Under the pieces are notes generated by a model that saw only the letters and a list, made by a program, of their open reading frames with translations, was not told the origin of the DNA and did no database searches. Positions 1 to 64,000 of a DNA stretch of 64,000 nucleotides are shown here, one piece after another. A program made the position numbers and the translations under genes. Position 1 is the stretch's first letter; the number at the start of each line of letters is the position of its first letter. Source of the stretch: Spirochaetota bacterium (GTDB lineage: Bacteria > Spirochaetota > JAHITG01 > JAFGFC01); assembly GCA_016931325.1 (NCBI GenBank), contig JAFGFC010000071.1, positions 11,379 to 75,378 on the forward strand. Reading direction: 5' to 3'.

Positions 1-414
1 AGCGATATCTCTCCTGGCGTGTCCGAAACTCATGCAGAGTTTTTCTTGATTCTGGATCAGTTCAAGGAGCCACTCTTCTGTGATCCTGATATCCCTGGCG
101 CCAAATCCGACAATAAAAGGCCTGATGGATTTTACTTTGCTGTCCACTTTAATTTGTAAAGCAGGCTTTGCTTTTTTAAAAAAGGGATAGCTGTAATCTT
201 TCAGTCCGAGGTATTGATTGATCTGCCGGGCCAATCCTGAACAGGTCCACAGGTCCGGACGGTTGGTATCGTTAAATTCAATTTTATAGATCCCATCTTC
301 CAATCCTTTTAATTCAGCCTTGGCGCATTCCAGTATTTTCTCCAGTCTGGATCCTGACAATTTTGTCAAGATCTGTTTATCAAAATCTTTTTTTATAATT
401 TCTATCTTGGGCAT
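1..414 (-). CDS. pheT: Phenylalanyl-tRNA synthetase beta subunit, archaeal type, N-terminal part (runs off the window edge)
   Basis: The minus-strand ATG at 414 lies 2 nt after the pheS stop and opens a frame to the window edge (MPKIEIIKKDFDKQILTKLSGSRLEKILECAKAELKGL...). This is the pheS-pheT gene order and N-terminus typical of archaeal-type PheRS beta. It is absent from the ORF track because it lacks an in-window stop. Confidence 0.55.
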   Translation of the reverse strand, partial: MPKIEIIKKDFDKQILTKLSGSRLEKILECAKAELKGLEDGIYKIEFNDTNRPDLWTCSGLARQINQYLGLKDYSYPFFKKAKPALQIKVDSKVKSIRPFIVGFGARDIRITEEWLLELIQNQEKLCMSFGHARRDIA

Positions 415-416
415 CT

Positions 417-1985
417 TTACATCACCATTCTTGACTGCCTCACAAAATCCAGATCCCGTGAGAACAGTTCTCTGATATCATTGATCCCCATGGCCATCAT
501 GGCCATCCTGTCAACACCCAACCCCCAGGCCAGGACAGGGACCCTGACACCCAGAGGAATCGTCAATTCCGGTCTGAAAATACCTGCCCCTCCCAGCTCG
601 TACCAGCCCAGTTTGGGATGCTTGATGTGCAGTTCAACCGAGGGTTCAGTAAAGGGGAAATAAGCCGGGGAAAATTTTATATCGTCCGCTCTGGCAATTT
701 CTCTGGCAAATAAAGTTAACAGCCCCAGGAGGGTCTTGAAATTAACTTCTCTACTCAACACGATCCCTTCCACCTGGAAAAAGTCAGCCAGATGAGTAGC
801 ATCCACCCTGTCGTATCGGAAACATCTGGCAATGGCAAAATATTTCCCCGGGATCTGTGGATGGGATGCCAGCATGCGGGCCGACAGAACAGTACCCTGA
901 CTGCGCAGTAAAAGCTGTTTGGCCTTGGTCCTGTCAAATTTATACCCCCATCCTTTTGAGCCGGTCTTTGCTCCATTCTCATGAGCCTGAGCCACACTGG
1001 TAAAATAAGGTTCTTCGATTTTTTTGGCCAGTCTGGGATCTTTGAGAAAATAGTTATCATGAATATCCCTGGCCGGATGAGTCTGGGGCATAAAAAGAGC
1101 ATCCATATTCCAGAATTCTGTTTCCACCAGACCTCCCCGCATTTCAGAAAAACCAAGGGCAATGAATTTATTCTTTAAAAAATGTAAAAACTCCCTGTAG
1201 GGATTCTTGCGGCCAATGATAATATGAGGAGCCGGCAGGTCAAGATTGTACCGTCTGAATTTCTTGTTCTGCCATTTCTTCTCCTTTAACATTTCAGGAC
1301 TTAGCTGCGATATCTCATCACCTGTCATTTTCTCTTTGTTAAGGATCTCTTTTATCTGTTTGCCTTTTTCTGTCATGATGTATGATACAATATCGGTCTC
1401 GTGTATTTTGAAACATTTCTTATAAAGAGAATAATCTTTCGCTTTTTCCAGACAGTTCTTCTGTTCAAGGGACAATTTTGATTCATCAAAAATTTCCGTA
1501 CTGTCTTCCGGCAAATGTTTCAGGGTTTCATAAAAATCATTATGATAAGAAATATCTTTTTTTTCATCCAGATAATAAGATCCCTCTTCCTCTAACAGCA
1601 GCCCGTCTTTTTTCATACTCCCGATGGTAGATCCTATATCTTCATTTTTATACTGCATTCCAAGTTCCTGCATCAGTTCAGCCGCTGTCGCTGATCTTCC
1701 GCCTTTTAACCGATCCATAATGTTTATGGCGGGGACAGGTTTTTCTTTGAATTCTTGGCCCTTTTCAGTTCTCCCAAATCGCTTGCAGGTTTTACGCCCG
1801 CTCTCTTTAATCAAACCTTTGGATAATAGCCAGTCCAGTCCTCTTCTGATCTGGCCCTCATTCAGGCCTGTTCTCAAAAGGAATTGAATATCAAAATTCT
1901 GATCGTCTGTTATCGCATTCAGTATCTTGATCTCAATAGGGTGCAGGGTATTTATGATATTACTTACCGACATGCATGACCTCAA
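417..1985 (-). CDS. pheS: Phenylalanyl-tRNA synthetase alpha subunit, archaeal/eukaryal type with N-terminal winged-helix extension
   Basis: The 522-aa length fits the archaeal type. The C-terminal class II catalytic core contains FRPELTIPLGVRVPVLAWGLGVDRMAMMAMG and the FPFTEPS motif. Confidence 0.85.
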   Translation of the reverse strand: MRSCMSVSNIINTLHPIEIKILNAITDDQNFDIQFLLRTGLNEGQIRRGLDWLLSKGLIKESGRKTCKRFGRTEKGQEFKEKPVPAINIMDRLKGGRSATAAELMQELGMQYKNEDIGSTIGSMKKDGLLLEEEGSYYLDEKKDISYHNDFYETLKHLPEDSTEIFDESKLSLEQKNCLEKAKDYSLYKKCFKIHETDIVSYIMTEKGKQIKEILNKEKMTGDEISQLSPEMLKEKKWQNKKFRRYNLDLPAPHIIIGRKNPYREFLHFLKNKFIALGFSEMRGGLVETEFWNMDALFMPQTHPARDIHDNYFLKDPRLAKKIEEPYFTSVAQAHENGAKTGSKGWGYKFDRTKAKQLLLRSQGTVLSARMLASHPQIPGKYFAIARCFRYDRVDATHLADFFQVEGIVLSREVNFKTLLGLLTLFAREIARADDIKFSPAYFPFTEPSVELHIKHPKLGWYELGGAGIFRPELTIPLGVRVPVLAWGLGVDRMAMMAMGINDIRELFSRDLDFVRQSRMVM

Positions 1986-2065
1986 TTAAAGTTATGACTT
2001 GTAAAATTATGAAAAATTAGCCTATTGTCAAGATATTTATTCGGTTATTTTAATTGGTTATCCAG

Positions 2066-2115
2066 TGTAGTCTTTTTTAACTTTTCCGGAGAGGAAAAGT
2101 TAAAAAAGACTACAC
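2066..2115 (-). terminator. Perfect 23-bp-stem hairpin between the stop of the giant signalling gene and the pheS promoter region; putative intrinsic terminator
   Basis: gtgtagtcttttttaacttttcc / ggaga loop / ggaaaagttaaaaaagactacac is a perfect inverted repeat. It sits directly downstream of the stop at 2181 on the minus strand. Confidence 0.45.
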
Positions 2116-2180
2116 CTCGAATTAAAATCACCTCAAGGGTGAGGGGGAAGAAGAAAAGAAAATCATGAAAGATATTTGAT

Positions 2181-5100
2181 CTATTTATGTTTCCGGCGGC
2201 TTCTGGTCTTTCGCTTAATGCGTGTCGGTCTCCTGATCCCCCTCTTCCCGAACACAAAAACACAGTTACGGCCTGATTCCTTGGCCTTGTATAGACTCTC
2301 ATCCGCTCGCTCGACAAACTCCAATCTGTTCTCCCCTTCCCCTAATTGCGCCACACCAATACTCAATGTCACATTTAACTCTTCAACCCTTTTCCCCACC
2401 CGGTAGCTCATCTTCAACCCTTCGGCCTCTTTACATAACTTGCCTGCCAGGTTTTCCGCTCCCTCCAGGTCTGTTTCCGGCATAATTACCACAAATTCAT
2501 CCCCTCCATACCGGGCCGCTATATCGCTTTTCCTTACATTCTCCTGGATCAGATCCGTCACCTCGATCAATACCAGATCTCCTGCCTGATGCCCGTAATC
2601 ATCATTGAACCTTTTAAAATGATCAATGTCGATGATCATGAGGCTCAATGCCTTGCCATACCTTAAGGCCTCATCAACGCTTTTTATCAGATAATTGTCA
2701 AAGAAAATCCGGTTGTAAAGTCCAGTCAGCCCGTCCGTGATCGCCCGCTGGTAAAGCCTTGCGTTCTCTATCGAGACTCCGGCCTGACCTGAGATAAGAT
2801 CAAGAACCATCAAATCCTCCTGGCTGAATAGCCCGGTCACCAGACGATTATCCAGATAGATCACACCCAGCATATTTCCACGCGCCATGATCGGCGCACA
2901 GAGAACGCTTTTTAGCCCGTACTTGACCACTGACGACTGCCCTTTCAGTACCGTGTCTGTACCCGCATCTTCCACAATAACCGGCTTTGTCTCTTTTTCC
3001 ACCTTCTCTATTATGCTCTGGCTGGAGATAAATGCTTCTCCCTTCAGCTGCCCCTTCTCCACATTCCTGACCACCCTGATTTCAAGCTCTTTCTTCTTCC
3101 CCCTCTCATCAGGATATAACAACAGTATGCCCCGCTCCGCTCCCACCAGTTCCATGGTCTTGTCCATGATCTTTTCCAACAGCTCGTCCAGGTTGAGTAT
3201 GGATGACAGATATCGGCTCGTGCCCAATACCGTGGTCATCCTCCGCTCCACCTTGAGCCGGTCCTGCGGGCTGACCTCCTCGGTTGCCTCTTTCTCTTCT
3301 TTGAGTCCCAGGGCCTGAGAGCATTCTTTGATATATTTTTTAGCTCCTATGGTTTTGAAAACAGTTAATGCTGTTTCCCGGTTTTTCATGGCTTCTTCTT
3401 TTTTCCCCATTATATCTAAAAAATTGCTGTATTCGTAATAACTTTTAGCCATTTCATATTGACGATATGTATTTTTTAAATGTTTTATACTTTTTTTAAA
3501 ACAATTTTCCGCTTTTGTCTTCTTCTTAATTAAAGCGTAGTATTTACCACATACTCTCCATGTAACACCGTAATGGGCTGGCCAGGCTTTTGTATGCTTG
3601 TGAGATTCTTTACAAATTTTTTTTATCTGTTTCATGTCTCTTTTTAACAAGATCTTATTTTTTGTCCTGGTATCTTCATTATAATATCTCATGATATAGG
3701 AATCAGCCAAATAAGGATACAGGTATACAATATAATCTTTAATAAAATTATTATTAAGATACAGCTCTTTAGCTCTTTCCAATAATTTTATTGCTTCCTG
3801 ATATTTACCCTCTTCATATTTTAAATATCCGTGTACAACGCTGGAAGAACAATATATAAACCAAACTTTGTTTTTTTTACTGACACTCAAAGCCTCTCTT
3901 CCTACTTTGTTCGCTATATCAAAATTTCCCATTTCTATATTAGCTAAAGATATATTGGCCAGTGCTGAACTTTCACCATATACATCTTTTAATCTTCTAC
4001 TGATTTCCAGGTATTGGGTTAAATAATTAACCCCTTTGGCATAATCAGACATTAATCTGTATAAAAGACCAAAACCCTGTATTATCATCCCTAATTCCCA
4101 CATATCCCCCATTCTTTCAAATTTTTCCTGTGCCAGAGTGAAAACCTCAATAGCTTTTGGATATTCTGCCTTCCAGCTATAGCCATATCCCATAAACTGG
4201 AGTGATTGAGCTAATCCCCATTCATCATTCAGTTCTTTCCTTAAAGCTATAGCTTTTTTATGATATTTTATGGATAATTTAAAAATAGGTATAGCCATTA
4301 ATAACGCAGCATATCCTCCAAAAGATATGCCTAATTCCTTTGATTTTCCTATCCTCGATTCTGATATATTTAACATCCTTAATACATTGCAGATAAATTT
4401 ACTAATATCACTTAAAATATACATCCAATTTAACGGGATATTGATCCAGACTATTTCTTTATCTTCTTCTTTGATATTTTTAATTCCCTTGCGTACAAAA
4501 ATAAATGGGAAAAGATTATGCAAAAGATGTGTAATAATTTCTTTTGTCAAAGAAATTATGATTTCTATTTTCTTTCGCGGAATTTTTTCTCCAATTAATA
4601 ATAATCCATTCGCTAAATTGTCCTCACATTTTTCCCAGTCCCCTTTTTTAAAATAAGCCGTTCCTATTTTCCGGTAAATACGGGCTTTTTCAACAGGTTT
4701 TTTCTTTAAATGCAAAAGTTCCCGACATAGATCTATCGCTTCATCATTCCTGCCAATCGTTAGATATACCGCTGATAAACCCTCTTTGGCTTGAATCCAC
4801 TCTTCTTTACCTTTCTTCCCTTTCTTTTCTAACAAGTCTATCCCTATCTGATAATATCTGATCGCATCTTCATTGGCATAGTTTACTTTCGCCTTTTCAG
4901 CTGCCGGGATGACATATTCCAAAGACTTTCGTTTATCTCCTCCTTCTGTATAATGATGTGCCAGCTCAAAGACCACACTCTCAATGTTTTTCTTATTTAA
5001 TTCTTCGATTGCTTTTGCTATTTTTAAATGAAGAGCCTGTCTTCTCTTCTTGCCGATCTTCTGATAAAAAGCATCCCGGATCTTGTCATGCACAAAGATC

Positions 5101-7103
5101 TTCTTCCCCCGTTCCAGACTTTCCTGGATCAGCTGCATGGATATGGCGTCATCCACTATCCTGACAACATCCTCCTTTGGCATCTCTACCAGAGGATACA
5201 GCAGATCGATCTCAAATTCCCTGCCGATAACAGATGACAGATAAAGTATTTCACTCTGCTTCTGGGTGAGATCCTCGATCCGTTTTAAAATAATATCGAT
5301 CATATTGGCTGATACCGGAATCCTGGCTATCCGTTTCCAGTCCGCATCCCAGTACCCTTCCTTCCATATCAGGCCTTTCTCTTCTACCAGTTCTCTCAAA
5401 ATACTTATGGCAAAAAAGGGATTTCCCCTACTTTTTCTCATCACATACCGGGTCAACTCATGGGCTTTGCTCTCCCGTTCACCCAAAAGTGAAGCCACCA
5501 TCCTGTTCATCCTGTCATAAGTAAATGATTTGATAATAATCTCTTCTAAAGCATAACCTCCTGTTTCAGCCTCATTTTTTACCCTGGTTAAACTGTGCTT
5601 TTCATCCACCTCATTATCACGAAAAGCTCCTATGATCAACAGGTTTGAATTTTTTACCTTCCCGGCGATCTCCTCAAGGAGCCTCAAGGTCCCTTCATCC
5701 GCCCATTGCAGATCATCGATATAGATCAGGCAGGCTGTAGTTTCCCCAACCAGATGACAGAAAAAATTGGATGCCACCATTAAAAATCTCTGGTTCTCAC
5801 GTTCCGGATCAAGTTTGACCAGCTGAGGTACTTCGCCCAATACTTCAGACATGTTCCCATTAAGCCGTATCACGATCTCTCCCAGATCCCCCAGAATATT
5901 TTTTATCCTCTTTATCTCTGTTTCTTTTTCTTTCTTCCCTAACCTTTCAAGATGTTTAATATACCCGTTAATCGTGTCCCGGAAAGGCTGATAGGGTGTC
6001 TTGTTCTCCTGGTCCAGACAACGGCCGCCAATGAAAAGCCCGTTCTCTTCATAACAGTAACTCCTCATCTCCTCCAAAAGACGGCTCTTGCCCACTCCCG
6101 GTTCTCCTCCTATCAAACAGACACTCCCCTGACCATCCCTGGCTTTATTAAAAAGCTTTTGCATCCTGGATACTTCTGCTTCCCTGCCCACAAGCCTGGT
6201 CTGATAACTGATCTTTACCTTCTGGTCCTTCTCCCCTATGATAAAACCCCTTTCCCCTTTCTGGAATCTTTGTACATCATATAAAAGCCCCTTGGCGCTC
6301 TGATACCGAAGCTCCGGTTCCTTGAACAACAGTTTCATCACCATCTCTTCCAGTTCACTCGATATCCCGGTCCGCACCTTGCCCGGCTTGGTCGGCATTA
6401 CAGCCACCTGCTGATGAAGCATCTTGCTGGTCTCTTTGGCCCTGAAAGGCAGTTCCCCGGTCAGCAATTGATAAAAGATAATACCCAGTGAATACAGATC
6501 ACTCCGTTCATCTATTCTTTTATTCACGATCCCCGTGGCTTCAGGCGACATGTATCCGAAGGTCCCGACCACTTCTTCCTCCCCTTTCAAATGACCCAGT
6601 TCCATGATAAAGGCCACGCCAAAATCTAAAAGTTTTGTCACATTTCCTTTGCCCTTTTTCACCAGCATAATATTGCCCGGTTTCAGGTCCCTGTGAAGTA
6701 TCCCCCGGCCATGTACATAATCCAGTGCCTCTGTCAGTTGTTTGATAATATCGATCGTTTCTTTTGTTCCAAAACTTTTCTGCTGCTCCAATTTCTCGGA
6801 CAGGCTCTGTCCGGGAATAGATTCCATGACAATGTAAGGAATATTTTTATATTCTCCGCTGGAATAGATCTTTACGATATTGGTATGGCTTAACTGGCTG
6901 ACCGCTTCGATCTCTCTTTTGAACCGGATCACATCTTCAATATAGGATGAGGTCACTCCCTGTTTGAGGAATTTTATGGCCACATCATGCTTTTTTTTTC
7001 TGTCCCTGGCCCGAAAAACAACACTCATTCCCCCTTCGCCGATCTGTTCAAGTATCTGGTATCTCGTATCAATTGTTGCGTTCTTTTTAAATTTCAGTTC
7101 CAT
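2181..7103 (-). CDS. Multidomain signalling protein: N-terminal Ser/Thr protein kinase, AAA/STAND-like NTPase, multiple TPR repeats, GAF domain, C-terminal GGDEF diguanylate cyclase, then a Lys/Arg-rich tail
   Basis: Kinase motifs GEGGMSVVFRA...AIK and HRDLKPGNIML...DFG. Walker A GGEPGVGKSRLLEE. A long TPR-like helical region. GAF-like ELLEKIMDKTMELVGAERGILLL. GGDEF motif RYGGDEFVVIM with an RKSD (RxxD) I-site 5 residues upstream. The tail reads RRPTRIKRKTRSRRKHK. Confidence 0.8.
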   Translation of the reverse strand: MELKFKKNATIDTRYQILEQIGEGGMSVVFRARDRKKKHDVAIKFLKQGVTSSYIEDVIRFKREIEAVSQLSHTNIVKIYSSGEYKNIPYIVMESIPGQSLSEKLEQQKSFGTKETIDIIKQLTEALDYVHGRGILHRDLKPGNIMLVKKGKGNVTKLLDFGVAFIMELGHLKGEEEVVGTFGYMSPEATGIVNKRIDERSDLYSLGIIFYQLLTGELPFRAKETSKMLHQQVAVMPTKPGKVRTGISSELEEMVMKLLFKEPELRYQSAKGLLYDVQRFQKGERGFIIGEKDQKVKISYQTRLVGREAEVSRMQKLFNKARDGQGSVCLIGGEPGVGKSRLLEEMRSYCYEENGLFIGGRCLDQENKTPYQPFRDTINGYIKHLERLGKKEKETEIKRIKNILGDLGEIVIRLNGNMSEVLGEVPQLVKLDPERENQRFLMVASNFFCHLVGETTACLIYIDDLQWADEGTLRLLEEIAGKVKNSNLLIIGAFRDNEVDEKHSLTRVKNEAETGGYALEEIIIKSFTYDRMNRMVASLLGERESKAHELTRYVMRKSRGNPFFAISILRELVEEKGLIWKEGYWDADWKRIARIPVSANMIDIILKRIEDLTQKQSEILYLSSVIGREFEIDLLYPLVEMPKEDVVRIVDDAISMQLIQESLERGKKIFVHDKIRDAFYQKIGKKRRQALHLKIAKAIEELNKKNIESVVFELAHHYTEGGDKRKSLEYVIPAAEKAKVNYANEDAIRYYQIGIDLLEKKGKKGKEEWIQAKEGLSAVYLTIGRNDEAIDLCRELLHLKKKPVEKARIYRKIGTAYFKKGDWEKCEDNLANGLLLIGEKIPRKKIEIIISLTKEIITHLLHNLFPFIFVRKGIKNIKEEDKEIVWINIPLNWMYILSDISKFICNVLRMLNISESRIGKSKELGISFGGYAALLMAIPIFKLSIKYHKKAIALRKELNDEWGLAQSLQFMGYGYSWKAEYPKAIEVFTLAQEKFERMGDMWELGMIIQGFGLLYRLMSDYAKGVNYLTQYLEISRRLKDVYGESSALANISLANIEMGNFDIANKVGREALSVSKKNKVWFIYCSSSVVHGYLKYEEGKYQEAIKLLERAKELYLNNNFIKDYIVYLYPYLADSYIMRYYNEDTRTKNKILLKRDMKQIKKICKESHKHTKAWPAHYGVTWRVCGKYYALIKKKTKAENCFKKSIKHLKNTYRQYEMAKSYYEYSNFLDIMGKKEEAMKNRETALTVFKTIGAKKYIKECSQALGLKEEKEATEEVSPQDRLKVERRMTTVLGTSRYLSSILNLDELLEKIMDKTMELVGAERGILLLYPDERGKKKELEIRVVRNVEKGQLKGEAFISSQSIIEKVEKETKPVIVEDAGTDTVLKGQSSVVKYGLKSVLCAPIMARGNMLGVIYLDNRLVTGLFSQEDLMVLDLISGQAGVSIENARLYQRAITDGLTGLYNRIFFDNYLIKSVDEALRYGKALSLMIIDIDHFKRFNDDYGHQAGDLVLIEVTDLIQENVRKSDIAARYGGDEFVVIMPETDLEGAENLAGKLCKEAEGLKMSYRVGKRVEELNVTLSIGVAQLGEGENRLEFVERADESLYKAKESGRNCVFVFGKRGIRRPTRIKRKTRSRRKHK

Positions 7104-7107
7104 AATT

Positions 7108-7878
7108 TCAATCGTTTTTCTTCTTTTTTCTTATCACTTTCCTGGCAAAAACAAGATAACCCGTATGGCCCACCATCCTGTCATCAGGCCTGATCCTCTG
7201 CGGATTAATCTTGTAATAACGCTGCAGAAATTCGAGTATTTCCAAACATCCAAATTTGTTATTGAAAGCACTCATCAGCTGGGATATTTGGTTGGTTGTA
7301 GGCACAATAATACCCAGCATACAGGATGGCTTTAATAGACTATAGACCAGGTCTATATAGCGCCAGGGTTCCTTTACATCCAGGAAAGCCGCATCGAAAT
7401 TTTTAAACCGGACACCTTCCTGGATATCTTTGTTGAATAATTTAACGTTGTTGTATAATTTGAAACTTTCCAGATTTTTCTTTGCCAGCTCGTAGAATTT
7501 TTTCTCTTTTTCAAATGAATAAATGTATCCTGAAGGTGCCACATGGGTGGCCATCACCATGGTCAAAGAACCGCTCCCGGTACCGCATTCAAATACCTTT
7601 GAACCGCTTTTAAGATCCAGCTTGTGTGAGATGTAAAAGGCTTCCTTGGGATAAACGATCTGCGTCTTTCTTTTCAATCCAAAAAGGAGAATATCTTCCA
7701 GAGTTGGTTTAAAGATAAAATGCTTCTTAAACTCAATACCATAAGGTTTGCCAATAACCTCTTTGAGTTTTATATTACCGGCCTTGGTGGAAAAATTTCT
7801 ATTCCTGTCGGCTTTAACGCAATATTTCCTGCCTTCTGAAAAGATAATAATATAATCATGCTCTTTGATCTTATCCAT
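7108..7878 (-). CDS. trmI: tRNA (adenine-N1)-methyltransferase, TrmI/Gcd14 family; start trimmed to the internal Met
   Basis: SAM-binding motif ECGTGSGSLTMVMA. The C-terminal ...RPDDRMVGHTGYLVFARK is typical of TrmI. The tracked ORF start at 7953 would overlap nadC by 83 nt; the ATG at 7878 (MDKIKEHDY...) leaves only an 8-nt overlap. Confidence 0.6.
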   Translation of the reverse strand: MDKIKEHDYIIIFSEGRKYCVKADRNRNFSTKAGNIKLKEVIGKPYGIEFKKHFIFKPTLEDILLFGLKRKTQIVYPKEAFYISHKLDLKSGSKVFECGTGSGSLTMVMATHVAPSGYIYSFEKEKKFYELAKKNLESFKLYNNVKLFNKDIQEGVRFKNFDAAFLDVKEPWRYIDLVYSLLKPSCMLGIIVPTTNQISQLMSAFNNKFGCLEILEFLQRYYKINPQRIRPDDRMVGHTGYLVFARKVIRKKKKND

Positions 7879-8740
7879 TTTTTCCTTTGATGAGCAGAGA
7901 AAAATCAGCTGAAGGGGCGGAGTGAGTAACAGCCCCGACAGAAATATAATCAACCCCCGTTTGCGCCATCTTCTTAATGTTCTTCAGGGTCACATTCCCT
8001 GATACCTCCAGTCTGGCCTTCCCTTTGTTCAAAAGGACAGCCTTTTTAATATCCCTTATTTTAAAATTATCCAGGAGAATGATAGGGACTCTGTTCTCCA
8101 GCGCTAACTGGAATTCCTTAAAATCTTTGACCTCAACCTCAAAAGGCTTTTTAAATTGTTTTATCTTTTCCAAAGCTTTATCAATCCCCCCAAGGGCAAA
8201 AATATGATTCTCCTTTATCAGGATCTCATCTTTAAGGTTGAACCGGTGATTCTTCCCACCGCCAATAAAAACAGCATATTTTTCCAGGGCACGTAGACCC
8301 GGTAAAGTCTTTCTTGTATCAAGAAGTATAACCCCGTATCGTTCTATCAGCGAAACCATTTTATGTGTGGTTGTGGCGATCCCTGATAAGCGTTTTAAAA
8401 AATTCAAGGCGACACGTTCCCCCTGCAGAATAGAGGCTGCTTTGCCCTTTATTCTCGCAATCGGTTGCCCTGACATGATCCTGTCACCGTCCTTTTTCAG
8501 GGCTGTTATCCTCAATGAACGATCAATCCTGTGAAAACAGTATGTGAAAATATCAAGACCACATACAATGATATTATCTTTTGACAGAACTTCAGCCTGA
8601 GCCTGTATCTTTTTACTGATCAATAACCGTGTTGTCAGATCCTGCAGACAGGCATCTTCTTTGAGAGCAATATCGACAGTAGCCTTATAGTCTATTTTAT
8701 ATTTTTTTCCGCTGATAATGGTACTGAGAATCTGGTGCAT
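7871..8740 (-). CDS. nadC: Nicotinate-nucleotide pyrophosphorylase (quinolinate phosphoribosyltransferase)
   Basis: DTRKTLPGLRALEKYAVFIGGGKNHRFNLKDEILIKENH matches the conserved NadC core. Confidence 0.85.
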   Translation of the reverse strand: MHQILSTIISGKKYKIDYKATVDIALKEDACLQDLTTRLLISKKIQAQAEVLSKDNIIVCGLDIFTYCFHRIDRSLRITALKKDGDRIMSGQPIARIKGKAASILQGERVALNFLKRLSGIATTTHKMVSLIERYGVILLDTRKTLPGLRALEKYAVFIGGGKNHRFNLKDEILIKENHIFALGGIDKALEKIKQFKKPFEVEVKDFKEFQLALENRVPIILLDNFKIRDIKKAVLLNKGKARLEVSGNVTLKNIKKMAQTGVDYISVGAVTHSAPSADFSLLIKGKNG

Positions 8741-8835
8741 AATTGCTCTAATATTAACAGCTTTTTATATAAAAATCAAATGGTTTTTAAAGCCGTAAAC
8801 TTAATATTTATTCCTTTTATACGATAATAAAATAA

Positions 8836-9843
8836 ATGGAAACAAAACGATGCAGCCTGTTTTTTCTTTACTTCCTGTGTTTACCGTGGATACTTTTTTC
8901 AGATACAAATTCTTCATCAACCAATATAAAAGAAAAATACACTAAAGAGACCATCCAATTCTGGGATAGAACTCTGCGTTTCGGCACCACACAGCAGAAA
9001 AAGGCTGTCCTTGAAACCATCAGAGATCAAAAGATCGAAGCCGCCCTGGATATAGTAAAGGACCATCTGGAAACAGAAAGGAACCTCACTGTGAAAAAGA
9101 TCATGATCGAGGCTCTGGTAACTTTAAAAGACAGATCATCCATCCCTTATCTGATCACGCTCTTAAAAGATAATTCCTTAACGAGGGATATCCATATTTT
9201 TGCCATGAATGCTCTGGGCCTTTTAAAATCTGAAAAATCCGGTGATGTTATTCTTAAATTTTTAGATTCGCCTGATATCCAACTGAAAGAGACCGCGTTG
9301 AGGGCTCTGGGTGGGATTCAATACAAACCGGCTACACCTGTTGTTATTAAAAAGCTAAAAGAAGAAGAGAATGAAAGGGTGAGAACAGAAATGATATTGA
9401 CCCTGGTCAATATCGAATCAGAAAAATCTCAGGACACCCTCATTTCCATTCTGACGAATGAGAACGAAAAATCACTTAACCGTCAATTTGCTGCTACCGG
9501 ATTAAGTCGCATAAAAAATGAAAGATCCTTTGCTATTTTATCACAATATATCGAGCGTACTGACACAGCGATAAAGGCCAGAATAACAGAGGCGTTAGGG
9601 ACCCTGGGGAATAAAAAAGCCGCCATGATCTTACAGGAATGCTTGAAAGATGATGATGATGTTATCCGGTATTATGCAGCTCTATCACTAGGAAAATTAA
9701 AGATAAAGGATGCCCTGGAGATATTAAAGTATAAAAAGGATTATGATCCTGAACTCAAGGTCAGAAAGGCATCTGAAAAAGCCATAAAACAAATTTCAGG
9801 GGAGTCAGATGAACATAAAGGACTCGGAAATACAAAAAACTAA
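8836..9843 (+). CDS. Secreted HEAT/PBS-lyase-type repeat protein
   Basis: N-terminal hydrophobic signal sequence. Repeated ~30-aa units of the form ...ALGxLGxxxAxxxLxxxLxDxDxxVRxxA... (e.g. DVIRYYAALSLGKLKIKDALEIL). Confidence 0.6.
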   Translation: METKRCSLFFLYFLCLPWILFSDTNSSSTNIKEKYTKETIQFWDRTLRFGTTQQKKAVLETIRDQKIEAALDIVKDHLETERNLTVKKIMIEALVTLKDRSSIPYLITLLKDNSLTRDIHIFAMNALGLLKSEKSGDVILKFLDSPDIQLKETALRALGGIQYKPATPVVIKKLKEEENERVRTEMILTLVNIESEKSQDTLISILTNENEKSLNRQFAATGLSRIKNERSFAILSQYIERTDTAIKARITEALGTLGNKKAAMILQECLKDDDDVIRYYAALSLGKLKIKDALEILKYKKDYDPELKVRKASEKAIKQISGESDEHKGLGNTKN

Positions 9844-10786
9844 AAAGATCCTGAAAGATTTTCATTCCACACTTGAAGAAGTTTCTTATTATTGCTCAAA
9901 GACCAACAAGATCTACAAAGCCTTTGGACTGTCCGTGATCAATTCCACGGCCATGGACAGGATCAAAGGGATGTGCGATGAGATACAGGGCAGGCTGAAG
10001 AAGGATTTCATCTTAAAAATCAAGATCGATAAAAATTACTATCATGATCTGAGAAATTTTATATTTACGGATATATCATTATTTATTAAACAATTTAATA
10101 ATTTTTTTAATAATATACTGATCCGTTTTAAAAAAAATTATTTTAGTAAAGAAGAATGGAAGACCGGTAATCCTCTCACACTTCTGGGCGCTACTTTTAC
10201 TTTTTTAAATATGCAATTTAAAAGTCTAAGCAATATTGTTAATCGTTTCTTTAATGTGGGTCTGAAGGAACATTACGAGCTCGAGGTCATTGATGATACA
10301 GATAAAATATGGGATACTAAAGATATGAAATTTGCCGAGTTCCCGAGCGATATCAATAAAATAAAAGTCTACGCCAGGAATATTATGGATACCTGTAGTT
10401 CAGACGAAATAAAAGAGAATGTGATACTGCAACTTCAGATCAGCGAATTTATCAAAAATGCCATCCGTCATGGCAATAAACTTGATCCTAATAAAAAGGT
10501 CAAAGTATGGCATAATATTAACAATGATTTTGTCAAATTGATCGTGCAGGATGAAGGTGAAGGATTTAAACAATTAGAAGAATGGAACGAATTTAATAAA
10601 CTGCGAAATAAATTTATACAGGAACAGGATTTAACAAATGTTCTCCTCTTTGCCGCCTATAAAACAACCGATAGCCAGGACAATGATGGCGGTAATTTTT
10701 TATTTTCAGCTTTGGAATATTGGGATAGCGGAGTTATTTTTAATCAAAAAAGAAACAAGATCGTCGTCATAAAATATTTCTATTGA
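9809..10786 (+). CDS. GHKL-type ATPase, RsbW/SpoIIAB-like anti-sigma-factor kinase family, with a ~130-aa N-terminal extension; paralog of 11109..11714
   Basis: N-box ISEFIKNAIRHGN; G1 box QDEGEGF; DGGNFLFSALEYWDSGVIFNQKRNKIVVIKYF. About 190 aa align with the convergent gene at 11109..11714. Confidence 0.5.
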   Translation: MNIKDSEIQKTKKILKDFHSTLEEVSYYCSKTNKIYKAFGLSVINSTAMDRIKGMCDEIQGRLKKDFILKIKIDKNYYHDLRNFIFTDISLFIKQFNNFFNNILIRFKKNYFSKEEWKTGNPLTLLGATFTFLNMQFKSLSNIVNRFFNVGLKEHYELEVIDDTDKIWDTKDMKFAEFPSDINKIKVYARNIMDTCSSDEIKENVILQLQISEFIKNAIRHGNKLDPNKKVKVWHNINNDFVKLIVQDEGEGFKQLEEWNEFNKLRNKFIQEQDLTNVLLFAAYKTTDSQDNDGGNFLFSALEYWDSGVIFNQKRNKIVVIKYFY

Positions 10787-10790
10787 ACGA

Positions 10791-11108
10791 TCAGACTTTT
10801 TTATAAAATTTAAAATATTGTCCGATCTTTGTAGCGGTAAACACTTCCAGAACATCTGAAGAAATAGACAGGATACCCAGTTCCCCGCCTTTTCCCTTTA
10901 AATCTTTCATGACATCCATCAGACATCCCAGACCGGAACTGTCAATATAATCGATCTTTTGAAAATCCACAATTATTTTTTTAAACCCCTGTTCGATACC
11001 GTTCTTTAATAATTTTTTTAATTCACCCACATTATTGATATCAATAGAAGTATTTTCTTCCTCGATCCTGACAATAAAAAGATGATCATTAATTTCTGCT
11101 TTAAACAT
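10791..11108 (-). CDS. STAS-domain anti-sigma-factor antagonist (SpoIIAA/RsbV-like)
   Basis: 105 aa. The DYIDSSGLGCL motif carries the conserved phosphorylatable Ser context of STAS antagonists. Confidence 0.7.
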   Translation of the reverse strand: MFKAEINDHLFIVRIEEENTSIDINNVGELKKLLKNGIEQGFKKIIVDFQKIDYIDSSGLGCLMDVMKDLKGKGGELGILSISSDVLEVFTATKIGQYFKFYKKV

Positions 11109-11714
11109 TTAATACTCCCCTTTTAATTCTTTATCAGTATAATATCTCAAGGCCACCACTTTGTTCTTTTTCTTATTATATATCATACCGCTATTCCAGA
11201 ATTCAATGGCAGCAAAAAGGGCATTACCGCCATCCAGCTCGCTGCTTTCCGAGGTTCTATAGGAAATAAATTTTAGCATTTCATCAAAATTATTTTCTAA
11301 AAAATATTTCGTCCTTTTTTCATTAAACTCATTCCACTGTTCCAGGGTTGTAAATCCTTCCCCTTGATCCTCAACAATGATGCGGGCGAACCTTTCCTTC
11401 GGTTTAAATTCCCACCAGGCCCTCACAACCTTACTTTCATCTTTCCTGTTCCCGTGTATAACAGCGTTCTTTATTAACTCTGATATCTGTTGTTCCAATA
11501 GATTCCCCATTTTAAATTCATTGGGAGCCTCAAAGGCAATAATCGTTGCATAGTTTCTGATCTGTCTATATCGACTGGGAAATTCCCGAAATCTCATTCC
11601 TTCCGTAGTAAAATAAGGGCTATATTCATTCACTTCTAATCTTCTGATCTTGGCCATAATGAATCCTGCAAAATACTCGTTAGACAGTTTAATCAATTCC
11701 CACTGGAATGTCAA
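11109..11714 (-). CDS. RsbW/SpoIIAB-like GHKL serine-protein kinase (anti-sigma regulatory factor)
   Basis: ISELIKNAVIHGN, EDQGEGF, DGGNALFAAIEFWNSGMIYNKKKNKVVALRYY. Sits immediately upstream of, and is co-directional with, the STAS gene. Confidence 0.6.
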   Translation of the reverse strand: MTFQWELIKLSNEYFAGFIMAKIRRLEVNEYSPYFTTEGMRFREFPSRYRQIRNYATIIAFEAPNEFKMGNLLEQQISELIKNAVIHGNRKDESKVVRAWWEFKPKERFARIIVEDQGEGFTTLEQWNEFNEKRTKYFLENNFDEMLKFISYRTSESSELDGGNALFAAIEFWNSGMIYNKKKNKVVALRYYTDKELKGEY

Positions 11715-11782
11715 GGATTTTATATTTGCTTTTTTAATTTCAAAGAGTATAATAGATAAAATTTTCTATATGGAGGTAACTA

Positions 11783-12084
11783 TGCCTGTTATGGACATAA
11801 GCCTTTTCCCTATCGGCACAAAATCAACATCCCTCAGTCCTTTTATTGCAGAATCGATCCGGTTTTTAAATAAAACGAAAAATGTGAAATACTCCTTGAC
11901 TCCCATGGGGACGATCATTGAAAGTTCTTCAGTAGACAAACTTTTAAAAATAGCCGGTGAAATGCACAAGAACATGCTGAAAAAAACAAACCGTGTCCTT
12001 ACCCATATCAAAATTGATGATAGAAAGGACAAGAAAATCACCATGGAATCAAAAATCAGATCAGTGGCAGAAAAGATCAAATAA
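11783..12084 (+). CDS. MTH1187/YkoF-family (DUF77) small protein; start trimmed to the ATG after GGAGG
   Basis: MPVMDISLFPIGTKSTSLSPFIAESIRFLNK...YSLTPMGTIIE has the family pattern. A GGAGGT RBS lies 6 nt upstream of the ATG at 11783. Confidence 0.55.
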
Positions 12085-12150
12085 AGTTATACTTGATTTA
12101 TAAATTTAAAATGTTATATATATCTGTAATTACAGATTGCCGATTGAAAA

Positions 12151-12981
12151 ATGAAACATATAAAAATAGTCACAGGGATTTTTTTATTTTTTTCTTATTC
12201 TTTATTCCTGCCAGCTCAATCTGTTGATGAGGATTATCCCTATATACCAACAGAAGAAACGAATAAACCCTTTATCATTCAAACCAATAAATCGATTTCC
12301 AAAGAAGAAAAATCCACTCTCAAAGTGAATGTCGGTTTTTTTTATCTGTTTTCCTCTGGCGGATTCAATCAACCTTATTCGGCTGACGTTCAGGGAGAAG
12401 AGATATACTATCGTATGCCGGTTAACAGTTTTAATGACTCACTTTATATCAGTATCGGCTTTGACTGGGATTTTTTAAAACAGTACAGGTCCAGACTGGG
12501 ATGGTCTTTGGAGTTGAACTTTGGCGGAAGTGGTGATTCTGAAGGGTCAGCTGACAAGATAGAATCTTCTACTGATCTGGGACTGGCCAAAGGAGGCGAA
12601 TTATATGCTAATTTTGCCGCTCACAGGATCACAGCCTATCTTAATATTTTCTCTTATCCTTATAAATTAAGCCTGCTCCATTTTTATACAGGATTAGGAG
12701 CCGGCCTGGGAATCGGGTGGTTCACCTATAATGAACTTGTGGAACAGGAGATCTCTGAATACGAACAGAATTTCAGGGCTACCTTTGTCAAACTGATACC
12801 CGGTTTCAAGATCTTTGCCGGATTTATCCTTGATTACAGCCTGTTTGATCTGTTTGAACCTTTCTTCCTGGAAATGGCCTATAAAATATCTCCCACCCCG
12901 AAGATGAAGCATGAGGATTTTGGGACGAGGATAGAATTTCAGACATCGGGATTTATGCTGGGTCTTGGCTTCCGTTATTAA
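12151..12981 (+). CDS. Hypothetical outer-membrane beta-barrel-like protein
   Basis: Signal peptide. Alternating amphipathic segments. C-terminal GFMLGLGFRY ends in an aromatic residue, as is typical of OMPs. Confidence 0.35.
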   Translation: MKHIKIVTGIFLFFSYSLFLPAQSVDEDYPYIPTEETNKPFIIQTNKSISKEEKSTLKVNVGFFYLFSSGGFNQPYSADVQGEEIYYRMPVNSFNDSLYISIGFDWDFLKQYRSRLGWSLELNFGGSGDSEGSADKIESSTDLGLAKGGELYANFAAHRITAYLNIFSYPYKLSLLHFYTGLGAGLGIGWFTYNELVEQEISEYEQNFRATFVKLIPGFKIFAGFILDYSLFDLFEPFFLEMAYKISPTPKMKHEDFGTRIEFQTSGFMLGLGFRY

Positions 12982-13017
12982 CGGGCTGTTGCCCCAATCA
13001 AAATTTTTACATATTAT

Positions 13018-13482
13018 CTATTTGGGCAACAGGCCGTTAAAAAAAAGGGCCATGACCACACCGTCTTCATTATTATTTTTATAATATTTATTCCTTATCA
13101 TAATAGGTTTAAAATTGAATTTTTTATACAGGCTTATGGCTTTCGCATTCGATACCCTTACTTCTAAAAAGATTGACTTTATTTTTAACTTTTTTAATTT
13201 CTTGAATATATATGATAAAAGTTCTTGGCCAAAACCCTGGCTTTGATATTCCATGTCAACAGCAAAATTAACAATATGGGCTTCGGGTATGATAACGTGC
13301 AGGACAATATATCCGATCAGTTTCCTTTTCAGGAAAATCCCGTAAGCGTAACCTGATTTTGACCTTATGCATGTTTGGAAGCTGTTCGATGTCCAGGTGG
13401 AGTGTGGAAATACTGAATATTCTATCTTTAAGATATCCGGCACATCACTTTCAATTAAGGCACGAACCCTGGTAGAGGTCAT
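13018..13482 (-). CDS. rimI: GNAT family N-acetyltransferase (RimI-like)
   Basis: Acetyl-CoA binding motif QSQGFGQELL. About 150 aa. Confidence 0.65.
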   Translation of the reverse strand: MTSTRVRALIESDVPDILKIEYSVFPHSTWTSNSFQTCIRSKSGYAYGIFLKRKLIGYIVLHVIIPEAHIVNFAVDMEYQSQGFGQELLSYIFKKLKKLKIKSIFLEVRVSNAKAISLYKKFNFKPIMIRNKYYKNNNEDGVVMALFFNGLLPK

Positions 13483-13500
13483 AAACTGATTATATCAAGT

Positions 13501-14223
13501 TTGAATAAAATGGCAAATAAAAAAGAATATATCATTATCATCCCTATCTATAATGAGGAACAGCATATCCTTACTGTCTGCCAGAAGATGAAAAAGATCA
13601 TCGATAAAAAAGTTATGGATATTCTGGTCATTAATGACGGTTCAACAGATAAAACACTTACCATCTTGAAAGGCATAAAAAATATCAATATATTATCTCA
13701 TAAGGTCAATCTGGGGTATGGGCAGTCTCTGATTAATGGTTTTCATTACGCTATAAAACGGAATTATAGATATATTATTACCATGGATTGTGACTGGCAG
13801 CATGACCCGGATCAGATCATGCATTTTGCTCAAGCGATCAGAGGTCATTGGGACATCATATCAGGAAGCCGTTATTTAACATTGTCTCCGGCTAAAAAAA
13901 AAGATGTTCCTCAAGATCGTTTTACAATTAATAAAAAAATAACTCGAAAGATAAATAAAATAACAGGCTTTCATCTTACAGATTCTTTTTGTGGATTCAA
14001 AGCCTACAAGGTCAATATATTGAAAAAGCTGGAACTGACAGAACCCGGCTATGGCATGCCTATCCAGTTATGGCTTGAAGCCGGCAAACACAATCTGAAA
14101 GTGAGAGAGATCCCTGTGGATCTGATCTATCTCGATTATTCCCGTAACTTTCATAATCGATTCACTCATGCCAAAGAACGATATAAATATTATCTTAGGA
14201 TACTCAAAGGAGGTAAGGAATAA
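13501..14223 (+). CDS. Family 2 glycosyltransferase, dolichyl/polyprenyl-phosphate sugar transferase (DPM1)-like
   Basis: IIIPIYNEEQHI...VINDGSTDKT shows the GT-A DxD-type signature. Confidence 0.75.
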   Translation: MNKMANKKEYIIIIPIYNEEQHILTVCQKMKKIIDKKVMDILVINDGSTDKTLTILKGIKNINILSHKVNLGYGQSLINGFHYAIKRNYRYIITMDCDWQHDPDQIMHFAQAIRGHWDIISGSRYLTLSPAKKKDVPQDRFTINKKITRKINKITGFHLTDSFCGFKAYKVNILKKLELTEPGYGMPIQLWLEAGKHNLKVREIPVDLIYLDYSRNFHNRFTHAKERYKYYLRILKGGKE

Positions 14224-14900
14224 TGAATATCATGATAATGGCCCCCCACCCTGATGATGCCGAATTGGCTATTGGCGGGACGATCGTCTCTCTTACTAAA
14301 AATAATAATATTTTTCTACTGGATATGACAAATGGTGAACCCACACCCCATGGCAGTATTGAAACAAGACTCAATGAAGCCAAAAAAGCAGCCAACATCC
14401 TGAATATAAAAAAAAGGATCACCCTTGATCTTCCGAATCGATATCTTCAGGACACGATAGAATACAGACAAGCCATCGCTGAAAAAATAAGAGAGTACAA
14501 ACCTGAAATATTGTTGATCCCTTATAAAATAGACGCTCATCCTGATCATATCGCTTCACATTATCTGGGATTGGCTTCGCGTTTTTATTCAAAATTTACT
14601 AAATCCAAAATGAAAGGAGAACCCTTTTACCCCTCGAAACTTTTTTTTTATTTTCCGAGCCACATGAGGATCAATATACATCCTACGTTTATTTATCCCG
14701 TCACGGAAAAAGAATTCCAGAAGAAGAGGCAGGCTATCAGAGCTTATCGGTCTCAATTCTTTTATGGGAAGAACAAACAGATCCCTGAGTTTATCGATAT
14801 TATCGGAAAATATTGGGGAAAGCTGATCTCATCTGATTACGGAGAGCCTTTTTATACGCCGGAGGTGATCGGCATAAAGGATATGGGTTGTATTGTATAA
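14223..14900 (+). CDS. PIG-L/LmbE-family N-acetylglucosaminyl deacetylase (BshB/MshB-like)
   Basis: MAPHPDDAELAIGGTI (HPDD motif) and HPDHIASH. The start overlaps the upstream stop (TAATG). A strong AGGAGGT RBS is present. Confidence 0.8.
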   Translation: MNIMIMAPHPDDAELAIGGTIVSLTKNNNIFLLDMTNGEPTPHGSIETRLNEAKKAANILNIKKRITLDLPNRYLQDTIEYRQAIAEKIREYKPEILLIPYKIDAHPDHIASHYLGLASRFYSKFTKSKMKGEPFYPSKLFFYFPSHMRINIHPTFIYPVTEKEFQKKRQAIRAYRSQFFYGKNKQIPEFIDIIGKYWGKLISSDYGEPFYTPEVIGIKDMGCIV

Positions 14901-16354
14901 AAATGGAAAGGGAACCGATTAAAAAAACCATTATTCAAAATCATCAGACCCGGAAAGAATTCTTCACACATCAAAAGACATGGGAAAAGATAAGAAAGCA
15001 ATTTTTCAAGGATTTGAAACTCGACCGGTTCGGCGCCGATGTTATAATCATCGCGACAGGTCATCAACCGCTTTTTTATTATCCCGGTATTATCTTTAAA
15101 AATTACTATACGCATAAAATTGCCGGTATGGCAAAAGGCATCCCGGTCAATTTTATCGTGGATACAGATGAAGCCATTGTTCAAATCGTTATACCCGGTA
15201 AAAATGAAAATATATTTTTCAAAAAATTAATGGAGCTGAAAAATCCCGATAAAAAAGCCTATTTTCATTTTAAACCTTCTCAAGAAGAGGTAAAACATTT
15301 TTTTATCCGTATTGAAAAAGAGATAAAAGGCCTTGATGATACCCGGACCAACAAGGCCTTCAGGGATTATTTTAAATCTTTCTTGGAACTTTTTAGTAAC
15401 AATCATGATTTTGTTGAGACAATCTCCTTTTTAAGAAGGCAATGGGAAAAATCCCTTCAATTTCCAGTTCTGGATATCAGAATATCCCGTCTATCCGATT
15501 CTATCGCCTTTGCCCAATTTATCTGGGAACTTGTAAAGGATATTGATCGCTTTACAGAAATATATAATGATGCAGTCCAAAAAGTGAAGAAAAACGAATA
15601 TCAGGCGGTAAAGTATCTGACCCGGGAGAATAATACCTTTGAACTCCCGTTCTGGTATATAGGAAAATCGCGTGAAGAGGTATTTTTAAAAAAGGAAATT
15701 GATCAGCTTTTAATCTTTACCCCCCTGGAAAACCTATTGACTCTATCCATGAAAGAGAACGATAATGTATCAATCCAGAAATTAAAAAGAATAAAACTTG
15801 TCCCTAAAGCTGTCACCCTTACCCTGATCTTACGCCTCTTCTTTGCTGATCTTTTTATTCACGGAACAGGAGGGCAGTTTTATGACAGGGTCACAGATGA
15901 GATCCTGATGAGATTCTATCATCTGAACACCTTGCCCTTTGCGATGGCCACAGGAAACATATATCTGCCTCTTTTTGAGGCCATGATGACACGAGAGAAA
16001 GAATATCGGGAAAAAAAAGATTTTTTAAAAGAATTGAAATATCATCCTGAAAAATATCTGACTGAAGATAAATCCAAAAAATATATATCCGAAAGAAAAG
16101 CATTAGCCAGACTTTTATCCTGTCAAAGCGATCCTGTACAAAGGAAATCAATACATGACAAACTGACCCGGCTTGGGGAACAGGCTACGCAAAGCCTCAA
16201 GGACAGGATCACTGACACAAAAAAGGAGATATCCCGGGCGGAAAATATTATAAAATTCAAAGATGTGTTCGCTGAGAGAAAGTACCCTTATTTCCTTTTT
16301 CCGGGATCATTTCCTTTTATTCAATATCTTGACAGAGGAAAATTGATTGTGTAA
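14888..16354 (+). CDS. BshC-like (DUF2317) putative cysteine-adding enzyme
   Basis: IIIATGHQPLFYYPG...THKIAGMAKGIPVNFIVDTDEA aligns with the B. subtilis BshC segment VVVAGQQAGLLTGPLYTIHK...GVPVIPVFWVAGEDHD as recalled from memory. Confidence 0.4.
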   Translation: MYCIKMEREPIKKTIIQNHQTRKEFFTHQKTWEKIRKQFFKDLKLDRFGADVIIIATGHQPLFYYPGIIFKNYYTHKIAGMAKGIPVNFIVDTDEAIVQIVIPGKNENIFFKKLMELKNPDKKAYFHFKPSQEEVKHFFIRIEKEIKGLDDTRTNKAFRDYFKSFLELFSNNHDFVETISFLRRQWEKSLQFPVLDIRISRLSDSIAFAQFIWELVKDIDRFTEIYNDAVQKVKKNEYQAVKYLTRENNTFELPFWYIGKSREEVFLKKEIDQLLIFTPLENLLTLSMKENDNVSIQKLKRIKLVPKAVTLTLILRLFFADLFIHGTGGQFYDRVTDEILMRFYHLNTLPFAMATGNIYLPLFEAMMTREKEYREKKDFLKELKYHPEKYLTEDKSKKYISERKALARLLSCQSDPVQRKSIHDKLTRLGEQATQSLKDRITDTKKEISRAENIIKFKDVFAERKYPYFLFPGSFPFIQYLDRGKLIV

Positions 16355-16385
16355 ATTGTAATATGACAAGGACAACAGGTTAAAA

Positions 16386-18035
16386 ATGAAAAACAAAGAA
16401 TTTTTAAGATCAAAAAGAAAGCATATCGCCCTTATTACCAATCATGGTTATGCCGGACCGAAACTACCACTGGGAGGAGCTCCCGATACAGGAGGCCAGA
16501 ATTTCTATGTCAATTCTCTGGCTGAAAGCATGGAGGAATTAGGTTATAAAGTTACAATATATGCCCGGGGGGGATTTCATTTTTTTAACTCCCAAAGGAT
16601 GAGAAAAGGCGAAGAATTCCTTTCTGACCATATACGCTATGTCTATATCCCCGGCGGAGGGAAAGAATTCATTCCCAAGGAAAAGATAGGATCGGTTTTG
16701 GATGAACAGACAGATTATCTTTACGATCATTTAAATAAAGAATCCGCCCTGTTGAAATGCAAACCCTATGACATGTTTTTATTCATCAACTCACATTATT
16801 GGGACGGGGCTATGCTTGCCGTCAAACTGATCGAAAGATGGCAGAATGACCTTTTATTTGATATTTTAGAAAAAAACAAATTTCATCCAAAGATCTTTTC
16901 ATATTATTACAGGAACAGGCACAGACTGTCCATAGCTCACGCCCCTGAAGCCTTTGCGGGAAGAATGCTTTTACAACTTTATCCTGATGATATAATCGAT
17001 TATAATGATCTAAAGATCGACAGCATCTATAACCTGAAATCATTTATTAAACAGAGTCAGAAAATCCCCCCTCATCTGAAAAATACATTTCTGGTGAACA
17101 AGATCGGATTATGGTATCTTCGCTCCAGTAATTATAAAAAAATATTACAATCAATCAATCGACATATTTGGACACCCCATTCAGTGGGTGAAATCAAGAT
17201 GAAAAACTACTGGGAAAAAGATCATGAATCAAAAAGAGAATTAAAATTCCTTGAAAGGATCGACCATGAATATTATATTGGCCATAAAACACCTTTTGTA
17301 GCCGCCACATCAGAAGAGATCGTCAAAAGCCTGGCCGACTTTTATGGCTATCCTCTCGAAAAGATCATGTTCTTCCCGCCCTGTATCGATGAAAAAAAGT
17401 TCAAGAAACGTACTAAAGAAGAATGTGAATTTATCTATCCTTATCTGGCCAGAGTGACAAGAATGAGACAAGTGAAGCTGTTGACGAAAAGGATTGTATT
17501 TGAAACCAGCCGCATGGATGAAACAAAAAGAAAGGATATCCTGATAAAGGCTTTCAGAAAGGTCATTAAAAAGGTCCCGGAAGCTATTTTGATCATCGGC
17601 GGGGGCCCAAAAAACCATGTTTTTCAAAAACTGGAAAGACTTATCAGAAGGTGGAATCTGACCAGATCAGTCTTTTTAACAGGATTTATCCCTCAAAAAG
17701 AAATGGAAGAGCTTTTCAGTATAGCTGACATTTTTGCAACAGCCTCTGAAATGGAAGGTTTTGGTATGACGGCTTTACAGGCAGCCGCCTGTTCAACTCC
17801 TATCATCAGTTCTAATCTGGTCCCCTTTTGTGTCTACTATTTAAAAGAAGATTGCCTTATTGTTAAAGAAGGGGATGCGGCTGGTTTTGCCCGGGAGATA
17901 ATCAGACTTTTAACTGATCCCTTCCTGTCAAAACAACTGGCAGAAAATTCTTACAGATCAGTCAACCAGTTTAACTGGAAAGAGAAAACCAAAGATATGA
18001 TCCTCTTTATGCAAAAACATCTTTCATCCGGTTAA
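16386..18035 (+). CDS. Family 4 glycosyltransferase, sucrose-phosphate-synthase-like (possible BshA/MshA analog)
   Basis: N-terminal [25 protein letters not shown] (the DTGGQ motif of SPS-like GT4). C-terminal [22 protein letters not shown] (GT-B EX7E region). Confidence 0.75.
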
Positions 18036-19161
18036 TAAAACTTCGGGGCGACGGATTGCGATTACTATCCATGGTCTGGGCTATTTCTTTTAAAAGTTGT
18101 TTCTGTCTGTTATTTATCTTTTTAGGTATATCGACTACCACCCTGACCATCTGATCTCCCTGTCTATAACCGTGAATATCAGGAAATCCAAGACCTTTAA
18201 GCCTGAAGATCTTTCCGCTTTCTGTCCCGGGAGGTATTTTCACCTTTACCTTTTTATTCTCAATTGTAGGGACCTCTATCTCTGTCCCCATAACCGCCTG
18301 TGGATAGGTGATCGATACCTCACAGTATACGTCATTATCTTCCCGGTCAAAGAATTTATGATGTTTAACTTGAACCACGATATATAGATCACCCGGGGAA
18401 CCGCCGTTTTTTCCGGCTTCCCCTTCGCCAGCCATCTTCAATTTCATGCCATGATCCACCCCGGGCGGGATGTTCACGGTAATAGTTCGCTCCTTTTTCG
18501 CAAGCCCACTGCCCCGGCATGTCTTACAGGGATGAGCATTGACCTGCCCCGTCCCCCCACATTTATAACAGGTGCTTGAAATACTGAAAAAGCCATGGGA
18601 TTGCCTTACCTGACCACTCCCTCCACATACCGAACATGTCGTTGTTGAATAACCTTTCTCTACACCTGATCCCGAGCATGTCTCACATTTTTCGTTCCGG
18701 GGAACATGAATCCTGACTTCCCTGCCCTTCACACTATCATCAAAATCAATAGTCAGGTCATATCGCAGATCATTTCCCCTGAATCCTCTGGTTCTTCCTT
18801 TCCTGCGTCCGGAGCCAAAAATATCAAAACCAAAAAAATCCTCGAAAATACTCCCCCCAAATCCCAGATCCCCAAAAATACTTTCAAAATCAACATTTCT
18901 AAAAATATCTTCATAGGAATAACGACTGTCGATCCCGGCGTGACCGAACTTATCATATTGGGCTCTTTTTTTTTCATCGGAAAGAACAGCATACGCTTCG
19001 GAAATTTCCTTGAATTTTGTTTCAAATTCCTTTTTTTTATTTTCAGGGGCCCGATCAGGATGATACTGCATGGCTAATTTCCTAAAGGCCTTTTTGATCT
19101 CATCCTGACTCACGCTTTTATTTACTCCCAGGATGTCATAATAATCACGTTTTGTTGACAT
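18007..19161 (-). CDS. dnaJ: Molecular chaperone DnaJ (Hsp40)
   Basis: J domain [32 protein letters not shown] Gly/Phe-rich region. Four CxxCxGxG zinc-finger repeats. Confidence 0.9.
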
Positions 19162-19780
19162 TCTCTCCCCCTTCTTTTAAATCCACCTGAATACTCCCAT
19201 TCTTTGCTTTTTCTTCCTTTTCCTCTTTTTTTACTGCAGGCTTCCCTACCTTTACTTTGGCAGGTCGTATTACTTTGGCACCCAAACAATAACCTTTTTC
19301 TAAAACCTCCAGCACCTGCTCGCTATTACATGACTCTGACTCCTCCACCATCAAGGCATCATGATATTGAGGATCAAAATCCTGATTTAAGGCCTGGATC
19401 TCCTGAAGACCACAGGATTGAAAAAGGTCTTTCAATCTCTTTAATATCATCTCCATGCCCCGGACAAACGTAACCATATTTTCATCCTTATTATTATAAT
19501 GATCAGGAGAAAGACCTCGTTCAAAGGCATCCATTATGGGGAGCATATCCTGTATCAGCTTTTCATTGGCATTTTTTACGATCTCTTCATTTTCTTTCAA
19601 CACCCGTTTTTTATAGTTGTCAAATTCCGCCTTGATCCTCTGGAGAAGATGTTTATACTCCTGTGCTTCGTGTTTCTTTTCATCCAGTTGTTGTTTTAAA
19701 AGGTTGAATTCTTCTTTTATTTTCCCTTTTAAATCTTTTTTCTTTTTATGATCATAATCCTTGTCATGCTTCAGACTCAT
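19145..19780 (-). CDS. grpE: Nucleotide exchange factor GrpE; start trimmed to Met16, downstream of the predicted promoter
   Basis: Coiled-coil N-terminus and the GrpE C-terminal core (...DALMVEESE...[23 protein letters not shown]). A GAGGT RBS precedes the ATG at 19780. The tracked start at 19825 falls inside the promoter spacer. Confidence 0.85.
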
Positions 19781-19814
19781 GAAAACCACTACCTCGCAAA
19801 AAATATGATATTCT

Positions 19815-19843
19815 CTATTTAACAACCATTTGGGGATATGTCA
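19815..19843 (-). promoter_or_regulatory. Sigma70-like promoter for grpE-dnaJ
   Basis: Minus strand reads TTGACA - 17 nt - TAAATA, with the -10 about 30 nt upstream of the grpE ATG. No CIRCE inverted repeat was seen. Confidence 0.45.
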
Positions 19844-19850
19844 AGATTTT

Positions 19851-19878
19851 ATTGACATATAATTTTAATTTAATATTA
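19851..19878 (+). promoter_or_regulatory. Sigma70-like promoter for argG, divergent from the grpE promoter
   Basis: TTGACA (19851-19856) - 16 nt - TATTAT (19873-19878). Confidence 0.4.
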
Positions 19879-19902
19879 TGCTATTTTAAACTACAGACTA
19901 AT

Positions 19903-19952
19903 CTAGTTCATAGTTTTAAAAGCCCAGAACTAAGAACGATGAACTATGAACC
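19903..19952 (+). promoter_or_regulatory. Operator-like array in the argG leader: two TAGTTNN heptads, an 8-bp spacer, four tandem NGAACNA heptads
   Basis: tagttca tagtttt aaaagccc agaacta agaacga tgaacta tgaaccg. Left and right halves are reverse complements (tagttca / tgaacta). Confidence 0.45.
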
Positions 19953-19976
19953 GATGTTGTTGATGGAGGAAATATT

Positions 19977-21176
19977 ATGGAAGGGATTAAGAAGATCGTG
20001 CTGGCTTATTCCGGCGGACTGGATACATCAGTTATTTTAAAATGGCTTCATTTGACCTACAAAGCCGAGATCATTGCCTATGTGGCTGATCTCGGCCAGA
20101 AAGAGGATTTTGAAGCCATTAAGAAAAAAGCTCTGCAAACAGGAGCCAGTAAGGTCTATATAGAGGACCTGAAAGAGGAATTCGTTAAGGATTATATATT
20201 TCCTGTGATAAAAGCTAATGCCATATACGAATCAAAATACCTTTTAGGGACTTCCATGGCCCGTCCGCTGATCGCGAAACGTCAGATCGAGATCGCTCAT
20301 AAAGAAAAAGCTCAGGCCGTGTCTCACGGCGCTACAGGCAAAGGGAATGATCAGGTGCGGTTCGAATTAACGTACATGGCACTGGATGATAAGATAAAGA
20401 TCATTGCCCCGTGGCGAGAATGGGACTTTAAAGGGAGAGACGACCTTGTTGAATTTGCCCGAAAACATGAAATACCCGTGCCTGTAACAAAAAAAAAGCC
20501 TTACAGCTCTGACCCTAATATATTCCATATCAGTTATGAAAGCGGCATCCTTGAAGACATCACTCAGGAAGGACCGGATGATATGTTCTCCATGACTCAG
20601 TCACCGGAAAAGGCCCCGAATAAAAGTGAATATATAAATATTGAATTTGAAAAAGGAGAACCTGTTGGGATCAACGGAAAAAAATTTCCTCCGGTTAAAC
20701 TTCTCCAGACCTTGAACTCGATGGCCGGAAAACATGGGGTTGGCCGTACTGATATGGTTGAAAACCGTCTGGTAGGAATTAAAAACAGAGGAGTATACGA
20801 AACACCGGGCGGAACAGTTCTTATTCAGGCTCATAAAGATCTGGAAGCCATTACTCTTGATAAAGACACTTTACATTTTAAAGAGATCGTGGCCCTTCGC
20901 TACAGCGAACTGGTCTATAATGGCCAGTGGTTCACTCCCTTGAGAAAAGCCCTTGATCAATTTATCGATGCCACACAAAAATATGTTACAGGAAGTGTCA
21001 GAGTAAAACTTTTTAAAGGTCACAGTTCCGTAGTAGGAAGACAATCGCCTTATTCTCTTTATAATCCTGATCTGGCTACTTTTGAGAAAGAAGAGGTCTA
21101 TGACCAGAAAGATGCCAAAGGGTTCATCAACCTTTTTGGATTACAGATGAAATACGGACATAAAGATCTTTCATAA
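19977..21176 (+). CDS. argG: Argininosuccinate synthase
   Basis: The PP-loop [13 protein letters not shown] and the conserved ArgG core (...[14 protein letters not shown]...). Confidence 0.9.
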
Positions 21177-21247
21177 TAAATTTATTATTTATTGATTTTT
21201 TTTATAAAGACTGTATATTTTATTCATCCGTTATAAAGGTTACACTG

Positions 21248-22180
21248 ATGATCAAAATCTACCGTACCTCAAATAAAGTAACAAAAGAAATTCAACGCAT
21301 GAAAAAAAACTGCTGGATCCAGGTCACGAAACCCACGGAAAAAGAGATCCATGGATTAAAAGATCAATTTAACATCCCGATTGAATTTATCCGGGACCCT
21401 CTCGACCCTCATGAACGAGCTCGAACAGAAAAAGAAGATAATATCACGCTGATCATTATACGTATCCCTAAAACCAGCAATGCAGATCCATTAATAAAAT
21501 ACGTTACCATCCCCCTTGGTATCATCCTTTTACCGGACAGGATCATAACCATATGTCTTTCAAAAATCGAATTTCTTGAGAATTTCGCAAACAATCTGAT
21601 CAAAAATTTTTCCACAAAAAAGCGAAGCCGTTTTGTTCTTCAGATCCTTCACAGGACCGCTATCACTTTTTTAAATTATTTAAAAGATATTAACCAGCAA
21701 ACGTCTCTAGTGGAAAAAGAACTGCATCAATCCATGCGTAATGAGGAATTGATCGAACTTTTATATATTGAAAAGTCCCTGGTTTATTTTACCACCTCGT
21801 TAAAATCTAACGAGTTTATGATGGAACGTTTGAATAACGCCAGGGTTATTACGATGTACGAAGATGATAAGGATCTTTTAGAAGATGTTATTATAGAGAA
21901 TAAACAGGCTATAGAGATGGCTAATATCTACAGTAATATTTTAAGCGGGATGATGGACGCTTTTGCCTCCGTCATCTCCAATAATTTGAATATTGTCATG
22001 AAATTTTTAACCTCGATAACGATTATCCTGATGATCCCTACGCTCGTCGCCAGTATCTACGGCATGAATATTCATTTGCCTTTACAAAATCTATCTGGCT
22101 CTTTTATTTATCTGATGATCATATCCTTTGGATTGTCAATCATTGTCGTCTTCATCTTTCTTAAGCGCAAAATATTCTAG
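21248..22180 (+). CDS. corA: Magnesium/cobalt transporter CorA
   Basis: Two C-terminal TM helices with YGMN (SIYGMNIHLP). Confidence 0.85.
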   Translation: MIKIYRTSNKVTKEIQRMKKNCWIQVTKPTEKEIHGLKDQFNIPIEFIRDPLDPHERARTEKEDNITLIIIRIPKTSNADPLIKYVTIPLGIILLPDRIITICLSKIEFLENFANNLIKNFSTKKRSRFVLQILHRTAITFLNYLKDINQQTSLVEKELHQSMRNEELIELLYIEKSLVYFTTSLKSNEFMMERLNNARVITMYEDDKDLLEDVIIENKQAIEMANIYSNILSGMMDAFASVISNNLNIVMKFLTSITIILMIPTLVASIYGMNIHLPLQNLSGSFIYLMIISFGLSIIVVFIFLKRKIF

Positions 22181-22186
22181 AAAAAT

Positions 22187-22234
22187 AAAAGCTTTCTTAT
22201 CTTTCCCTTACAGGATTAAGATAAGAAAGCTTTT
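22187..22234. terminator. Bidirectional intrinsic terminator between convergent corA and the RRM-protein gene
   Basis: aaaagctttcttatcttt / loop / aagataagaaagctttt: a 17-bp stem flanked by an A-run and a T-run. Confidence 0.7.
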
Positions 22235-22242
22235 AAATTGTT

Positions 22243-22494
22243 TTAATTGGTACGTTCTCTTGCTTCATTAACGCGCAAGGGTCGGCCTGAGAAATCCGAT
22301 CCATTCAATGCTTCAATGGCTTTTATAGCATCATCATCTTCCATCTCAACAAAGCCAAATCCGCGGGATCTTCCTGTGTGACGATCCGTAACAATTTTAG
22401 CTGACAGTACAGTACCGTGTTTTTCGAACAATTCTTTCAGATCATCTTCAGATGTCTGGAACGGAATGTTCCCTACGTAAATTTTCTTCGCCAT
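22243..22494 (-). CDS. RRM-type RNA-binding protein (glycine-rich Rbp-like)
   Basis: RNP2 KIYVGNIPF and RNP1 RGFGFVEM. Confidence 0.8.
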   Translation of the reverse strand: MAKKIYVGNIPFQTSEDDLKELFEKHGTVLSAKIVTDRHTGRSRGFGFVEMEDDDAIKAIEALNGSDFSGRPLRVNEARERTN

Positions 22495-22840
22495 TAATCG
22501 TTCCTCCTTAAATTTACTAGTTCTTTATTCATCTTTTGGATGAAATATTTGATTAAAAAGCCAAATTGATATAAAAAATGGTTAGCGTTCATGATTTAAA
22601 TATGATAATAAAAATACCCTGAGACATTCACCTGAAATTTCCTTGAAATAAAAGTCTATGGATGGAATCAATATAAAGGACGCAGAAAACAGGGAAGAAT
22701 TTTAAATCAAAAAAATAATTTACACAGATATACGAAACCAATTTAATACAACAGTTCAGGGAATTACTTTTTCCTGAGATCTCCTTTTCAAAATAATGAT
22801 TTAATTTATACTATATATTTTGATTTGTCAAATATTTTTT

Positions 22841-23269
22841 TCAAGCTATTTCAACCAGCTGAATATCAAAGACCAGATCTTTACCAGCCAGAGGATGATT
22901 GGCATCCAGGGTCACTTTATCCTTTTTAATATCAGTTATCCTGACAATGATAGCCCGTCCATTCTCCTGTGGGATCTGAAGCTGCTGTCCGACTTTTATG
23001 TTGATATCTTTGGGTAATCTCTCACGCTCGACTGTTGCCACCATATCATCGCGATGAGGGCCATAGGCTTCATCTTTCACAATGGTAATGGTTTTTGATT
23101 CATTGATTTCCATCCCGGAAACAGCTTTTTCAAAACCCGGGATAATGGTTCCATCGCCAATGATAAATTGTAAAGGTTCCTTATCTTTAGAACTGTCAAA
23201 TACCGTTCCATCATTGAATTTGCCGGTATAATGAACTTTTACCTTGTCTCCTTTTTTTGCTTTTGACAC
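22841..23269 (-). CDS. FKBP-type peptidyl-prolyl cis-trans isomerase (SlyD/FkpB-like)
   Basis: GDKVKVHYTGKFNDGTVFDSS...LQFIIGDGTIIPGFEKAVSGM. Confidence 0.8.
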   Translation of the reverse strand: MSKAKKGDKVKVHYTGKFNDGTVFDSSKDKEPLQFIIGDGTIIPGFEKAVSGMEINESKTITIVKDEAYGPHRDDMVATVERERLPKDINIKVGQQLQIPQENGRAIIVRITDIKKDKVTLDANHPLAGKDLVFDIQLVEIA

Positions 23270-23363
23270 AATAAATCTCCTTTCATTAATCTTAGCAGGA
23301 AGTCATAATATACACTTATTTAATTAAAAAGACAACAAAAATCCACTTTTTTTCATATTTACT

Positions 23364-24077
23364 CTAATATTCTGTGGGCTTTTGAACCAGGAAATCATCA
23401 AGATCTATGGCAAAAGGGGTTCCTGCATTCGTTGTACTGCCGTAGAATCCCGCTTGACCTGCCGTATAGGTGCCATCGACTTTGGAAATACTTTTGATCA
23501 AATTACCGTAGGCATTTTTCAAACACAAGCTCAACTGCAAATTATTATATTCAAATTCCAGAAAGTAAGTTATGTTGGTGGCCAGTTCAACAGATGAGGA
23601 TTGAATGACAGGCCCTTGAAATTGATTATCCATCCTTATGATGCTCATTATATTATTTGTTGAAATTCCGGCAGCATACCCCCTTCCGTTCACACCATCC
23701 ACCATATGCATCAGGCAAATATCACTCTTGCCTCTCTGTGTCGATTTAAATTTCATAATGACCCGAAACAGGATATTATTAAAACTCCTGTTCGTATAAT
23801 AGGCCAAAGCCCCATTGACCATGGTCACTATATTATTTGTAATTTTTATGACTGAATTGCTGGATGACAGGATAACTTTCCAATCATTTCCTAACGAGGC
23901 GTTGGTGGTATCCGCTCGATTAAAATTATCTGAAAAGATTGTTTCCCATTCCGTGGGGGTCGGATTATTGCCAATATAGTTAATCGCCTTTGGGTCCAGT
24001 GGATTATCACGTTTTCTTATACAATTTATAAGAATGAAAAATGATCCTATTATAATGTATATTAAATATTTTTTCAC
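23364..24077 (-). CDS. Hypothetical secreted lipoprotein (beta-sandwich/LamG-like fold possible)
   Basis: Lipoprotein-type signal ending ...LINC. No confident family assignment. Confidence 0.35.
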   Translation of the reverse strand: MKKYLIYIIIGSFFILINCIRKRDNPLDPKAINYIGNNPTPTEWETIFSDNFNRADTTNASLGNDWKVILSSSNSVIKITNNIVTMVNGALAYYTNRSFNNILFRVIMKFKSTQRGKSDICLMHMVDGVNGRGYAAGISTNNIMSIIRMDNQFQGPVIQSSSVELATNITYFLEFEYNNLQLSLCLKNAYGNLIKSISKVDGTYTAGQAGFYGSTTNAGTPFAIDLDDFLVQKPTEY

Positions 24078-24089
24078 TGTTTTTCTTTT

Positions 24090-24551
24090 TTAAAACCTTT
24101 GTTTAAAAGAGATCCCAAACGCTGTTCCCTTCAGGGCATAAAGATCAACATTCAGCCGACTTTCATTTTGCAGATCCTTCCCGGTTTCATCTTTCTTTTC
24201 GATAAAAAAACCGGCATCGATCATATTGAACACATGGAACATTATCGCCAGACTGATAGTATATTGACATGCCGTTAAAAGGTTTTTATAAGTATCCCAT
24301 TTATCATCAAATCCTTCCGTGGCTTTTCTGTAATTGGCATAGGCTCTGTCCTGAAGGCGATAGCTGATGACAAAACTGCTTAACAGGACAAGTTCAATAC
24401 CAGTATAGATCCTGCCTTTCTTTTCTTCTCCTGAATATCTTTGCCCCCACCCGGCCAGGAGAGATGATCTCCAGAACGCCTGGGAATCCCACCCATATAA
24501 AATAAAATGAAAACAAAAAATAAAAAGAATTACCAAAGCGATATATTTCAT
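24090..24551 (-). CDS. Hypothetical membrane protein (DUF5683-like GWGQxY motif)
   Basis: Signal/TM N-terminus. LLAGWGQRYSG resembles the PGxGQxY motif of DUF5683 proteins. Weak assignment. Confidence 0.3.
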   Translation of the reverse strand: MKYIALVILFIFCFHFILYGWDSQAFWRSSLLAGWGQRYSGEEKKGRIYTGIELVLLSSFVISYRLQDRAYANYRKATEGFDDKWDTYKNLLTACQYTISLAIMFHVFNMIDAGFFIEKKDETGKDLQNESRLNVDLYALKGTAFGISFKQRF

Positions 24552-24565
24552 TCTTATCCCCTTTA

Positions 24566-26302
24566 TTAAGATAGAATCGATTTTTCTATTTTCGCCCAGC
24601 TATCACGCAAGTTTACAATACGATTAAAAATCATCCTCCCGGATGACGTATCAGGATCCAGACAAAAATATCCCTGCCTTAAAAATTGAAATCGATCGCC
24701 AACTTGCGCGTTTTTCAAGGAAGGCTCTGCAAAACAGTCTTTGATGATCTCCATGGATCGTGGATTTAAATTGGATGTGAAATCAGATCCTTCCGGTAAA
24801 TTTTCTGGATCTTCTTTCAGAAAAAGATGGTCATACAGGTTGACCTGCACCTTTATGGCGTGTGCCGTGGAAACCCAGTGAAGGGTTCCCATCACCTTTC
24901 TGCCATCCTCTGTCCATCCTCCTTTTGATCGGGGATCATAGGTGCAATGCAGTTCAATGATATCGCCTGTTTTTTCATCTTTTACAATGCTTTCGCATCT
25001 TATATAATACGCATGTTTTAATCTCACTTCGCGGCCTATTGCCAGTCGAAAGAATTTTTTAGGGGGATCTTCCTTGAAATCCTCACGCTCAATATAGATC
25101 ACTTTGGAAAAAGGGATCGTTCTTTTCCCCATGGATTCATCTTCAGGATTATTGATCGCATCCAGTTCTTCCACCTTTTCATCCGGATAATTATCGATGA
25201 TAACTTTTAACGGCCGTAATACAACCATAACACGGTTAGCGGTTTTGTTCAGGTCTTCTCTCAAGCAGTGTTCTAAGAGAGCGATATCCACAACACTGTT
25301 GCTTTTGGCTACCCCGATCCTGTTACAAAAAACCTTTATCGATTCCGGAGTATAACCCCGTCGTCTCAACCCTGAAAGGGTCGGCATCCTGGGATCATCC
25401 CATCCCTTCACATGCCCTTCTGATACCAGATGCAAAAGCTTACGTTTGCTCAATACCGTGTACGTGATATTAAGACGGGCAAATTCGATCTGCCGGGGAT
25501 GAGCGGGGGTAGAAAGCTGATCCAAAAACCAGTCATATAAAGGTCGATGATCCTCAAATTCCAGAGTACAAAGAGAATGAGTGATACTCTCAATGGCATC
25601 AGAAAGGGGGTGGGCAAAATCATACATGGGATAGATACACCATTTATCGCCGGTTTTTGGATGAGAAGCCTTCAAGATCCGGTACATGGATGGATCACGC
25701 ATATTGATATTCCCGGATGCCATATCGATCCTGGCCCTGAGGACACAGGCTCCTTCTTCCATCTCGCCATTTCTCATTTTTTCTAAAAGAGACAGATTTT
25801 CTTCAACTGAACGGTTTCTGTATGGGCTATCTTTGCCCGCCTGTGTCAGTGTCCCTCTATACTCGCGGATCTCATCAGATGTCAGCGTATCAACATACGC
25901 CTTGCCTTTCTTCACCAGCTGAACGGCATAATCATATATCTTTTCAAAATAATCAGAGGCATAGTATTCATGATCATCCCAATCATACCCCAGCCACCTG
26001 ATATCTTTTTTAATGGCGTCTATATATTCCATCTCTTCTTTGGTGGGATTGGTGTCATCAAAACGCAAATGACATCGTCCCTTGAATTCTTCAGCAACGC
26101 TGAAATTAAGGACAATGGCTTTGGCATGTCCAATATGAAGATATCCATTGGGTTCCGGGGGGAACCGGGTTATGACCTGACCATTATTCTTATTCTGCTT
26201 CAGATCATTTCTGATGATCTCACGGATAAAATCTAATCCGGTCAGGTTCTCATCTTTCTTTGCAATGATATCAGTATTTTTCTTTTCCATTTTATTTGGC
26301 AC
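24566..26302 (-). CDS. glnS: Glutaminyl-tRNA synthetase
   Basis: [18 protein letters not shown] (HIGH motif), VLSKRKL (KMSKS variant), C-terminal anticodon-binding beta-barrels. Length 578 aa. Confidence 0.85.
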
Positions 26303-26358
26303 TTGACTTTGGGTATTTTAGTTTACCGGATTATGTATCAAATGTCAAGGCAAGACCA

Positions 26359-28026
26359 TTATTTTTTAACAACAAGCTTGAAAGTAGCCTTTATACTATC
26401 ACCTTCGATAATAACAAGATAAATACCGGCTCCGACTTTCATTCCCTCATCCCCCACCGTTCCATCCCATATCTGGCTGGTATTTTCAACATAGTACTGT
26501 TTATCAAAGGATTTAACCAGATTTCCTGAAAGATTGTAAATATTGATACTGGCCAGTCCACTCTGAGCCAAAAATATCCTGGTTATATCTCCTTTTGAAA
26601 GATCAATGTAATTTGGGTATACACCGGTTTTTAATGAAGAAAAAGCCCAGGGGGGATAATAAACAACATTGGAAGGCAGGGATGTTCCGGCTTTGTTTGT
26701 GGCAATAACCTTATACCAGTATAAATCATTCTCCTTGATACTTTTATCGTGAAAACTTGATACATTGCTGGCACTTGTTCCCAGGGGATAAAAATTTATA
26801 CCATCCGGACTCCGGAAGATCTTGAATCCCCCTTCGTTAATTGTATTATCCTGCCAGTTCAGGTTCACAGAGCCGGATAAAGGAGTAAGAGCAAGTAATG
26901 TCGGGGGATACGGATAAGGCGGCTGAAGATATTTTTCCAGAAAACAATAATTCGTTAAAAAATTGAGTGACTTGTAACCGAGTACATACACGAATCCCTG
27001 ATCATTAACCGCTGTTCCAAAGATATAATGGTCATGCCTGTGATAATCAATGATATTCCCCTGATTATCATATTTCAATGTCAGGCGACTGCCGTTCGTA
27101 TGACCTGTCACATAAAGAAAATTCCAATTATCCAAGGTGATATAAGTAGCCTCATCATCATGCCCTGAATCAAAATCCTTTGACCATATTACATTGCCGT
27201 TCGTTGAATATTTGATCGTATACCAGTCCTTGTTTATTCCATTATATCTATACCCTGTAACGTAAACATAACCGGAATTATCCAAACCTATATCAAAAGC
27301 CTCATCATGTCCTCCGCTGTCATACTGCTGGGTCCATATCGTATTGCCAGATGGATCATATTTGATGGTAAAATAATCCTTGTGTATCCCTGTATCTTTA
27401 ATACCTGTCACATAAATATTGCCGCTGTTATCCACAGCGACAGCACGGGATTCTTCATCTTTACTGATACCCTGATCAAAGGTCTGCGTCCAGATGGTGT
27501 TTCCATTCGTATGATATTTCAGTGTACAAAAATGTCGGTTCAATACAGCCGCAGGTCTGGTATAACCTGTGACATAAATATAACCAGAATTATGATAGGC
27601 TATATCCCAGGCTTCATCATGATTCCCTGCCGTATATCCTCTGATCCAGCCAATATTCCATAAAGGGTCATACTTAATGGTACGCATATTAAAGAGTATT
27701 CCATTCAGGATAAAACCGGCAATATATACATTACTGTGACTGTCAACAACGATCCCATGACAGAAATCGGTATCCCCGCTGTCATATTCCTCCATATGTT
27801 CAATGGTACTGTCAGGATTGATCTTCAGGGTCATAAAATTCGGATTGGAATTATTTTTATCCCCTACAATATAAACATTCCCGGATCGATCAAGCGTAAG
27901 GTCACGACCCCTGGCCGAATCAACGCCATTATAAGACTGTGTCCATACCAGGGCCCATTTACCTTGCAGGGGAACAGAGAAAAGGATCTGAAAAAAAAGG
28001 ATAAGAAAATAAAAATATTTCATCAT
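26359..28026 (-). CDS. Secreted beta-propeller (SBBP repeat) protein with FN3 domain and T9SS-type C-terminal sorting domain
   Basis: Signal peptide. Repeated YxxSGNxIWTQxYD units. FN3-like PPTLLALTPLSGSVNLNWQD...YWYKVIATNKAGTS. C-terminal ...GIYLVIIEGDSIKATFKLVVKK is typical of Por/T9SS CTDs. Confidence 0.65.
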   Translation of the reverse strand: MMKYFYFLILFFQILFSVPLQGKWALVWTQSYNGVDSARGRDLTLDRSGNVYIVGDKNNSNPNFMTLKINPDSTIEHMEEYDSGDTDFCHGIVVDSHSNVYIAGFILNGILFNMRTIKYDPLWNIGWIRGYTAGNHDEAWDIAYHNSGYIYVTGYTRPAAVLNRHFCTLKYHTNGNTIWTQTFDQGISKDEESRAVAVDNSGNIYVTGIKDTGIHKDYFTIKYDPSGNTIWTQQYDSGGHDEAFDIGLDNSGYVYVTGYRYNGINKDWYTIKYSTNGNVIWSKDFDSGHDDEATYITLDNWNFLYVTGHTNGSRLTLKYDNQGNIIDYHRHDHYIFGTAVNDQGFVYVLGYKSLNFLTNYCFLEKYLQPPYPYPPTLLALTPLSGSVNLNWQDNTINEGGFKIFRSPDGINFYPLGTSASNVSSFHDKSIKENDLYWYKVIATNKAGTSLPSNVVYYPPWAFSSLKTGVYPNYIDLSKGDITRIFLAQSGLASINIYNLSGNLVKSFDKQYYVENTSQIWDGTVGDEGMKVGAGIYLVIIEGDSIKATFKLVVKK

Positions 28027-29078
28027 CTCTGATCTATCATTTGTTGAATAATATCGATCACTTTCCTGGTATATTCCGGCGCCACAAGAATAGAGAAATG
28101 ATCGGCTCCCTTCAGTATAAATTGCCGGCTGTTTGAAGATAATCGGGTCATATCCTTTTGAAGGGTAAGCCAGATCTGTTTGAATTCTTCCTGAGTCATA
28201 TTATCCGGTAGCCCCACACCGGTATCAGCACTGATAACGACCAGGGGTATCTTTCCCAGAATGTTTTTTTTCTGCGCCTGAGAAGCTTTTTCCCTGCAGA
28301 GAAAATCTATCTCTCTTTTGGCCGTTCTCCAGTGTCTGGGATTTAACACCAGTCCCTGATAGGCTTTTTTATATCGTTCCGGCACGTCATCCGGTATCCC
28401 AAAAAAACGGCCGACCGGCCCTAAAAGGCCCAGTGAATAAAATATCTTTAATAATCCCGTTCCCGAAAGCCACGGCATGATCGCATACATCTGCATCTGC
28501 CTTTTTTTCAAGACCAGGGGAAATTCCATGGGTTCTTTGAGATCTGAGAACTGCACCGGATGAGCGGCATCTAAAAGCACGATCCCTTTTACAAGTGAGG
28601 GATACTTTTGCGCGAACATCCTTACATTAAATCCTCCCAGGGAATGACCTACGAGGATATATGGGCCTTTTACTCCGGCTTTCTTTAACAGGGTATACAA
28701 TTCGGATATGATCTGATCGCAGGTACGGTCCCCGGGGCAGTCATCGCTCCAGCCGTAACCCGCTCGATCATAAGAACAGACTTTTGTGGATCCGGATAAT
28801 CCCTTCTGGATCATGTACATGGAGAGGGCATTGCCTCCGATGCCGGCTTCCAGAATAACCGCCGGTTCACCTTTGCCCATACACCAGATATGCAGGTTGT
28901 GTTGGCCTATATGCACCAGTTTACCCGGCGGGGGATACTCTTTGAATATTCTGTTTGATTCGAAAGCCTGATATAAAATATTGATCAGCATCAGGGCTAT
29001 GATGATGATCAATATAATCAGCAGCCGTTTCAATATTTTTTTTATCTCACTTCGTTTCATCGTCTTCCTTTTTTTCAC
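28023..29078 (-). CDS. Alpha/beta hydrolase, membrane-anchored
   Basis: N-terminal TM helix. Nucleophile elbow GHSLGG. Confidence 0.7.
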   Translation of the reverse strand: MKKRKTMKRSEIKKILKRLLIILIIIIALMLINILYQAFESNRIFKEYPPPGKLVHIGQHNLHIWCMGKGEPAVILEAGIGGNALSMYMIQKGLSGSTKVCSYDRAGYGWSDDCPGDRTCDQIISELYTLLKKAGVKGPYILVGHSLGGFNVRMFAQKYPSLVKGIVLLDAAHPVQFSDLKEPMEFPLVLKKRQMQMYAIMPWLSGTGLLKIFYSLGLLGPVGRFFGIPDDVPERYKKAYQGLVLNPRHWRTAKREIDFLCREKASQAQKKNILGKIPLVVISADTGVGLPDNMTQEEFKQIWLTLQKDMTRLSSNSRQFILKGADHFSILVAPEYTRKVIDIIQQMIDQR

Positions 29079-29125
29079 CGGATATTCTGGATTGAAATTT
29101 TAAAAAAATGAAAAATACATTTCAG

Positions 29126-30052
29126 CTAATCGTAAGAATGACTATTTGCCAGTTGATCATAAGCAAATAAGACAATATTAACAAAAACCAGAACAAAAAA
29201 TCCTGCCACACCGGTTAATCCCACAGTCAGATCACTTCCCCCTTTTACGACCATGATAGCCAGCCCGGCTGTTCCATTCAATGATCCATGCAGAATACAG
29301 GTGGCGATAACAGACCTGGCTTTAATTCTGATATAACTGAACAAAGGACCTAAAAGAATACACCAGATGATCATCATTAAAACTCCGATCTGAGGATGTT
29401 CGGGATAATTATGACCCATAAGGATAACCGGAGCATGCCACAAACCCCAGATAAAACCTATTAAAAATGAGGATTTCCAGAAACTTAATGACTCGAATTC
29501 TTTCTGGAGGAATCCTCGCCACCCTATCTCTTCACCAAAGCTTATTACAGCATTGATGGTTATCGCGCCTACCATTCCCTGAATAAGAGCTAACCAGAAA
29601 GGATGGAGGGGGAGAGACTTTGTTTGAGCCATCGCCTTTTCCCATTCCTCAGGAGGAAGGATCATTTTTAACTTTGCCATTATGCCGGCCATTTCAGGTG
29701 AAAATTCAATCCCGGGAAAAAGCAGACTGACCCCTAAGGTGGCAAACGCTAAGAAAGGAGGAATAAGCCAGGCCATAAGGAAAAAGAAATTCAATTTAAA
29801 AGAAATACCTAACGGTATTTTAATAGGTTCTTTATAGACAAGCTTTTGAACAATAAAAACGGAAATCATAGGCATGAACATATACAGGGTGCCCATGATC
29901 GCCGCATTGGGCATGGTCCATTTTCCACCGCCGAGATAATAAAGGCCAATTAAAATAAAACTGAGCAGATAGGTCAAACCTGTAAAAATTAATATTTTTT
30001 TCTTATTCACTGGTGATCCTTTGTAACAAAAATATCCTGAAATAAATCCCAA
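29126..30052 (-). CDS. CPBP-family (CAAX/Abi) intramembrane metalloprotease
   Basis: Polytopic. Motif 1 EEIGWRGFL and motif 2 FIWGLWH. Confidence 0.7.
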   Translation of the reverse strand: MGFISGYFCYKGSPVNKKKILIFTGLTYLLSFILIGLYYLGGGKWTMPNAAIMGTLYMFMPMISVFIVQKLVYKEPIKIPLGISFKLNFFFLMAWLIPPFLAFATLGVSLLFPGIEFSPEMAGIMAKLKMILPPEEWEKAMAQTKSLPLHPFWLALIQGMVGAITINAVISFGEEIGWRGFLQKEFESLSFWKSSFLIGFIWGLWHAPVILMGHNYPEHPQIGVLMMIIWCILLGPLFSYIRIKARSVIATCILHGSLNGTAGLAIMVVKGGSDLTVGLTGVAGFFVLVFVNIVLFAYDQLANSHSYD

Positions 30053-30053
30053 G

Positions 30054-30518
30054 TCAAGGAAAGATATTTTGGGGCGTGACCATCCATTTCACGGACCAAT
30101 CCTCTTCTTTTCTTTCCAGGGCTACCATGCAACCCATCTGGAAGGATATTATCTTTTTTTTATCATCCTGACATAAAAGCAGGGCGATCATCTTTTCCAG
30201 ATAGGGCAAATGCCCCACAATGAGAAGGTCCTGGTCCATTTGCCTGATCTTCTCAAACCACCCGGATGGATCGTCCATGGGAGCCAGACCCTGTTCTTCG
30301 GATACACCGTCTTCCGGATGTAGCTTTTCTGCCAGGATCAGGGCGGTCTGTTTGGCCCTCAGTTTTGTGCTGTGAATGATCTTATCGATTGAAAGATCCA
30401 ACCTTGAAACATAACTGGCTACTCCGGTTATCTCTTCAATGCCCTGATCTGAAAGCGGCCTTTCAGGATCTTCTTCCTTGCTTTTGGCTGAAGCATGTTG
30501 AACTAAATATAACATCAT
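30054..30518 (-). CDS. sixA: Histidine phosphatase family protein (SixA-like phosphohistidine phosphatase)
   Basis: LYLVQHASAK (RHG-type motif with Q) and LLIVGHLP. Confidence 0.6.
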   Translation of the reverse strand: MMLYLVQHASAKSKEEDPERPLSDQGIEEITGVASYVSRLDLSIDKIIHSTKLRAKQTALILAEKLHPEDGVSEEQGLAPMDDPSGWFEKIRQMDQDLLIVGHLPYLEKMIALLLCQDDKKKIISFQMGCMVALERKEEDWSVKWMVTPQNIFP

Positions 30519-30631
30519 AAACGGTTATTCCTCCTGTTCATACAGGAATCATTTCAATTCTTCACGAAACAAAAACACTGTAAAATAAAATTATGTATTA
30601 AAGCAAGGAACGGGTCGATACAATATTTTCC

Positions 30632-32137
30632 TCAGGGCTTTGTGGTATGAAATTTTTTCCGGTCCTTCTTGCAGATGATCTGGGCCACACCCCGGCCTGA
30701 TCGCATGGCATTGGGAACACCCCCGCCTGTCTCGATCCAGTGACCGGCCATATAGAAATCTTTGAGCCCGGGCAGATATTTCTTCATGGCCAGAGGCCCC
30801 ATCTTCCCTGTTATAAGCCAGCCTTCAAAGGCACCCTTCCAGTTATTGGTATTTTCAATCACCGTAACAGGTGTTGTAACATCGATAACCTCAACATGTT
30901 TCTTGATGTTACCCAGCCTCTTCTCCAGTATATCAATTAACGCTTTGGCGATCCTTTCTTTCTCACCAATATATTTTTCAGGGTCATTTTTTCTCAGTTC
31001 AACCCAGTACTGATAATGATAGGTAGGGATGATACCTTCGATCACGGTCTTGCCTTCAGGCGCCAGCGTGGGATCAAAGTGATAGATACGGAACCACATT
31101 TCCGTCGCTGTTGTGTCATCATCGATCACCAGGCCTTGATCCAGAATAAATACAATAGAATGAAAATCAAAATCCAACTTTCTTTTGATACCAAAAGACA
31201 CCTGAAGATGAGCCGGAAAAGTGGCACCATCCTTATAATGTTTTTTTATTTTATGATTGGTATATTTGCCTTCGAGCATCTCAAATATGGTATAATATCC
31301 ATCAGCCGCAGAAACCACGATATCAGACTGATGAAGTGTCCCGTCTGCCAGAACGATCCCTCCGGCTTTGTTATGTTCTGTTATGACTTTTGTCGCTTTT
31401 GAACTGTAATGAATCTTCCCTCCCAGCTGAAGATAACGCCCGGTAAGTCGATCCGTAATTAATTGTGAACCGCCTATGGGGTAACCCGCTCCCTTTTTAT
31501 GCATCCAGGCCAGATTGAAGATCATAAATAATATCGACATATCTGTCATGAACATCCATTCAAAGGTCTTTTTTAAAAGCCTGTTTTTACACTTTAAAGC
31601 CCATTTTCTTGCTGACAATCTCTGCCACAGGTAAAAATCAAACAGGTAGGGGAAAAAATCGAACATAAACCTGAGTCCATCCCGGAGATTAAAGATCTCG
31701 ATGGGTTTACTCAAGGGGAGTTTGAAACGGGCATATTTTCTTATAGCGCGGGTAAATTTCATGATGATCTTTTTATCAGAAGGGGCTTTGGTGAGCATCT
31801 CTTTCTCTAACCTTTCCGCATCCGTGAAAATACTGATGTATTTACCGTCTCTATCCTGGATACGCATGAATTCCTCATGGTCCACAAATTGAATATTCTT
31901 CATTTCGATCAATTCTTCCCAAAGATCATATAACTCAACTGTGGGGGAGGAGCCGACAAGCCAGTGGAGGCAACCGTCAAAGGTATAATCCTGCCTTTTC
32001 CAGGAGCGGCACAACCCCCCGGGGAGATGGCTCATCTCAAATATTTCTGTATCATAGCCGTTCATTTGCAGATAACATCCGGCAGATAACCCGGCTATTC
32101 CCGCCCCGATAATAATAACTTTTTTTCGCATAAACAT
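30632..32137 (-). CDS. FAD/NAD(P)-dependent oxidoreductase, phytoene-desaturase (CrtI/CrtD)-like family
   Basis: N-terminal dinucleotide fold KVIIIGAGIAGLSAGCYL...EIFE...PGG. About 500 aa. Confidence 0.7.
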   Translation of the reverse strand: MFMRKKVIIIGAGIAGLSAGCYLQMNGYDTEIFEMSHLPGGLCRSWKRQDYTFDGCLHWLVGSSPTVELYDLWEELIEMKNIQFVDHEEFMRIQDRDGKYISIFTDAERLEKEMLTKAPSDKKIIMKFTRAIRKYARFKLPLSKPIEIFNLRDGLRFMFDFFPYLFDFYLWQRLSARKWALKCKNRLLKKTFEWMFMTDMSILFMIFNLAWMHKKGAGYPIGGSQLITDRLTGRYLQLGGKIHYSSKATKVITEHNKAGGIVLADGTLHQSDIVVSAADGYYTIFEMLEGKYTNHKIKKHYKDGATFPAHLQVSFGIKRKLDFDFHSIVFILDQGLVIDDDTTATEMWFRIYHFDPTLAPEGKTVIEGIIPTYHYQYWVELRKNDPEKYIGEKERIAKALIDILEKRLGNIKKHVEVIDVTTPVTVIENTNNWKGAFEGWLITGKMGPLAMKKYLPGLKDFYMAGHWIETGGGVPNAMRSGRGVAQIICKKDRKKFHTTKP

Positions 32138-32155
32138 AAAGGTTTTACCCTGAAA

Positions 32156-32329
32156 TTAAGGATTATAGTCTATTTTTTCACTCTTGATAAAGGTATTACA
32201 GACCTCGCAATGATAACTGCGAATGATCACTTTTTTCTTTTTCCCTTTTACCTTTTTTTCCCTTTCTTCTTCGGAAGAGCGCAGGTTCTGTTCTTTTTGA
32301 CATTTCGGGCAATAATCCATTTTTTAACA
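32156..32329 (-). CDS. Small 57-aa zinc-ribbon protein (not in the ORF track)
   Basis: MDYCPKCQKEQNLRSSEEEREKKVKGKKKKVIIRSYHCEVCNTFIKSEKIDYNP carries two CxxC pairs. Sits 19 nt upstream of, and is co-directional with, the CrtI-like gene. Confidence 0.35.
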
Positions 32330-32395
32330 CCTCTATCCCTGAAGACTCTGAACAATTTATTATGCATAAGGAAGAAAATCAAGTCATATCAAAAT

Positions 32396-32818
32396 TTACT
32401 TTATATCAACCAGATCGATCCATCCTTTTTCTTCTTTCACCAGGAAAACAGCCTCATTCTTTTTATACCTGTCTCTTTTCAAAGTAGCAAAATCACCCTG
32501 ACCCCTCGGATATTCCGTATAATGAATAACGGTATTACCCTTGATAAAGACCAGCAGGCAGATATCATCTCGATAATGTATCCCGGTGGCTTTCGCATCC
32601 TGCCAGATAAAGCCAAGCGCCTGTGAGATCTTTTCATCAGATGTATAAGGAGGAAAGATAAATACTCTATCCCATGAAAAATCGGTAAGGGTTTCGAATT
32701 TGATGACGTGAGGGGTTTCTTCATGTATCTTTTTTATTAAATTGGCTTTAAATCGATCCTGCCTGGCGCAATGTGTTAATGAAAGAACCAACAATATGAA
32801 AAGTATAGAATTCTTCAT
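32396..32818 (-). CDS. Hypothetical lipoprotein
   Basis: Signal peptide with lipobox LSLTHC. No family assignment. Confidence 0.4.
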   Translation of the reverse strand: MKNSILFILLVLSLTHCARQDRFKANLIKKIHEETPHVIKFETLTDFSWDRVFIFPPYTSDEKISQALGFIWQDAKATGIHYRDDICLLVFIKGNTVIHYTEYPRGQGDFATLKRDRYKKNEAVFLVKEEKGWIDLVDIK

Positions 32819-32866
32819 AAGGATAAGATAAAGCTAATCAGAAAAAAGTCAACTATAAAACGGTTT

Positions 32867-34843
32867 CTATCTGTATGCTTTGTATAATTTTTTCTGGATT
32901 CGATTTAGCATATTATGTATCTCATCAATATCAAATGGCTTTGATAAAAAACCCCAGGCGCCCATTTTTTTGATCTTGTCAATATCTGTTTCCGGCTGAC
33001 CTGACATGACGACGATCTTCAGATCAGGCTTAATCCTTTTTAATTCCCTCAAGAGGTCTTCGCCCTTTATATCAGGCATTAAAAGATCGATAAATATCAG
33101 ATCAATTTTACTTCCCCTTGCAAAAGAGAGGGCTTGTTGACCTGAAGTGGCAACAAATACAGATTGTAATTTTTCTTTCATCAGATAGCGTTTTAAGAAA
33201 TCGGTTATAGCTTTTTCATCATCGATAATAAGGACATTCAATCCCTTGAGGTCATCGTTTCCAATAAAGAATTTTTTTCGTGTCCCTTTCACTGTGGTTC
33301 TGATCCGGGAAACAGGTAGAGTAACGATCACTTCTGTCCCTTTGCCTTTCTCGCTTTCCACATGGATAGTCCCATGATGATTCATTATAATGATGTATGA
33401 CACGGAAAGCCCCAGGCCTGTTCCTTTTATTCCATGCCTGTCTCTGGCATGGGCACCTTTGGTGGTAAAGAAGGGATTAAAAATATTTTTTCTGGTTTCC
33501 TCATCCATCCCGATCCCGTTATCCCTGATCTCAATCCGGACAAGGTCTTCCGAATCACTTATGGAAACTGTGATCATACCTTTGCCTTGCGGTTTGATGG
33601 CCTGCCGGGCGTTTAAAAGAATATTTAATAAGACCTGACCGATCTGCCCGCAATCGACATGGACTTGTTGTTTCTGGGTGTATTTTCTGATCACCTCAAT
33701 ATTCTCATACTTGAAAAAGTCCTTCTGCAGTCGAAGGACTTCGTCCATAACCTGGCTGATATCACAAACTTCTCTTTTTGGTTCCCTGGGCCTGGAAAAG
33801 GTCATCATATTCTCAACGATTTCAGACCCTCTCTTCGTCTGTCTTTCAATTGTAGAAAGGTCCTTGAACAGTTCTGAATTTTCCTCGATCGATAATTTCG
33901 AAAGTTGTACAGTTCCCTGAATGATAGCCAGAATATTATTAAATTCATGGGCCACACCGGCAGCCAGTTGTCCCACAGCCGCAAACTTTTCCGCATGAAC
34001 GAGCTGATCCTGCAGGATTTTTCGTTGTGTTATATCTGTGGCAATACAGGTTATACCGACGGTGACAGGATAGATCCTCACTTCATAATACCCTTTTCTC
34101 CCATCCGGAAAAACTAACTCATCCTCAATGACACGCTCCCTGCGGTTCTTCATAACATACCGATAGGCTTCGAAAAAAACAGAATTCTCTATTTCCGGAA
34201 AAAGATCCGTCAATTTAATACCGATCAACTTTTTTCTGGATATCTGAAGCATTCTGACGGCCGCCTCATTCACCAGCACATATCGCCATTGTCTGTCGAA
34301 AACATAAACTCCATCTGAAATGGATTCCACCAGAAGTCTGTACTTTTCTTCACTCTCTTTTAACAGCTCTTCAGATTGTTTTCGCTGAGTTATATCCTCT
34401 CCTGAACTCAATGTGCTTGTTACTCTGCCTTGATCATCCCTCAAAACAGTATTATGCCATAGAATGATCCTTTCCTCGCCTTGTTTTGTCAGGACAGGAT
34501 TTTCATAATACTCTGCTGGTTCTATCTGACCTTTAATGAGTTTATTAAAAACTCTTTTAGTATTTCCACTTGACTTTTTTGGAAGAAAATAATTAAACCA
34601 ATTTTTTCCAATGATTTCTTCTTCCTTATATCCCAGGATCTGACAGCCTTTTTTATTTATTAAAGAAACTTTGCCATCGCGATCGAGAACAACAAATATA
34701 ACACCAGCCACATCAAGATATTGCTGGGCTTTTTTTGCCTGGCTTATTATCTGTTCTTTTTCTTTTTTCTTCTTTGTTAATGTTTCCATATTGATTCTGT
34801 CATGAGTTATGTTAGATTCAAGTCCCCCTGACATAAAAATCAC
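32867..34843 (-). CDS. Hybrid sensor histidine kinase: two PAS domains, HisKA, HATPase_c, C-terminal receiver
   Basis: H-box AAGVAHEFNNIL. GHKL boxes (...RDNGIGMDEE..., GTGLGLSV). Receiver LIIDDEKAITDFLKRYL...DLIFIDLLMPDIKG. Confidence 0.8.
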   Translation of the reverse strand: MIFMSGGLESNITHDRINMETLTKKKKEKEQIISQAKKAQQYLDVAGVIFVVLDRDGKVSLINKKGCQILGYKEEEIIGKNWFNYFLPKKSSGNTKRVFNKLIKGQIEPAEYYENPVLTKQGEERIILWHNTVLRDDQGRVTSTLSSGEDITQRKQSEELLKESEEKYRLLVESISDGVYVFDRQWRYVLVNEAAVRMLQISRKKLIGIKLTDLFPEIENSVFFEAYRYVMKNRRERVIEDELVFPDGRKGYYEVRIYPVTVGITCIATDITQRKILQDQLVHAEKFAAVGQLAAGVAHEFNNILAIIQGTVQLSKLSIEENSELFKDLSTIERQTKRGSEIVENMMTFSRPREPKREVCDISQVMDEVLRLQKDFFKYENIEVIRKYTQKQQVHVDCGQIGQVLLNILLNARQAIKPQGKGMITVSISDSEDLVRIEIRDNGIGMDEETRKNIFNPFFTTKGAHARDRHGIKGTGLGLSVSYIIIMNHHGTIHVESEKGKGTEVIVTLPVSRIRTTVKGTRKKFFIGNDDLKGLNVLIIDDEKAITDFLKRYLMKEKLQSVFVATSGQQALSFARGSKIDLIFIDLLMPDIKGEDLLRELKRIKPDLKIVVMSGQPETDIDKIKKMGAWGFLSKPFDIDEIHNMLNRIQKKLYKAYR

Positions 34844-34942
34844 GGCTATTTGATAATATAAATCTTTATTGAAATGTCAATTTTAATTTCCATTTACATA
34901 AGTATTGACATTCCCCTCTATTTGCCTTAAATTATCCTCTGT

Positions 34943-37372
34943 ATGAAAACAATAAAGGAAAAACTGGATCAGATCTTTACATTGCCCAATATAGAGAAAG
35001 TGACACTGGTTTCCCTTTCCGTCTATTCCCTGTTCCTGGGCCTCTTATTGGGGTTCATGGTGGTGTCTCTACAGAACCTGACCGGTATCAAGGAGTTGGA
35101 GGACTACAGGCCGGCTACGGTGACAAAGATCTATGATAATGAAGGCCGACTGATCTCCGAATACTTTGAGGAACAGCGTGAAATCGTTTCGTTAAAAGAA
35201 ATACCAGAGCTCTTAACCAAAGCTTTAGTGGCTGTGGAAGATCAGAAATTCTATCAACATAAAGGTATCCACTTCCAGGGTATTGTCCGTGCTTTTGTGG
35301 TCAATATGCTTGCCGGATATATAAAGGAAGGAGGGAGCACCATAACTCAGCAGTTGTCCAAGATCCTTTTTACCACACGAAAAAAAAGTATCTTTCGCAA
35401 GTTGAAAGAAGCCTGGCTGGCTTTCCAGATCGAAAAATTATATACAAAAGAAGAGATCATCGAATTCTATCTGAATCAGGTCTATTTCGGACACGGGGCT
35501 TATGGTGTTGAAGCCGCTTCCCGTTTCTATTTTAATAAGCGTGTATCCGATCTGAATGTGGCAGAATGCGCCCTTCTGGCAGCCCTTCCTGCGGCTCCAA
35601 ATAAATATTCTCCTATCAAGGATCCTGAAACTTCGCAGCAACGTCATAAAAAAGTATTGAACCATATGGTGGAAAGCGGCATTATAGATGAAGAACAGGC
35701 TCAATCGGACTATTATGATTTCTGGATCAATTATCAGGGTAAGATCGTAGCCCCTAATTCGTCTTTCTGGAAGATCAGGGTTGATAATGCTCCTCATTTT
35801 ACCGAGCATGTTCGCCGGATAATGGAAAAACGCTTTGGTGAAAAGATCCTTTATACCGAAGGAATGCGTATCTATACGACACTGAATCTTGATATGCAGA
35901 AAGCCGCGCAGGAAACTTTATGGAAACGCCTCCAGGCCCACAATAACAGATATTATACCCGTATCGAGCAGGTCAATAAAAATTTTGACAAGAATTTTGC
36001 AGACTTGATCTCCCTGATGGGTTTGATCCTTGACAACAAAAAGATCGCTAATTTAAGTACCCATAAAGAATTGAATCGGTTTAATTATTATTTTTCAAAA
36101 GAATCGCTGGAACAATTTGATCTGGCTTCACTTATCTTCGGGCTGGATGATATTCATCGGTTGTTCCGGATCTATCGAACAACGAGATCACAGAAAGTGG
36201 TTCAGGATAAAGTCGAAGGGGCGATCATATCCATTGAACCCTATTCAGGTTATATTAAAGCCATGGTTGGAGGAAGCGAATTCACTCCTGAAAATCAGTA
36301 TAACCGGGCTGTACAGTCTTACAGACAGCCTGGTTCAGCTTTTAAACCTTTTGTTTATATGGCAGCACTTGATACCGGTCGGTTTACCCCTGCTACGACT
36401 TTTACTGACTCACCTGTGGTTTATTTTGACGGGGAAGGCAAAGAATGGATCCCTAACAATTATACAGGCCAGTACTATGGACTGGTAACATTGAGAAAAG
36501 CATTGCAAAAGTCCATTAACATTATCTCCGTTATGCTGGCTGACCAGGTGGAAATCGATAATGTAAGAGAGCTGGCCGCCAAAATGCTGCATATTTATGA
36601 TTATCATGAGATGAAGAAAAATCTGCCTGATGATCTTTCCCTGGCTCTGGGCACCGCAACCGTAACTCCTTTGCAAATGGCCAATGCCTTTGCTATCATA
36701 GCCAATAAAGGGCGTGACGTTATCCCTATTTCCATAAAATACATCAAGGACAGAAACAATAATGTTCTTGTTGATATGCAAAAAGAACTAGCCCGAAAAC
36801 CCCGCAGGCAGATCATCACACCTCAGGTGGCTTTTCTTATAACCGATATGATGAAAAGTGTGCTTAAACCGGGAGGGACCGCCTGGGGAGCCGCTATTGA
36901 AACTGATTTCTGGTTGCCAGCAGCCGGAAAGACCGGCACGACCGACAACTGGAGGGATGCCTGGTTTGCGGGATTTACAGAAAAACTGGCCTCGGTGGTT
37001 TGGGTAGGATTTGATAATTATAGCCGTTCCCTTGGCCTGGGAGAAGAAGGCGGCAAGGTAGCGGCCCCTATCTGGTGCGAATATATGAAAAAAGCCATGA
37101 GGAATTATTACCTGAGTGATTTTGAAGTCCCCCCGGGGATCACCAAAGTGGATATTTGTTTAAGATCAGGCAAATTGGTCTCAAATGATTGCAAAGAACG
37201 CGGTGTTGAATATTTTATTGAAGGGAGCGAACCCTCTCAGGAATGCACCAGTTGTAAAGAAGGATATAAACAGTTTGAATTTGATGAAGAAAAAGTGGAA
37301 AAGATCCTTGACGAAAAGAGAAAAAAACTGAAAGATAAAATATTTAAAGATAAATTCAGGCTCAAGCTTTGA
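34943..37372 (+). CDS. mrcA: Class A penicillin-binding protein 1A (transglycosylase plus transpeptidase)
   Basis: N-terminal TM. GT51 motifs (EDQKFYQHKGI, GGSTITQQL). Transpeptidase SxxK (GSAFKPF), SxN, KTGTT. Confidence 0.85.
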   Translation: MKTIKEKLDQIFTLPNIEKVTLVSLSVYSLFLGLLLGFMVVSLQNLTGIKELEDYRPATVTKIYDNEGRLISEYFEEQREIVSLKEIPELLTKALVAVEDQKFYQHKGIHFQGIVRAFVVNMLAGYIKEGGSTITQQLSKILFTTRKKSIFRKLKEAWLAFQIEKLYTKEEIIEFYLNQVYFGHGAYGVEAASRFYFNKRVSDLNVAECALLAALPAAPNKYSPIKDPETSQQRHKKVLNHMVESGIIDEEQAQSDYYDFWINYQGKIVAPNSSFWKIRVDNAPHFTEHVRRIMEKRFGEKILYTEGMRIYTTLNLDMQKAAQETLWKRLQAHNNRYYTRIEQVNKNFDKNFADLISLMGLILDNKKIANLSTHKELNRFNYYFSKESLEQFDLASLIFGLDDIHRLFRIYRTTRSQKVVQDKVEGAIISIEPYSGYIKAMVGGSEFTPENQYNRAVQSYRQPGSAFKPFVYMAALDTGRFTPATTFTDSPVVYFDGEGKEWIPNNYTGQYYGLVTLRKALQKSINIISVMLADQVEIDNVRELAAKMLHIYDYHEMKKNLPDDLSLALGTATVTPLQMANAFAIIANKGRDVIPISIKYIKDRNNNVLVDMQKELARKPRRQIITPQVAFLITDMMKSVLKPGGTAWGAAIETDFWLPAAGKTGTTDNWRDAWFAGFTEKLASVVWVGFDNYSRSLGLGEEGGKVAAPIWCEYMKKAMRNYYLSDFEVPPGITKVDICLRSGKLVSNDCKERGVEYFIEGSEPSQECTSCKEGYKQFEFDEEKVEKILDEKRKKLKDKIFKDKFRLKL

Positions 37373-37522
37373 CGGATCGTTACTTGAATGTATTTTAAAT
37401 GAATAGTTAAATAAACAATCCGTCAGTTCGAAGTTCTAGGTTCGAAGTTCAAATCTTCTGCCTTGCAATTCGACACTCTGGAATTTCTAAGACCCCTAGA
37501 AATTGCCAAGCAATTCCAAGGG
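37371..37522 (+). repeat. Structured intergenic element, copy 3: long hairpin, four GTTCNAN heptads, nested GGAATT/AATTCC hairpins
   Basis: gacggatcgtt...aacaatccgtc is an 11-bp stem with a 32-nt loop. Heptads agttcga agttcta ggttcga agttcaa (37425-37452). Outer stem ccttgcaatt/aattccaagg encloses ggaatttcta/tagaaattgcc. Confidence 0.5.
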
Positions 37523-37545
37523 ATGCGTCAGGATCAATAAAACTT

Positions 37546-38061
37546 ATGAAATACAGTGAAAATACATTAGAAGAAAAAGCCATAGAACAGGCCCTGGGTC
37601 TCATAGCCACAGCTATCAAGACATCGCCTAAATCAAGAGGATTGAATGCTTTAAAAGTCATCGCTCTTACGGATAAGGAAAAGAACAAACTGGCCAAAAA
37701 AATGAGCACCATTAACAAGCATCCTTTTCCAAGAGATTCTAAAAATATCGAGAAGGCTGATGCCATTATCCTGATCGGGATGAAAACCATGCATATGGGA
37801 CTGAATTGCGGCATGTGCGGTTATAAGGACTGTGCTGACAGTCAGGGGAAAAAAGGTCATTGCATTTTTAATACGATCGATCTGGGAATTGCTCTGGGTT
37901 CAGCTGTATCTACCATTTCTGATCTAAAGATCGATTCCCGTATCATGTATTCAGCCGGTATGACTGCCAGGGATATGGGCCTGTTTCCAAAAGAATATCG
38001 TATTGTAATGGGTATCCCCCTTTCTATTTCGCAGAAGAATATTTTTTTTGACAGAAAATAA
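37546..38061 (+). CDS. DUF2148-like ferredoxin-domain protein (COG4739-type)
   Basis: GLNCGMCGYKDC Cys cluster. About 170 aa. Family assignment is from memory. Confidence 0.45.
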   Translation: MKYSENTLEEKAIEQALGLIATAIKTSPKSRGLNALKVIALTDKEKNKLAKKMSTINKHPFPRDSKNIEKADAIILIGMKTMHMGLNCGMCGYKDCADSQGKKGHCIFNTIDLGIALGSAVSTISDLKIDSRIMYSAGMTARDMGLFPKEYRIVMGIPLSISQKNIFFDRK

Positions 38062-38066
38062 TAAAT

Positions 38067-38157
38067 TAGTTTATAGTTCTTGGTTTATTTTCATCAAACA
38101 ACGTTACAAACTGTTAATTAAAATTTCCCTAAACTAAGAACTACGAACGACGAACTA
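38067..38157 (+). promoter_or_regulatory. Second operator-like heptad array: two TAGTTNN heptads, then, 49 nt downstream, tandem NGAACNA heptads just upstream of the 38172 gene
   Basis: tagttta tagttct (38067-38080), then aaaacta agaacta cgaacga cgaacta (38130-38157). Same motif family as at argG. Confidence 0.4.
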
Positions 38158-38171
38158 AAAACCAAGTTATT

Positions 38172-38507
38172 ATGATCGAACAATACGAATTTGGAAAGAT
38201 CGTTATCCATGGAAAAACCTACACCAGTGATATCATTATCCTTCCTGACAATACCATCATATCCTGGTGGAGAAACACCGGGCATAATGTTATCAATGAA
38301 GACCTTGAAATTGTATATCATGCCAAACCAAACGTCCTTGTGCTCGGTTGCGGAGCGTATGGTGTCATGCGGGTCTCAAATGAGGTGAAGACATACTGCG
38401 ATGAGAACCGCATTAAGTTGATCATGGAAAAATCAAAAAAGGCTGTGGAATTATTTAATGCCGAAAAATCCATGTCAAAGGCTGCCGGATTTCATCTTAC
38501 GTGTTAA
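38172..38507 (+). CDS. Mth938-like domain (DUF498) protein
   Basis: About 110 aa. The GKTYTSDIIILPDNTIISWW...VLVLGCGAYG pattern resembles the Mth938/NDUFAF3-like fold family. Confidence 0.4.
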   Translation: MIEQYEFGKIVIHGKTYTSDIIILPDNTIISWWRNTGHNVINEDLEIVYHAKPNVLVLGCGAYGVMRVSNEVKTYCDENRIKLIMEKSKKAVELFNAEKSMSKAAGFHLTC

Positions 38508-38568
38508 TTAAAGACGGTGTATGATAATCAATTTAGAATAACATCATTATTTTTCAAGGAGTAGTATT

Positions 38569-39123
38569 GTGAGTGTTAAAAGTGATAAATGGATCAAAAA
38601 AATGTCGATCAATCATAAAATGATCGAGCCATTTGAAGAAAAGCAGGTCAGAAAAGATGTTATATCCTTTGGATTGTCTTCTTATGGATATGATATCAGG
38701 GTTTCGGACGAATTCAGGGTATTCAAGAATCAATCACCCGACCTTTTGATCGATCCCAAGAATCCCAGTGACTCATTTATAACAATAAAAGATAAATTCT
38801 GTATCATACCCCCGCACAGCTTCGTTTTGACCCAGACCGTGGAATACTTCAGGATCCCCCGAAATATCATTACTCTGTGTGTGGGAAAATCAACCTACGC
38901 AAGGTGTGGCATCCTGGTAAATGTAACTCCCTTCGAACCTGAGTGGGAAGGACATGCGACCCTGGCTATCTCTAATATTACCCCGCTGCCGGCCAAAATC
39001 TATGCCAATGAAGGTATCGCACAGGTTTTGTTCTTTGAAAGCGATGAGATCTGTCAAATCTCTTATAAGGATAAAAAAGGAAAGTATCAAAAACAGACCA
39101 GGATCACTCCCGCAAAGTTATAA
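38569..39123 (+). CDS. dcd: dCTP deaminase
   Basis: 184 aa. dUTPase-like trimer fold motifs [31 protein letters not shown]. Confidence 0.85.
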
Positions 39124-39140
39124 ATGATTTGATAAAAAAA

Positions 39141-39168
39141 GGCAGCCCTTTGGGCTGCCTTTTTTTAT
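39141..39168. terminator. Bidirectional intrinsic terminator after dcd
   Basis: aaaaaaa ggcagccc ttt gggctgcc tttttttat: a GC-rich 8-bp stem with a U-tract. Confidence 0.75.
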
Positions 39169-40088
39169 TTCACTTCCGGTTTCAATTCCACGTTGGGTGG
39201 ACTGATGTCAACGGTAACAGCCTGTCTTATTTCATCTGACGTATTTCCTACATTATCAATCGCTTTGGCCACGATCGTATGATCTCCTTCCGTCTCAAAA
39301 GAGATAGGAGATTCATAAACGACAAATTCACCTCCGTCAAGGGAAACAAGTATCCTGGCAATACCTGATTCAGTATCTGAAGCCTCGATAGTGTACTGGA
39401 AGCTCTTGGGGGCATAATTACGATTATTCTTCTGATAAAAGCTTCCACTCGGTATTATCTTTACCATGGGTTTTACATTATCAACAAAAAATGATAATGT
39501 TTTTTCCACAGCTGTATTTCCTACAAAATCTGTCGCTTTAAATTTAATTGTCTCATCCCCGGCTTTCCCGATAGTGATAGGGGTCTTATAAGGTTGGTAT
39601 TTAGAGGCTCCCAGGGTGTATTCAATGCTTTTCACGCCTGAAAGCGCATCCGAGGCCACAATTGAAAATTTGGCTGCCAGGGGAGCGTACAATTTATTAT
39701 TGGCTGAATAGAGCTTGAAATCCGGAGACAGAGAAACATCAGGGGGAGTATTATCAATAACGACAGGATAGGCTATTGTGGTTGACTGGTTGCCGACATT
39801 ATCTATCGAATAATAATAGATCGTATGGGGCCCTTCTTCCGGAATGGAAAGGGGTTTTTGATATTCAATAAAGTCTCCCTTGTCTACTTTGAACAATATT
39901 GACTTGACTTCCGAGATCGTATCTTTACTGGCTATGGAAAATTTAGCCGACGAGGTGGCGTAATCCACTTTCCCATCATTATAAATGATTGAATCGACCG
40001 GTGGAGCCGGCTGACCCTTTTGCGCCAGTATTGACTGACTGAAAGCAAGCAATAAAATAAACATAAAAAGTATTATTTTACTTTTCAT
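39165..40088 (-). CDS. Secreted protein with three tandem Ig-like (Big_3/OmpL47-type) repeats
   Basis: Signal peptide. Three ~90-aa repeats, each ending ...DN(T/V)(P/K)P(D/M/N)V... and each containing S(G/E)(V/I)(K/A)S(I/L). Confidence 0.5.
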   Translation of the reverse strand: MKSKIILFMFILLLAFSQSILAQKGQPAPPVDSIIYNDGKVDYATSSAKFSIASKDTISEVKSILFKVDKGDFIEYQKPLSIPEEGPHTIYYYSIDNVGNQSTTIAYPVVIDNTPPDVSLSPDFKLYSANNKLYAPLAAKFSIVASDALSGVKSIEYTLGASKYQPYKTPITIGKAGDETIKFKATDFVGNTAVEKTLSFFVDNVKPMVKIIPSGSFYQKNNRNYAPKSFQYTIEASDTESGIARILVSLDGGEFVVYESPISFETEGDHTIVAKAIDNVGNTSDEIRQAVTVDISPPNVELKPEVK

Positions 40089-40108
40089 ATCTTCCCTCCT
40101 CTTTGTAA

Positions 40109-40126
40109 CCGAGCCTTTAGGCTCGG
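40109..40126. repeat. REP-like palindrome CCGAGCC-TTTA-GGCTCGG, copy 1
   Basis: Perfect 7-bp GC-rich stem. The same element recurs at 46259, 61090 and, degenerate, at 51414. Confidence 0.5.
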
Positions 40127-40141
40127 AAAATATATATCCTT

Positions 40142-41224
40142 TTATTCATCTATGAACTTTTTTTTGAGATCCTCATCTTCAGACAATTCCTCAACGATCT
40201 TTTTGATCTCCTGCTCTCTGGATTTATCCATAACCAGAAGAGCATTTTTACTTTTCACTATAATAAGATTATTAACGCCCAGGGTAACCACCAGGTCACC
40301 GTCACTTACAATAATAGAATTTTTTGTATCCTGTCCTTTCCATAATGATTTTATAATATTTCGATCAGGATCAACACCTGTCACTCTTTCCAAAGCGGTC
40401 CAGGAACCAACATCATCCCAGGTGAATCTGGATTTCAAACACAGGACATTATCCGCATGTTCCATGACCCCATAGTCAATGGATATCCTTGGCAGAGCGT
40501 GGAAAACGTCATGAACAGCCCTGTCTTCTTCGTCCGTGTCCATAACATCCTGAATCTGCATTAATCCCTCAAAAAGTTCCTTCATATGCTTTTCGATCGC
40601 TTCCATAATGGAAGGTATAGTCCATATGAACATACCGCTGTTCCATACAAAATTTCCTTTTTCATTATACATTTTAGCGGTTGCATAATCAGGTTTCTCT
40701 TTAAAGCTTTTAACCTCATAAGCAGGGGTATCATAAGTATCATTGATGATCTCTCCCAGTTCTATATGACCATACCCTGTCGAGATCCTTGTCGGCTGTA
40801 TCCCAAAGGTGATAAGACACCCTGTCTCTTTGGCGATCCTGGAGGCGTTGAAAAGGTCCTTTTGGAAGAGATCCTTCTCTTTTATTGTATGATCAGCCGG
40901 GAGAACAGCCACCACAGACCCGGGAGATCTTTTGTTCACCATGGTAACAGCGAAACCTATGGCTGCGGCCGTATCTTTTGGCATGGGTTCAATGATAAAA
41001 TTTTCATCGGGAAAATCTTTTATAATCGCTTTTATGGGAGGGACAAGATCTTTTCTTGTGGAGATAAAAATATCTTCTGTTTTTACCAGCCCTTCCAGCC
41101 TTTCGATGGTCTCTTCCAGCATGGTCTTTGAACTGACAATAGGTAAAAGCTGTTTTGGCTTTGTAAGACGGCTAAAAGGCCAGAATCTCTCCCCCTTTCC
41201 GCCGGCCAGAATGATAATCTTCAT
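40142..41224 (-). CDS. Mannose-1-phosphate guanylyltransferase-like sugar nucleotidyltransferase
   Basis: MKIIILAGGKGERFWPFSRLTKPKQLL is the G-x-G-T-R-hmm NTP-transferase N-terminus. 360 aa with no cupin domain. Confidence 0.7.
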   Translation of the reverse strand: MKIIILAGGKGERFWPFSRLTKPKQLLPIVSSKTMLEETIERLEGLVKTEDIFISTRKDLVPPIKAIIKDFPDENFIIEPMPKDTAAAIGFAVTMVNKRSPGSVVAVLPADHTIKEKDLFQKDLFNASRIAKETGCLITFGIQPTRISTGYGHIELGEIINDTYDTPAYEVKSFKEKPDYATAKMYNEKGNFVWNSGMFIWTIPSIMEAIEKHMKELFEGLMQIQDVMDTDEEDRAVHDVFHALPRISIDYGVMEHADNVLCLKSRFTWDDVGSWTALERVTGVDPDRNIIKSLWKGQDTKNSIIVSDGDLVVTLGVNNLIIVKSKNALLVMDKSREQEIKKIVEELSEDEDLKKKFIDE

Positions 41225-41231
41225 TTTGTCC

Positions 41232-41432
41232 TTAATTTCTTATATCTTTTCTTCTTTTTTTCTCTAATTTTCTGCGCGCTTTATTTTCTTTGTCTCTTTT
41301 TAACTTGGAAGGCTTAATATAGAACATGTGTTCTTTGGCTTTGGCTGTGATCCCTTCTTTTTCAACAAGCTTGTTAAACCTTCTTAAAGCATCATCCAGA
41401 GTTTCTCTTTCGCGTATGTTCACTCTTACCAT
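41232..41432 (-). CDS. rpsU: 30S ribosomal protein S21
   Basis: MVRVNIRERETLDDALRRFNKLVEKEGI...FYIKPSKLKR fits the S21 pattern V.V.ENE..D.ALRRFK...EK.G...FYEKP. Confidence 0.7.
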   Translation of the reverse strand: MVRVNIRERETLDDALRRFNKLVEKEGITAKAKEHMFYIKPSKLKRDKENKARRKLEKKRRKDIRN

Positions 41433-41485
41433 TTATTTTTCACAACCTTTTTTGTAAAAAATTTTGGAATAATTTATCATTTTTA

Positions 41486-41908
41486 TTATAAAGTTTCAAG
41501 TTTTTCTTTAAAATAAACCCTGAAAAAATCAACGATCTGATGACCATTAAAAGTAGGGATACATTCATAATCAATGACAGGATAGAACTCTTTGTTAAAT
41601 TCCAGGTCCTGTTGGGACAGGCCATTTAAATATTTTTCAATGCCTTCATATTTCCCTCTGATGAACTTGCGTCGGATCTCATCATTGGGCAGCTTGTTGA
41701 CATAGGATTTGATCCGCCCCAGTCTTTCCTCTAACATTTTACCGGCCTGTTCATACTGCCCCGCATCAAATTTCTCTCTTATTTCATCCGGCAGAGATTG
41801 CCTGAAATTGTTCAATCTTTTAGTCAGCCTGTTTTTTAAAGAGTCCCCACAGGCCAGCAAAGATAAAATAACAGAACCGACAATAACAATCATTATCTTT
41901 CTTTTCAT
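41486..41908 (-). CDS. Hypothetical lipoprotein
   Basis: Signal peptide with lipobox LLACG. Confidence 0.4.
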   Translation of the reverse strand: MKRKIMIVIVGSVILSLLACGDSLKNRLTKRLNNFRQSLPDEIREKFDAGQYEQAGKMLEERLGRIKSYVNKLPNDEIRRKFIRGKYEGIEKYLNGLSQQDLEFNKEFYPVIDYECIPTFNGHQIVDFFRVYFKEKLETL

Positions 41909-42903
41909 TGTTTTCCCCCGTTCGTTTGACTGACCGGCATTGTTTTGTCTTCTTTCTCGATCATGGTCAATTCAACCATATTTTTCTTCAGATCATCAAT
42001 AATCATTTTATCAATACTGAAGATCAGATCGTTATCCGTCCATTTAGCATAATATACACCCTCATTTTTTACTTCATTGCCCACGGTTAATGTATAAGAC
42101 CTGTCTGCCTTCAATCTGATCGTTATCGGCGGGAACAGCAAGGAAGTCTGAGCCAGGCTTACTTTCAACGGACCGTCATAATACTTTCTGGCTTTGAGCT
42201 CAGAAAGGGGTAATAGAATACGTGTCACCTGTTCTTCCTTCAGGTTTGTTTTAATAACGGGTTTTGTGAGGCGCCATGGTCCCTCTTCTCTTTGAAGACG
42301 GTATCTGGTCTTATCCAGGCTCAGATCTATTTCTTTCACATCTGTCACTTTTACCTTGAAGATATCCTTATCGCGGAAATAAAAGACATCCTTATCGATA
42401 ATGGATTCTGTAAAATTCTCAAGAATGACAAGCCTGGGATCATTCTCCAATTTGGCGTAAAAACCGCTGAAATCAGGATTCTGGTTCCCTATGGAAAGCC
42501 TGTACATCTTCTGATTCTTGCCCTTTCCGGTAAAAACGTTCAGGATCAGTTTCGGTTTATCCAGTCCATACACTGCCAGATCAGGCAAGTTTTCACCTAC
42601 CACTTTCTCAATGATCAGGTCTTTTATATCAGAAATGTAAGCATCAACATCTATTTTTGAAGCTGAAAGCACACGGGGTTTGCTGATCCTCCAATCATTT
42701 ATCATTCGTTCCACTTCAATAATACTGTCATTTTTTATGATTTCGAATTTATTCACATCGGCAAGAACAAATTGAAATATCCTGTCTTTTTCTTCTTCAT
42801 CAGGCTTCCTTGGCAATTCGACAATAATAAAATAGGCCAGAAGAACGACCAAAATCCCGAGTGTGATAAAAAGTTTTCTTGTATTTATCTTCTTCGCCAC
42901 CAT
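41905..42903 (-). CDS. DUF4340-like membrane-anchored protein (downstream partner of gldG-like genes)
   Basis: N-terminal TM. Its position right after the GldG-like gene matches the conserved gldA-gldF-gldG-DUF4340 arrangement, assigned from memory. Confidence 0.4.
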   Translation of the reverse strand: MVAKKINTRKLFITLGILVVLLAYFIIVELPRKPDEEEKDRIFQFVLADVNKFEIIKNDSIIEVERMINDWRISKPRVLSASKIDVDAYISDIKDLIIEKVVGENLPDLAVYGLDKPKLILNVFTGKGKNQKMYRLSIGNQNPDFSGFYAKLENDPRLVILENFTESIIDKDVFYFRDKDIFKVKVTDVKEIDLSLDKTRYRLQREEGPWRLTKPVIKTNLKEEQVTRILLPLSELKARKYYDGPLKVSLAQTSLLFPPITIRLKADRSYTLTVGNEVKNEGVYYAKWTDNDLIFSIDKMIIDDLKKNMVELTMIEKEDKTMPVSQTNGGKQ

Positions 42904-44507
42904 ATAAATACCCCTGCAAAAATAACCAATGCCGGCAATATAAAAACACAGGTATAGAGAATAAAATTTATCTTTTGCTGAGTCAGCATGATCTCTCTTA
43001 TCTGGGGAGTTTTACTCCTTATACCGATCAATTCCTCCTTTCCGGCCACCCAGTTTATCGCGTTAAGGAGAAAATCCAGATTCCCGTAGGATGAGATACT
43101 GTAATTGGAGGCAAAATCAGAATCTCCGATCACAACCAGCCTGATATCTTTGTTATTGTCAAGTTTTTTTTCAAGAGCCACCATGATGGTTATCGGCCCT
43201 TTTTTATCCGAGCCGGGATTAAACTTGAGCTCCTTTGGCCTGGACTCACTCTCAACCCAGCTCTCATCTGAAGTCCTGGCAATAGGTTGAATATCAACTC
43301 CTTGCGGTTTTTTATCCAGTATTTCAACTGGCGTCACCGTGGGAAAAAATGTGGCAAATTTAAGTTTTTCGGTTATTTTATGAAAGCTGTATTCAGTAAT
43401 AAGCGGAATAATAGGTTGGAACCAGTAAGAACTCTTCGGATCAACGACAAACTTATTGGATGTTCTGATCCCCCATTTATTTAAAAGAGGATTAAAATCG
43501 GCTTTGACGAACGGTTCCAGAAGGATCAACAGATGGCCACCCTCATCCAGATATTTATCCAGGATCTCAAATTCTCTGGGACTATAGTTCTTCTGCGGCG
43601 CCCCTATAATGAGAACATCACAATCAGACGGGACCTTGCCCAGGGACGGCAGATAGACCTTGTCGATAATATAATTTTCATCGGCTATCTTTATTTTTGT
43701 TGTTGACCATCCTGTTTTTTCATCATCCTCAAGGTCCACTTCCCCATGGCCTGAGGAAAAATAGATCTTTTTCTTGGACTTCGTCACCCGTAAAATAGCG
43801 CTGGAGATATCTTTTTCTATGTTCTCTTTCAATAAGAGCTGAGGCTGCACACGACCGCCTACCTGCCTGTAATCAAACTTTAATACATCAACTTCTTCCT
43901 TTAACCCATTACAGAGGATGATGACACTCCCGAAAAGCCTCTGCCCTCCGTAAGGCAGGCCAATGCTCCTGACATTATATTCTTTCGCCATCTGGGGTTT
44001 GCGGTCAGGATCAACGATCTCCAGTTCGATCTGAGAAGAGCGGGCTTTGTACTCTTTTAAAAGATCTTCAACTGTGCTGATCATCGATACTTCACTTCGG
44101 AAAAAGATCATTTTAATTTTCTTTTCTGATTTCTTGATCTCTTTTAATAAATTGATCGTATGATCAGACAGCGTAAAACGGCCTTCCGAGGTCAGATCTG
44201 TTCTAAAGAACCGTTTGCTGGCAATAAGGTTTACAACGACAAGGATACCCAGAATGATAAGGATATAAGATATTTTTTGCGTGAAAACATCCCACTGAAA
44301 TTCTTTTAAGAACTTTTTTACCTGCTCAAGATGGAAAAAGAATAAAAATCCCACACCCACAAGCCCCAGGCCAAGCAGAATGAATCCGACCAGGTTATTA
44401 TCAGCAATAAGGATCCATGACAACCCGATAAAAAGAAAGATCAGGGTCATGACAATGATAATTCTTTCAAATTCTATATTCTTTAACTTTTCCATGCTAA
44501 GCCTCAT
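42885..44507 (-). CDS. GldG-like ABC-transporter auxiliary component
   Basis: 540 aa. N-terminal TM helices, a large extracytoplasmic domain and a C-terminal TM (ILYTCVFILPALVIFAGVFIWWRRR). Confidence 0.55.
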   Translation of the reverse strand: MRLSMEKLKNIEFERIIIVMTLIFLFIGLSWILIADNNLVGFILLGLGLVGVGFLFFFHLEQVKKFLKEFQWDVFTQKISYILIILGILVVVNLIASKRFFRTDLTSEGRFTLSDHTINLLKEIKKSEKKIKMIFFRSEVSMISTVEDLLKEYKARSSQIELEIVDPDRKPQMAKEYNVRSIGLPYGGQRLFGSVIILCNGLKEEVDVLKFDYRQVGGRVQPQLLLKENIEKDISSAILRVTKSKKKIYFSSGHGEVDLEDDEKTGWSTTKIKIADENYIIDKVYLPSLGKVPSDCDVLIIGAPQKNYSPREFEILDKYLDEGGHLLILLEPFVKADFNPLLNKWGIRTSNKFVVDPKSSYWFQPIIPLITEYSFHKITEKLKFATFFPTVTPVEILDKKPQGVDIQPIARTSDESWVESESRPKELKFNPGSDKKGPITIMVALEKKLDNNKDIRLVVIGDSDFASNYSISSYGNLDFLLNAINWVAGKEELIGIRSKTPQIREIMLTQQKINFILYTCVFILPALVIFAGVFIWWRRR

Positions 44508-45223
44508 TTCACGGTTTCTCTTGATTCCAAAAGCCTCACGGATAAAAACAGGTTAAATCCGATAACGGTCAGATAAAATATAACATGCTTGCTGTCAATG
44601 ATCCCTTTGGTAAAATCTTCAAAATGCTTTAAAAAAGATAAATATTGTAATATATCCTGCATAGGCCGGCCAAAATAATTACCGATCCAGCCTATAATCC
44701 AGAAAACAAGAAGAGCGATAAGCGTCAGTATCCCTGAAACGATCTGATTTTTTGTGGTCAAAGAAAGCAAGATACCAATGGCGATATAAGCTGATTCAAG
44801 AAGAATAAAACCAATATAACCTGTTATGATCGGTCCGATGTCAGGACGGCCGAAGATGAACAGAATGATCAGATAATACAAAGTAAAACTGGTATAGATA
44901 AGAAATAAAAGCAGGGCTCCGAAAAATTTGCCAAGGATGATCTGGGTTTCAGTTATGGGGGAAGTTAATAACAATTCAATGGTGCCTGTCTTTTTTTCTT
45001 CTGAAAAAAGCCTCATAGTTATGAACGGGGTCAATAAAAAAGCTAAAAATCCCATAAAATTAAGGAAAAAAGGCATTACTCTGGCTGCATCCCTTACTTC
45101 AAATACATAGATATAGAAATAATACCCTCCAACAAAAAGGAAGACAAAGAGCACCACATAGGCCACAAACGAGGCAAAATAATGATTTATTTCCTTCTTT
45201 ATAATCGATAAAATATTATTCAT
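44504..45223 (-). CDS. ABC-2 type transporter permease (GldF-like)
   Basis: Six predicted TM helices. Translationally coupled to the flanking genes. Confidence 0.6.
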   Translation of the reverse strand: MNNILSIIKKEINHYFASFVAYVVLFVFLFVGGYYFYIYVFEVRDAARVMPFFLNFMGFLAFLLTPFITMRLFSEEKKTGTIELLLTSPITETQIILGKFFGALLLFLIYTSFTLYYLIILFIFGRPDIGPIITGYIGFILLESAYIAIGILLSLTTKNQIVSGILTLIALLVFWIIGWIGNYFGRPMQDILQYLSFLKHFEDFTKGIIDSKHVIFYLTVIGFNLFLSVRLLESRETVK

Positions 45224-45239
45224 GACCTTTCCTTATCCC

Positions 45240-46175
45240 TTACTTTTCCTTCGTTAATCTGGCAAAGACCTCTTCCAGAGACAGGGTCATTTTAGCCAGT
45301 TCCAGAAGAGAAAACCCGCCTTTGACGATCTTTGAGGCGATATCTTTTCTCATGTCCTTGCCTTTTTCCGAGATCACCATGATCTCATTTTCATCATTTT
45401 GCCTGTTTAACAGCTTGACATCAACCACACCATTTATTTTGATCAAGACCTCTTTGATCTTTTCAAAATCTCCTGCCGCGATGAGGCGGTTTTTCTGACC
45501 GCTTTCCATATCCTGTAACAGCTTTTCCTGGGTATCAACCGCTACCAGTTTTCCTTCACTGATAATAATGACACGGTCACAAACCGCGCTGACTTCCTGT
45601 AAAATATGAGTACTGAGAATGATTGTATGATCTTTGCCCAGCTCTTTTATCAGTTTTCTTATCTGAAGTATTTGATTGGGATCCAGCCCCACCGTCGGTT
45701 CATCAAGGATCAATACCTTGGGATTCCCGATAAGGGCCTGAGCCAGTCCGACCCTCTGCCTGTAACCTTTGGAAAGGGTATTGATCAGATTATTATGCAG
45801 TTTTTTTTCAATTCCGACCCGCGAGAGTACCTCAAGAATATGCTTTTCCTTTTCTTCTTTTTGTATTCCCCTGAGATCAGCAAAAAATCCAAGATAGGAA
45901 AAAACAGGCATATCCAGGTAAAGCGGAACATTTTCAGGCATATATCCGATCAAAGTCTTTGCTTTTACGGGATCTTCCATAACATTGATACCCCCGACCG
46001 TGACTTCTCCCTTTGTCGGATAGAGGTATCCTGAGATCACCCTCATGGTGGTAGTCTTGCCGGCGGCATTAGGGCCCAAAAACCCTACGATCTCGCCTTT
46101 TTCAACATTGAAACTAATGCCATCGACAGCTTTGGTAGTTCTAAAATATTTAACCAGATTTTTTACTGTTATCAA
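45240..46175 (-). CDS. ABC transporter ATP-binding protein (GldA-like)
   Basis: Walker A GPNAAGKTT, signature LSKGYRQRVGLAQAL, Walker B LILDEPTVGLD. Confidence 0.85.
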   Translation of the reverse strand: MITVKNLVKYFRTTKAVDGISFNVEKGEIVGFLGPNAAGKTTTMRVISGYLYPTKGEVTVGGINVMEDPVKAKTLIGYMPENVPLYLDMPVFSYLGFFADLRGIQKEEKEKHILEVLSRVGIEKKLHNNLINTLSKGYRQRVGLAQALIGNPKVLILDEPTVGLDPNQILQIRKLIKELGKDHTIILSTHILQEVSAVCDRVIIISEGKLVAVDTQEKLLQDMESGQKNRLIAAGDFEKIKEVLIKINGVVDVKLLNRQNDENEIMVISEKGKDMRKDIASKIVKGGFSLLELAKMTLSLEEVFARLTKEK

Positions 46176-46258
46176 TTGACGTCCTCATGTATAATGAATT
46201 GTATAATTTAACAACAAAAAAGAGAATGTCAAGCCTATTTTTCGTTCATGGTTCATAG

Positions 46259-46306
46259 CCGAGCCTTCAGGCTCGGGGATTATAATTTCCGAACCTTAAG
46301 GTTCGG
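46259..46306. repeat. Two adjacent short palindromes in the divergent promoter region: CCGAGCC-TTCA-GGCTCGG (REP-like copy 2) and CCGAACC-TTAA-GGTTCGG
   Basis: Both are perfect 7-bp stems with 4-nt loops, 12 nt apart. Confidence 0.5.
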
Positions 46307-46350
46307 CTTTTAGATTGACATTCCTGAAGATGAGTGATATATTATAAATA

Positions 46351-47007
46351 ATGAGAATATTCATTATCTTTTTAACCCTGTTGCTTGTTTTATCAAACGC
46401 GGGAAAAGCAGCGCCTGAATCACCCAATCGGTTTATCATCCTTGGCGGAATTATTGGAGGCATTGAACTGATACATGGGATCGTTCAGATCTTTTCGGAT
46501 GATGAAGAAACCATTAATACCAATTTATCCCAGGAGGAAAAAAAAGAGATAAATGATCTCTTAAAACCTTCTGATCTGTTAGATATTCTGAAAAAAAAAG
46601 ACTCGGAAATAAGCTCTTCCGTCTCAAATCTTACGGCACAAGAAAAAACCTCCCTCACGACCAATACCAATATCACAGTAAAAAATGAAAAAGAATCAAA
46701 ACCTGTGCCTGAGGAAGTTGATGTTATCCCAACCGAAGAAGATGAATATTTTACCTTTAAGATAACCAGTTTAACCTATAAAACCATAAAAAAATACAAA
46801 AAAGGGGCTGTAGACTATTATGAAGTGGGAGTGGCTTATTTTAATGCTGACAAGAAAAAGAAGGCCCGGGAGTACCTTTTGCACACCGTCGCCATTAACG
46901 TGAGGAAGGATGAAGCCATTGATTTTCTCATCCATAACTATGCCATGACCCGTCAGGAAATAATGAAAGAGAAGAAAAAATATATAAAATTAAAAGATAA
47001 AGATTGA
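46351..47007 (+). CDS. Hypothetical secreted protein
   Basis: Signal peptide MRIFIIFLTLLLVLSNAGKAA. A TTGACA-17-TATATT promoter ends 7 nt before the ATG, so the transcript may be leaderless. Confidence 0.4.
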   Translation: MRIFIIFLTLLLVLSNAGKAAPESPNRFIILGGIIGGIELIHGIVQIFSDDEETINTNLSQEEKKEINDLLKPSDLLDILKKKDSEISSSVSNLTAQEKTSLTTNTNITVKNEKESKPVPEEVDVIPTEEDEYFTFKITSLTYKTIKKYKKGAVDYYEVGVAYFNADKKKKAREYLLHTVAINVRKDEAIDFLIHNYAMTRQEIMKEKKKYIKLKDKD

Positions 47008-47149
47008 ATGGTTCCAGGCTTCAGGAGCCTCTTCCCCTATTATTTGCCATCCATGAACTATTATTTTAAAAAGGGGCAAAAAGTACCTGGCATCGCTGGC
47101 CCAAGATTAAACTTGACATCCATTAAAAAACATGTAAATTAGGTTAATT

Positions 47150-48127
47150 ATGGTGGAAATAAGCGGTCAGCTAACATTTGATGACAGTCCACTGATATTA
47201 AAATTCAATACGGCCGTAGATTATATACGAAATGGTGAATTTAACAAGGCATTGGAAAATATGGAAGACATTTTAAACACAAGTCCTGATTTTCCCGGGC
47301 TGCTGGAAGGGATCAAGAGCGTGAAATTCTGGCAGAACCGATGGCTCAAGGTTATGAGGACTCAACCGGGAAAAGAACAGTCTGATCTTTTACTTGATGA
47401 GTGGGCTCAATACGAGAAATACTGGAACTCTTTTCCTTCTCATTCGGAAAAGATCCTTATCACCATTAAAAATTTGATCTATAAAAAAATCATTAAAAAT
47501 CTGATCGCCGCTTTTAAAAATTCAGAGGTTCCCAATGTCACCATCCTGATCAAGATGGGAATGATCTTTTTAGAAATAGATGAATATATTAAAGCCATTG
47601 AGACTCTGGAATATGCCCGTATGTTCAAGAAAAAGGATTCCCATATTCTGGGTCTTTTAGCTGAAGCCTACGCAAGGCAGGGGAATATTCAAAAAGCGAA
47701 ATCTCTTTTCAGAGAAGCCTTTTTATATAACCCCCTGGAAGTTGATCTGGGTGTTATAAGATCAGAAATGATAACAGATATAACCAAACAGATACAAGAA
47801 CAGAAGGTCGACCCTAAACTGCTTGGGGAATGGATACCGGTTTACGGGACAGTCATGAATGTTTTTAACATTAAAAGGGAATTATCGATTGAGGAAATCA
47901 ACAAGCTGGCCACTGAAGCCGAAGAGATGGAAAAAGACTTTTATAATGAAAAATTTAACCATGAAACGATCCTGCCGAAACTTATCAACCGTTACCTCTG
48001 GATCATCGATTACTACGTCTTCCAATCTCCCAACAAAGAATATACTAGAATATATATGAACAAACTGAAAGAAGTTCATCCGCAGATCTACGAACGTTAT
48101 TTCAGCTTGATCAATTTAAAGAACTAA
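47150..48127 (+). CDS. Hypothetical cytoplasmic TPR-like helical protein
   Basis: No signal peptide. A TPR-like segment (...YIKAIETLEYARMFKKKDSHILGLLAEAYARQGNIQKAKSLFREAF). Confidence 0.4.
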   Translation: MVEISGQLTFDDSPLILKFNTAVDYIRNGEFNKALENMEDILNTSPDFPGLLEGIKSVKFWQNRWLKVMRTQPGKEQSDLLLDEWAQYEKYWNSFPSHSEKILITIKNLIYKKIIKNLIAAFKNSEVPNVTILIKMGMIFLEIDEYIKAIETLEYARMFKKKDSHILGLLAEAYARQGNIQKAKSLFREAFLYNPLEVDLGVIRSEMITDITKQIQEQKVDPKLLGEWIPVYGTVMNVFNIKRELSIEEINKLATEAEEMEKDFYNEKFNHETILPKLINRYLWIIDYYVFQSPNKEYTRIYMNKLKEVHPQIYERYFSLINLKN

Positions 48128-48155
48128 ATACCAAATCTACAAAAAGGGGAAAGAA

Positions 48156-50387
48156 ATGTCACAACAAGAAATCCTAAAAAGTATAGAAGATTTACTTAAT
48201 GAGGAAAAATGGAGCAAATTCCAGTTAAGCGAGTATAATGTTAAAAAATTCAAAACCATAGATAAAACTCTTTCTAAAGTAAAAGGCGACGATCTTGTCG
48301 ACAGTGTTATCAAGATCAGTAAAGAGTATCTCGATAAAAACGAACTTAATATTGTCGCCAAATATATGCTTTCTGTATTGAGCTTTGATAAGGATAAAGA
48401 GTTATTCTATTCCGGATTTGAAAAGATCATAGATAATTTTAAAGAAAGGGAGAAATGGGGTATTGTGGAACATCTATGCCGGAAAATGCTTGATCTGGAA
48501 GAAAATGAGTTCGGATTAAAATGCCTCATCGAAAGCCTTCGATTTTTAAATAAATCGTCCGAGATCATTGAGATCCAGAAAAAACTGCTCAAACTCAATC
48601 CTGAAGACGCCTCGACCTGCCTTTCCATTGCTAAATTCAATGAACAGGAAAAAAACAACAAGGAGGCGATCCATTACTACAAGCAGGCCATACGGGTCTT
48701 TATCAATCAGAAAAACACAAAAATGGTCGAAGATATTTGGTTAAAGCTTGTGGAAATGGTAGAGGCTAAAGAGGCTAATTTTTTCCTTGAAATGGAAAAT
48801 CCATTAAAATCTAATTTTTCAGCTGAATTCATTTCCACACTCTTCAGTATCCTGTTACCAAAATTAGTCAAGATAAAGGAATATGATTTTTCCATAGACA
48901 TATTAAAAAAAATGCTGGATTATTCTCCCAAGAACAGGGAATATAGAGATAAATTAATAGAAGTCTACTCTGCCAAGTACAAAGGTCACTCTCAGCTGGA
49001 AGAACTTCTCAAGTCCTCCGGATTAAAAATGTGGTGGAAGGATGTTAACCAGGCTGTCTCGTTATTTGATAAACAGATCAAATTTGATGTGGGGGTCTTT
49101 GTTGACCATCACAGCTGGGGTACAGGAAAAATAATCAATATTACAAAAGATCAGATTGAAGTGGATTTTCCTGAAAATCCGGAACACAGAATGTCATTTG
49201 ATATGGCTCTTAATACGCTCCAGATCCTGGCGCCTGACCATGTGAAAGTAAAAAAAAGATACGAGCCGGATAAAATAAAAGAGATCGCCTTGAAAAAACC
49301 GGTCACATTTATAGAAATGACCGTTAAAAGTACTCCTGAACTGGAAATTTCCCTGGATGATCTGAAAGATGATATCGCCAAAGGCATTATCCCCTCAAAA
49401 GACTGGATGAAATGGTGGAATAAAGCCAAGAAAGAGTTGAAAACCACATCCAATTTTAAGTTTATTGATGCTGAAAAGAAAATTAAATATATTGAAAGTG
49501 AAAGCTCTTTTGGAGAAATCATTCTGAATAATTTTAATAAATCTGAGGATTTCTTTGAAAAGATCAAAATTGCCTATGAATTGATCGAAAACGATATACA
49601 CAGGAAAGTAGACCTCAAGCTCTATCAACAGATCGCTGACTGGTTTATCCAGACACTGAACACAAATCTCAAAGCTCAACCCGAGTTATCTTATATATCC
49701 CTTATTGTTATACACAAGCTGGGGCAGGCCTATTCGAAGATCTCTACAAAAAAGTTGAATGTTAGCGCCCAGGACATTATTAATTCAGCCTCGAGTATAC
49801 CTGATCTTTTTAAACGTATTGATATCGTCGAATATCAGAAAATCCTTATTCAGGATATTGTTAAATACAGGGATGATTTTAACGATATCCTCTACAAGAT
49901 CATGCTTACTGAATCCAGCAAGATGTTCGATACGATCCTTGATGTTTTTATTCATAAAGGGAAACAGGACATTATTGAAAAGATCATCAATGAAGCCATC
50001 GATAATTACAGGAACTATCCTGAATTGTTCCTGTGGGTGGCCAAAAGCACCCTGACGGATGAATGGAAGGATAAATTAAAAGAAAAGATGGATGAATATA
50101 AATTCAAGATCTATGAAAGCACCTTTTTCCTTTTATCCTTTTTAGGCCGACAGATCAAAAACAAAGCCAATGCTGAAAACAATACGAAATTGCAGAAACA
50201 GATCATAAGACTGTTATTTGATAAGAACACCAATCTGTACCTTAATTACATTAAAGATTGTGCTAATAACAATAAAGATGTTTCATCAATCCTGCAACTT
50301 TTCCGTGAAAACGAGTATATCCCGACGAAACACAGAGAAAATATTATCGGTGAATTGCGCAGTATTGAAAAACCTATCATAGCCTGA
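48156..50387 (+). CDS. Hypothetical 743-aa cytoplasmic protein with a Tudor-like VxHxxFGxGxV segment
   Basis: VDHHSWGTGKIINITKDQIEV resembles the DUF3553/UvrD-C-terminal-like small beta-barrel motif. The rest is alpha-helical/TPR-like. Confidence 0.4.
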   Translation: MSQQEILKSIEDLLNEEKWSKFQLSEYNVKKFKTIDKTLSKVKGDDLVDSVIKISKEYLDKNELNIVAKYMLSVLSFDKDKELFYSGFEKIIDNFKEREKWGIVEHLCRKMLDLEENEFGLKCLIESLRFLNKSSEIIEIQKKLLKLNPEDASTCLSIAKFNEQEKNNKEAIHYYKQAIRVFINQKNTKMVEDIWLKLVEMVEAKEANFFLEMENPLKSNFSAEFISTLFSILLPKLVKIKEYDFSIDILKKMLDYSPKNREYRDKLIEVYSAKYKGHSQLEELLKSSGLKMWWKDVNQAVSLFDKQIKFDVGVFVDHHSWGTGKIINITKDQIEVDFPENPEHRMSFDMALNTLQILAPDHVKVKKRYEPDKIKEIALKKPVTFIEMTVKSTPELEISLDDLKDDIAKGIIPSKDWMKWWNKAKKELKTTSNFKFIDAEKKIKYIESESSFGEIILNNFNKSEDFFEKIKIAYELIENDIHRKVDLKLYQQIADWFIQTLNTNLKAQPELSYISLIVIHKLGQAYSKISTKKLNVSAQDIINSASSIPDLFKRIDIVEYQKILIQDIVKYRDDFNDILYKIMLTESSKMFDTILDVFIHKGKQDIIEKIINEAIDNYRNYPELFLWVAKSTLTDEWKDKLKEKMDEYKFKIYESTFFLLSFLGRQIKNKANAENNTKLQKQIIRLLFDKNTNLYLNYIKDCANNNKDVSSILQLFRENEYIPTKHRENIIGELRSIEKPIIA

Positions 50388-50529
50388 AACAGAATTGTAA
50401 TACCATTTATTTATTTTATTGAAATAAATCGATTGAAACTTGACATTCTATTTAAAAATATTTTTTTAGTTTATTACTTGATCGTTCATAAATCTTTATA
50501 AAACAGAAACGGTTTGCCAGGAGGACAGA

Positions 50530-51099
50530 ATGGGAAATTTTATTGAAATCAGATGGCATGGTCGAGGTGGTCAGGGTGCTAAATCAGCTTCACAGATCAT
50601 TGCTGAATCTCTCTTTGCATTGGGTAAATTTGCTCAATCCTTCCCGGAGTATGGTGCCGAAAGAGCCGGTGCTCCCATGAGAGCGTTTAACCGGATCGAT
50701 GAAAAACCCATCACGCTTTATGCCCCGGTGGAGAATCCTGATATTGTTATTGTTATCGACCCTACCCTTTTATCAGCCATTGATGTTTCTGACGGGCTGA
50801 AAAAAGACGGGATCCTTCTGATCAATTCCAAGGATGACCCGAAAAAAATAAAAACAAAATTCGATTTTAAAGATTTCAAAGTTTATACTGTTCCCGCCAG
50901 CACCATCGCGGTTGAGGAGATAGGAAGAGATATGCCCAATACTCCGATGCTGGGGGCTCTTTCAAAAATATCCAGCATTATCAAATTAAAGGACCTTGAA
51001 GAAAAGTTCAAAGAACATTTTACTGAAAAACTGGGGGAACTGATGGTAGGAAAGAATATCAAGGCTATGGCCAGGGGATTTAAGGAGGTAAAGGAATGA
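50530..51099 (+). CDS. porG: 2-oxoacid:ferredoxin oxidoreductase, gamma subunit
   Basis: IRWHGRGGQGAKSASQIIAE. Confidence 0.8.
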   Translation: MGNFIEIRWHGRGGQGAKSASQIIAESLFALGKFAQSFPEYGAERAGAPMRAFNRIDEKPITLYAPVENPDIVIVIDPTLLSAIDVSDGLKKDGILLINSKDDPKKIKTKFDFKDFKVYTVPASTIAVEEIGRDMPNTPMLGALSKISSIIKLKDLEEKFKEHFTEKLGELMVGKNIKAMARGFKEVKE

Positions 51100-51392
51100 A
51101 ATCAAAACTAAAAGGTTATAAAGAGATCCCTATTGGCGGATTGATATTAGACGCAGGAAATGCCAAAACTTATAAAACCGGCGGATGGCGATCTAAACGG
51201 CCGATCCTTGATAAAAGCAATTGTATTAACTGTTATTTTTGCTGGTTCTATTGTCCTGACAATTCAGTAGATGTAAAGGACAAAGATGTAAAAGGTTTTA
51301 AACTTGACTATTGTAAGGGTTGTGGCATTTGTGCCGTTGTATGTCCTAAGAAATGTATCAAGATGGAAGACGAAGACAAATTCGAAGAATAA
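51096..51392 (+). CDS. porD: 2-oxoacid:ferredoxin oxidoreductase, delta subunit (two 4Fe-4S clusters)
   Basis: CINCYFCWFYCP and CKGCGICAVVCP. Confidence 0.8.
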   Translation: MKSKLKGYKEIPIGGLILDAGNAKTYKTGGWRSKRPILDKSNCINCYFCWFYCPDNSVDVKDKDVKGFKLDYCKGCGICAVVCPKKCIKMEDEDKFEE

Positions 51393-51471
51393 GGGATTTC
51401 GAACTTAACAGGCCCGAGCCTAAAGGCCCGGCTACTATGTTCGGCTATTACAAAATGGAGGTAATTATAAA

Positions 51472-52638
51472 ATGGGTAAAAGATTAGCCTTAACCGGTGA
51501 TATGGCTGCTGCCGAGTCCATGCGCCAGATAAATCCGGATGTTGTCGCGGCTTATCCGATCACGCCACAAACAGAGATCATGATGACTTTTTCTCAGTTC
51601 GTGGCCGATGGTCTTGTCGATACCGAGCTCGTCAGAGTGGATAGCGAACACTCGGCTATGAGCGCCTGCGTTGGATCCGCGGCCGCTGGAGCCAGGACCA
51701 TGACAGCGACAGCCGCTAATGGACTGGCTCTCATGCATGAAGTTGTATATATTGCCGCTTCCACAAGATTACCCATTGTTATGCCGGTCGTCAACAGAGC
51801 GCTTTCAGCGCCGATCAACATCCACTGCGATCATTCTGATACCATGGCTGAAAGAGATTCCGGCTGGATACAGATCTTTTCACAGGACCCGCAGGAAGTA
51901 TACGATCATATCCTTCTGGCTCTGAAACTTTCCGAACATCCTGATGTTCTTTTACCCACCATGGTCAATCAGGACGGTTTTATCACCTCACATGGTGTTG
52001 AACCCGTTGAGATCCTTGATGACAGTGTTGTAAAAACATGGATCGGCGATTATAAACCAAAACACACATTGCTGGATTTTGAAAATCCTATTACAGTAGG
52101 GCCTCTGGATCTTTACGATTATTATTTTGAACATAAACGGCAACAGGTCGATGCGATCGATAATGCTTTCAAGATATATCCTCAGGTGGCTAAAGAGTTA
52201 TCTAAATTGACCAAGCGGGAATATCCCATGATCGAACAATACAATATTGAAAAGGCTGATCATGTAATCGTTACCATGGCCTCTGCGGCCGGAACAACAA
52301 GATATGTTGTGGATCAGTTAACGGAAAAGGGGGAGAAAGTAGGGCTTTTAAAGATAAGGCTTTTCAGGCCATTTCCCGCAGACCAGATCGTGAATATTTT
52401 AAAAGGCAAAAAGTCAGTTGCGGTATTGGATCGCAGCGCTTCTTTTGGAAGTTTTCCTCCTCTGGCAGAGGAGATAAGAAATGCTCTTTATGATGAAAAG
52501 ACAAAGCCGCCTGTTTATTCTTTTGTTTTTGGTCTTGGGGGAAGAGACCTTTTACCCTCTCATGTCGAACATGTCTTTAAAGGACTGGCAAAGGGCAGTT
52601 TCAATACCAAAACTATAGAATATCTTGGTGTCAGATAG
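51472..52638 (+). CDS. porA: 2-oxoacid:ferredoxin oxidoreductase, alpha subunit
   Basis: ALTGDMAAAESMRQINPDVVAAYPITPQTE is a typical PorA N-terminus. Confidence 0.8.
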   Translation: MGKRLALTGDMAAAESMRQINPDVVAAYPITPQTEIMMTFSQFVADGLVDTELVRVDSEHSAMSACVGSAAAGARTMTATAANGLALMHEVVYIAASTRLPIVMPVVNRALSAPINIHCDHSDTMAERDSGWIQIFSQDPQEVYDHILLALKLSEHPDVLLPTMVNQDGFITSHGVEPVEILDDSVVKTWIGDYKPKHTLLDFENPITVGPLDLYDYYFEHKRQQVDAIDNAFKIYPQVAKELSKLTKREYPMIEQYNIEKADHVIVTMASAAGTTRYVVDQLTEKGEKVGLLKIRLFRPFPADQIVNILKGKKSVAVLDRSASFGSFPPLAEEIRNALYDEKTKPPVYSFVFGLGGRDLLPSHVEHVFKGLAKGSFNTKTIEYLGVR

Positions 52639-52647
52639 GAGGAAAAA

Positions 52648-53571
52648 ATGGCTTTTATTTTAAAAGAACTTTTAGATAAACCTGAAAAATTGACTTCAGG
52701 TCACAGATTATGTCCCGGGTGCGGCGCGCCGATTTTAGCAAAATGGATCATGATGGCCACCGATTTTCCTCTTGTTGTGGCTAACGCCACAGGATGCCTT
52801 GAGGTTTCCACGACCATCTATCCCTATACGGCATGGAATACTCCATGGATACATAATGCTTTTGAAAATGCCGCTGCCACGATTGCCGGAGTTGAGTCGG
52901 CTTATAAATCACTTTCACGCCAGGGCAAGATAAAGAAAAAGGTAAAATTCATCGCCTTTGGCGGTGACGGCGGTACTTATGATATAGGGATCCAGGCCCT
53001 TTCAGGCGCTCTGGAAAGAGGCCATGATATGGTCTATATCTGCTATGATAATGAAGGATATATGAATACGGGGGCCCAGCGCAGTGGCGCCACACCCAAA
53101 GGAGCCAGCACAACAACTGAACCGGCTGGAAAAGTGAGCTATGGCAAGAAAATGAGGCATAAAGATCTTACAGCCATTGCCGCGGCTCATCATATCCCTT
53201 ATGCGGCTCAGGCGGCTCTTTCTAACTGGCAGGACCTTATGAAAAAAGCCAAAAAAGCGATTGAAGTTGATGGCCCGGCTTTTTTAAATATCCTTTCACC
53301 CTGTGTCCGGTTCTGGCGTATTCCTGATGACCAGACCATAGAAATTTCAAAATTAGCGGTCGAAACCAATTTCTGGCCTCTTTTTGAGATCGATAACGGG
53401 AAGTGGATCCTTAATTACAAACCCAGAGAACGAAAGCCAATTATGGATTGGATCAAGGTCCAGGGCAGATACAAGCATCTTTTACAGGAAAAGAATAAAC
53501 CGGTTATTGAAGAGATCCAGAAAGAGATTGATGAGTACTTTCACTGGCTGGAAAAAAGATGCAGCGACTGA
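52648..53571 (+). CDS. porB: 2-oxoacid:ferredoxin oxidoreductase, beta subunit (TPP-binding)
   Basis: CPGCGAPIL and the TPP motif GDGGTYDIG. Confidence 0.8.
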   Translation: MAFILKELLDKPEKLTSGHRLCPGCGAPILAKWIMMATDFPLVVANATGCLEVSTTIYPYTAWNTPWIHNAFENAAATIAGVESAYKSLSRQGKIKKKVKFIAFGGDGGTYDIGIQALSGALERGHDMVYICYDNEGYMNTGAQRSGATPKGASTTTEPAGKVSYGKKMRHKDLTAIAAAHHIPYAAQAALSNWQDLMKKAKKAIEVDGPAFLNILSPCVRFWRIPDDQTIEISKLAVETNFWPLFEIDNGKWILNYKPRERKPIMDWIKVQGRYKHLLQEKNKPVIEEIQKEIDEYFHWLEKRCSD

Positions 53572-53694
53572 ATTTAAAGGATTCGAGGATGACAGATGGG
53601 CTTTTCTAATCCCGCAAATGCCCTTTAGATCTTTCACCAAATATAGGCTCGCTAAGTGTGGTTACATTAAGAACTGCTAAAAACAGGATGAATT

Positions 53695-54858
53695 ATGGAT
53701 ATAAAATATTCTACCAAAATAACAAAATTGCCTCCTTATCTTTTCGCTGAAATCGATCGTCTGAAGGCGGAAGTAAGAGCCAAAGGGAAAAAAATACTGA
53801 GTTTGGGGATTGGTGACCCGGATCTGCCCACTCCAAGAATTATTGTACAGTCTTTAAAAGAAACTGTGACCCATTCCGAGTACCATCATTATCCTTCTTA
53901 TGAAGGAAGACTGGATCTTCGCCAACAGATCGCTAAATGGTTCAAAAAAAGATTTAAAGTCTCTTTTGACCCTGACAGGGAGATCCTTTCCCTGATCGGT
54001 ACAAAAGAGGGGATCGGTCATTTCCCTTTTGCTTTTCTAGAACAAAACGATCTGGTTTTAGTGCCTGATCCGGCTTACCCTGTATATCGCTCTGGTACCA
54101 TTTTTGCCGAAGGTGAGCCTTATTATATGCCCCTTTTAGAAGAAAACGACTTTTTACCTGATCTTGCCAGGATCCCGCACGATATCAGAAATAAAGCTAA
54201 AATAATGTTTATCAATTATCCTAATAACCCCACTTCTGCCATGGCTACCGAAGATTTTTTTAAACAGGCCATCGATTTTTCCGAAAAATATAATATTATC
54301 CTTGCCCATGATGCCGCCTACAGTGAATTATTTTTTGAAAAACCTCCTCTGTCTATTTTCCAGATCCCGGGAGCGAAAGATATCGCTATTGAATTCCATT
54401 CGCTCTCCAAAACATTTAATATGACAGGCTGGCGTATTGGCTTTGCGGTAGGTCAGGAAAAACTGATTCAAGGCCTGGCAAAGATCAAGAACAACCTTGA
54501 CTCTGGTATTTTTGAACCTATCCAGCTGGCCGCGATAACCGCTCTGCAGAATTACGATACGATCTGTGAAGAGAATCGAAATATTTACAAACGCCGTCGC
54601 GACGAAGCCTGCCGATATCTTGATGAATTGGGATGGAAATATAAAAAGCCTTCAGGCACTTTTTATTTATGGGTTAATTGCCTTGCCGGCTATAGCTCTA
54701 AAAGTATGGCCCAGAAATTGTTAGAGGAAGAAGGTATCGTTGTTACTCCGGGAGTGGGATTTGGCCCATCCGGTGAGGGTTATATCAGAATGGCCCTTAC
54801 CGTGGACGAACAGATCCTGGAACAGGTATTTCATAAGATAAAAAAAATTAAATGGTAA
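53695..54858 (+). CDS. Class I/II PLP-dependent aminotransferase, LL-diaminopimelate aminotransferase (DapL)-like
   Basis: LPPYLFAEIDRLKAEVRAKGKKILSLGIGDPDLPTP at the N-terminus. SLSKTFNMTGWRIG carries the PLP lysine. Confidence 0.55.
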   Translation: MDIKYSTKITKLPPYLFAEIDRLKAEVRAKGKKILSLGIGDPDLPTPRIIVQSLKETVTHSEYHHYPSYEGRLDLRQQIAKWFKKRFKVSFDPDREILSLIGTKEGIGHFPFAFLEQNDLVLVPDPAYPVYRSGTIFAEGEPYYMPLLEENDFLPDLARIPHDIRNKAKIMFINYPNNPTSAMATEDFFKQAIDFSEKYNIILAHDAAYSELFFEKPPLSIFQIPGAKDIAIEFHSLSKTFNMTGWRIGFAVGQEKLIQGLAKIKNNLDSGIFEPIQLAAITALQNYDTICEENRNIYKRRRDEACRYLDELGWKYKKPSGTFYLWVNCLAGYSSKSMAQKLLEEEGIVVTPGVGFGPSGEGYIRMALTVDEQILEQVFHKIKKIKW

Positions 54859-55373
54859 AAAAGGCTTTAGATAAATATCATACCGTCTATCTTTCTCTGG
54901 GAAGCAATATCGGGGACAGGGAAAAAAATATAATCAATGCTCTCCGTCTGCTAAAGATCAAGGGTATCCCTATCACAAAGATGTCTTCTCTTTATGAAAG
55001 TGAACCGGTGGGGATCGAAGATCAGCCCTGGTTCTATAATATGGTGATAAAAATTTCCTCATCTTTACAACCGGATAAAATTTTAAAGATCGTTAAGGAT
55101 ATAGAAGCCGAGATTGGCAGAATGTGGACAACAAAATGGGGTCCCCGTGTCATTGATATCGATATCCTGTTCTATGAAGATCAAATAGTGAATATGGAAA
55201 ATCTTGTTATTCCTCATAAAGAATTCCATAACCGGGACTTTGTGCTGGTCCCTATGGTGGAAATAGAGCCGGATTTTATTCATCCTGTTTTGAAAAAGAG
55301 CATTGAGGATATACTGGAATCTCCCCGTAAAAGAAAGAAAGTAATATGGGTTAAATTTTTAGGAGCCGTTTAA
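54852..55373 (+). CDS. folK: 2-amino-4-hydroxy-6-hydroxymethyldihydropteridine pyrophosphokinase
   Basis: VYLSLGSNIGDRE...ESEPVG...WGPRVIDIDILFYED. Confidence 0.8.
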   Translation: MVKKALDKYHTVYLSLGSNIGDREKNIINALRLLKIKGIPITKMSSLYESEPVGIEDQPWFYNMVIKISSSLQPDKILKIVKDIEAEIGRMWTTKWGPRVIDIDILFYEDQIVNMENLVIPHKEFHNRDFVLVPMVEIEPDFIHPVLKKSIEDILESPRKRKKVIWVKFLGAV

Positions 55374-56198
55374 ATGAAATATATCAATTATCTTTTAAAG
55401 AAAAAACAGAAAAAAGAACAGATCACGGCTTTGACCGCCTATGATCATATAACAGCCCGGATCCTGGAAGAGGCCGGTATTGATATCATTCTCGTGGGTG
55501 ATTCCTATGGAATGGTAAAATTGGGTTTTGATAATACCCTCCCGGTGACCATGGAACAGATGCTCACGATTACCAAAGCGGTATCAACAGGGGTGAAGGA
55601 TTCTATCATTATTGCAGATATGCCATTTCTCTCCTTTCATACAAACACCTCTGATGCGATAAAAAATGCCGGGTTGTTCCTGAAAGAAACAAAAGCGCAG
55701 GGAGTCAAGATCGAATCACATAAAGGGAATCTTGACCTGATCGGCCGCGTGATCAAAGCTGATATCCCCGTGATGGGTCATCTAGGACTCGTGCCTCAAT
55801 CGATTTACAGGCTTGGCGGATATAAAACACAGGGGAAAACAGCAGAAGAAGCTCTGACCTTGATCTCTATGGCCAGGCAACTTGAAGATCTGGGATGTTT
55901 TGCCATCATCCTGGAGGGTGTTGCCAGTGAAGTAACTCAAAAGATCGCAGAGGCGCTCCGGATCCCGATTATCGGCATCGGCTCAGGACCCTGTGATGGA
56001 CAGATTCTCGTTCTGGATGATCTCTTGGGGTGTAATCCCGATATCAATTTAAAGCATGCGAAAAAATATGCAAATTTATTTCAGATTACAAAACAGGCTG
56101 TCGTAAATTATAAAAAGGATATTGTATCAGGGAAATTCCCTGATAAAACTCATTATGACCGCATGAATAAAGATGAATTAAATAAATTACAGTCATAG
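55374..56198 (+). CDS. panB: 3-methyl-2-oxobutanoate hydroxymethyltransferase
   Basis: ITALTAYDHITARILEEAGIDIILVGDSYGMV...GFDNTLPVTMEQM. Confidence 0.85.
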   Translation: MKYINYLLKKKQKKEQITALTAYDHITARILEEAGIDIILVGDSYGMVKLGFDNTLPVTMEQMLTITKAVSTGVKDSIIIADMPFLSFHTNTSDAIKNAGLFLKETKAQGVKIESHKGNLDLIGRVIKADIPVMGHLGLVPQSIYRLGGYKTQGKTAEEALTLISMARQLEDLGCFAIILEGVASEVTQKIAEALRIPIIGIGSGPCDGQILVLDDLLGCNPDINLKHAKKYANLFQITKQAVVNYKKDIVSGKFPDKTHYDRMNKDELNKLQS

Positions 56199-56241
56199 AT
56201 CGTATGCTGTAATATTACATACTTATTTTTAGGAGAATTTT

Positions 56242-57459
56242 ATGTTACCACTTTATATCGGGATAGGGGTTGTCATTGTTGGTTTTATCGGGTTTATCAT
56301 AGAAAGGTTCATAAGAAGAGAAAAACGATGGAAGATCCAAATCAAATTAATGGCCCAGAGACAGGATTACGCGGGAGCCATCGATCTGACCAAACGCCTG
56401 ATCAATCTCAGGCCCAATAAAGTGGACTATTATCTTCTTCTGGCTGATCTGTATGAAAGGAATAAAATGAAGGCTTCCGCTCTTGAAGTCTATCAGAACA
56501 TGATCAAAAACAAGATATTTTCCAATAAATGCCGTGAACATAATATCAGAGAAAAGATCGCCATCATCAATATAGAAGACAAAAAGATCATTGAGGCTTT
56601 TAAAGAATTATACATTATCTTCCGGACCCATTCCCAATCATCCTATGCTCTGGCCCTCCTGGGCCGGATCTATGGCTCACAGATGAAATATGATAAAGCC
56701 AGGGACTATCTTACCAAGGCCATCACTCTGTCTCCTCATATAGCCGAATTTCACTATCAGATGGGTCTGCTATGGCTTGATACAGGAGACCTGACTCGTG
56801 CCATAGAAGAGCTGGAAAAATCCATGACCCAGGATCCCAACCATGTGAAAGCACAATATTTTCTGGCTCTCTGCTACCGCCAGAGAGGATTACAGGAAAA
56901 AGCGAAAACACTTTTTGAGAGACTGAATATAACCAATCTTAACAATCTTCCCAATAATATTACTCAGATCGGGATCATGGCCCAGAATATGCCAAAATTC
57001 AATATCGATGAAATAGCCAAAAGCCTGGATGAAGAATTAAGTGGTATGAAAAAAGACGGCCGGGTGAAAGTGAAGGATGTTGATGAACTCTTGGATTCCG
57101 GAATAGATGTATTTCATGAGACGGCTGTTTCTGTGATCCTGAAAATGGGGTATACAATAAAGGATGAGATAAGGAATCGCCTGATCGATCCCAATACGGA
57201 AATCGATTTTATTACCATCGCTAAAAAATACCAGGATGAACCACAGCCGCCTTTATGTTTCATCCAGTTTAACAAGGTCCGTTCGGAAGTCGGCACTATC
57301 CCTTTTGCCGATTTTATTTCAAAAATGAAAGATGCGCGGGCCAGGTCCGGAATATTCATCACCACGTCTTCTTTTTCAAGCCAGATCCATGAAAAGATCA
57401 CAAAGGAGAATTTAAGGATCACCCTGATCGACCGAACTAAACTCAACCGTTATCTTTAG
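56242..57459 (+). CDS. Membrane-anchored TPR-repeat protein with a C-terminal Mrr-like (PD-(D/E)xK) restriction-endonuclease domain
   Basis: N-terminal TM LPLYIGIGVVIVGFIGFII. About 6 TPR units. The C-terminus ...VILKMGYTIKDE...DPNTEIDFIT...CFIQFNKV...SGIFITTSSFSSQIHEKITKENLRITLIDRTKL matches the Mrr_cat pattern (GY, D..iD, vQcK, iTTs.Fs, LiDg..L). Confidence 0.55.
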   Translation: MLPLYIGIGVVIVGFIGFIIERFIRREKRWKIQIKLMAQRQDYAGAIDLTKRLINLRPNKVDYYLLLADLYERNKMKASALEVYQNMIKNKIFSNKCREHNIREKIAIINIEDKKIIEAFKELYIIFRTHSQSSYALALLGRIYGSQMKYDKARDYLTKAITLSPHIAEFHYQMGLLWLDTGDLTRAIEELEKSMTQDPNHVKAQYFLALCYRQRGLQEKAKTLFERLNITNLNNLPNNITQIGIMAQNMPKFNIDEIAKSLDEELSGMKKDGRVKVKDVDELLDSGIDVFHETAVSVILKMGYTIKDEIRNRLIDPNTEIDFITIAKKYQDEPQPPLCFIQFNKVRSEVGTIPFADFISKMKDARARSGIFITTSSFSSQIHEKITKENLRITLIDRTKLNRYL

Positions 57460-58610
57460 TCTTCCAGCAGGGATGCCCTTTTTATGCTGTTGCTTCCAAA
57501 TCTCTCTCTAATTGAATCAACTGATCTTTCAACCTTTGCCAATTTTTTATTCTGAAAAAGGCTCAACTGCTCTTCACCCGGGTCAAATCCGCTTGATCCT
57601 ACGCCTAAAAGCCTGACAGGACGCAGGGAAATCGTTGAAAAAAGGTTCAATACGGTTTTATATATCTTGGCGCTGAGATCAGTAGCCTCGCTTAAGGTGA
57701 TCTGTCTGGTAATTGTTTTAAAATCAAAGTATTTCACCTTTAATTTTATGGTCCTGGCTTTTAATTTATGGTTCCGCAAACGCCGGGCCACCTGATCACT
57801 CAGAGACAATAAGATCTTATTAATAGTCTCTCCATCCGTAATATCATGATCCAGAGTGGTCTCATTGCTGATGGATTTTTCTTCCTGCCGGGAAGCCGGA
57901 ATCACCACCGAATCATCTATTCCCCTGGCCATCTTGAAAATATGCTCACCATATATACCGAAATATCTGACAAGATGCTCTCTGGACAATCTTTTCAGAT
58001 CTTTTACTAATATAACACCCTGTTGATGAAAAATTTCAGCGGTTTTCGGTCCCAGCCCCGGCAGGACTTCCACCTTGAGATTATCCAGAAAACTCTCCAC
58101 TTCCGATTTCTTCAAAAGAAAAAGACCATCGGGTTTTTTGAAATTAGAGGCTATTTTAGCTAAAAGTTTATTCGGCGCTATCCCGATCGAACAGGTCAAT
58201 AGAAATTCATCCTTAATCCTTTGCTTGATCATTCTGGCGATCTTGGTGGCGTTATGGAATAGAAGAAGAGACCCTGTGACATCCAGATAGGCTTCGTCAA
58301 TACTGCTTGGTTCCACCAGGGGGGTAAAAGAACAAAAGACATCCATTATTTTTTCGGATACTTCCGTATATCGGTTGAATCGACCCTGAACAAGGATTAG
58401 ATGAGGACATTTTTTCATAGCGGTTCTCACAGGCATGGCAGAATGAACACCGAATTTTCTGGCTTCATAACTGGAGGTTGATACGACACCCCTTTGATCT
58501 GTTCGTCCGCAAACGGCAATGGGTTTTCCTCTGTATTCGGGAAAATCTCTCTGCTCCACAGCCGCATAAAAGGCATCCATGTCGATGTGGAGAATATTTT
58601 CCTGTTGCAT
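57456..58610 (-). CDS. dinB: DNA polymerase IV (Y-family); start trimmed to Met11
   Basis: MQQENILHIDMDAFYAAVEQRD is the canonical DinB N-terminus. The palm, thumb and little-finger regions are all present. Confidence 0.85.
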   Translation of the reverse strand: MQQENILHIDMDAFYAAVEQRDFPEYRGKPIAVCGRTDQRGVVSTSSYEARKFGVHSAMPVRTAMKKCPHLILVQGRFNRYTEVSEKIMDVFCSFTPLVEPSSIDEAYLDVTGSLLLFHNATKIARMIKQRIKDEFLLTCSIGIAPNKLLAKIASNFKKPDGLFLLKKSEVESFLDNLKVEVLPGLGPKTAEIFHQQGVILVKDLKRLSREHLVRYFGIYGEHIFKMARGIDDSVVIPASRQEEKSISNETTLDHDITDGETINKILLSLSDQVARRLRNHKLKARTIKLKVKYFDFKTITRQITLSEATDLSAKIYKTVLNLFSTISLRPVRLLGVGSSGFDPGEEQLSLFQNKKLAKVERSVDSIRERFGSNSIKRASLLED

Positions 58611-58661
58611 ATTACGAATTAAATAGCTTTGAGAAAGCAAGTCAACTCTTTTTAGATTCTC

Positions 58662-59058
58662 GTTCGAGGTTCGACGTGCGACGTCAACGCACAGGAAGTG
58701 CGTTGGGTCAAATCGGCCTGGAAGGCTGAGATTTGACCACGAAGTTCGATGAACAGGATGGTCATCGGATCGGCTCAGTTCCCCTGCAATTCATGGAATT
58801 GCGGGGATTAAATCCCGGAAATAGCCCTGCCATTTCAAGGGACGTAGCATTTCCAGGGTAAAGTCCTTGGAATTGCTACGCAATTCCTAAGGAGTCTTAA
58901 TCCTCGGAATTTCTCGGAGAAATTCCAGAGGGATGAATTGCAGGGGAGAGGATTCGACACTCCTACATCCTGCCCCTAGAAATTTTTTATCGAAAAATTT
59001 CAGGGGTATAGTCCCTGGAATTGTACTTTGGACAATTCCTAGGGATAGGTCGTCGAAC
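58662..59058 (+). repeat. Structured intergenic element, copy 1: GTTCGAN heptads, conserved hairpin module, then five tandem GGAATT/AATTCC-type hairpins, bounded by inverted CGTTCGACG-like ends
   Basis: Left end gttcgag gttcgac gtgcgac. Hairpins caacgcac-aggaa-gtgcgttg and cccctgcaatt-catgg-aattgcgggg. Further hairpins at 58868-58892, 58904-58924, 58975-59006 and 59015-59046. Right end ggtcgtcgaacg. The module is homologous to 62672..62818. Confidence 0.55.
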
Positions 59059-59115
59059 GTATTATTGCTTGACTTTGTTAAAGATTATACTATCTTGAAA
59101 AATCTTTAAATAGAG

Positions 59116-60192
59116 GTGATGGAAATGGTGTTCGATAAGGAAACCCAGAGGAAAGTCATCATGGGTGTAGCGATCTTACTGGCTATTGCTTTCATTGCGC
59201 TGGTCTATTTTGAATGGGGAAAAGGGGGAGCTGCTTCTTCAGGAACTTTTGAAGTAGCCAGAGTCAATGGCCACTCTATATATATTCAAGAATTCAGGAA
59301 CCTGTTTGAACAGGTAAAAGAAATGAATCGTGAAAGAGTGGATGATGACAAGACAGGGCAGGTTAATAAAGAATTAATGATACAGACCCTTTACAGTCTG
59401 GTCCAGCGATATCTGATCCTTCAGGAAGCCGATAGGGCTGATGTCGGTGTCAGCGAGAATGAAACCTTCAGGAATGTTATCAGGAGACGTGAATTTCAGA
59501 CAGAAAGCGGGCAGTTCAATGAATTTCTCTATCGTCGACTTCCTTCATCTTTTAAAAAGAAACTCGAAACGGATACGCGTGAAGGATTAATAGAACAACT
59601 TTTTCTTATGAGACTTCTCGATTCAGTAAAAATATCAGATCTGGACCTGAGACTATATTTTCAGCAGAAGAATACAAAATGCAGAGTACGATTCGTCTAT
59701 TTAAAAGTACCTGAAGGGGGAGGCGATAAAAATCTGCTGGGAATGGATGAAAACAGGGTAAAGATCGAGAAAGCCATTGATCGATTTATTAAAATGGCGA
59801 AACAGAGTAATTTTGACACGGCCGCCAACGCGCTGGGACTGGAGGTGAAGGCTACAGACTATTTTTCATTTTTCGGACCCATCAATAAACCGGGAAGTGA
59901 TAACAGATGGACAGACCTGGAAGTACAGGGGACCTATCAGGAAGCCTTTAAACTCAAACCATTCCAGGTTAGTGATAAGATATCCACACCAAACGGTTAT
60001 ATCGCGATCCAGCTGATAGGCAGAATGAATCCGAACTGGAATACCTTCTATAAGGATCTGCCAAAATTAAAAGCCGAACTGGAAGGCCTAAGGCGTAATT
60101 ATATCAGACAGCAATGGTATATCACCGTAGTACAAAGATCCAAGATCCGGAATAATCTCAACAAGCTTTTAGGTGAAGATTCGGGAACCTAA
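59116..60192 (+). CDS. Membrane-anchored SurA-N-terminal-domain/PpiD-like periplasmic chaperone candidate
   Basis: N-terminal TM anchor, then ARVNGHSIYIQEFRN, typical of the SurA/PpiD N-domain. No clear PPIase signature. The start may be the ATG at 59125. Confidence 0.35.
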   Translation: MMEMVFDKETQRKVIMGVAILLAIAFIALVYFEWGKGGAASSGTFEVARVNGHSIYIQEFRNLFEQVKEMNRERVDDDKTGQVNKELMIQTLYSLVQRYLILQEADRADVGVSENETFRNVIRRREFQTESGQFNEFLYRRLPSSFKKKLETDTREGLIEQLFLMRLLDSVKISDLDLRLYFQQKNTKCRVRFVYLKVPEGGGDKNLLGMDENRVKIEKAIDRFIKMAKQSNFDTAANALGLEVKATDYFSFFGPINKPGSDNRWTDLEVQGTYQEAFKLKPFQVSDKISTPNGYIAIQLIGRMNPNWNTFYKDLPKLKAELEGLRRNYIRQQWYITVVQRSKIRNNLNKLLGEDSGT

Positions 60193-60225
60193 AAAAAGTA
60201 TTTTAAACATTCTCTTTTTTTGTTG

Positions 60226-60794
60226 TTACGGAACAATCATTGTATCATCAAAAGTAATTGTTATATTGACAGTGTGACCCTGGTTAATATTTATTGGATC
60301 ACCATTATTAGCCACTTGATTATTATACGCCTCAAGAGGATCTCCTGAATCAGGGCCATTGGACATTCCTGTGCCGTTCCCATCAAAGAAAGCACCGGCA
60401 TAACATGGATTAAAAAGAATATTGGTAAACGTAAATGTATAACCATTATTTGATGTGGAGGCATCCGCATTAAGATTATTGCATTGCGCCTCAATGACAT
60501 TAGAAGCATTTGAGGTCAGATCATCAGTATTACATACTCTTACTCCAATCATGTGAGTTCCATTAACAACTCCCCGTTGGAATTACCCGTATAATTGATA
60601 GTAATTTTTAGTGTTCTTTTTGTTGATGCAGGCGGTTCTTCAGGCGGGGTAGGGGTTAAAAGATCATCTTTTTCGTCACTGCAGGCGACCGAAAATAGAA
60701 AAATAGCAACAAGGAACAGATTGAATAAAATATATAATGTTCGGTTAATCATAAAAATTTCCCTCCTTGTATTAAAATTGGTTATTATAGACAT
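60226..60794 (-). pseudogene. Lipoprotein gene split into two overlapping ORFs by a frameshift within a G4 (minus-strand) homopolymer
   Basis: ORF 60549..60794 encodes a lipoprotein signal (LFSVAC) plus 50 aa. ORF 60226..60552 continues in the -1 frame with no signal peptide of its own. The frames can only be joined within 60556..60585, where the plus-strand cccc tract (60572-60575) lies. One extra G would give ...TGNSNGGVVNGTHMIGVRV... Confidence 0.45.
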
Positions 60795-60858
60795 AAATTA
60801 CTCTGTAAAAGTTGTCAAGCGCTATATTATGATTTCTTTTTTAAATGTTGCCTTTTAC

Positions 60859-60887
60859 TTGACGCCCCCTATTAAAAATATTATATT
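60859..60887 (+). promoter_or_regulatory. Sigma70-like promoter for the tRNA-Ser operon
   Basis: TTGACG - 17 nt - TATATT, ending 7 nt before the tRNA 5' end. Confidence 0.45.
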
Positions 60888-60893
60888 ACACGC

Positions 60894-60979
60894 GGAGAGA
60901 TGGCCGAGCGGACGAAGGCGGCGGTCTTGAAAACCGCTGATGGTTATGCCATCCGGGGGTTCGAATCCCTCTCTCTCCG
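60894..60979 (+). tRNA. tRNA-Ser (anticodon UGA), class II with long variable arm
   Basis: Acceptor GGAGAGA/TCTCTCC. Anticodon stem GCGGT/ACCGC with loop CTTGAAA. Variable arm GATGG-TTAT-GCCATC. T-loop GGTTCGAATCC. No encoded CCA. Confidence 0.85.
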
Positions 60980-60984
60980 TATGG

Positions 60985-61073
60985 GGAGAGGTGCTGGAGT
61001 GGACGATCAGGGCTGCCTGCTAAGCAGTTGTAGGGGTTAAACTCTACCGAGGGTTCGAATCCCTCCCTCTCCG
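60985..61073 (+). tRNA. tRNA-Ser (anticodon GCU), class II
   Basis: Acceptor GGAGAGG/CCTCTCC. Anticodon loop CTGCTAA. Long variable arm GTAG...CTAC. T-loop GGTTCGAATCC. Confidence 0.85.
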
Positions 61074-61089
61074 CATATAATGACTGTAG

Positions 61090-61107
61090 CCGAGCCTTCA
61101 GGCTCGG
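61090..61107. repeat. REP-like palindrome CCGAGCC-TTCA-GGCTCGG, copy 3
   Basis: Identical to the copy at 46259..46276, including the flanking TAG...AAA context. Confidence 0.5.
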
Positions 61108-61124
61108 AAAGTAAGGTAAATATT

Positions 61125-61388
61125 ATGAAACAGGAAATTAAAAATATCAGTGTAGAGTCAGTTTTCAGGATCATTTTTTTTATTACCCTGGTCATCACCG
61201 GATTTTTCAGCCTGCTCAATATTATTGTATCATTATTTACAGGACAATTATTAATGGCCCTGTTGATCTTTGCTGTCGGAGCCCCTTTGATCGCTCTTAT
61301 GGAAGGCGCCCTGGCCGCTCTGTTTATTTTTATTTATAACGCTTTTGCTAAAAAATTCGGTGGATTCATCATTGACCTTGGAAATTAA
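61125..61388 (+). CDS. Small hypothetical membrane protein (two TM helices); start trimmed to the ATG after the palindrome
   Basis: MKQEIKNISVESVFRIIFFITLVITGFFSLLNIIVSLFTGQLLMALLIFAVGAPLIALMEG... The tracked upstream extension would read through the REP-like hairpin. Confidence 0.4.
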   Translation: MKQEIKNISVESVFRIIFFITLVITGFFSLLNIIVSLFTGQLLMALLIFAVGAPLIALMEGALAALFIFIYNAFAKKFGGFIIDLGN

Positions 61389-61390
61389 TT

Positions 61391-61464
61391 GTGCCCATAG
61401 TTCAATTGGATAGAACGCTGGATTGCGGTTCCAGTGGTTAGAGGTTCAAGTCCTCTTGGGCACG
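61391..61464 (+). tRNA. tRNA-Arg (anticodon reads GCG)
   Basis: 74 nt. Acceptor GTGCCCA/TGGGCAC. D-stem GTTC/GAAC. Anticodon stem CTGGA/TCCAG with loop TTGCGGT. T-loop GGTTCAAGTCC. No G3:U70, so not Ala. Confidence 0.75.
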
Positions 61465-61467
61465 CAT

Positions 61468-62667
61468 ATGATCTACAAGTTACAATCTTTAGCCGGTCTT
61501 GTGCTTATTCTGGGACTGGCTTTCCTTCTCTCTACTAATAAAAAATCAATAAAACTGCGTGTTGTTGTATGGGGATTCGCTCTTCAGCTGATCCTGGCCT
61601 TAATTATTCTCAGAACCGATATCGGTTTTTTAATATTTGAGGGGGCCAAAAAAGCGGTGGGTGCCGTTATTAATTACAGCGACAAAGGGGCTGCTTTTGT
61701 TTTTGGAAATCTTGTCTATGATCAGGCTATAGGAGCGGTGATCGCTTTCAGGGTGCTTCCTATCATTATTTTTGTCTCGGCCCTGATGGGTATCCTTTCT
61801 TTTTTTGGTATTATCCAGTTCTTTGTAAAATTGATGGCCCGGCTTATGCAGAGAACCATGAAAATATCCGGAGCGGAATCATTAGGGGCCGCTATGCTTA
61901 TCTTCATGGGCATTGAAAGCAGCACAGGTCTGAAAGAGTATATTAGAAAAATGACCAGATCCGAAATATTTGTTTATATGAGCGCCTTCATGAGCACGAT
62001 CGCCACAAGTGTTATGGCTACTTATGTCAGCTTTGGGGCTCAGGCCGGTCATTTACTGGCAGCCTCTATTATGAGCGCTCCGGCAGCCGTAGCCATCGCC
62101 AAGATCATGATACCTGAAACAGAAAAACCGGACACTCTGGGAAGCAGTAAATTAAAATTAGAAACCAAGCCGTCTAACATCATTGAATCAATGGCTGATG
62201 GCGCTTCAACCGGTGCACACCTGGCTATTCAGATCGGGGCCATGCTTTTAGCGTTTATGGGTATCATCTATCTGATCAATGGCCTGTTAAATTATGCGGG
62301 ATTATCCATGGATAAGATCTTCAGCTATATTTTCTATCCTTTTGCTCTGGCTTTAGGTGTACCCGTAAAAGACGCGTCAGTCGTAGCCTCATTGTTAGGT
62401 ACAAAGACCGTATTTAATGAATTTTTGGCCTATATGAAGCTTCAGCCCCTGATCCAGTCACACGCCATTTCCGCCCGATCTATTGTTATCTCAACTTATG
62501 CCTTATGTGGTTTTGCCAATTTTGGAAGTATTGCGATTCTCATAGGGGGGCTGGCCGGTATCGCCCCGGAGAAAAAAAACATGATTGCTTCCCTGGGGAT
62601 CAAATCTCTGATTGCCGGTACTCTGGCTTCTTTCATGACAGCTATCATTGCGGGGTGGTTGATTTAA
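61468..62667 (+). CDS. nupC: Concentrative nucleoside transporter, NupC family; start trimmed to the ATG just after the tRNA
   Basis: MIYKLQSLAGLVLILGLAFLLS...LRVVVWGFALQLILALIIL is a typical CNT N-terminus. Polytopic, about 400 aa. Confidence 0.75.
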   Translation: MIYKLQSLAGLVLILGLAFLLSTNKKSIKLRVVVWGFALQLILALIILRTDIGFLIFEGAKKAVGAVINYSDKGAAFVFGNLVYDQAIGAVIAFRVLPIIIFVSALMGILSFFGIIQFFVKLMARLMQRTMKISGAESLGAAMLIFMGIESSTGLKEYIRKMTRSEIFVYMSAFMSTIATSVMATYVSFGAQAGHLLAASIMSAPAAVAIAKIMIPETEKPDTLGSSKLKLETKPSNIIESMADGASTGAHLAIQIGAMLLAFMGIIYLINGLLNYAGLSMDKIFSYIFYPFALALGVPVKDASVVASLLGTKTVFNEFLAYMKLQPLIQSHAISARSIVISTYALCGFANFGSIAILIGGLAGIAPEKKNMIASLGIKSLIAGTLASFMTAIIAGWLI

Positions 62668-62671
62668 TATG

Positions 62672-62818
62672 GTTCGACGCGCGACGTTCGAGGTTCGAAG
62701 TTCGACACACAGGAAGTGTGTCGGGTCGAATCCCTCCCCTGCAATTTGGAAAATTGCGGGGATCAAATCCCGGAAATGCTTCGCATTTCACAGGACATGG
62801 ATGGTTGGGATTCGACCA
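62672..62818 (+). repeat. Structured intergenic element, copy 2 (compact): five GTTCGAN heptads followed by a multi-stem module
   Basis: Heptads gttcgac gcgcgac gttcgag gttcgaa gttcgac. Hairpin cgacacac-aggaa-gtgtgtcg. Outer stem gggtcgaatccc/gggattcgacc encloses cccctgcaatt-tggaa-aattgcgggg and gaaatgc-ttc-gcatttc. Confidence 0.55.
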
Positions 62819-62871
62819 CTTTGTTTAATGATATAAGCAATTAACTATCTTTTATCTTATGGATAATAAAA

Positions 62872-64000
62872 ATGAAAGTATCTTTTATTAAATATAAATT
62901 TTTTCTTTATAGTATAATCGTGTTTATTATCTTCTCTTGCGGGAAAAGATCAATAGACGAAGTTGAACCCAATAATTCCAGAGCCCAATCACAAACCGTT
63001 ACCTTCCCTCTTTATCTGAAAGGATCCATAGAGAACTATGATAAGGATGTCTTTAAATTCATCAATCTTGAGGAAAATTATAATATCCAGATCGAATTAG
63101 AAACAGATGATATCAATCTGTTAAAATTATCACTCTTTCATCAGGATAATATGATCAAATCTGTTTCTCTCTCTGAAGGAGAGATAACCAATCGAGAAAA
63201 TCTTTTAATTATCAAGAACGTGTATCTCGAAAAAGGTATTTATCTCATCCAGATCGAACAGAAAGGTAACAACCCTGAAAAAACCCCTTATTTGTTAAGC
63301 CTTATAAAAAATATCCATGAAGAAGATGAAGAGATGGAACCCAATGACAGGATGGATCATGCTAATTTAATTGATATGGAAAAGGGTTATATTAAGGGAT
63401 ACTTTTCGCCGGGTTTTGAATCCCCTGATACGGGTCCGGAATGTGACTGGTTCAGGTTTTCCGTATCTGAGGCAAGTAATTTGCTGTCATTTGAATTGAC
63501 CGGAGTTCCTGGCATTGATCCTGTTATTGAATTATATAATGAACTCGGCATAATGATCAAAAGGATCGATAGCTTTGGATGGGATGAACCGGAAATCTTG
63601 AAAAATTTCGGCCTGGTAACAACGGGAGAATATTATTTCAAGATCTATTCTAAATCCAGGGGGCAGAAAAATAATTCTATCCCCTATCAATTCTATATCA
63701 GGCTGGACCGTTTCAACCCTGAATTTGAATTCGAGCCCAATGACAGCCTAAACAAGGCCAACCCGTTGATCGATTCCATAAAAGGGTACATTAATCCTGC
63801 CGGTGACACAGACTGGTTCAGTTTTTCGATTGAAGAAAACCGCTCTCTTTTAAATCTGACGGTCACACCGTTAAGTGATGTTGACCTGTTAATAAAGATC
63901 TATAATTCCATCGGCGAAATTTTCTTTCAATTGAATTCCGGTGAAAAAAATGAATCAGAAATTTTCCCGGACCTGTATATTGAAAAAGGGAAATATTTCC
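62872..64000 (+). CDS. Lipoprotein with three tandem pre-peptidase C-terminal (PPC)-like domains; runs off the window end
   Basis: Signal peptide with lipobox FSCG. Three repeats each begin E(V/M/F)EPN(N/D) and carry a D(T/C)DWF(R/S)F core. The frame is open to the window end. Confidence 0.5.
   Translation, partial: MKVSFIKYKFFLYSIIVFIIFSCGKRSIDEVEPNNSRAQSQTVTFPLYLKGSIENYDKDVFKFINLEENYNIQIELETDDINLLKLSLFHQDNMIKSVSLSEGEITNRENLLIIKNVYLEKGIYLIQIEQKGNNPEKTPYLLSLIKNIHEEDEEMEPNDRMDHANLIDMEKGYIKGYFSPGFESPDTGPECDWFRFSVSEASNLLSFELTGVPGIDPVIELYNELGIMIKRIDSFGWDEPEILKNFGLVTTGEYYFKIYSKSRGQKNNSIPYQFYIRLDRFNPEFEFEPNDSLNKANPLIDSIKGYINPAGDTDWFSFSIEENRSLLNLTVTPLSDVDLLIKIYNSIGEIFFQLNSGEKNESEIFPDLYIEKGKYF

Follow-up and report, generated by a model that had tools for sequence, protein, structure and literature searches.

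A heptanucleotide repeat element with inverted arms upstream of a DUF498 gene, probably a copy of a lineage-specific dispersed intergenic repeat

Among the simple-sequence repeats of bacteria, including those of intergenic DNA, heptameric repeats form an over-represented class (PMC4692102, PMC4679880). In marine Beggiatoaceae, the heptamer TAACTGA forms 169 sets of 2–6 copies, some of which are split by related heptamers (MacGregor 2015, PMC4679880). Most sets stand forward, immediately before a start codon, and a Shine-Dalgarno sequence is present in only about 10% of these upstream regions. The genes downstream share no functional theme. The same repeats occur with a patchy distribution in some Cyanobacteria and Bacteroidetes (PMC4679880). 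The heptamers of Calothrix, Nostoc and Xanthomonas are largely intergenic and vary between close relatives, for which polymerase slippage has been suggested (PMC4692102). Examples are the three tandem heptanucleotides of Calothrix PCC 7601, GGGGA(T/C)T and TTTTGAA in Nostoc PCC 7120, and GGGAATC in Xanthomonas (PMC4692102; bioRxiv 10.1101/2022.06.06.494920). In Nostoc, contiguous heptamers near start codons or promoters have been proposed to modulate the expression of recF and recO (bioRxiv 10.1101/2022.06.06.494920). Heptads are also read by a protein, omega (ParB) of pSM19035, for which a run of four or more contiguous heptads, in either orientation, is required (PMC9499535). Arrays of tandem heptamers are enriched in the genomes of many bacteria.

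The element described here lies upstream of a DUF498/Mth938-like gene in a window of 64,000 nt, the whole stretch of DNA analysed (Table 1). The first-pass annotation had placed this gene in the context DUF2148 / Mth938-like / dcd, which was confirmed. Direct reading also found TAGTTTA TAGTTCT at 38067–38080, as that annotation had reported; both units of its two-unit left arm are present, and the arm is longer, with a third unit TGGTTTA and its end at 38087. For the right-arm units that it had given at 38130–38157, the position and the last three units hold, and the first unit is taaacta, not aaaacta. That annotation had put 14 nt between the end of the array and the ATG at 38172. There is a fifth unit, however, AAAACCA at 38158–38164, which brings the true distance to 7 nt, and the right arm occupies the site expected for a Shine-Dalgarno sequence. 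No Shine-Dalgarno-like tetramer was found upstream of this ATG. The start codon is supported by the homologue P0002, which has the same length and a conserved N-terminus. Tandem Repeats Finder (TRF) gave the right arm a period of 7 and 3.7 copies. The spacer between the arms showed no similarity to other intergenic DNA of the window, except for an AAAA..CCC end that is common to the argG copy described below.

Table 1. Coordinates of the element, its neighbours and the related arrays, in window positions.
Feature	Position	Strand	Description
Left arm	38067..38087	+	3 heptads TAGTTTA TAGTTCT TGGTTTA; GTTC orientation; read directly
Spacer between arms	38088..38129	+	42 nt, A/T-rich; 3′ end AAAATTTCCC
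Right arm	38130..38164	+	5 heptads TAAACTA AGAACTA CGAACGA CGAACTA AAAACCA; GAAC orientation, sense to DUF498
Inverted repeat of the two arms	38074..38143	.	14-bp stem (38074–38087 with 38130–38143) and 42-nt loop
argG 5′ leader, sibling copy	19904..19953	+	TAGTTCA TAGTTTT, AAAAGCCC, AGAACTA AGAACGA TGAACTA TGAACCG
DUF498/Mth938-like gene	38172..38507	+	111 aa; dcd downstream
DUF2148 ferredoxin-domain gene	37546..38061	+	Between heptad arrays of opposite orientation (37426–37450, 38130–38164)
Predicted sigma-70-type promoter	38048..38077	+	TTGACA-18 nt-TATAGT, 11/12; consensus match only
GTTCGAN-type array	37426..37450	+	4 units, then palindromic modules; PBP1A-DUF2148 spacer of 173 nt
GTTCGAN-type array	58662..58679	+	Left end of a cluster of about 10 hairpins, ~400 nt; between divergent dinB / surA-like promoters
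GTTCGAN-type array	62672..62706	+	5 units, just after the nupC stop codon; hairpin modules common with the 58.7-kb cluster
Two-unit GAACNAN array	46242..46254	-	TGAACCA TGAACGA; beside hairpin CCGAGCCTTCAGGCTCGG, upstream of ABC transporter promoter

Together the two arms make up a genuine inverted repeat. Positions 38074–38087 (TAGTTCTTGGTTTA) are complementary to 38130–38143 (TAAACTAAGAACTA) at 13 of 14 positions, and the fourteenth is a G-U pair. As RNA, this inverted repeat folds at -18.4 kcal/mol (z = -1.96); as single-stranded DNA its fold has z = -2.79, and 1 of 200 shuffles was equally good. The predicted -10 lies within the left arm and the predicted -35 within the last DUF2148 codons, at which the nearest relative has TTGATA. 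Transcription from this promoter would start near 38084. The 88 nt of the predicted leader contain 43% A and 8% G, and they fold less well than their shuffles (z = +0.83). If the gene is instead read through from DUF2148, the -18 kcal/mol stem of the arms would pair the first two right-arm units.

A Shine-Dalgarno sequence is missing from about half of the window's genes (approximately 45% have a Shine-Dalgarno-like tetramer), and several genes look leaderless; its absence at DUF498 is therefore not exceptional alone. Promoters of the form TTGACA-17 nt-TAnnnT that end about 7–10 nt before a start codon were seen at 34900–34945, 46315–46353, 47112–47152 and 32844–32880, which suggests that leaderless mRNAs may be frequent in this organism.

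The first-pass annotation had claimed that the same composite site stands before two unrelated genes, and the comparison with the argG leader makes this claim stronger than first stated. The argG right arm (19926–19954) and the DUF498 right arm (38137–38165) align over 29 nt, with 23 identical bases (79%). The unit variants follow in the same order in both, namely GAAC-TA, GAAC-GA, GAAC-TA and then AAC-C (C-purine). Both right arms are preceded by AAAA..CCC and, farther upstream, by the inverted TAGTT arm carrying TAGTTNNTAGTT. The exact TAGTTNNTAGTT has three matches in the window, all in these two loci: in the DUF498 left arm, in the argG leader, and in the DUF498 right arm on the opposite strand. 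In the shuffle control of the window, GAACNANGAACNA had 5 matches against 0.03 expected. For the 21-nt box AGAACTANGAACGANGAACTA, 0.01 matches were expected and 2 observed, one at argG and one at DUF498. Judged by sequence, the argG copy is a true homologue of the DUF498 copy, more than a look-alike.

The two copies differ in their layout. Their internal segments are unlike in sequence and in length, the arms being 42 nt apart at DUF498 and 8 nt apart at argG. At DUF498 the predicted -10 falls within the left arm, whereas at argG the left arm lies at about +18 of the predicted promoter (TTGACA-16 nt-TATTAT, 19852–19879), which would leave both arms in the leader. The argG array is followed by 23 nt containing GGAGG and then by the ATG at 19977. 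The fold of the argG leader is unremarkable (z = -0.9).

The first-pass annotation had let its claim depend on a third instance in the genome and on conservation across relatives. The 21-nt box has no third copy in the window, and the third instance exists only as further members of a broader heptad family. GTTC-core arrays of period 7 occur at five loci in the 64 kb against 0.18 expected, all of them intergenic, and intergenic DNA makes up about 9% of the window. The loci are argG, DUF498, 37426–37450, 58662–58679 and 62672–62706 (TRF period 7, 3.1–5.0 copies), and a two-unit array stands at 46242–46254. The units fall into two subtypes: GAAC-N-A-N at argG, DUF498 and 46242, and GTTCGAN at 37426, 58662 and 62672, where the arrays are joined to hairpin modules common to the loci. 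Three array loci adjoin clusters of palindromic hairpins, and at 58.7 kb an inverted CGAAC unit (59048–59058) closes the cluster. The neighbours (argG, DUF498, PBP1A/DUF2148, dinB/surA-like, nupC and an ABC transporter) are ordinary housekeeping genes with no functional relation to one another. All copies are short, they have diverged, and their units are degenerate, with GAAC plus one A as the constant part.

Chance low-complexity similarity or an assembly artefact is hardly credible as the source of this pattern. In its favour, the region is rich in A/T, and sequence databases contain many short heptad arrays of various kinds. Against this, 2–5 occurrences were observed where shuffles gave 0.01–0.18, the order of the units is common to the two copies, and an independent Logan assembly of the same sample (L001) is identical over 37486–38798.

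Several other repeats were seen in the window. The 475-nt dinB/surA-like spacer (58641–59115) holds about 10 hairpins of the form CCC(N)GGAATT...AATTCC(N)GGG with linkers of 6–7 nt, and resembles a BIME-like mosaic with GTTCGAN heptads at its left end and the inverted CGAAC at its right. Its modules recur at 62668–62820 and 37455–37525. A scan of metagenome contigs with the hairpin-module pattern CACAGGAAGTGNGTNGGGTC gave four chance matches in high-GC coding DNA and neither further copies nor a closer relative. The array-plus-hairpin insert between PBP1A and DUF2148 is flanked by a 6-nt direct repeat CGTCAG (37421–37426 and 37526–37531), which could be a target-site duplication of this composite copy or chance. 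At 62720–62745 the composite repeat contains GGGTCGAATCCCTCCCCTGCA, which is like the T-arm and 3′ end of the nearby tRNA-Ser genes (61051–61073); the two are identical at 13 of 13 positions over TCGAATCCCTCCC, and the GTTCGAN heptad matches the T-loop consensus. This likeness may hint at a tRNA-derived origin of the composite repeat, or it may be a coincidence. A second small repeat family consists of about five copies of the hairpin (T)AGCCGAGCCTTCAGGCTCGG and variants (40104–40129, 46256–46277, 46289–46306, 51413–51435 and 61085–61110), part of them at terminator-like sites and others between divergent promoters.

Among 5.8 billion database proteins, the closest sequences to DUF498, DUF2148 and ArgG had 62%, 71% and 76% identity, and the best relatives of all three are in one MAG, GCA_964605455.1. 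Its GC content is about 30%, against 40% here. It keeps the synteny of DUF498-dcd-Big-NTP_transferase and of dnaJ-grpE / argG-corA. A scan of genome contigs with the DUF498 protein gave Pirellulales matches at 41–46% identity only, with no close relative among them.

The conservation across relatives that had been named beforehand as a test was not found: the one syntenic relative available has no arrays. In it (contig L005), clpB is followed by a 30-nt spacer with AAGGAG and then by DUF498-dcd, without heptads. Elsewhere in the relative, PBP1A is followed by 12 nt with GGAGG, DUF2148 and then a DUF3352 gene. In a second relative the PBP1A-DUF2148 gap is 10 nt, against 173 nt with an array and hairpins here. 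No GTTC arrays or comparable period-7 arrays were found in ~120 kb of related contigs (L005–L008 and L013–L021, several overlapping). The DUF2148/DUF498 junction is thus a synteny breakpoint occupied by the element in place of an ordinary spacer, because the relative has the orders clpB-DUF498 and PBP1A-DUF2148-DUF3352 and no arrays. The 173-nt PBP1A/DUF2148 spacer is likewise filled by the array plus hairpins. With protein identities of 62–76%, absence from so distant a relative shows lineage specificity, which is neither a date nor a proof of insertion. Downstream, the relative has thyX after dcd (L005, 9713–10339); thyX is absent here, and dcd is directly followed by a terminator hairpin (39124–39164).

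The grpE/argG region was conserved differently. About 60 nt with both divergent -35/-10 elements are nearly identical in the relative (L013), and the argG leader downstream of them is unrelated. The conservation of this promoter block (TGTCAAGATTTTATTGACATATAAT, 19819–19879 against L013 7980–8045) is unusually strong for non-coding DNA, given an ArgG identity of 76% and a GC content 10% lower in the relative.

These comparisons bear on whether the arrays are DNA operators, with one heptad bound per dimer and a protein polymerising along the repeats, as omega and other ribbon-helix-helix proteins do on direct and inverted heptads; such a protein would repress or co-regulate argG and DUF498-dcd. 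We regard this as improbable. The 4–5 contiguous 7-bp units plus inverted units recall the grammar of omega sites (PMC9499535), and the same motif, the 21-nt box, stands upstream of two genes and at no other place in the window. At DUF498 the predicted -10 is overlapped by the left arm, and both argG arms lie just downstream of the predicted promoter. However, this position relative to the predicted promoters is not consistent between the two genes, and the inverted arms are non-contiguous, with gaps of 42 and 8 nt. The sites are absent at the orthologous promoters of DUF498 (L005) and argG (L013), the latter in a promoter block that is otherwise conserved. Related arrays are found behind stop codons and within clusters of hairpins, arginine synthesis has no functional link with dCTP deaminase, and neither a candidate binder nor a transposase was found among about 40 window proteins scanned with Pfam. 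The same proteins included no ribbon-helix-helix or ParA protein.

Known regulatory sites were also considered. The ARG-box consensus is the palindrome TGAAT-N-ATTCA, and an ArgR site at argG was ruled out since the units there are direct TGAAC repeats. HutP/TRAP-like RNA sites have UAG at 7-nt spacing; such a site was ruled out because, for the long arm, it is the antisense strand on which UAG recurs periodically. Trans pairing of GTTCGAN array RNA with GAACNAN leaders was rejected because just the 4-nt cores would pair. A riboswitch, attenuator or other known RNA was ruled out by the absence of an Rfam match and by the argG fold: the gathering-threshold scan gave tRNAs only, and E-value scans of the DUF498 and argG leaders gave nothing relevant. 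ARAGORN called a 96-nt tRNA-Arg(TCG) at 40972–41067, inside the NTP_transferase gene on the opposite strand and with no Rfam support, which is probably a false positive.

The position of the DUF498 array raises another possibility, which we consider tentative and not likely. The sense GAACNAN arrays may be 5′-leader elements for translation initiation or control, as proposed for the Beggiatoaceae TAACTGA repeat. The A-rich unstructured leader would recruit ribosomes (e.g., through protein S1) or an RNA-binding protein instead of using a Shine-Dalgarno sequence, and base-pairing between the inverted left arm and the first units would tune access. At DUF498 the array lies 7 nt before an ATG that has no Shine-Dalgarno-like tetramer, where the orthologue has AAGGAG, and the predicted leader has the composition and weak folding described above. 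The array at argG likewise runs in sense, 23 nt before its ATG, and for 4 of the 6 arrays a start codon lies within 70 nt in the GAAC direction. The Beggiatoa sets likewise are mostly forward and just upstream of start codons, with a Shine-Dalgarno sequence in about 10% (PMC4679880). A protein of RRM type that could bind RNA may be encoded in the window. On the other side, just two arrays lie in predicted leaders, one of them, at argG, with a strong GGAGG kept; the remaining arrays precede -35 elements or follow stop codons. In any case a Shine-Dalgarno sequence is missing from about half of the window genes and several genes look leaderless, and the arrays are not conserved in relatives.

The putative RRM-type protein is an 83-aa ORF at 22243–22494 (-) with MAKKIYVGNIPF...RGFGFVEM, judged by eye. 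It is named here as a possible candidate binder of repeat-containing RNAs purely as a speculation.

A broader form of the translational proposal is a lineage-specific system in which GAAC heptads at 7-nt spacing would be read in leaders by a protein or the ribosome across the genome, substituting for Shine-Dalgarno pairing, with the inverted arm as an anti-element. We hold this to be rather unlikely. If true, such a GAAC expression system would be the second, independent case of a network of the kind that has been postulated for the Beggiatoaceae TAACTGA repeats.

Viral contigs provided a control for the forward orientation. A scan with (GAACNAN)x4 gave at least 120 loci, and the scrambled-core controls GCAANAN and AGCANAN also gave at least 120 each. 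Among the matches listed, many lie just upstream of start codons, and both controls showed the same forward bias upstream of ORFs. The bias is thus not GAAC-specific, which counts against the translational proposal, and the scans give no support to a GAAC-specific enrichment in viral contigs. The abundance of heptads in viral DNA is a general property of A-rich heptad repeats. Individual IMG/VR arrays, with between 4 and about 14 copies of a unit, for example (GAACCAA)n, (GAACTAT)n or (GAACGAC)n, were seen in contigs of all GC contents among L022–L141 (e.g., L083, L125, L072 and L112), often just upstream of ORF starts.

We conclude, with a probability of roughly 0.6, that 38067–38164 is a copy of a lineage-specific dispersed intergenic heptanucleotide repeat with a GTTC/GAAC core and two inverted arms, not the operator of a small regulon. 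The first-pass annotation had offered a shared regulator or a common mobile origin. A common repeat or mobile origin is favoured because there are further arrays, because the spacing and promoter geometry differ between copies, and because the relative has none; a shared regulator is not supported. The sequence agrees with the described class in its tandem 7-nt units (at least two per set), its dispersed intergenic sets and its lineage specificity. The units, NGAACNA / GTTCGAN, are not identical to those of the described families TAACTGA, CCCCAGT, GGGAATC and TTTTGAA. They are a new unit within a known class of dispersed intergenic heptamer repeats.

Such a repeat may have arisen when a short seed was copied or inserted into intergenic spacers in this lineage, followed by local expansion and decay of the arrays through replication slippage, a course that has been suggested for the over-represented heptamers of other bacteria. 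The element would then persist where it is tolerated, and its effects on DUF498-dcd would be by-products, possibly co-opted. We infer three of them: a TATAGT that resembles a -10 hexamer, 18 nt downstream of TTGACA; a stem of 14 bp formed by the inverted repeat, either in DNA or in read-through RNA; and the 88-nt A-rich, G-poor, unstructured leader, which would abut the start codon without a Shine-Dalgarno sequence.

Some points weigh against a dispersed repeat. The evidence comes from a single genome, of which 64 kb were analysed, and even the nearest relative is a distant one. No target-site duplication flanks 38067–38164, nor the argG copy. The copies are too short and diverged for a transposition mechanism to be named, and no transposase was seen in the window. 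Two sense arrays lie 7–23 nt from start codons, and the DUF498 copy replaces a ribosome-binding site, which would fit a selected function too.

The locus offers a before-and-after comparison, with a 30-nt spacer and its ribosome-binding site in the relative against the inverted heptad element here. At the breakpoint, the element appears to remove the ribosome-binding site and to bring in a -10-like hexamer. A function, if demonstrated, would strengthen the view that repeats of this sort can rewire the initiation of transcription or translation. If it has none, it calls for caution, since alike "composite sites" before unrelated genes can be repeat copies rather than operators.

The comparison with known systems places the dispersed heptad repeat nearest to other intergenic heptamers. 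Omega sites resemble it in their contiguous 7-bp repeats, direct and inverted, at promoters. The omega heptad consensus is WATCACW. Omega sites are strictly contiguous and plasmid-borne, and lie beside the genes of the binding protein and ParA. The heptads here are chromosomal, at scattered loci and with the arms separated by a gap: 4–5 direct units are contiguous, and the inverted units lie beyond that gap. A plasmid sequence similarity search gave no match to the element, and adjacent binder and ParA genes are absent, the neighbours being DUF2148, DUF498 and dcd.

Phase-variable 7-bp promoter repeats are found, for example, upstream of hmw1A/hmw2A in Haemophilus influenzae, where they are perfect and vary in copy number. 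Like the element here, they are heptanucleotide tandem repeats between a promoter and a start codon, and they can tune expression. The units here differ from one another, so slippage at the DUF498 array should be rare, and the one independent assembly is identical.

MITEs and REP/BIME elements are likewise short, non-coding and dispersed in intergenic DNA, with inverted termini, and one relative may carry a copy that another lacks. Like BIMEs, the composite copies at 37.4, 58.7 and 62.7 kb are put together as mosaics from palindromic units. The DUF498 copy has terminal inverted repeats (14 bp, 13/14 matching), but these are built of tandem heptads and are not a unique terminal inverted repeat. 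In contrast to MITEs and REP/BIME elements, it has no target-site duplication, no transposase or RAYT gene was seen, and the copies are not near-identical or of set length, with 29 nt shared at 79% identity.

The cyanobacterial and Xanthomonas heptamers share with the repeats here the tandem 7-nt units, the intergenic enrichment and the frequent position near promoters or start codons, and for them regulatory side effects are possible and unproven. The cyanobacterial and Xanthomonas arrays are usually perfect or near-perfect, and some are G-rich quadruplex formers, whereas the repeats here are imperfect and A-rich and have inverted arms.

By analogy, the closest parallel to the GAAC heptad family appears to be the Beggiatoaceae TAACTGA repeat. 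The two differ in unit sequence, and the units here are much more degenerate. The arrays here have an inverted partner arm, or in other copies clusters of palindromic hairpins; only 2 of 5–6 arrays lie near a start codon, and the host belongs to an unrelated uncultured lineage. A forward array abutting a start codon without a Shine-Dalgarno sequence is found at DUF498, as in the Beggiatoaceae sets, in part at argG, which keeps its Shine-Dalgarno sequence, and not at the other arrays, in what is a small sample. The two families share an AACT core, AACTGAT there and AACTANG here. They also have in common the 7-nt period, the copy number, the dispersal in intergenic sets beside unrelated genes, and the lineage specificity.

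Follow-up and report, generated by a model that had tools for sequence, protein, structure and literature searches.

The hairpins arrayed between dinB and its divergent neighbour in this Spirochaetota bacterium amount to 1.5 copies of a non-coding palindromic repeat that is scattered through this and other genomes; it is probably (we put it at about 60%) a small mobile element of the general kind of MITEs, REPINs and BIMEs, and not a control region of dinB. The repeat recurs within the genome, has dispersed to unrelated housekeeping spacers, is polymorphic in its presence, decays, and has kept its hairpins through compensatory changes. Three sites, with about 15 hairpins of the family, occur in the window, that is, the whole 64-kb stretch of DNA that was analysed. 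The original prediction had favoured a MITE-like element over a plain promoter region, and this much is borne out: the array is a non-coding repeat with copies elsewhere in the window and in other genomes, it is missing at related dinB loci, and one member of the family is present in one genome and absent from its relatives at an orthologous site. The recombination or partition-type site offered in the same breath is not supported, as no integrase, ParB or Xer context was found and the loop lengths are too variable for a fixed double-stranded operator.

The genome is compact, and the spacer that carries the array, at 475 nt, is the second-largest non-coding gap in the window. The largest apparent gap, of 660 nt, holds an 83-aa ORF (22243-22494, minus strand) that fell below the 90-aa ORF filter and that, judged by its RRM motifs (IYVGNI, RGFGFVEM), is a predicted gene for a small RNA-binding protein. 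On one side of the array, dinB lies on the minus strand with its ATG near 58612; its product matches 'DNA polymerase IV [Spirochaetota bacterium]' at 100% identity, and the next relatives show 56-61% amino acid identity. On the other side, a plus-strand gene from 59116 specifies a product with one or more SurA_N-like domains. A promoter-like site for this gene, TTGACT-16-TATCTT (59069-59096, plus strand; a consensus match only), lies 3′ of the array, and a TTGACT, read by eye, occurs on the minus strand at 58642-58637, just ahead of dinB, so that the array sits between two divergent promoter-like sites. Since the first of these is downstream of the array, the array is probably outside the 5′ UTR of the SurA_N-like gene. 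The leader of dinB appears to be near zero in length, the TTGACT being about 25 nt 5′ of the ATG with no Shine-Dalgarno sequence visible by eye (58612-58642, minus strand). The only ORF inside the array (58 aa, 58933-59109) overlaps the hairpins. Tail to tail with dinB, and overlapping it by 4 nt, is a gene whose product combines TPR repeats with an Mrr_cat restriction-endonuclease domain at its C terminus (56242-57459); the same pairing is found in one relative (L003) and probably in another (L001), which indicates that this side of dinB is conserved and the upstream side is not.

A position between two divergent promoter-like sites (the -35 of dinB having been read by eye), together with a repeated core, TTCC..GGAA, that resembles a half-site, would suit a locus-specific array of double-stranded binding sites for a protein: it might serve dinB or the SurA-like gene as an operator or enhancer, or bind a nucleoid protein or gyrase as some BIMEs do. 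We regard this as the least probable of the readings weighed here. The four-hairpin unit from which the array is built is also found in unrelated spacers, including some inside operons; the loops range from 3 to 9 nt, so the spacing of half-sites is not kept; and no regulator gene adjoins the array among the window ORFs scanned. The only LexA-like sequence seen by eye is a loose TTTG-N6-CAAG near 58630. The element is also missing upstream of dinB in five relatives (L001-L005, 56-61% identity), but the upstream synteny differs there, and for this reason the comparison provides no empty site for the locus in the window. The spacer upstream of dinB in the relative with 61% identity (L001, 5380-5510) has short hairpins of its own, ACACACCTTTAGGTGTGT and ACAGACCTAAAGGTCTGT, which are unrelated to the present family, and that lineage may carry a different small palindromic repeat.

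Five hairpins had been described between dinB and the next gene, and they lie where they were predicted to be, four of them strong and the third weak. When each was folded alone as DNA and compared with shuffled sequences, hairpins 1 (58864-58893, z -6.7), 2 (58902-58932, z -4.1), 4 (58972-59007, z -6.5) and 5 (59012-59045, z -4.8), all given on the plus strand, reached energies of -10.7 kcal/mol (hairpin 1) to -11.7 kcal/mol. Hairpin 3 (GGGG..AGGAT / ATCCT..CCCC, 58942-58977, plus strand) gave -6.5 kcal/mol and a z of -1.6, with 16 of 200 shuffles folding equally well, and it represents filler between two copies of the repeat. The description of the stems as near-perfect and 10-13 bp long was too generous: the hairpins are sound, but their stems are of 12-14 bp and each is interrupted by one extrahelical base or a small internal loop. 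The common core is confirmed, CCCTGGAATTG (with at most two mismatches) occurring 10 times in 58782-59043; across the whole window there are 44 such matches against 25 expected. Folded as a whole, the spacer (58640-59080) reaches -195 kcal/mol (z -9.2) on the plus strand and -181 kcal/mol (z -11.8) on the minus strand, and none of 100 shuffles was as low. Two other hairpins in the window, both very strong, are unrelated to the GGAATT family. One, a GC-rich stem of 17 bp flanked by A7 and T7 (39131-39169), lies between convergent genes and looks like a bidirectional terminator; the other is a 23-bp stem (2064-2116) between two minus-strand ORFs (417-1985 and 2181-7103), downstream of an ORF of 1640 aa.

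The array is a mosaic, consisting of a genome-specific left module followed by one full and one partial copy of a four-hairpin unit of about 140 nt (all positions in this paragraph are on the plus strand). At the left edge, TRF finds a tandem heptamer, CGTTCGA x 3.4 (GTTCGAG GTTCGAC GTGCGAC, 58661-58684), and this is followed by two hairpins (58685-58738), P1, which is CAACGCAC-AGGAA-GTGCGTTG, and P2, GGTCAAATC...GATTTGACC. The full copy (58779-58938), in which four hairpins follow one another in the order Ha-Hb-Hc-Hd, is matched over the full length of the covariance model R1 (79.3 bits, E 5e-21). Ha lies at 58781-58806, the next is an Hb-like hairpin with a duplicated 3′ arm (58814-58858), and Hc and Hd are hairpins 1 and 2 above. 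The sequence ATGAATTGCAGGGGA (58933-58947) is a 15-nt perfect complement of 58780-58794 and is used in the minimum-free-energy fold; it could be either the closing helix of this copy or the orphan 3′ arm of a Ha unit. The partial copy (58967-59046; R1 match at 58967-59073, 51.4 bits, E 4e-13) has Hb and Hc, which are hairpins 4 and 5, and is without Ha and Hd. A short tail, CGTCGAAC (59051-59058), ends the composite.

The hairpin units are 28-35 nt long and all lie in spacers. Each combines a CCCY/RGGG lower stem with an upper stem of the GGAATT/AATTCC type, 7-10 bp long; a single extrahelical base or a 1x2 internal loop separates the two stems, and the loop at the tip measures 3-9 nt. The extra base is on the 5′ arm in Ha and Hb and on the 3′ arm in Hc and Hd, so that the two pairs are in opposed orientations, the unit is pseudo-two-fold symmetric, and its outer arms, CCCYNGRAAT / ATTYCNRGGG, act as terminal inverted repeats. 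Since one core is common to all units, many alternative pairings can be drawn, the perfect 15-bp helix between 58780-58794 and 58933-47 being one example.

This anatomy bears directly on the form of element originally proposed, a single MITE of about 400 bp (58662-59058) with inverted ends of 8-9 bp, CGTTCGACG/CGTCGAACG, which we consider very unlikely. Inverted ends do exist, as 8 nt of perfect complementarity between GTTCGACG (58669-58676) and the tail at 59051-59058, rather than the roughly 9 bp first described; the whole region also folds as one closed structure, and GTTCGAC-like motifs are found at the edges of other family members. By themselves, however, the inverted ends are unconvincing, and the left one falls within the tandem heptamer, where there is no unique terminus. 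R1 separates two copies of the unit inside the supposed element. A blastn search within the window returned partial copies (62668-62820 and 37426-37525) but no second 400-bp unit, with only sub-modules recurring, and no clear repeat that could be a target-site duplication flanks positions 58662 and 59058. The region is better described as the mosaic set out above than as one element bounded by CGTTCGACG-like ends.

Of the two further sites in the window, copy B (62668-62820, plus strand) lies directly 3′ of a nupC-like nucleoside-transporter gene. It matches 58662-58843 by blastn, with 75% identity to 58740-58843, and comprises five heptamers, P1, two family hairpins and a closing stem, GGGTCGAATCCC/GGGATTCGACC; it folds with a z of -5.1 and is recognized by R1 at 62720-62829 (36.5 bits, E 7e-9). 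Here P1 recurs as CGACACAC-AGGAA-GTGTGTCG (62703-62723), both arms being changed relative to CAACGCAC/GTGCGTTG. Copy C (37426-37525, plus strand), found by blastn through its match to the hairpins, lies between the gene for a class A penicillin-binding protein (PBP1A) and a DUF2148 gene; its four heptamers are accompanied by degenerate hairpins of the family, with an R1 match at 37493-37522 (20.1 bits, E 3e-4). CGTCAG flanks copy C on both sides (37421-26 and 37526-31), and copy B has a flanking repeat, TTTAAT, that is offset by 3-4 nt. All three window copies are headed by three to five tandem GTTCGAN heptamers on the same strand and the same side (58661-58684, 62672-62706 and 37426-37453), and the Omnitrophota copies described below have a single GTTCGAC after Hd rather than such a head. 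The heptamer head may serve as a target or as a cleavage motif, or it may be left over from an adjacent copy. Between the array and copy B there is a cluster of tRNA-Ser(tga), tRNA-Ser(gct) and tRNA-Arg(gcg) genes (60893-61465), and two mechanically called ORFs that overlap it (60595-60930 and the start of 61423-62667) are over-called.

With a strict hairpin pattern, real loci were recovered from species-representative genomes (three) and from JGI metagenomes (three), and the ordered set Ha-Hb-Hc-Hd, of about 140 nt, is present in all of them. The phylum labels used here, Spirochaetota and Omnitrophota, are those given by the submitters of the metagenome-assembled genomes (MAGs). Two loci (L006 and L009) are on two contigs of one Omnitrophota MAG; one (L007) is in another 'Spirochaetes bacterium' MAG, and the same sequence was recovered from a metagenome (L011); the last two (L012 and L013) come from a single metagenome, and the ribosomal protein S3 encoded with L012 is closest to 'Candidatus Omnitrophica' proteins (76-80% identity). 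The model R1 was built only from the Omnitrophota-type copies, L006, L009, L012 and L013, and contains no window sequence. It matches the L007 copy with 72.6 bits and also recovers a site of two hairpins in L011 (4740-4845). Its reverse-strand matches are weaker (41-52 bits) and arise because the unit is pseudo-symmetric. R1 was also run on related Omnitrophota contigs totalling 75 kb, where it found no further copy, so their copy density is low.

The surroundings of these copies are varied. The Spirochaetes copy (L007/L011) is in the gyrB-gyrA spacer, antisense to its neighbours; the two-hairpin site of L011 is likewise antisense to the genes beside it. In the Omnitrophota MAG (L006/L009), one copy is in a spacer between a nitroreductase and a SIMPL gene and another (L009, 768-1372) lies precisely in the spacer that separates smpB from ssrA, the tmRNA gene (Rfam tmRNA, 203 bits), in the same orientation as both. 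Contigs L016 and L017 end before they reach the smpB-ssrA site. The L012 copy is in the rplN-rplX spacer, on the sense strand inside a ribosomal-protein operon. Orientation relative to neighbouring genes is mixed overall, the model and the flanking genes running in the same direction at five of about eight sites. The two Omnitrophota copies share about 92% identity across 197 bp, and their ends form the inverted repeat ACTTCCTC/GAGGAAGT; both are preceded by a TTATAY box resembling a -10 element and have a T-rich tail. Other candidates from the searches were discarded, L008 and L010 being chance single hairpins inside coding DNA and the viral L014 and L015 being single hairpins without arrays. 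The module pattern had no match in viral contigs, and blastn against plasmids and phages found none. In the literature, the core sequences match only unrelated primers, and no Omnitrophota intergenic hairpin repeat was found.

Conservation of structure is pronounced. In an alignment of the best six copies, pairing accounts for 98.2% of cells and both partners have changed in 18 of 47 pairs, a result reached by none of 500 shuffles, and in slid controls the paired fraction falls to 22-65%; the alignment was fitted to R1, so this count leans towards structure. Hc is almost invariant (11 of its 13 pairs never vary). Such features, along with the Ha-Hb-Hc-Hd order kept across genomes with two phylum labels and the closing helices that join the two ends, could also be expected if the four-hairpin unit were primarily a functional structured RNA that has spread under selection for its function, for example a multi-copy small RNA gene, or a module acting in cis as an mRNA stabiliser, a docking platform for an RNase or other protein, or a protein sponge. 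The agreement in orientation at five sites, among them the sense-strand copy in the ribosomal-protein operon, and the TTATAY box and T-rich tail of the Omnitrophota copies point the same way. It is the conserved order, the covariation and the invariant Hc that keep this reading in consideration, although we judge it unlikely. Whichever strand is read, Watson-Crick pairs make up at least 93% of the stems, G.U pairs number 0-9 and folding energies are similar, neither strand being consistently better; this is the look of palindromes maintained at the DNA level and argues mildly against an RNA made from one strand. Shortening and mosaicism are frequent among the copies, the two-hairpin L011 site and the gyrB-gyrA copy run antisense to their neighbours, and in close relatives of L012 the element was lost from, or never present at, the rplN-rplX site, with nothing in its place.

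Nor does a known RNA family account for the element. None of the 4227 models of Rfam 15 matched, whether at gathering threshold on the window, at E<=10 on the region or at E<=1 on three related loci; the best scores in the region (mir-205, 15 bits; PyrC leader, 18 bits) are far below threshold, and the only matches in the window and the three loci are tRNAs and a tmRNA. A 96-nt tRNA-Arg(tcg) called by ARAGORN at 40972-41067, inside an NTP_transferase ORF (40142-41224, minus strand), is not among the Rfam matches at gathering score and is probably a false positive.

One line of evidence that a mobile repeat is involved comes from the rplN-rplX spacer, which is about 157 nt long in L012 against 38 nt in L018, 24 nt in the P0130 contigs and 17 nt in L020, these being relatives with 84-90% S3 identity to L012 (the P0130 spacer was taken from gene coordinates only). 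The element is present in L012 and absent from L018, L020 and the P0130 contigs, and a remnant is seen in L019. In L018 the empty site reads TAA followed directly by AAAATTTAAAATTAAAAATG; in L012 the filled site reads TAG, AAAACTA, the element of 139 nt and then AAAATTTAAAATTAAAAATG. The flanks of the L012 insert, AAAACTA and AAAATTT, form an imperfect 7-nt repeat with five of seven positions identical. The rplN-rplX spacer of L019 contains AAAATTA-CCCTTGGAAATAGGG-AAAATAA (5797-5825), in which CCCTTGGAAATAGGG is a mini-palindrome of 15 nt; this looks like what is left of the two outer arms, the footprint of a deletion or excision of the L012 element. Candidate target duplications differ in length, from the 5/7 repeat at L012 to the 6-nt CGTCAG at copy C and the offset TTTAAT at copy B. 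Shortened or mosaic forms include the partial copy beside dinB, which has lost Ha and Hd, and copy B and the L011 site (4740-4845), each with two hairpins. No transposase, integrase or Y1_Tnp domain was found in the 40 ORFs of the window or in 10 ORFs from L006, L009 and L011, several of which adjoin copies, and no IS was present in any sequence examined.

REP, BIME and REPIN sequences are repetitive extragenic palindromes mobilised by RAYT tyrosine transposases (PMC2817692, PMC3116915, PMC3733652), REPs being defined as imperfect extragenic palindromes of 20-40 bp with an unpaired GTAG or CGTC tag and usually more than 100 copies per genome (PMC3733652). The present family resembles them in its bulged, imperfect palindromes of 28-35 nt, its extragenic location, the stem variants that are complementary on both arms, the mosaic clusters of units in opposed orientations, the occurrence both in operons and between convergent or divergent genes, and the ability of either strand to fold. 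It differs at the foot of the unit, where the conserved unpaired tag (GTAG or CGTC) is lacking; the feet are AGTCC, AATCC, GGTCC or GGCCG, with the T and C paired, a single GTAG occurs at 58844-58847, and CGTC/GACG is confined to the heptamer head and tail. Unlike those of REPs, the stems are AT-rich and not GC-rich, and what is repeated is not a single REP or doublet but four distinct hairpins in a fixed order. No RAYT was found among the 40 window ORFs or the 10 ORFs of L006, L009 and L011, and the possible target duplications would be a further difference from REPINs.

There are also similarities to bacterial MITEs and modular repeats, such as Correia/NEMIS, ERIC, BOX, RUP and RPE (reviewed in PMC3184786). 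Like these, the element is non-coding, 100-200 bp long, intergenic and bounded by terminal inverted repeats, occurs in several copies, shows presence/absence polymorphism, would fold strongly when transcribed, and is modular, the number of modules varying as it does in BOX A-B(n)-C. Its sequence resembles none of the families named, no parent IS with matching ends is known, and, unlike in those families, an almost identical Hc is found in copies labelled as belonging to two different phyla.

There is a resemblance, too, to certain multi-copy or tandem-hairpin motifs in Rfam whose function is unknown, some possibly being ssDNA (TD-1 and TD-2 of Treponema denticola, ARRPOF and STAXI, for example), but no Rfam 15 model matches the window region or the related loci. 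Several other systems were considered and rejected. Integron attC sites have core sites R″/R′ of the form RYYYAAC / GTTRRRY; the heptamers here are GTTCGAN, with C at position 4, the hairpins are 6-9 nt apart with no cassettes between them, and no integrase was found in the ORFs scanned. CRISPR or type III toxin-antitoxin repeats are not a match, as TRF finds only the heptamer repeat, the units vary in sequence and orientation, and the neighbours are dinB and the SurA_N-like gene rather than a toxin or cas gene. A bidirectional terminator is rejected on account of the divergent flanking genes, and an oriC or parS on account of the lack of DnaA or ParB context and of a skew switch.

If the array is indeed a mobile repeat, it would be moved, now or until recently, by a transposase supplied in trans from another locus. 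One candidate is a DDE enzyme, binding the terminal arms and duplicating a short stretch of target; another is an enzyme of the single-strand HUH/RAYT type, for which the bulged hairpins would be the signal. The possible target duplications point to the former, the bulged hairpins and REPIN-like symmetry to the latter; to our knowledge, IS200/IS605 and REPIN elements make no target duplication. At the dinB/SurA-like locus the element would be a passenger parked between two divergent promoters, with at most incidental effects, for example from a cruciform or an RNA stem-loop, or by insulating the two promoters from each other. A more speculative suggestion, to which we give rather little weight, is that a dedicated partner, one that has so far escaped notice, recognises the four-hairpin module with its near-invariant Hc (TCCCTGGAATTG..CAATTCCTAGGGA), a hairpin common to MAGs of both phylum labels, Spirochaetota and Omnitrophota; the module would then be a new class of structured nucleic-acid element rather than one more MITE. 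Candidates for such a partner would be a hairpin-reading mobilisation enzyme unlike RAYT/IS200, or an RNA-binding protein that uses the module as a multi-site platform.

For the genome at hand, a false lead is removed, in that the array beside dinB is neither an SOS device nor a promoter device. More broadly, a previously uncatalogued repeat family has been defined, with a working covariance model, in poorly studied, uncultivated lineages, where it inserts even within a ribosomal-protein operon and between smpB and ssrA. Elements of this sort confound the prediction of non-coding RNAs and regulatory sites in MAGs and break assemblies, and they can mark horizontal exchange between phyla. Should it prove true that Hc has a dedicated protein partner, the family would offer a tractable entry to a new hairpin-recognition system.

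Follow-up and report, generated by a model that had tools for sequence, protein, structure and literature searches.

A probable REP-like mosaic repeat with GTTCGAN heptamer arrays and hairpin modules in gene spacers of a Spirochaetota genome

The window that we analyzed is a 64,000-nucleotide stretch of DNA from a Spirochaetota bacterium (GCA_016931325.1 JAFGFC010000071.1:11379-75378). It includes nupC followed by a gene for a PPC-domain lipoprotein, dinB and a SurA-like gene in divergent orientation, and PBP1A followed by DUF2148. In the spacers of these gene pairs, and outside the genes themselves, lie four homologous copies of one hairpin-rich non-coding element, R1, R2L, R2R, and R3 (Table 1). 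The elements are 44-52% G+C, compared with 39.7% for the window, and the flanking genes (nucleoside transporter, DinB, SurA-like, PBP1A, DUF2148) are functionally unrelated. An initial annotation of this DNA had described only two copies, one in the nupC/lipoprotein spacer and one in the dinB spacer, the second ending at 58830. We found that the dinB/SurA-like spacer is structured from 58661 to approximately 59060, that its right half is an inverted copy, and that one more copy, R3, lies in the PBP1A/DUF2148 spacer, so that the window holds four copies. R2L in addition has a third hairpin B at 58747-58767.

At the start of every copy is a tandem array of heptamers, (GTTCGAN)n, which leads into a shared core of hairpin modules. 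When R1, R2L, the reverse complement of R2R, and R3 are aligned with MAFFT (alignment A2), the four copies are collinear, and the common order is heptamers, an optional hairpin with a GGA loop (hairpin B), module M1, GGAATT(G/T)C, GGATTAA(A/G), and a terminal hairpin E.

Table 1. Positions of the four copies, their parts, and the heptamer arrays, counted from the first letter of the window.
Feature	Position	Strand	Description
R1	62672-62818	+	Compact copy, between nupC (61468-62667) and the PPC-domain lipoprotein gene (62872 onward)
R1 heptamer array	62672-62706	+	GTTCGAC GCGCGAC GTTCGAG GTTCGAA GTTCGAC, 5 units; TRF period 7, 5.0 copies
Hairpin B (R1)	62703-62723	+	CGACACAC-AGGAA-GTGTGTCG; 8 bp, pentaloop AGGAA
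R1 outer stem, 5' arm	62724-62734	+	GGTCGAATCCC; pairs with 62807-62817; also the start of module M1
Hairpin D (R1)	62736-62761	+	CCCCTGCAATT-TGGAA-AATTGCGGGG; one T.G wobble or bulge
Hairpin E (R1)	62773-62789	+	GAAATGC-TTC-GCATTTC; the sole hairpin kept in all four copies
R1 outer stem, 3' arm	62807-62817	+	GGGATTCGACC; 11 bp with the 5' arm, perfect
R2L	58661-58862	+	Left, forward copy, in the dinB/SurA-like divergent spacer
R2L heptamer array	58661-58684	+	CGTTCGA GGTTCGA CGTGCGA; TRF period 7, 3.4 copies
Hairpin B' (R2L)	58685-58705	+	CAACGCAC-AGGAA-GTGCGTTG
Hairpin C' (R2L)	58706-58738	+	GGTCAAATC-GGCC-TGGAA-GGCT-GA-GATTTGACC; loop TGGAA
Hairpin B'' (R2L)	58747-58767	+	CGATGAAC-AGGAT-GGTCATCG; third copy of hairpin B
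Hairpin D' (R2L)	58780-58807	+	CCCTGCAATTC-ATG-GAATTGCGGGG; stem CCCCTGCAATT/AATTGCGGGG with loop CATGG at 58781-58806
Hairpin E' (R2L)	58818-58836	+	GAAATAGC-CCT-GCCATTTC; one mismatch
R2R	58863-59060	-	Inverted copy, head-to-head with R2L
Short inverted array, right end of R2	59049-59060	-	With the array at 58661-58684, brackets R2
R3	37424-37531	+	Between PBP1A (34943-37372) and DUF2148 (37546-38061)
R3 heptamer array	37425-37450	+	Period 7 by TRF; the core after it is a homologue of R2R read in reverse complement
Naked array, (GTTCNNN)x4	19927-19956	-	No hairpin core; upstream of an ORF starting at 19977
Naked array, GTTCGTN-type	38127-38162	-	About 4 units; ~10-15 nt upstream of the DUF498 ORF (38172)

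Homology among the copies is well supported by pairwise local alignment, in which five of the six pairs scored above all 300 shuffles (z 6-26). The remaining pair, R2L and R3, scored 25 (z 4.2), not above its shuffles, of which the maximum was 28 (300 shuffles). The R1 spacer and the dinB spacer align with a local score of 78, against a shuffle mean of 15.7 +/- 2.4 (z = 26), and a 26-nt core of the R1/R2 similarity is found by BLAST with E = 5e-7. The initial annotation had spoken of a shared module of more than 100 bp. The similarity is real, but it is not a single module: R1 and R2L share three collinear blocks, which are a heptamer run of about 22 nt, 31 nt at 84% identity, and 43 nt at 86% identity, and in R2 the shared blocks are split by a 65-nt insert. 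R2L also holds an internal partial tandem duplication of the unit made of heptamers and a GGA-loop hairpin.

Modules are present in both orientations. The R3 core matches R2 58865-58957 in reverse complement, apart from a 19-nt indel, and R1 62725-62746 is likewise the reverse complement of R2 58936-58958. Module M1 is GTCGAATCC..TCCCCTGCAATT in R1 and, across copies, GTCGAATCC..TC(C/T)CCTGCAATT(C); R2R has it as well (58936-58958, in reverse complement), as does R3 (37447-37475). Read on the minus strand, R2R runs from heptamers (CGTTCGACGACC) through two extra hairpins (59013-59045 and 58973-59006) and a CAGGATG motif to M1, and from there through a GGAATTTCT hairpin (58906-58926) to an E-type hairpin, GGAATTGC-TAC-GCAATTCC (58869-58887). 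That R2R is an inverted copy explains the perfect long-range stem inside R2, where the 5' arm of D' (TCCCCTGCAATTCAT, 58780-58794) pairs 15/15 with 58933-58947 in the R2L/R2R head-to-head dimer.

The stems, loops, and compensated changes quoted in the initial annotation are all present in the sequence, although hairpin B was placed at 62702-62722, off by one from its actual position. The second stem, CCCCTGCAATT/AATTGCGGGG, does occur in both spacers with different loops (TGGAA and CATGG), and the outer stem of the compact copy is there as described, perfect over its 11 bp. Between B and B' two stem pairs have changed, one from G-C to A-T and the other from A-T to G-C, each change being compensated, and the AGGAA loop is unchanged. 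The additional hairpin, B'', has the same flanks as hairpin B in R1; relative to B it has three compensated pairs and one A.G mismatch. Over the three B copies, four of the eight pairs have changed on both sides with pairing kept, the only broken cell is the A.G, and 95.8% of cells are paired, whereas shifting the 3' arm by 1-3 columns leaves 17-42% paired. The observed covariation score was reached by 3 of 500 shuffles. The loop AGGAW (AGGAA, AGGAA, AGGAT) and the flanks of hairpin B are constant while the stems vary. Hairpin E also carries some compensated changes. A covariance model of the heptamer and hairpin B unit, run unfiltered over the whole window, returned only the three training copies and one degenerate copy inside R2R.

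What holds for hairpin B does not hold for a fold common to the whole family. RNAalifold on the four copies keeps only hairpin E and a trivial AATT palindrome, with a covariation term of about zero. In R1 and R2L, GGAATTKC supplies the 3' arm of hairpin D, whereas the homologous segment of R2R and R3 supplies the 5' arm of a different hairpin. Both strands fold into very stable structures, at -66.8 (+) and -70.3 (-) kcal/mol for R1 and -189 (+) and -177 (-) kcal/mol for R2, and stability relative to shuffles on the plus and minus strands has z values of -4.4 and -7.5 for R1 and -11.5 and -12.1 for R2. Neither strand is consistently better in folding for these two elements, and G.U counts show no consistent bias.

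NupC, the SurA-like protein, and DUF2148 all have counterparts of 100% identity in an NCBI MAG labelled "Spirochaetes bacterium" (locus tag JW827). The nearest relative that we found among 5.8 billion proteins is GCA_964605455.1 (NupC 77%, SurA-like 62%, and DUF2148 71% identity). It keeps the order tRNA-Ser, tRNA-Ser, small membrane protein, tRNA-Arg, nupC, lipoprotein. At the nupC/lipoprotein junction the two genes overlap in the relative (ATGA), compared with a 204-nt spacer in the window, which suggests that the spacer is lineage-specific. At the PBP1A/DUF2148 junction there are 12 nt in the relative and a 173-nt spacer in the window. Judging from these two orthologous junctions, from which the element is absent while synteny is kept, we infer that R1 and R3 are additions in this lineage; loss to zero in the relative is much less likely. 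No orthologous junction was found for R2, since the dinB-surA adjacency is not conserved in the relatives compared. In approximately 31 kb of the relative's DNA there is no GTTCNNN array. What looked like an HUH-like gene fragment at the ends of the relative's contigs was not backed by Pfam.

R3 and the right-hand portion of R2 appear without a single base difference in Logan assemblies from the same sample (SRR13394437): contig L147 confirms R2R from 58919 onward, and contigs L153 and L151 confirm R3. Since these independent contigs are identical to the window sequence, we excluded an assembly artefact. The Logan contigs break off within R2 and R3 (window positions 58919, 37486, and 37509), which is suggestive of repeated or polymorphic sequence there, although it does not prove it.

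We found no named RNA family in the elements, in agreement with the initial annotation. Against the 4227 families of Rfam, the gathering threshold was passed in the window by three tRNAs only, and permissive scans of both spacers gave matches only at E >= 0.87. One of the weak matches is to the CsrB model at 58677-58728 (8.8 bits, E = 4.4, gathering score 71). ARAGORN called no tRNA or tmRNA in the elements, and we rejected a tRNA-derived element because the only likeness in R1-R3 is a 13-nt identity to the tRNA-Ser T-arm (E = 0.13). A riboswitch or attenuator was also rejected. An intrinsic terminator was considered at 62802-62818, where a single weak 7-bp stem is followed by CTTTGTTT, and rejected, the counts of such sites being near the shuffle expectation. 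Promoter-like hexamers do lie just upstream of R2L and R3, and yet neither promoter-like nor terminator-like sites in the elements are more frequent than in shuffles. Integron attC sites (the core GTTRRRY is not matched) and retrons or DGRs (no reverse transcriptase) were also discarded.

Searches for copies elsewhere were negative as regards the hairpin modules. An exact pattern for the D/E junction had two chance matches and no real copy in 185,579 representative genomes (GTDB), and an exact M1 pattern had no match in the JGI metagenomes. The heptamer and GGA-hairpin unit, with stem positions left free, had 18 matches in the JGI metagenomes, which we consider all to be chance because they are apparently coding and come from other, mostly G+C-rich organisms. 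Three exact-pattern scans for hairpin modules in IMG/VR found no real copy, and BLAST of R1 against plasmids gave no match. As far as GTDB, JGI, and IMG/VR show, the hairpin core appears to be private to this lineage.

The heptamer arrays have a different distribution. Arrays of at least three GTTCNNN units occur at five spacers in the window, and the pattern GTTCNNNGTTCNNNGTTC has 9 overlapping matches where 0.16 are expected, all of them in spacers. Three of these arrays head R1, R2L, and R3, and TRF calls period-7 arrays at 37425, 58661, and 62672. The other two are "naked", and both are on the minus strand just upstream of plus-strand genes. In IMG/VR, the pattern GTTCGANGTTCNANGTKCRA matched at least 120 stretches; many of the single matches are probably chance or coding, but several arrays per stretch were seen in 22 stretches among the matches listed. 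In the phage-like contig L055, 7-12 sense-oriented units take up the whole distance between a stop codon and the following ribosome-binding site in five of the six intercistronic spacers, and in L073 and L019 the arrays form convergent inverted pairs. Unlike the hairpin core, then, the heptamer arrays recur alone in phage-like contigs. BLAST of the L055 array against cultured phages gave no match.

We did not find a description of the GTTCNNN/GTTCGAN heptamer in the literature that we searched. Intergenic tandem heptamers are known as the TAACTGA arrays of Beggiatoaceae, Cyanobacteria, and Bacteroidetes (PMC4679880), and in Geobacter metallireducens heptanucleotide arrays come in pairs, one on each strand, with a variable distance between them (PMC2700814). 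Like the arrays described here, these consist of 2-6 heptamers in related variant units, are almost exclusively intergenic, and often lie by start or stop codons, and the Geobacter pairs resemble the two arrays that bracket R2 (58661-58684 and 59049-59060). They differ in their unit, which here is GTTCNNN (GTTCGAN in the R elements), and in that the arrays in this genome are fused to a conserved hairpin core.

Taking the homology of the four copies, their modularity, the presence of modules in both orientations, the maintenance of hairpins, and the absence at two orthologous junctions together, we think it probable that R1, R2L, R2R, and R3 are a lineage-specific mosaic intergenic repeat of the REP/BIME/REPIN-like kind. 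Such a repeat would consist of a GTTCGAN heptamer array and a core of small palindromic modules that are duplicated, deleted, and inverted, and its copies would have been added, in the lineage of this MAG, to gene spacers that were formerly tiny or absent. Extragenic space would thereby be populated much as it is by REP/BIME/REPIN, BOX, or cyanobacterial small dispersed repeats. The REP/BIME/REPIN elements of E. coli and Pseudomonas are, as here, extragenic imperfect palindromes that are G+C-richer than the surrounding spacer and that form mosaic clusters with units in both orientations; the R2L/R2R doublet, which folds head-to-head into one long hairpin, is REPIN-like, and both lineage-specific presence or absence at gene junctions and compensatory changes in hairpins are shared features. 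There are also differences. The elements described here have no sequence similarity to REP/BIME/REPIN and no conserved GTAG-like 5' tetranucleotide, the flanks being heptamers, and every copy is attached to a heptamer array. REP-type families have tens to hundreds of copies per genome; for the elements described here the count is four within the 64 kb analyzed.

BOX elements of Streptococcus pneumoniae, Correia/NEMIS, and ERIC offer a second comparison. These are modular repeats with stable predicted structure that lie between genes and are co-transcribed inside operons. In BOX, the modules always follow one another as A-B(n)-C with one orientation per element, and there is no heptamer array. 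The elements in the window resemble them in the variable number of internal modules, the stable predicted structure, and the location between genes. They differ from BOX in that the sequence is unrelated, the modules are also inverted, and the heptamer array is present.

R1 and R3 lie between co-directional genes that overlap or are 12 nt apart in the relative, and they are probably co-transcribed, as intercistronic RNA inside operons. REP hairpins in E. coli operons are said to act as barriers to 3' exonucleases and to uncouple downstream translation. By analogy, the G+C-rich stem-loops of R1 and R3 would serve as REP/BIME-like barriers to 3'-5' decay and would uncouple translation of the downstream gene. 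As for how the repeat would spread, candidate routes are a single-strand transposase of the Y1/RAYT type and template-switch or fold-back copying at the heptamer arrays. Some observations stand against the REP-like reading. The window has no transposase or RAYT gene, with no HUH/RAYT-type motif in its six-frame translations, and the copies have no clear terminal inverted repeats. The constant loop and variable stem of hairpin B are the opposite of classical REPs and are more typical of a loop read by a protein. The lack of real copies of the hairpin modules in the three collections also means that spread is documented in this lineage only.

The initial annotation took conserved pairing alongside changed sequence as the signature of selection on secondary structure, and offered a structured ncRNA, a cis-regulatory RNA, or a REP/MITE-like DNA element as explanations. 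Maintenance of the hairpin is upheld and strengthened by the three B copies, but it does not point specifically to RNA, since compensatory changes are common in mobile REPIN hairpins (PMC3116915) and the signature therefore cannot tell RNA and mobile DNA apart. One alternative is a dedicated family of structured RNAs, either cis-regulatory (a leader, an attenuator, or something riboswitch-like) or sRNA, in which the multi-stem fold is under selection. It would account for the very low folding energies, for the compensated changes in hairpin B and the few in hairpin E, for the orientation of R1, R2L, and R3 with a downstream plus-strand gene, and for the promoter-like hexamers upstream of R2L and R3. 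We nevertheless consider it improbable, because the element is absent from the orthologous junctions of R1 and R3 in the nearest relative, R2R is inverted, the only structure common to all copies is the small hairpin E, the same sequence enters different helices in different copies, and folding is no worse on the minus strand than on the plus strand; the unrelated functions of the flanking genes, promoter and terminator matches no more frequent than in shuffles, and the lack of an Rfam match argue in the same direction. A classical MITE, by which we mean a cut-down DNA transposon with terminal inverted repeats that was moved by a DDE transposase and left target-site duplications, seems to us no more probable than a dedicated RNA. 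It would fit the presence/absence pattern relative to the nearest relative and the 11-bp perfect inverted repeat that brackets the R1 core; however, that repeat leaves out the heptamers and hairpin B, both of which are common to other copies, R3 has no terminal inverted repeat, and the ends of the copies are not conserved. Direct repeats of 6 nt flank R3 (CGTCAG at 37421-37426 and 37526-37531) and R1 (TTTAAT at 62663-62668 and 62824-62829), but they are short, one pair is in AT-rich sequence, and the window has no transposase; as a sign of the mode of spread they are suggestive at most.

The GGA loops raise a protein-centered alternative, namely that R1 and R2L are CsrA/Rsm-type RNAs whose plus-strand GGA loops titrate or recruit a CsrA-like regulator, either inside operon transcripts or as sponge RNAs. 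The CsrB repeat is reportedly CAGGA(U/C/A)G, and a consensus for CsrA is reported from SELEX. The loops match the CsrB repeat: R1 and R2L have five or six GGA-bearing loops (AGGAA in B and B', AGGAT in B'', TGGAA in C' and D, and CATGG|A in D'), CAGGAAG or CAGGATG is kept in the three B copies despite the change of stem, and R2R, which has lost the stem, still has CAGGATG. R1-R3 contain 28 GGA and 15 TCC, the GGA density being about 2.8 times that of the window, the predicted minus-strand loops lack GGA, and a loop that stays the same while its stem changes is what one would expect if a protein reads it. In CsrB, RsmY, and RsmZ (RF00018 and relatives), too, CAGGA(A/U)G occurs several times, in the loops of short hairpins, and the 18 GGA in the 408 nt of R2 are a CsrB-like density. 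Even so, we think such an RNA very unlikely. No Csr/Rsm family of Rfam matches significantly, the CsrB hit falling far below its gathering score, and a motif search found no csrA-like ORF in the window. Only R1 and R2L have GGA loops, the other two copies, R2R and R3, having none, and the GGA in hairpin D was inherited, its counterpart in the R2R/R3 subfamily being part of a stem arm. The elements lie inside operon spacers, no promoter or terminator signal in them exceeds shuffles, and the three B hairpins are homologous and hence are not independent observations.

A further idea, which we regard as unlikely, takes the heptamer arrays as its starting point: with or without GGA-loop hairpins, they could be modules recognized by a protein reading single-stranded RNA or DNA 7 nt at a time. 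Candidates are a ring-shaped reader, like HutP or TRAP, or, for the GGA loops, a CsrA-like protein.

Weighing all of this, we consider the earlier observation confirmed and extended, and its interpretation supported in part, on the REP-like branch only. Should the REP-like reading be correct, the elements add a further family to the lineage-specific palindromic repeats of intergenic DNA; such a family would be useful for annotation and not surprising, and it may possibly be usable as a marker for strain typing. It is also a caution that compensated stem changes alone do not indicate a functional RNA. Two features go beyond the routine. All copies are seeded on a GTTCNNN array of which we found no description and which also fills intercistronic spacers of phage-like contigs, and a constant CAGGAWG loop sits on the fast-changing stem of hairpin B, which is how RNA loops read by a protein usually evolve. 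If a protein does read the arrays in 7-nt steps, they would be an undescribed intercistronic signal common to this uncultivated bacterium and phage-like contigs whose gene spacers are nearly all taken up by such arrays, and the R elements would be elaborated, hairpin-bearing versions of that signal and not selfish DNA.

Heptamers of the repeat elements also occur in the window as naked arrays, that is, GTTCNNN heptamers that have no hairpin core attached, and each of the two naked arrays precedes a plus-strand gene, at a distance of 10-25 nt from its ribosome-binding site or start. Together with the three arrays of R1-R3, the hairpin-rich intergenic repeats of the window, they give 9 matches to the GTTCNNN pattern, where 0.16 would be expected. 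The same heptamers, as GTTC(R)AN, are found in many spacers of five phage-like IMG/VR contigs (L055, L073, L019, L012 and L053) with a G+C content of 57-62%. At 5 of 6 gene junctions in L055, an array reaches from the stop codon of one gene to the ribosome-binding site of the following gene. The arrays of L073 and L019 are convergent inverted pairs with 15-30 nt between them, sometimes interspersed with GCCCC-TTCG-GGGGC hairpins in alternation. We found no description in the literature of such spacer-filling arrays of phage-like contigs.

The heptamer GTTCRAN is identical to the tRNA T-loop consensus. M1, a module of the hairpin core, shares 13 consecutive identical bases (GGGTCGAATCCCTCCCC, 62726-62738) with the T-arm and acceptor end of tRNA-Ser(GCT) (61055-61067), a match with a BLAST E value of 0.13. 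Neither ARAGORN nor Rfam detected a tRNA-like fold in the R elements. Elsewhere in the window, ARAGORN called a 96-nt tRNA-Arg(tcg) at 40972-41067, which is probably a false positive; the site falls within a 360-aa minus-strand ORF, and the tRNA model of Rfam gave no call there.

R3 and R1 are each flanked by a 6-nt direct repeat, and these are possible target-site duplications, although they could equally have arisen by chance, above all the AT-rich repeat at R1.

Features recorded in the window and in other contigs
Feature	Sequence	Position	Strand	Context
Naked array	GTTCNNN	19927-19956	-	spacer; ORF starting at 19977 (+) downstream
Naked array	GTTCNNN	38127-38162	-	spacer; DUF498 at 38172 (+) downstream
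Heptamer arrays, L055	GTTC(R)AN	280-363, 730-799, 1221-1269, 1740-1823, 2970-3039		IMG/VR contig
Direct repeat, 6 nt	CGTCAG	37421-37426 / 37526-37531		flanks R3
Direct repeat, 6 nt	TTTAAT	62663-62668 / 62824-62829		flanks R1
Small hairpin family	TGTARCCGAGCC-TTYA-GGCTCGGRRA	40104-40132, 46254-46282, 61085-61113		intergenic
Perfect 23-bp inverted repeat	GTGTAGTCTTTTTTAACTTTTCC / GGAAAAGTTAAAAAAGACTACAC, loop GGAGA	2065-2115		spacer between minus-strand genes 417-1973 and 2181-7103
Perfect 17-bp hairpin	AAAAAAAGGCAGCCC-TTT-GGGCTGCCTTTTTTT	39132-39168		between convergent genes
Direct repeat, ~150 nt, 4 copies, 62-72% identity		27099-27620		within minus-strand ORF 26359-28026
Gene fragment	MRRARFTFKGAFHHVMNRG...	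L004 3-101	-	nearest relative
Gene fragment	MRRARFTFKGAFHHVMNRG...	L150 2-85	-	nearest relative

A second small dispersed hairpin family has three copies in the window, one of them immediately 3' of tRNA-Ser, and the 46254 copy is adjoined by a compensated variant, CCGAACC-TTAA-GGTTCGG (~46288-46306). The 17-bp hairpin resembles a bidirectional intrinsic terminator of the classical kind. Judged by their spacing and location, the ~150-nt direct repeats look like a repeated protein domain.

The same gene fragment terminates two contigs, L004 and L150, of the nearest relative (JGI 3300013103). A Pfam search of the fragment, 28-33 residues long, gave no significant match; to our eye it resembles the HUH region of Y1 transposases of the IS200/RAYT type. 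The gene to which it belongs is multi-copy in the nearest relative.
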